Shown here: in pieces, positions 1 through 4,116 of the stretch | Position numbering within the stretch: the stretch's first letter is position 1 | How the letters are laid out: each line of letters opens with the position of its first letter | Origin: a virus | Taxonomy: Duplodnaviria; Heunggongvirae; Uroviricota; Caudoviricetes | Length of the DNA stretch: 4,116 nucleotides | IMG/VR virus record: IMGVR_UViG_2534681992_000021 | Location: 1-4,116 of that record | Direction: 5' to 3' (one strand) | Position numbers and translations under genes: made by a program | The notes under the pieces: model-generated | Database searches by the model: none | The model's input: the letters and a program-made list of their open reading frames with translations, nothing else | Told to the model about the DNA's origin: nothing

Positions 1-1
1 C

Positions 2-298
2 GGAAAGGGGGAGGTTTCCACCGCCTGTACAGATTGTCGTGGGCGCGGTGTTGCCATTCATCGTGAAGAGTCGGAAAAACAGGGTGTGCCGGTTTTCAGA
101 AACTGCCAGCGTTGTGGTGGGCGTGGCTATGAAAGATTACCTTCAACGGAGGCATTTAATGCCATATGTAATGTAACCGATGCCATATCTCTTGATACAT
201 GGAAAAAAACAGTTAAACGTTTTTACGATACGCTGGTGGTGCAGTTTGATATTGAAGAAGCATGGGCAGAACAACAACTGAAAAAGGTGACCAGATAG
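2..298 (+). CDS. Q: Antitermination protein Q, lambda-type, C-terminal part (5'-truncated by window edge; stop TAG 296-298)
   Basis: Frame 2 is open from the window edge to TAG at 296-298; the ORF track's 86..298 is the M-initiated subset of this frame. The translation contains CTDC-(22 aa)-CQRC, the same CxxC-22-CxxC spacing I recall for the lambda Q zinc-binding cysteines, followed by 60 residues to the stop, consistent with a 207-aa lambda-like Q. A pR'/qut-like sequence follows immediately downstream. Not verified by alignment. Confidence 0.8.
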   Translation, partial: GKGEVSTACTDCRGRGVAIHREESEKQGVPVFRNCQRCGGRGYERLPSTEAFNAICNVTDAISLDTWKKTVKRFYDTLVVQFDIEEAWAEQQLKKVTR

Positions 299-303
299 CT
301 TTG

Positions 304-331
304 TTGATTTTTCCCGAATCTGTGGTAAATT
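304..331 (+). promoter_or_regulatory. pR'-like late promoter: -35 TTGATT (304-309), 16-bp spacer, extended -10 TGgTAAATT (323-331)
   Basis: Hexamers and spacing read directly. GTGGTAAATTTGCCCTAACGATGGG (322-346) closely resembles the lambda pR' -10/initial transcribed region as I recall it (GGTAAATTTGACTCAACGATGGG). Position directly downstream of Q matches lambdoid late-promoter architecture. Confidence 0.6.
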
Positions 332-352
332 TGCCCTAACGATGGGCGTTTT
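332..352 (+). promoter_or_regulatory. qut-like / sigma70-dependent promoter-proximal pause element (AACGAT -10-like repeat in the initial transcribed region)
   Basis: AACGATGGG at 338-346 just downstream of the -10 mirrors the pause-inducing -10-like element of lambda pR' where Q loads onto RNA polymerase. Established knowledge of lambda Q/qut plus sequence resemblance; exact start site and pause position not determinable here. Confidence 0.4.
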
Positions 353-401
353 ATGCCTGACGTTAGAAGATTTTTACACCCGTCGCCAGGCGGGTTTTTT
401 T
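338..401 (+). ncRNA. Candidate short constitutive pR' transcript ending at the tR'-like terminator (analogue of lambda 6S RNA / StxS-type sRNA)
   Basis: Predicted start a few nt after the -10 (about 338) and an intrinsic terminator ending at 401 would give a roughly 60-nt RNA in the absence of Q. Coordinates are inferred, not measured. Confidence 0.35.
378..401 (+). terminator. Rho-independent terminator (tR'-like): stem 378-384/389-395, GCCA loop, U-tract 396-401
   Basis: ACCCGTC gcca GGCGGGT forms a 7-bp stem (one G.U pair) followed by TTTTTT, about 80 nt after the Q stop and downstream of the pR'-like promoter. Confidence 0.7.
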
Positions 402-522
402 ATGACTGAAATCACGCCAGTACAGTAAACGCGCTGGTGGTTGTGAATACCGGTCTTTCAGCTTGCTGGCTTTTTTGACAAGAGTTATTGGTATGTCACG
501 TTAACCAAAAGGGAAAAAAGAC

Positions 523-720
523 ATGCTAAAACAGCAGGATATGACAGAAACCGCCAGAGTGGTGTTTAATGAATTAAGCGTTACCGACCCGGCGACAGTC
601 GGGGAGATTGCGCAGAATACTTACCTTTCACGCGAACGCTGCCAGTTAATACTGACCCAGCTTGTTATGGCGGGTCTGGCAGACTATCAGTTCGGTTGTT
701 ACAGACGCCTTCCGCAGTGA
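523..720 (+). CDS. Hypothetical small protein (65 aa), winged-helix/HTH-like; possible PapI/FaeA-like regulator
   Basis: ATG at 523 with a purine-rich AAAAGGGAAAAAAG stretch upstream; ORF ends TGA 718-720. The segment TVGEIAQNTYLSRERCQLILTQLVMAGLA has helix-turn-helix character and loosely resembles the PapI/FaeA DNA-binding core (TAEIAEAL...LLLLEKAGMV) from memory. Family assignment is tentative; could also be an uncharacterised phage protein. Confidence 0.5.
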   Translation: MLKQQDMTETARVVFNELSVTDPATVGEIAQNTYLSRERCQLILTQLVMAGLADYQFGCYRRLPQ

Positions 721-734
721 AGGCTTTTTTATTT
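707..734 (+). terminator. Rho-independent terminator overlapping the stop codon of the 523-720 ORF
   Basis: GCCTTC (707-712) / GAAGGC (719-724) perfect 6-bp stem with 6-nt loop, followed by TTTTTTATTT (725-734). The TGA stop at 718-720 lies in the loop/3' arm. Confidence 0.65.
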
Positions 735-870
735 GTGGTAAATGGGCGGCTGGTGGGTGTTAGGGGCACCTACCAGCCATCTGCTCATGCGTTGGGTTCA
801 CAAGCAAACCTCAGGCCCACTGCTTTGCGCAAAAGCAGAATGAGCCTATCAGAGACAGGCTTAATGATCC

Positions 871-1947
871 ATGCTTAATACTGTAAAAATATCCAGTTGT
901 GAGTTAATCAACGCTGATTGCCTGGAATTTATCCAGACCTTACCGGAAAACTCTGTCGATCTGATAGTCACAGACCCGCCATACTTTAAAGTGAAGCCCG
1001 AGGGCTGGGATAACCAGTGGAAGGGCGACGATGATTACCTGAAGTGGCTGGACCAGTGTCTGGCGCAGTTCTGGCGGGTGCTGAAACCTGCCGGAAGTCT
1101 TTACCTGTTCTGTGGCCATCGCCTGGCATCTGACATTGAAATCATGATGCGTGAACGCTTCAATGTGCTGAACCATATTATCTGGGCGAAGCCGTCCGGA
1201 CGCTGGAACGGGTGCAACAAGGAAAGCCTGCGGGCGTATTTTCCGGCCACAGAACGCATTCTGTTCGCGGAACATTATCAGGGGCCGTATCGTCCGAAAG
1301 ATGATGGCGATGAGGCGAAGGGCAGGGCACTGAAACAGCATGTGATGGCCCCGCTGATTTCTTACTTTCGTGATGCGCGTGCTGCTCTTGGGATAACGGC
1401 AAAACAGATTGCAGATGCCACAGGAAAGAAAAACATGGTGTCGCACTGGTTCAGTGCCAGTCAGTGGCAGCTACCGAACGAAAGCGATTATCTGAAATTA
1501 CAGTCGCTGTTTGCCCGGGTGGCAGAAGAGAAACATCAGCGGGGAGAACTGGAAAAGTCCCATTACCAACTGGTCAGCACATACAGTGAGCTGAACCGGC
1601 AGTACATGGAACTGCTGAGTGAATATAAAAATTTGCGGCGGTATTTCGGTGTGACGGTGCAGGTGCCGTACACCGATGTGTGGACGCATAAACCGGTGCA
1701 GTACTATCCAGGGAAACATCCGTGCGAAAAACCGGCAGAAATGCTGCGGCAGATAATCTGCGCGAGCAGTCGTCCGGGTGACCTGGTGGCGGATTTTTTC
1801 ATGGGTTCTGGCTCAACCATAAAAGCAGCTATGGCGCTCGGGCGTCGTGCAACTGGTGTTGAACTGGAGGCAGAACGTTTTGCGCAGACCGTTAAGGAGA
1901 TTAGTCACATCCTTACATGCTCAATTGATGACGGGAAGGATGGATAA
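871..1947 (+). CDS. DNA methyltransferase, N6-adenine/N4-cytosine amino-MTase, beta-class motif order (358 aa), apparently orphan
   Basis: Complete ORF ATG 871 to TAA 1945-1947. Catalytic motif IV DPPY (VDLIVTDPPYF) near the N-terminus and SAM-binding motif I FxGxG (DFFMGSGST) near the C-terminus, which is the beta-class arrangement (PF01555-like). No restriction endonuclease candidate nearby. Target specificity cannot be read from the sequence. Confidence 0.9.
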   Translation: MLNTVKISSCELINADCLEFIQTLPENSVDLIVTDPPYFKVKPEGWDNQWKGDDDYLKWLDQCLAQFWRVLKPAGSLYLFCGHRLASDIEIMMRERFNVLNHIIWAKPSGRWNGCNKESLRAYFPATERILFAEHYQGPYRPKDDGDEAKGRALKQHVMAPLISYFRDARAALGITAKQIADATGKKNMVSHWFSASQWQLPNESDYLKLQSLFARVAEEKHQRGELEKSHYQLVSTYSELNRQYMELLSEYKNLRRYFGVTVQVPYTDVWTHKPVQYYPGKHPCEKPAEMLRQIICASSRPGDLVADFFMGSGSTIKAAMALGRRATGVELEAERFAQTVKEISHILTCSIDDGKDG

Positions 1948-2058
1948 AGATATGGTCAGTTCAGGCTGTGAAGCAAGTAGACAGATAAGGCTGCAATAAA
2001 AACTGACAATAGTAAAATAGCTTTTTCTCAGGTAGTCATGAATACGATCTCTTAAAGC

Positions 2059-2078
2059 GCCCGCTGATACCAGCGGGC
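2059..2078. other. Stable hairpin (8-bp GC-rich stem GCCCGCTG/CAGCGGGC, 4-nt loop) about 110 bp after the methyltransferase stop, no U-tract
   Basis: Perfect inverted repeat read directly; neither strand has a following T-run, so it is not a canonical intrinsic terminator. Could be an RNA 3'-end/processing structure or protein site. Confidence 0.4.
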
Positions 2079-2193
2079 AATACATACTGGCATTAATGTT
2101 AAGTTCAGGGATAATTCATCGTATTTTGTGGTACGACGCTATCAATATTAATAAACAGTATTTTTCATGTAAAATTTCTGTTTTTTTGATCTG

Positions 2194-2388
2194 ATTCTCG
2201 TTTCCTGGGTTATGATGTTGTTGTGAACCATGCTGTTGAATGATAATGTTCGGATATAAAATTGTTGCTGATATGTAGCGCAGTGAGCAGGTGGTATTTC
2301 TGTTGCTGAGTGTACGGATACAGTGCTTCCCTCCCTCAGCGGGGGGGGGCAGGTGTGCTGTGGTTTTAGAGACGCCGGAAACGAGAAT
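2194..2388. repeat. 12-bp perfect inverted repeat pair (ATTCTCGTTTCC 2194-2205 / GGAAACGAGAAT 2377-2388) bracketing a 171-bp segment
   Basis: Read directly. The bracketed segment contains the G9 tract and a 9-bp direct repeat TGTTGCTGA (2263-2271, 2301-2309). Confidence 0.5.
2341..2349. repeat. Homopolymeric G9 tract (C9 on minus strand) in non-coding DNA
   Basis: Nine consecutive G read directly at 2341-2349. Confidence 0.9.
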
Positions 2389-2719
2389 GATGCGGGTTTG
2401 CTGGTGCCGGGATAGAGTCGCCGGAGGTCATGACATAGAGCAAAAAAGGAATGTGCATGCAAATACACACCTCTTCGGAGAGCTCTTCTTTATATGGATG
2501 AGCCTCAAGGTCAATAGTTTATCTGTTATGTATTCATATGTTGTTACTTATATAATCCATACGGGCATATCATCAGTACACACATACTATTATGGCATTT
2601 TATTTTTGTTTTAACTGAATTCCCGGGGCACTCTTTTTGATTTCTGATAAGGAACCAGAATTTTCTGTTAAATGGTGTCACGTTGTAAATGGTTAATGGA
2701 AGCAGCTTATTATCCATAA

Positions 2720-2743
2720 TCACACCTGAGTTAACAGGTGTGA
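2720..2743. repeat. Perfect 9-bp inverted repeat TCACACCTG-agttaa-CAGGTGTGA (operator-like palindrome or RNA hairpin)
   Basis: Arms 2720-2728 and 2735-2743 are exact reverse complements with a 6-nt spacer; no flanking U-tract. Confidence 0.5.
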
Positions 2744-3020
2744 GAATACTTCCGGGTGGCAGGAACACATCTGACTGATACCAGATTATCAACTTTATTT
2801 TACACCATACAGTTGAAAACGTTATTCCGCTTGATGGGCATATCACTGTGTCAATAACTATCCATTCCATCTTTTAACCTTCTCGGTACACATTGCTTTC
2901 GATTGTTTTGCTAAAAATCATAGTCAATAAATCAGTGTAACTCATTGAAAAAGATCGTCTTCTTTGTCTTCCTGGGGTTTTCTTTTCTAATTTTGTATCA
3001 CTTTGGTTCAAGTTGTTTCA

Positions 3021-3109
3021 TTTTTTTGTAATACAAATTAGCAGGATGAGCGGGAATATAAAAAAATCGGATGTTTTTGTAATGGATATTATTTTTTTGT
3101 AAAATAATG
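3021..3109 (+). repeat. Three direct copies of TTTTTGTAA (3023-3031, 3074-3082, 3094-3102) in an A/T-rich block upstream of the esterase gene
   Basis: Read directly; each copy contains a -35-like TTGTAA. Confidence 0.5.
3077..3105 (+). promoter_or_regulatory. Candidate sigma70 promoter for the esterase gene: -35 TTGTAA (3077-3082), 17-bp spacer, -10 TAAAAT (3100-3105)
   Basis: Hexamers and spacing read directly; sits about 65 bp upstream of the ATG at 3172 in A/T-rich DNA. Sequence prediction only. Confidence 0.35.
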
Positions 3110-3171
3110 TATTTTTATTTAAATCTCTATCAGAAAAGAATTTATTGTTCCTTTATATGGTGGAAAAGGTC

Positions 3172-4116
3172 ATGGTATTTAAACACTACGATGTGGTCAG
3201 GGCGGCGTCGCCGTCAGATCTTGCGGAAAAGCTGACACAAAAACTGAAGGAGGGGGGGCAGCCATTTGGCAGCCCGGTGGCCATCACGCCTTATACTCTG
3301 ATGCAGGCCATTGCGGCGGAAGGTGATGTCACCACACCTGTGTTGGTGAAGCCGTCGGATGGAGAAGGCACAGTAATCAGCGCCACCAGAGACCCGGAGT
3401 ATTACTTTGTTGTGGTTCTGGCGGGGCAGTCAAACAGCATGGCATATGGTGAAGGCCTTCCGCTGCCGGAGACATATGACCGTCCGGACCCGCGTATTAA
3501 GCAGCTGGCGCGCCGCAGTACGGTGACACCGGGCGGTGCAGCATGCAAATATAACGACATCATTCCGGCGGACCATTGTCTGCATGATGTGCAGGACATG
3601 AGCCGCCTTAACCATCCGAAAGCGGACCTGTCAAAGGGGCAGTACGGAACCGTGGGGCAGGGGCTGCATATCGCCAAAAAACTGCTGCCGTTTATACCGG
3701 CGAATGCGGGCATTCTGCTGGTTCCGTGCTGTCGTGGTGGTTCAGCGTTCACCACCGGAGCTGATGGCACATACAGTGACGCGAGTGGTGCCTCGGAGAA
3801 TTCAACCCGCTGGGGTGTGGACAAGCCGCTGTATAAGGACCTTATCGGTCGAACAAAAGCAGCACTGAAGAAGAATCCGAAAAATGTGCTGTTTGCCGTG
3901 GTGTGGATGCAGGGGGAATTTGATTTTGGCGGTACGCCGGCAAATCACGCAGCACAGTTTGGTGCGCTGGTTGATAAATTCCGTGCAGACCTGGCGGATA
4001 TGGCAGGTCAGTGCGTCGGTGGCTCTGCTGGCGGTGTTCCCTGGATATGCGGGGACACGACGTATTTCTGGAAGCAGAAGAACGAATCCACGTACCAGAC
4101 GGTGTATGGCAGCTAT
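3172..4116 (+). CDS. nanS: Prophage sialate O-acetylesterase, NanS-p/YjhS family (N-terminal 315 codons; 3'-truncated by window edge)
   Basis: Frame open from ATG 3172 through the window end with no stop, which is why it is missing from the ORF track. Translation MVFKHYDVV...VVVLAGQSNSMAYGEGLPLPETYDRPDPRIKQLARRSTVTPGG...WICGDTT... carries the GQSN(S/M) catalytic-serine motif of the SASA/DUF303 esterase family and closely resembles E. coli NanS/YjhS and the nanS-p genes that lie downstream of stx in Stx prophages. GGTGGA 8 nt upstream of the ATG is a plausible ribosome-binding site. Confidence 0.9.
   Translation, partial: MVFKHYDVVRAASPSDLAEKLTQKLKEGGQPFGSPVAITPYTLMQAIAAEGDVTTPVLVKPSDGEGTVISATRDPEYYFVVVLAGQSNSMAYGEGLPLPETYDRPDPRIKQLARRSTVTPGGAACKYNDIIPADHCLHDVQDMSRLNHPKADLSKGQYGTVGQGLHIAKKLLPFIPANAGILLVPCCRGGSAFTTGADGTYSDASGASENSTRWGVDKPLYKDLIGRTKAALKKNPKNVLFAVVWMQGEFDFGGTPANHAAQFGALVDKFRADLADMAGQCVGGSAGGVPWICGDTTYFWKQKNESTYQTVYGSY

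Follow-up and report, generated by a model that had tools for sequence, protein, structure and literature searches.

Late-control and accessory-gene region, very probably of a non-Stx lambdoid prophage, with an M.EcoGII-family methyltransferase and an iraM-family gene between Q and nanS-p

The window, by which we mean the whole stretch of 4,116 nucleotides analysed here, very probably belongs to a lambdoid prophage without stx in the STEC O103:H25 strain 2013C-3264, where it forms the region of late regulation and accessory genes, with the architecture of a known subset of Stx2a phages. For the late-gene control of a lambda-like prophage this is an ordinary region, and its layout is already known. 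The window matches the genome of this E. coli strain (NZ_CP027544.1) with a single-G difference, and the RefSeq annotation already names all its genes, namely Q, a hypothetical 65-aa protein, a DNA methyltransferase, iraM on the minus strand and a DUF6645/SASA esterase. Strain 2013C-3264 is a clinical O103:H25 isolate. The surrounding prophage is annotated with RusA, holin, lysozyme, terminase and capsid genes; its portal and DUF968 genes are frameshifted, ISEc20 is inserted and a repressor-like ORF is short. The prophage thus looks defective, and induction as well as Q-dependent transcription may not occur. Both the flanks and the synteny support the original prediction that the locus is the position between Q/pR' and nanS-p in the late region of a lambdoid prophage. 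Its expectation that the arrangement would be neither common nor already annotated largely fails: besides the RefSeq annotation, the arrangement repeats in 25-29 complete genomes, PMC10462455 catalogues the Q-methylase-stx-nanS-p layout, with Q of 273 aa and methylases of 352 aa among its entries, and PMC4104026 describes non-Stx prophages that are organised in the same way. Further literature on this layout is found in bioRxiv 10.64898/2026.05.13.724894. Of 5426 complete E. coli genomes, 29 carry the cargo cassette itself.

The left end (1..298, plus strand) is the 3' end of the gene for a 273-aa lambda-type Q ("antitermination protein" in RefSeq) with its stop codon at 296-298. Positions 2-298 encode the Q C-terminus (Pfam PF03589, E 1e-30), and the full 273-aa protein matches the lambda Q structures 7UBM (E 5e-41) and 4MO1 (E 8e-28), being 32% identical to lambda Q and carrying in addition an inserted zinc-finger-like stretch. 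On the same strand pR' and the Q-utilisation region follow at 304..343, with hexamers read from the sequence and a core aligned with lambda. They comprise a -35-like TTGATT (304-309), a TG-extended -10 TAAATT (326-331) and a -10-like AACGAT (338-343), which we take to be a pause element as in the lambda literature. In the alignment the core GGTAAATTTG..AACGATGGG is common to the window and lambda pR' and invariant, and the whole stretch from pR' to tR' is identical to that of the Stx2a phage EH1910. The terminator scan located the plus-strand intrinsic terminator tR' at 378..402 (7-bp GC-rich stem and T7 run), whose lambda counterpart in the alignment is the 6S RNA end/tR'; a leader RNA of just ~65 nt would end here. 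The weak Rfam match to suhB/mmgR at 326-410 (E 0.21) was rejected as a mere reflection of the tR' hairpin and its U-tail. Domain, structures, promoter alignment and this terminator bear out the lambda-type Q with pR'/tR' predicted on the left. A second plus-strand intrinsic terminator found by the scan (GCCTTCCGCAGTGAAGGC then TTTTTTATTT, 707..731) overlaps the stop codon of the small winged-helix ORF.

Since the genes on the plus strand sit downstream of two intrinsic terminators, it is a reasonable inference that induction brings about their expression through Q. In the lysogen, pR' transcription would stop at tR' and read-through at 707-731, so that the winged-helix gene and the methyltransferase would stay silent. 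After induction, Q would load onto RNA polymerase at pR' and confer terminator resistance, and a single late transcript would then span the winged-helix protein, the methyltransferase, the slot, nanS-p and the lysis genes.

The first of these genes (523..720, plus strand; phrog_331, E 3e-37) encodes a 65-aa winged-helix protein that is named TrmB-family or DprA-like in different sources, the Pfam TrmB match being below the cut-off (17.3 versus 25.6 bits). The anticipated small wHTH ORF is supported by an AlphaFold model (AF2 with alignment; pLDDT 92, H-H-H-beta-beta topology) and by Foldseek, which matched MarR/IclR winged-helix domains at TMq ~0.8, and 333 homologues at at least 80% identity are spread across Enterobacteriaceae. 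The second gene (871..1947, plus strand) codes for an orphan beta-class N6-adenine DNA methyltransferase of the M.EcoGII family with 358 aa (PF01555, E 5.6e-43). Its DPPY motif (residues 34-37) precedes FMGSGS (310-315), which is the beta-class order, and no adjoining endonuclease gene is found in the annotation of the 2013C-3264 prophage; domain, motif order and missing endonuclease agree with the orphan beta-class assignment made beforehand. The enzyme shares 91% identity with the methylase of phage 1720a-02 and, over 349 residues, ~92% with M.EcoGII, for which a machine-read copy of the sequence in Table S1 of PMC11551740 was used. Extrapolated from the latter identity, its adenine methylation is most likely non-specific, or almost so, with respect to sequence. 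Such methylation would guard the DNA of phage progeny against restriction in a new host.

The claim that this methyltransferase module stands in place of stx has to be given up. Gene order in the Stx2a phages EH1910 and EH2201 is Q, 65-aa ORF, methylase, three tRNAs, stx2AB, STnc100, iraM (minus strand) and nanS-p, and their 65-aa ORF and methylase show ~92-94% DNA identity to the window. Stx2a phages that share this Q have both genes upstream of the tRNAs and stx2AB; the two genes thus belong to the backbone and coexist with stx. What is truly absent in comparison with Stx2a phages are the three tRNA genes, stx2AB and an intact STnc100. In agreement with the prediction of a slot free of stx and tRNA genes, the tRNA scan of the window was empty and its alignments with Stx2a loci contained no stx similarity.

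Loss of stx from prophages is well known. It has also been argued in bioRxiv 10.64898/2026.05.13.724894. The locus might accordingly be the remnant of a former Stx2a phage whose tRNA-stx2AB segment was deleted: Q, pR', the winged-helix ORF and the methylase are shared with EH1910 (93.5% over window 2-1898), and iraM and nanS-p follow downstream in both. However, a clean deletion junction is absent. Similarity to the Stx2a phages stops in the methylase 3' end (1898) and resumes only within iraM at ~72% DNA identity (62% between the IraM proteins), no fragments of stx or tRNA genes are left, and the cassette resembles far more closely the STEC299 type, which has tRNA genes but not stx (90% identical at 367-2203 and 78% at 2470-3018). 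We consider such a deletion very unlikely and retain the reading as a non-Stx prophage region, whose 1.2-kb cassette (1948-3171) probably moves between different prophage backbones via recombination in conserved flanking genes. Among 16 IMG/VR copies the cassette is 98.4-100% identical, a sample biased towards similar cassettes as it was chosen by an exact cassette 25-mer, whereas 12-36% of sites vary in the flanking winged-helix ORF, methyltransferase and nanS-p, and a replacement of Q is seen to the left of 374-393.

The interval 1948-3171 had been described as ~1.2 kb of ORF-free, AT-rich non-coding DNA. It holds three ORFs of 106-108 aa, one of which (2544..2870, minus strand) is a gene of the iraM family of RssB anti-adaptors, as well as an STnc100-like relic. 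AT-richness applies to most of the interval (27-35% GC) but not to 2301-2500 (~53%). A purely non-coding spacer or regulatory DNA between methyltransferase and nanS-p would fit the low GC of 27-40% at 2001-2300 and 2501-3200 and the lack of a plus-strand gene there; it is hardly credible in view of the intact 108-aa iraM-like ORF, which has a Shine-Dalgarno-like GAGAAGG upstream and a length kept across alleles, and it is refuted by the score of this ORF with NCBIfam NF007393 (144 bits versus a cut-off of 121) and by a dN/dS of 0.18 versus the STEC299 allele. The gene, also matched by phrog_4407 (E 3e-55) and named iraM in RefSeq, is convergent with late transcription. Judged from the sequence, it is under purifying selection, and 0 of 327 sites vary among the 16 IMG/VR copies.

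The iraM promoter is presumed to lie in the AT-rich intergenic region 2871..3171 (27-35% GC), at the far end of which nanS-p starts. Promoter-like sites on both strands at 3055-3105 were not above chance in the scan, and a PhoP box was not found by a search without discriminating power. As the gene has its own AT-rich upstream region, expression in the lysogen independently of Q is expected. Through binding to RssB the product would stabilise RpoS, and expression of the gene would be counteracted by late transcription. Identity to K-12 IraM is only 55%, and IraL, which is 59% identical to IraM, binds RssB differently (PMC4045071); the mode of action and regulation are thus uncertain.

Upstream of iraM the cassette contains a perfect 8-bp GC-rich hairpin read from the sequence (GCCCGCTG-ATAC-CAGCGGGC, 2058..2077), which has no T-run on either strand, gives Rfam matches at chance level only and is identical in the STEC299 prophage. 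Blastn breakpoints against this closest relative delimit a lineage-restricted segment of 266 bp (2204..2469) at the place of ~970 bp with three tRNA genes and most of STnc100. Among the 5426 complete E. coli genomes the segment is present in just 29, and it is absent from the phage collection; an exact 25-mer of it hits 16 IMG/VR prophage contigs and 0 GTDB representative genomes. Here an nhmmer profile built from three genuine STnc100 copies gave a single match (E 0.005, 7.1 bits), placed where synteny would put STnc100 and in the same orientation. This decayed STnc100-like relic (2332..2495, plus strand) is collinear with profile positions 42-213 of 215, with most helices broken.

We think it unlikely that 2204-2500 instead encodes an sRNA of STnc100/PasD type that has diverged strongly yet still functions, or some other regulatory element, in which the homopolymeric G tract (2341..2349) tunes structure or expression by phase variation. 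Such a function would agree with the place, strand and collinear spacing of STnc100 in three relatives, with the retained first hairpin CCCTCCC/GGGGGGG and with tract lengths of G6 to G11 among copies (G9 in the window, G8 in RefSeq), although homopolymer length differences may be sequencing errors. PasD, which lies directly upstream of an esterase gene, and STnc100 are reported as structural homologues with little sequence similarity (bioRxiv 10.64898/2026.05.13.724894), and the accessory-gene site at pR' typically carries convergent sRNAs (PMC4104026). Yet neither STnc100 nor any other Rfam family matches the segment at E<=10, folding energy is no better than shuffled (z -0.11 for the relic and +0.64 on the other strand), the alignments as we read them leave neither the closing helix nor three of the four inner helices of STnc100 able to form, and the terminator is down to a 4-bp stem. 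The segment is also the most variable in the cassette (4.9% of sites versus 0% in iraM). A decayed relic remains our preferred reading.

At the right end, 3172..4116 (plus strand) contain the first 315 codons of nanS-p, a prophage sialate O-acetylesterase of 645 aa in the source genome annotation (phrog_143, E 4e-203). Its start is 3172, not 3171, and the DUF1737 (E 6e-13) and SASA (E 2e-12) domains confirm nanS-p as the predicted right flank.

Among known systems, Stx2a phages of the O111 11128/00-3076/EH1910 type (273-aa or 126-aa Q, 352-aa methylase; PMC10462455) resemble the window from Q, pR'/tR', the 65-aa winged-helix ORF and the M.EcoGII-like methylase to minus-strand iraM, nanS-p, DUF1378, DUF826, holin and lysozyme. 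They differ by tRNA Met/Arg/Arg, stx2AB and an intact STnc100, by the methylase 3' end (352 versus 358 aa) and by the iraM allele. The closest relative of the cassette is the non-Stx lambdoid prophage of STEC299 (NZ_CP022279.1), ordered methylase, tRNA Thr/Arg/Gly, STnc100, iraM and nanS-p; OkiPb01693, likewise devoid of stx, has methylase, STnc100 and nanS-p. STEC299 shares the C-terminal methylase allele with the next 250 bp, a closely related iraM (dN 0.09) and its upstream region, but it has another Q, an extra ORF, a methylase pseudogene and, at the 266-bp segment, its tRNA genes and a genuine STnc100 (146 bits). With STnc100 (Rfam RF02076) and the convergent/anti-sRNA loci AsxR and AgvB (PMC4104026) the relic has in common its position between accessory genes and nanS-p and, for STnc100, weak collinearity; it fails their covariance models and its helices are disrupted.

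M.EcoGII from E. coli O104:H4 C227-11, which is non-specific and not expressed in the lysogen (PMC5778455), is likewise prophage-borne and orphan and shares the beta-class motif order with DPPY, the central helical recognition domain and FxGxG. The window enzyme would be expected to be silent in the lysogen, too; it is 9 residues longer and the C-terminal 9-10 residues diverge. Finally, the iraM-like protein shares length, conserved motifs and a score above the NCBIfam cut-off with the family of IraM (K-12, adjoining e14), IraL (CFT073) and RssC (Salmonella), which is also tied to horizontally acquired DNA (PMC4045071), but it represents a distinct prophage allele, located between Q and nanS-p and encoded against the direction of late transcription.

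RefSeq already has an annotation for each gene of the window, and the feature is real, ordinary and already known. The full-length match is NZ_CP027544.1 5229976-5234090 in the chromosome of E. coli 2013C-3264, a clinical STEC O103:H25 (PMC7285328). RefSeq features at this locus are an antitermination protein, a 65-aa hypothetical protein, a DNA methyltransferase, iraM (minus strand) and a DUF6645/SASA esterase, and the sole difference from the RefSeq sequence is one extra G (G9 at 2341-2349 in the window, G8 in RefSeq). The surrounding lambdoid prophage contains DicB/DicF, HokD/Sok, RusA, holin, lysozyme, terminase and capsid genes. Since its portal and DUF968 genes are frameshifted and ISEc20 is inserted, it may be defective, and judged by its gene content it is probably a defective, Qin-like prophage. 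In the source prophage locus the DicF RNA adjoins dicB (76.7 bits, 1895-1946 of this locus) and a hokD/sok module is found at 8981-9156 (119.8 bits). Partial matches to the window occur in 2822 of 5426 complete E. coli genomes, at least 80% of it is covered in only 25 of them, and within this set the present Q is joined to the present cargo in the source genome only. With all genes annotated and this coverage in 25 genomes, the cargo arrangement cannot be called uncatalogued.

The left flank is formed by the C-terminus of antiterminator Q (window 2-298, plus strand; PF03589, E 1e-30). In its full length of 273 aa, Q aligns with solved structures of lambda Q (7UBM, E 5e-41; 4MO1, E 8e-28), shares 32% identity with lambda Q and carries a 66-residue CxxCxGxG-rich insertion. 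Directly 3' of Q on the plus strand lies the late promoter pR' with a core (GGTAAATTTG..AACGATGGG) that is unchanged if compared to lambda pR'. Its -10 is followed by a -10-like pause element and then by the intrinsic terminator tR', which the terminator scan places at 378-402 (plus strand); binding of Q and pausing of the polymerase are predicted. Stx2a phage EH1910 has the whole pR'-tR' stretch in identical form. A second intrinsic terminator was detected by the scan at 707-731 (plus strand), where the small ORF ends. The tR' region is also a mosaic junction at which similarity to the window breaks off in most homologous loci (left of 374-393), and these therefore carry another Q and pR' allele.

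The small ORF (523-720) encodes 65 amino acids; its family counts 333 highly similar proteins from across the Enterobacteriaceae, named in the sources as TrmB-family or DprA-like winged helix. Its Pfam TrmB match is below the cut-off and a PDB profile search with the family alignment gave weak matches only (E 0.1). Single-sequence AlphaFold prediction was of low confidence (pLDDT 56), and the alignment-based model (AF2, pLDDT 92.2) was used instead. It comprises helices 9-16, 26-33 and 37-49 and strands 53-56 and 59-62, i.e. the modelled H1-H2-H3 plus β-hairpin wing (H-H-H-β-β) topology of a winged helix, and in Foldseek it superposes on the winged-helix domains of OhrR, MarR and IclR with query TM-scores of 0.75-0.81. 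DNA binding by this protein is putative. A comparison with lambda orf-64, which occupies the equivalent position, revealed no similarity.

The methyltransferase (871-1947) is spanned by N6_N4_Mtase PF01555 over residues 29-340 (E 5.6e-43). Its translation shows DPPY at residues 34-37 and FMGSGS at 310-315, so that DPPY, recognition domain and FxGxG follow each other in the order of the β-class. No restriction endonuclease adjoins the gene, its neighbours being the winged-helix ORF upstream and the iraM-containing slot downstream. The enzyme is identical to M.EcoGII at 321 of 350 positions (92%, a figure that reading errors could only have reduced, as the M.EcoGII sequence was machine-read from Table S1 of PMC11551740) and shares 91% identity with the enzyme of phage 1720a-02, which Murray et al. 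named as an enzyme of high similarity to M.EcoGII (PMC5778455). M.EcoGII methylates adenine non-specifically and is not expressed in the lysogen (PMC5778455); on the basis of its sequence similarity the window enzyme belongs to the M.EcoGII family, with adenine methylation independent of sequence context predicted. It is longer (358 aa) than M.EcoGII and the Stx-phage methylases (349-352 aa), and in its tail (window 1866-1947) the last ~10 codons, ending ...EISHILTCSIDDGKDG, are unlike those of both; this tail allele is common to the prophage of strain STEC299. About 110 bp past the stop codon, at 2058-2077, the perfect hairpin GCCCGCTG-ATAC-CAGCGGGC is found, which lacks a T-run on either strand and is identical in STEC299.

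On the right, nanS-p starts at 3172 (plus strand) with DUF1737 (PF08410, E 6e-13) and the SASA/SGNH esterase domain (PF03629, E 2e-12), its C-terminal domain lying beyond the window end. Codons 28-30 of this gene (KEGGQP) include a second G run, G7 at 3253-3259, and a change of its length would frameshift the esterase gene. The original prediction was therefore right about both flanks, namely lambda-type Q with pR' and tR' on the left and nanS-p on the right, as well as about the small winged-helix ORF and the orphan β-class methyltransferase between them.

It was wrong about the interval 1948-3171 that separates methyltransferase and nanS-p. This slot had been described as ORF-free from a reading of the plus strand only, but the minus strand holds an iraM-family anti-adaptor gene at 2544-2870 that matches NCBIfam NF007393 over residues 1-107 with 144.2 bits (curated cut-off 121) and shows a dN/dS of 0.18 versus its closest allele. 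The protein is 55% identical to K-12 IraM and 62% to the allele of the Stx2a phages. Nor is AT-rich valid as a uniform description of the slot, since 2301-2500 has ~53% GC. IraM and IraL bind RssB and stabilise RpoS (PMC4045071); by homology, the prophage protein is predicted to act likewise. A search for PhoP boxes upstream of the gene found none with up to 2 mismatches, and with 3 mismatches the counts corresponded to chance in the window and also at the K-12 iraM locus, which makes this search uninformative. The K-12 gene is activated by PhoP from a PhoP-dependent promoter and silenced by H-NS.

Besides iraM the slot contains a segment of 266 bp (2204-2469) which stands in place of ~970 bp in STEC299, where three tRNA genes and most of the small RNA gene STnc100 are located. 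It lies at the usual STnc100 position, in the path of Q-antiterminated transcription. Rfam searches (E ≤ 1 for the window, E ≤ 10 for 1940-3175) yielded no STnc100 (RF02076, gathering score 47 bits), AgvB (RF02702), AsxR (RF02703), Esr41 or tRNA, and for 2204-2469 no family at all even at E ≤ 10. The matches to suhB/mmgR (over the tR' hairpin), Trp leader, snoRNAs and a CRISPR repeat were at chance level only and were rejected. Folding of 2270-2500 on both strands gave energies no better than those of shuffled sequence. With a profile built from three genuine STnc100 copies (146-154 bits in EH1910, STEC299 and the OkiPb01693 prophage), however, nhmmer returned one match at 2332-2495 (plus strand; E 0.005, 7.1 bits), collinear with profile positions 42-213. 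Inspection reveals that the first hairpin (CCCTCCC/GGGGGGG) is kept. The closing helix has been lost together with two inner hairpins and the greater part of the terminator stem. We read 2332-2495, from this alignment, as a decayed STnc100-like relic.

The G tract at 2341-2349 is the 3' arm of the only surviving hairpin of the relic. Apart from G9 in the window and G8 in RefSeq, it occurs as G6, G7, G8, G9 or G11 in homologous IMG/VR copies, a variation that may be due to slipped-strand slippage or to sequencing error. Two ORFs that cross it, 2148-2468 (minus strand) and 2291-2614 (plus strand), were rejected as genes because its length varies among copies by non-multiples of three. A more ambitious reading takes 2204-2469 as a functional phase-variable RNA element. 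It would be either an sRNA of the STnc100/PasD type that has been re-seeded, or a structure controlled by slippage that modulates read-through into iraM or antisense interference with this gene; with iraM it would then make up a mobile "RpoS-tuning" cassette of recent spread in non-O157 STEC prophages. We consider this highly improbable and retain the decayed relic as the preferred interpretation.

The slot segment 2183-2545 is present at ≥98% identity in 29 of the 5426 complete E. coli genomes, mostly O111:H8, O121:H19 and O103 STEC plus EPEC-like strains. Distant blastn against 50,697 phage records did not find it; an exact 25-mer taken from it is found in 16 prophage contigs of IMG/VR, and no GTDB representative genome contains it. 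Across 15-16 of these IMG/VR copies the cassette 1948-3171 is 98.4-100% identical, with 0 of 327 variable sites in iraM and 12-36% in the flanking winged-helix ORF, methylase and nanS-p, and similarity stops left of 374-393 at tR', a comparison biased by the selection of the 16 copies with a 25-mer inside the cassette. This pattern fits an exchange of the cassette among backbones by recombination in conserved flanks, and a near-invariant cassette on mosaic backbones suggests a recently spread unit. In one of these copies (IMGVR_UViG_2534681940_000022, 7271-7868) similarity skips from window 555 to 1926, which means that this copy has lost the entire methylase and most of the winged-helix ORF but still has the iraM cassette. 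In NZ_CP027435.1 (strain 2014C-3599, ~1987525) the slot is interrupted by the IS3-family element IS600 at about window 2487, a short distance upstream of the iraM 3' end.

A scheme can be inferred for this region. In the lysogen pR' transcripts would stop at tR' and the second terminator would guard the methyltransferase, a proposal in agreement with the report that M.EcoGII is silent in lysogens (PMC5778455). Upon induction, Q-modified polymerase would pass both terminators and transcribe the winged-helix gene, the methyltransferase, the slot, nanS-p and the lysis genes; the methyltransferase would then probably methylate adenines broadly, by which progeny DNA could be shielded from restriction. 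As iraM is convergent with the late transcript and has its own AT-rich upstream region of 300 bp, it is expected to be expressed from the lysogen; its product would bind RssB and stabilise RpoS, and late transcription would run antisense to it. An accessory-gene slot of a non-Stx prophage in a clinical STEC contains a predicted RpoS stabiliser of the iraM family and a probably non-specific adenine methyltransferase, of relevance to stress tolerance and to escape of the phage from restriction, and the near-invariant iraM cassette with its mosaic flanks is a hint that it has spread horizontally in recent times among the O103, O111 and O121 lineages. Beyond a tidier annotation the importance of these findings is slight.

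Between Q and nanS-p there is no stxA or stxB (no similarity to stx2AB of phages EH1910 or EH2201 and no such ORF) and the window has no tRNA gene (ARAGORN 0, no tRNA match in Rfam), as foreseen. The central claim, that winged-helix ORF, methyltransferase and non-coding DNA hold the slot instead of stx, has nevertheless to be abandoned. Both Stx2a phages show the order Q, the same 65-aa ORF, the same methylase, tRNA Met/Arg/Arg, stx2AB, a genuine STnc100 (Rfam 154 bits), iraM (minus strand) and nanS-p; from this co-occurrence with stx the winged-helix ORF and the methylase are resident backbone genes and no replacement. Similarity between window and Stx2a phages extends from 2 (EH1910) or 374 (EH2201) to 1898 inside the methylase 3' end, returns weakly in iraM (~72% DNA identity) and strongly at nanS-p, with no clean deletion junction against either phage. 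By sequence the cassette is closer to the non-stx STEC299 prophage, which shares the methylase tail and the following 250 bp and continues with tRNA Thr/Arg/Gly (in contrast to Met, Arg, Arg of the Stx2a phages), a genuine STnc100, a close iraM and nanS-p. The stretch 2932-4754 of the STEC299 locus, to which this tRNA set belongs, also shows a methylase pseudogene that contains an internal stop and an additional 237-aa ORF between Q and the winged-helix ORF. OkiPb01693 has only STnc100 between methylase and nanS-p. From these variants, the slot can be recognised as a known mosaic site whose cargo comes in several combinations. The layout Q-methylase-stx-nanS-p has been catalogued for Stx2a phages, including the 273-aa Q and 352-aa methylases (PMC10462455), a 2026 preprint mapped sRNAs around the esterase gene (10.64898/2026.05.13.724894), and non-Stx prophages of the same organisation, with sRNAs between accessory gene and esterase gene, have been described for O157 Sakai (PMC4104026).

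Follow-up and report, generated by a model that had tools for sequence, protein, structure and literature searches.

An iraM-family gene and a putative decayed STnc100-type sRNA gene in the late-operon slot of an stx-negative lambdoid prophage

The closest described counterparts of the locus analyzed here are small anti-adaptor proteins of RssB and a family of phage-borne small RNAs. In case of IraM (YcgW) of Escherichia coli K-12, 14 residues that contact RssB have been assigned to three clusters (I-III), and the structural relationship of IraM to PmrD has been described in the same work (PMC10844676). The homologue IraL, which is 59% identical to K-12 IraM, has been shown by experiment to stabilize RpoS (PMC4045071), and as IraL works at this degree of identity, it supports the view that the anti-adaptor function survives such divergence. 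On the RNA side, the STnc100 family overlaps the Hfq-binding sRNA EcOnc27/sRNA103 that is encoded downstream of stx2B (PMC12711010, PMC12370729), and it has been reported to be related to the PasD sRNAs of EPEC (bioRxiv 10.64898/2026.05.13.724894). In our search of the literature, we found no paper on a phage-borne IraM and no published test of an effect on RpoS in STEC or EPEC.

The window, i.e. the whole stretch of 4,116 nucleotides that was analyzed, covers the early-late junction of a lambdoid prophage, starts with the C-terminus of the antiterminator Q, which lies ahead of the pR'/tR' region with its terminators at 332-348 and 378-395, and continues with a 65-aa ORF and the late-operon gene of a DNA adenine methyltransferase (871-1947, plus strand), which was identified as an ORF with NCBIfam DNA-methyltransferase matches and by the RefSeq annotation of an identical locus. 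At its other end lies the gene of a NanS-p-type sialate O-acetylesterase (DUF6645/SASA; 3172-4116, plus strand), which runs off the window, whose start is the one annotated in the identical locus, and whose Stx-phage homologues are annotated as yjhS or as SASA esterase. The tract between the methyltransferase stop at 1947 and the esterase ATG at 3172 (1948-3171, 1224 bp) had been regarded in a preliminary description as a region in which none of the ORFs is credible and good ribosome-binding sites are lacking. That description was correct in its coordinates, in the higher A+T content of the tract (37.1% G+C, compared to 51.4% and 56.2% for the methyltransferase and esterase genes, respectively), in the presence of a G9 run, and in the number of mutually overlapping ORFs of 106-108 aa, of which there are exactly three: 2148-2468 on the minus strand (106 aa), 2291-2614 on the plus strand (107 aa) and 2544-2870 on the minus strand (108 aa). 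Its statement that the tract is full of repeats and palindromes was too strong, as there are only short repeat families, the best of which is T7GTAA with three copies, and as promoter-like and terminator-like sites are not more frequent across the window than in shuffled sequences. The premise of a gene-free tract does not hold, since the homology search that had been proposed as its touchstone reveals a conserved iraM gene over 327 of the 1224 bp, preceded by a Shine-Dalgarno-like AGAAGG (2878-2883, minus strand, read from the sequence) 7 nt before its ATG. The earlier view is thus in part supported, and this for the non-coding two-thirds of the tract only, which amount to about 900 bp.

The ORF at 2544-2870 on the minus strand is, judged by its sequence, the gene of an IraM-family RssB anti-adaptor of 108 aa. 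The protein matches NCBIfam NF007393, a subfamily rather than an equivalog model, with 144.2 bits relative to a curated cut-off of 121 (E 1.6e-42), whereby residues 1-107 cover profile positions 1-110 of 114. It is 55% identical to K-12 IraM over 106 aa, it matches the IraM chain of PDB entry 8TWD with E 2e-29, and it retains all residues that are invariant in an alignment of 17-20 family sequences, including four C-terminal cysteines and the CPYG motif. In the RefSeq annotation, the gene is iraM (WP_001443281.1, “anti-adapter protein IraM”), and the same feature lies under every tract match listed; in a locus of 99.9% identity, the CDS is annotated on the minus strand at what are positions 2544-2870 of the window, and at least 30 E. 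coli genomes in RefSeq have iraM annotated there. The AF2 model comprises strands within residues 3-66 and a helix at 69-77, with a pLDDT of about 74-92 over residues 1-80, and its best PDB match is 8TWD_A (TM 0.89, rmsd 1.2 Å), followed by PmrD (4HN7). The protein is therefore predicted to adopt the PmrD-like antiparallel beta-barrel plus helix fold of IraM.

The gene as such is already known, as iraM is annotated in the identical RefSeq prophages. Among phage records, 46 contain an IraM homologue, often without annotation, and these are chiefly records of Stx2c and Stx2a phages; a family scan with one genome per species gave seven loci only, in Escherichia, Shigella and Citrobacter. The tract as a whole has a narrow distribution: neither megablast nor blastn found a match to it among 50,697 phage records, and megablast detected it in 44 of 5426 complete E. 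coli genomes, with 28 full-length matches of 98.9-99.9% identity. For these reasons, an interpretation of the whole tract as one single element was rejected.

The iraM gene of this lineage is under purifying selection. The dN/dS ratio is 0.17 relative to the homologue of E. coli STEC299 and about 0.1 relative to the homologue of a Stx2a phage, with a range of 0.09-0.17 among pairs. Variation within the lineage was assessed with 23 whole-tract copies from RefSeq genomes and IMG/VR (18 distinct sequences), which together show 20 SNP sites and seven indel loci. None of these 27 variable loci lies inside the 327-bp CDS, an outcome with a probability of about 2e-4 under a uniform model, and the encoded protein is identical in all 23 copies.

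Of the 14 positions at which K-12 IraM contacts RssB, nine have the same residue in the window protein, and these comprise all five residues of cluster I, which touch the RssB receiver domain, two of five in cluster II and two of four in cluster III. The changes in clusters II and III (T13S, C14S, L75I, H63N, I64V) are conservative, and they count as a point against the anti-adaptor reading. From the nine identical contact residues and from IraL as a precedent for activity at comparable divergence, we infer that the window protein would bind RssB and shield RpoS from ClpXP.

The regulation of this iraM may differ from that of its K-12 counterpart. Its upstream region does not align with that of K-12 iraM, and matches to the PhoP-box pattern have three mismatches each and are about as frequent as in shuffled sequences (15 found, 12.3 expected). 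As there is no PhoP box above chance level, a control by Mg2+ starvation as in K-12 cannot be assumed. K-12 iraM is reportedly silenced by H-NS, as Battesti and colleagues are said to have described in 2012; in case of the window gene, the base composition makes H-NS silencing plausible, as a candidate mode of control. The promoter and the 5' UTR of iraM are presumably located in the intergenic region 2871-3171, which separates the divergently oriented iraM (minus strand) and esterase (plus strand) genes, has a G+C content of 28.2%, and contains the T7GTAA repeats (at 3020, 3071 and 3091) as well as a promoter-like site on the minus strand that was found by consensus scan (3083-3055). Within this region, the part shared with STEC299 is 2871-3018, and 11 of the variable loci of the 23 tract copies fall into 2871-3171. 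An ORF of 45 aa with a TTG start (2874-3011, minus strand) was considered and rejected as a gene: four of the variable sites fall within it and it differs from STEC299 by an indel, and because of this variability the segment is treated as 5' UTR or promoter. The earlier suggestion of a regulatory region has partial support in the very AT-rich segment 2871-3171.

To understand the rest of the tract, the related prophages are informative. The backbone genes on both sides share about 92-94% identity with those of Stx2a-converting phages. In phage Stx2_EH2201, the gene order is Q, a small ORF, methyltransferase, three tRNAs, stx2A, stx2B, iraM on the minus strand, and esterase; in the Stx2a phage LC567829, it is methyltransferase, three tRNAs, stx2AB, STnc100, iraM on the minus strand, and esterase; and STEC299 has that layout without stx. 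Rfam, which contains this sRNA family as RF02076, assigns STnc100 in these relatives to the plus strand, in the interval that separates the cargo from iraM, with its terminator 20-40 nt from the iraM stop, and the convergent STnc100/iraM pair is also found in E. albertii and in another E. coli. The slot in the window lacks both stxA/stxB and the tRNA cluster: ARAGORN detects no tRNA in the tract, and there is no similarity to Stx2A or Stx2B. Our best explanation, which we regard as a whole as quite probable, is that the tract represents a cargo (“moron”) slot in the late operon of an stx-negative, Stx-phage-like lambdoid prophage, with an iraM-family gene as its one functional gene and a non-coding rest.

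A comparative alignment with related prophages, as had been suggested in the preliminary description, indeed reveals conserved blocks, as homology to STEC299 is confined to 1948-2203 and 2470-3018. The block 1948-2203 follows the methyltransferase gene, was delimited by blastn to STEC299 and by alignment, has a G+C content of 35.5%, and is non-coding; it is shared with other prophages at about 82% identity and precedes the tRNA cluster there. It contains a strong hairpin, GCCCGCUG-AUAC-CAGCGGGC (2059-2078), with a folding energy of -17.4 kcal/mol (z -3.3) on the plus strand and of -18.6 kcal/mol on the minus strand, which lacks a U-tract on the plus strand and is unchanged in three prophage types and in all 23 copies. 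A consensus scan furthermore detects a promoter-like site (TTAATA-16 nt-TAAAAT, 2148-2175, plus strand), both hexamers of which are kept in STEC299 and SHP24. In the relatives, this site precedes the tRNA cluster, and in the window it thus appears to be a promoter of the tRNA-cluster type that has been orphaned. Between the two conserved blocks, there is a lineage-specific filler (2204-2469) at the place of about 970 bp of STEC299, which comprise three tRNAs, a small DUF3927-like ORF that was recognized there by alignment and translation, without annotation, and most of STnc100. At the same position, Stx2a phages carry three tRNAs, stx2AB and STnc100.

The 3' part of the filler and the adjoining nucleotides (2320-2495, plus strand) look like a decayed sRNA gene of the STnc100 type. 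The segment is positioned as STnc100 is elsewhere, tail-to-tail with iraM and upstream of the nanS-p esterase, and in collinear semi-global alignments with three STnc100 copies it reaches z 6.0-7.2, a score that none of 300 shuffles attains. Two landmarks provide this signal, namely the first hairpin, which is C-rich/G-rich and has a GCGG loop, and the terminator motif; the middle of the segment by itself is barely above shuffles, and the same holds for local Smith-Waterman alignment of the region with STnc100. The assignment to a decayed STnc100 gene hence rests on the position and on two landmark motifs in the correct order. The 3' arm of the first hairpin contains the G9 run (2341-2349), and in those 19 of the 23 near-identical copies in which it can be counted, the run has a length of 6, 7, 8, 9, 11 or 12 residues, differences that may in part be assembly errors. 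Moreover, three of the 23 copies have lost 62 bp (2287-2348) between GCAGGTG repeats, and one genome carries an IS600 insertion at 2485-2487.

Which other readings of the tract have to be considered? The segment 2320-2495 could in principle encode a functional, highly diverged sRNA of the STnc100/PasD type that is transcribed from the plus strand in convergence with iraM, and the collinear similarity to STnc100, the high stability of the first hairpin (-19.1 kcal/mol), and the tail-to-tail position, which is that of STnc100 in four other loci, would agree with this, as would the report that PasD and STnc100 have diverged past BLAST recognition and are both expressed (preprint 10.64898/2026.05.13.724894). 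We nevertheless regard this as unlikely, because covariance and profile searches, folding and variation all point the other way. With the STnc100 model of Rfam (gathering score 47 bits), there is no match at E<=1 in the window and none at E<=10 in the 361 nt of 2200-2560, where chance snoRNA-type matches are all that appears, while the relatives score 141-150 bits, and nhmmer with an STnc100 or a combined STnc100 and PasD profile does not find a match in the tract either. The fold of the segment is no better than that of shuffled sequences (z -0.76, compared to -2.81 for a true STnc100 copy), its terminator has a 4-bp stem with -3.3 kcal/mol (z +1.1), where true copies reach -20.6 and -23.1 kcal/mol, and is absent from the output of the terminator scan, and the closing helix GCAUGGUG/CACCAUGC as well as the internal CCGGG hairpin of STnc100 are both missing from the aligned window sequence. 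In addition, the copies tolerate the 62-bp deletion at the 5' end, G-runs of 6-12 and the IS600 insertion. An identity with PasD was also rejected, since there is no similarity to PasD1 or PasD2 of E2348/69 (coordinates from PMC8550237; z about -1 to 0). The Rfam scan that had been recommended detects no family in the tract (window searched at E<=1; the single match is a weak suhB on the tR' terminator, outside the tract), and the earlier idea of a functional non-coding RNA is thus not borne out. The idea of a decayed cargo gene fares better, as 2320-2495 looks like such a remnant, but of an sRNA gene and not of a protein gene, and no remnant of stx or of the DUF3927-like ORF was found.

Protein-coding interpretations of the remaining tract are less convincing still. 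It is highly improbable that the ORF 2291-2614 on the plus strand represents a real lineage-specific gene of a small protein of 107 aa. In those copies that retain the 62 bp, the frame does remain open 3' of the G-run, but the ORF belongs to no Pfam or NCBIfam family, its sole match among 5.8 billion proteins is a single cluster of this lineage with 96% identity, its GTG start has no Shine-Dalgarno sequence, shifts with the length of the G-run and is deleted in three copies, the homologous segment of STEC299 has this frame closed, and the ORF overlaps the 3' end of iraM and what in the relatives is an sRNA plus its terminator. Five of the seven SNPs in this ORF are at third codon positions, and four are synonymous, which speaks in its favor at p about 0.05 in a post hoc test. 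This excess of third-position SNPs is marginal and not fully explained. The ORF 2148-2468 on the minus strand was rejected as a gene, as it belongs to no family, as the reading frame of its C-terminal two-thirds varies with the G-run, and as each of its five SNPs is non-synonymous. These last two properties also argue against the view that the tract is a decayed protein-coding cargo gene such as stx. The slot is exactly that of stx2AB in Stx2a phages, and the composition is foreign, as would be expected for such a remnant, but tblastn with Stx2A, Stx2B, DUF3927 and the 247-aa slot protein of E2348/69 gave nothing (best E 0.34), and no phage record is matched by blastn. We therefore give this possibility hardly any weight.

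With a slot that retains iraM next to a decayed STnc100-type gene as the preferred reading, the following scenario can be proposed. The slot lies between the Q/pR'-proximal methyltransferase gene on the one side and the nanS-p esterase and lysis genes on the other, and iraM would be its one functional gene. The AT-rich region 2871-3171 would drive transcription of iraM in the lysogen, against the direction of the late operon and without dependence on it, and the IraM product would sequester RssB and thereby block the delivery of RpoS (sigma-S) to ClpXP, which could raise the general stress resistance of the lysogen. Upon induction, the Q-modified RNA polymerase that starts from pR' would need to pass through the whole tract before it arrives at the esterase and lysis genes. 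As the terminator scan detects no intrinsic terminator in the tract on either strand, late transcription would run antisense through iraM. Both the expression of iraM in lysogens and this antisense read-through are inferred steps. Scan and folding recognize no terminator 3' of iraM, which is a point against the proposed reading. It would be a further, rather speculative step, to which we assign a low probability, to regard STnc100 and iraM as a conserved convergent sRNA/anti-adaptor module in the toxin slot of Stx-type phages that could couple the prophage state to sigma-S, with IraM produced in the lysogen and iraM silenced upon induction by late or sRNA transcription in antisense; the sRNA half of such a module would be decayed here, and the poly-G hairpin (6-12 G) together with the orphan promoter may then modulate antisense transcription into iraM.

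What is new in the locus are minor points, namely the conserved convergent pairing of STnc100 and iraM, the apparent decay of STnc100 in an stx-negative lineage, and the hypervariable poly-G run. The locus is also a reminder that odd AT-rich ORFs that are oriented against a phage late operon can be true lysogenic-conversion genes, and that the seemingly empty toxin slot of an stx-negative prophage still bears a candidate modulator of the host stress response. If phage IraM indeed stabilizes RpoS in non-O157 STEC and EPEC, where O111, O121 and O103 strains bear the tract, it could contribute to the acid and stress tolerance of these bacteria.

How does this slot then compare to the known systems? 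PasD1 and PasD2 of EPEC E2348/69 (PMC8550237) are encoded in the corresponding Q-to-esterase/lysis slot of lambdoid prophages, and their 5' half matches the STnc100 HMM, whereas the window sequence has no detectable similarity to PasD. STnc100 and the putative remnant agree in position and strand relative to iraM, in the C-rich/G-rich first hairpin with GCGG loop, and in the CCUCU-YCGG-AGRG terminator motif in the correct order, but only the former passes Rfam and has the closing helix, the CCGGG hairpin, the terminator stem and a thermodynamic signal. K-12 IraM shares with the window protein the family model, the length (107 and 108 aa), the predicted PmrD-like fold, the cluster I contact residues, an AT-rich gene and a context of mobile elements, as K-12 iraM lies next to prophage e14. 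K-12 IraM is an RssB anti-adaptor that is induced on Mg2+ starvation. As to differences, no PhoP box was detected upstream of the window gene, and the two are only 55% identical and occupy distinct genomic slots, that of the window being a lambdoid late operon. IraL of UPEC CFT073 resembles the window protein as an IraM homologue that is similarly diverged from K-12 IraM, but it is encoded on the potB island, is active in log phase and contacts the RssB N-terminal domain alone (PMC4045071). The iraM genes of Stx2a and Stx2c phages (for example LC567829, phage 1717 with accession NC_011357, and phage 2851) encode proteins of about 62% identity and, in contrast to the window, are accompanied by tRNA genes, stx2AB and an intact STnc100, but they are found in the same slot, oriented in the same way against late transcription, with the methyltransferase gene upstream and the nanS-p esterase gene downstream.

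The convergent arrangement of the sRNA gene STnc100 and iraM, the gene of the RssB anti-adaptor, is conserved. Both genes lie tail-to-tail in a Stx2a phage (locus L002, 4755-4980), in E. coli STEC299 (L003, 4050-4310), and in E. albertii and another E. coli (L032 and L033, each at about 4320-4540), and in all four cases only 20-40 nt separate the STnc100 terminator from the iraM stop codon. In the literature searched, we found no mention of this convergent pair. In strain 2014C-3599, the degenerate STnc100-like sRNA remnant is separated from the iraM stop by an IS600 element (L005, 4540-5803, corresponding to window positions 2485-2487) with a target duplication of 3 bp, and iraM is intact.

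The remnant region itself varies among copies. The poly-G run at 2341-2349 has a length of 6, 7, 8, 9, 11 or 12 nt in copies that are otherwise 99% identical and that come from several strains and sequencing platforms, which reflects either a hypermutable slippage tract or, in part, assembly errors. A deletion of 62 bp within 2287-2355 is present in three copies (O111:H8 strain 8E and two IMG/VR contigs), and the direct repeat GCAGGTG (7 bp, 2287-2293 and 2349-2355) marks its boundaries. Overlapping this region on the plus strand is the ORF 2291-2614, in which five of the seven SNPs fall on third codon positions and four of the seven are synonymous; its frame is closed in STEC299, and no homologues were found beyond the lineage.

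In STEC299, the 5'-end of STnc100 also occurs a second time in partial form (L003, 3423-3476), directly upstream of the tRNA cluster and fused there with a tRNA-Ile of which only the 3' half is present, and this fusion indicates that recombination has occurred at the STnc100 5'-end motif. A promoter-like site (TTAATA-16 nt-TAAAAT, window 2148-2175) is conserved in STEC299 and SHP24, where it precedes the tRNA clusters. As the tRNAs are absent in the window, this site here faces the sRNA remnant and is oriented antisense towards iraM. A 17-nt inverted repeat with 88% complementarity follows (2194-2210 and 2372-2388, with 161 nt between the arms), for which the chance expectation is roughly estimated at about 0.05 and whose left arm coincides with the breakpoint of the STEC299 homology. 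Closer to the methyltransferase gene, shortly 3' of it, a GC-rich 8-bp hairpin with an AUAC loop (2059-2078) is invariant and kept in three prophage types; on the plus strand it has no U-tract, and on the minus strand it is followed by GCUUUAAG.

At the protein level, the alignment of the IraM family reveals four invariant cysteines (C81, C92, C97 and C102) in the C-terminal tail, which comprises residues 81-105 of the window protein and ends in CPYG. These features suggest metal binding or disulfide formation. The tail had been removed prior to crystallization in the structure 8TWD (PMC10844676), and in the AlphaFold2 model of the window protein its pLDDT is below 50.

The pR'/tR' region (300-410) contains two terminator-like hairpins, at 332-348 and at 378-395, the latter followed by T7, and the terminator of this region gave the only Rfam match in the window (suhB/mmgR, E 0.21). 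Stx phages have their short StxS-type transcript at this position (Sy et al. 2020). The match to most Stx2a phages starts only at position 374, and the window thus carries a Q/pR' allele that differs from theirs.
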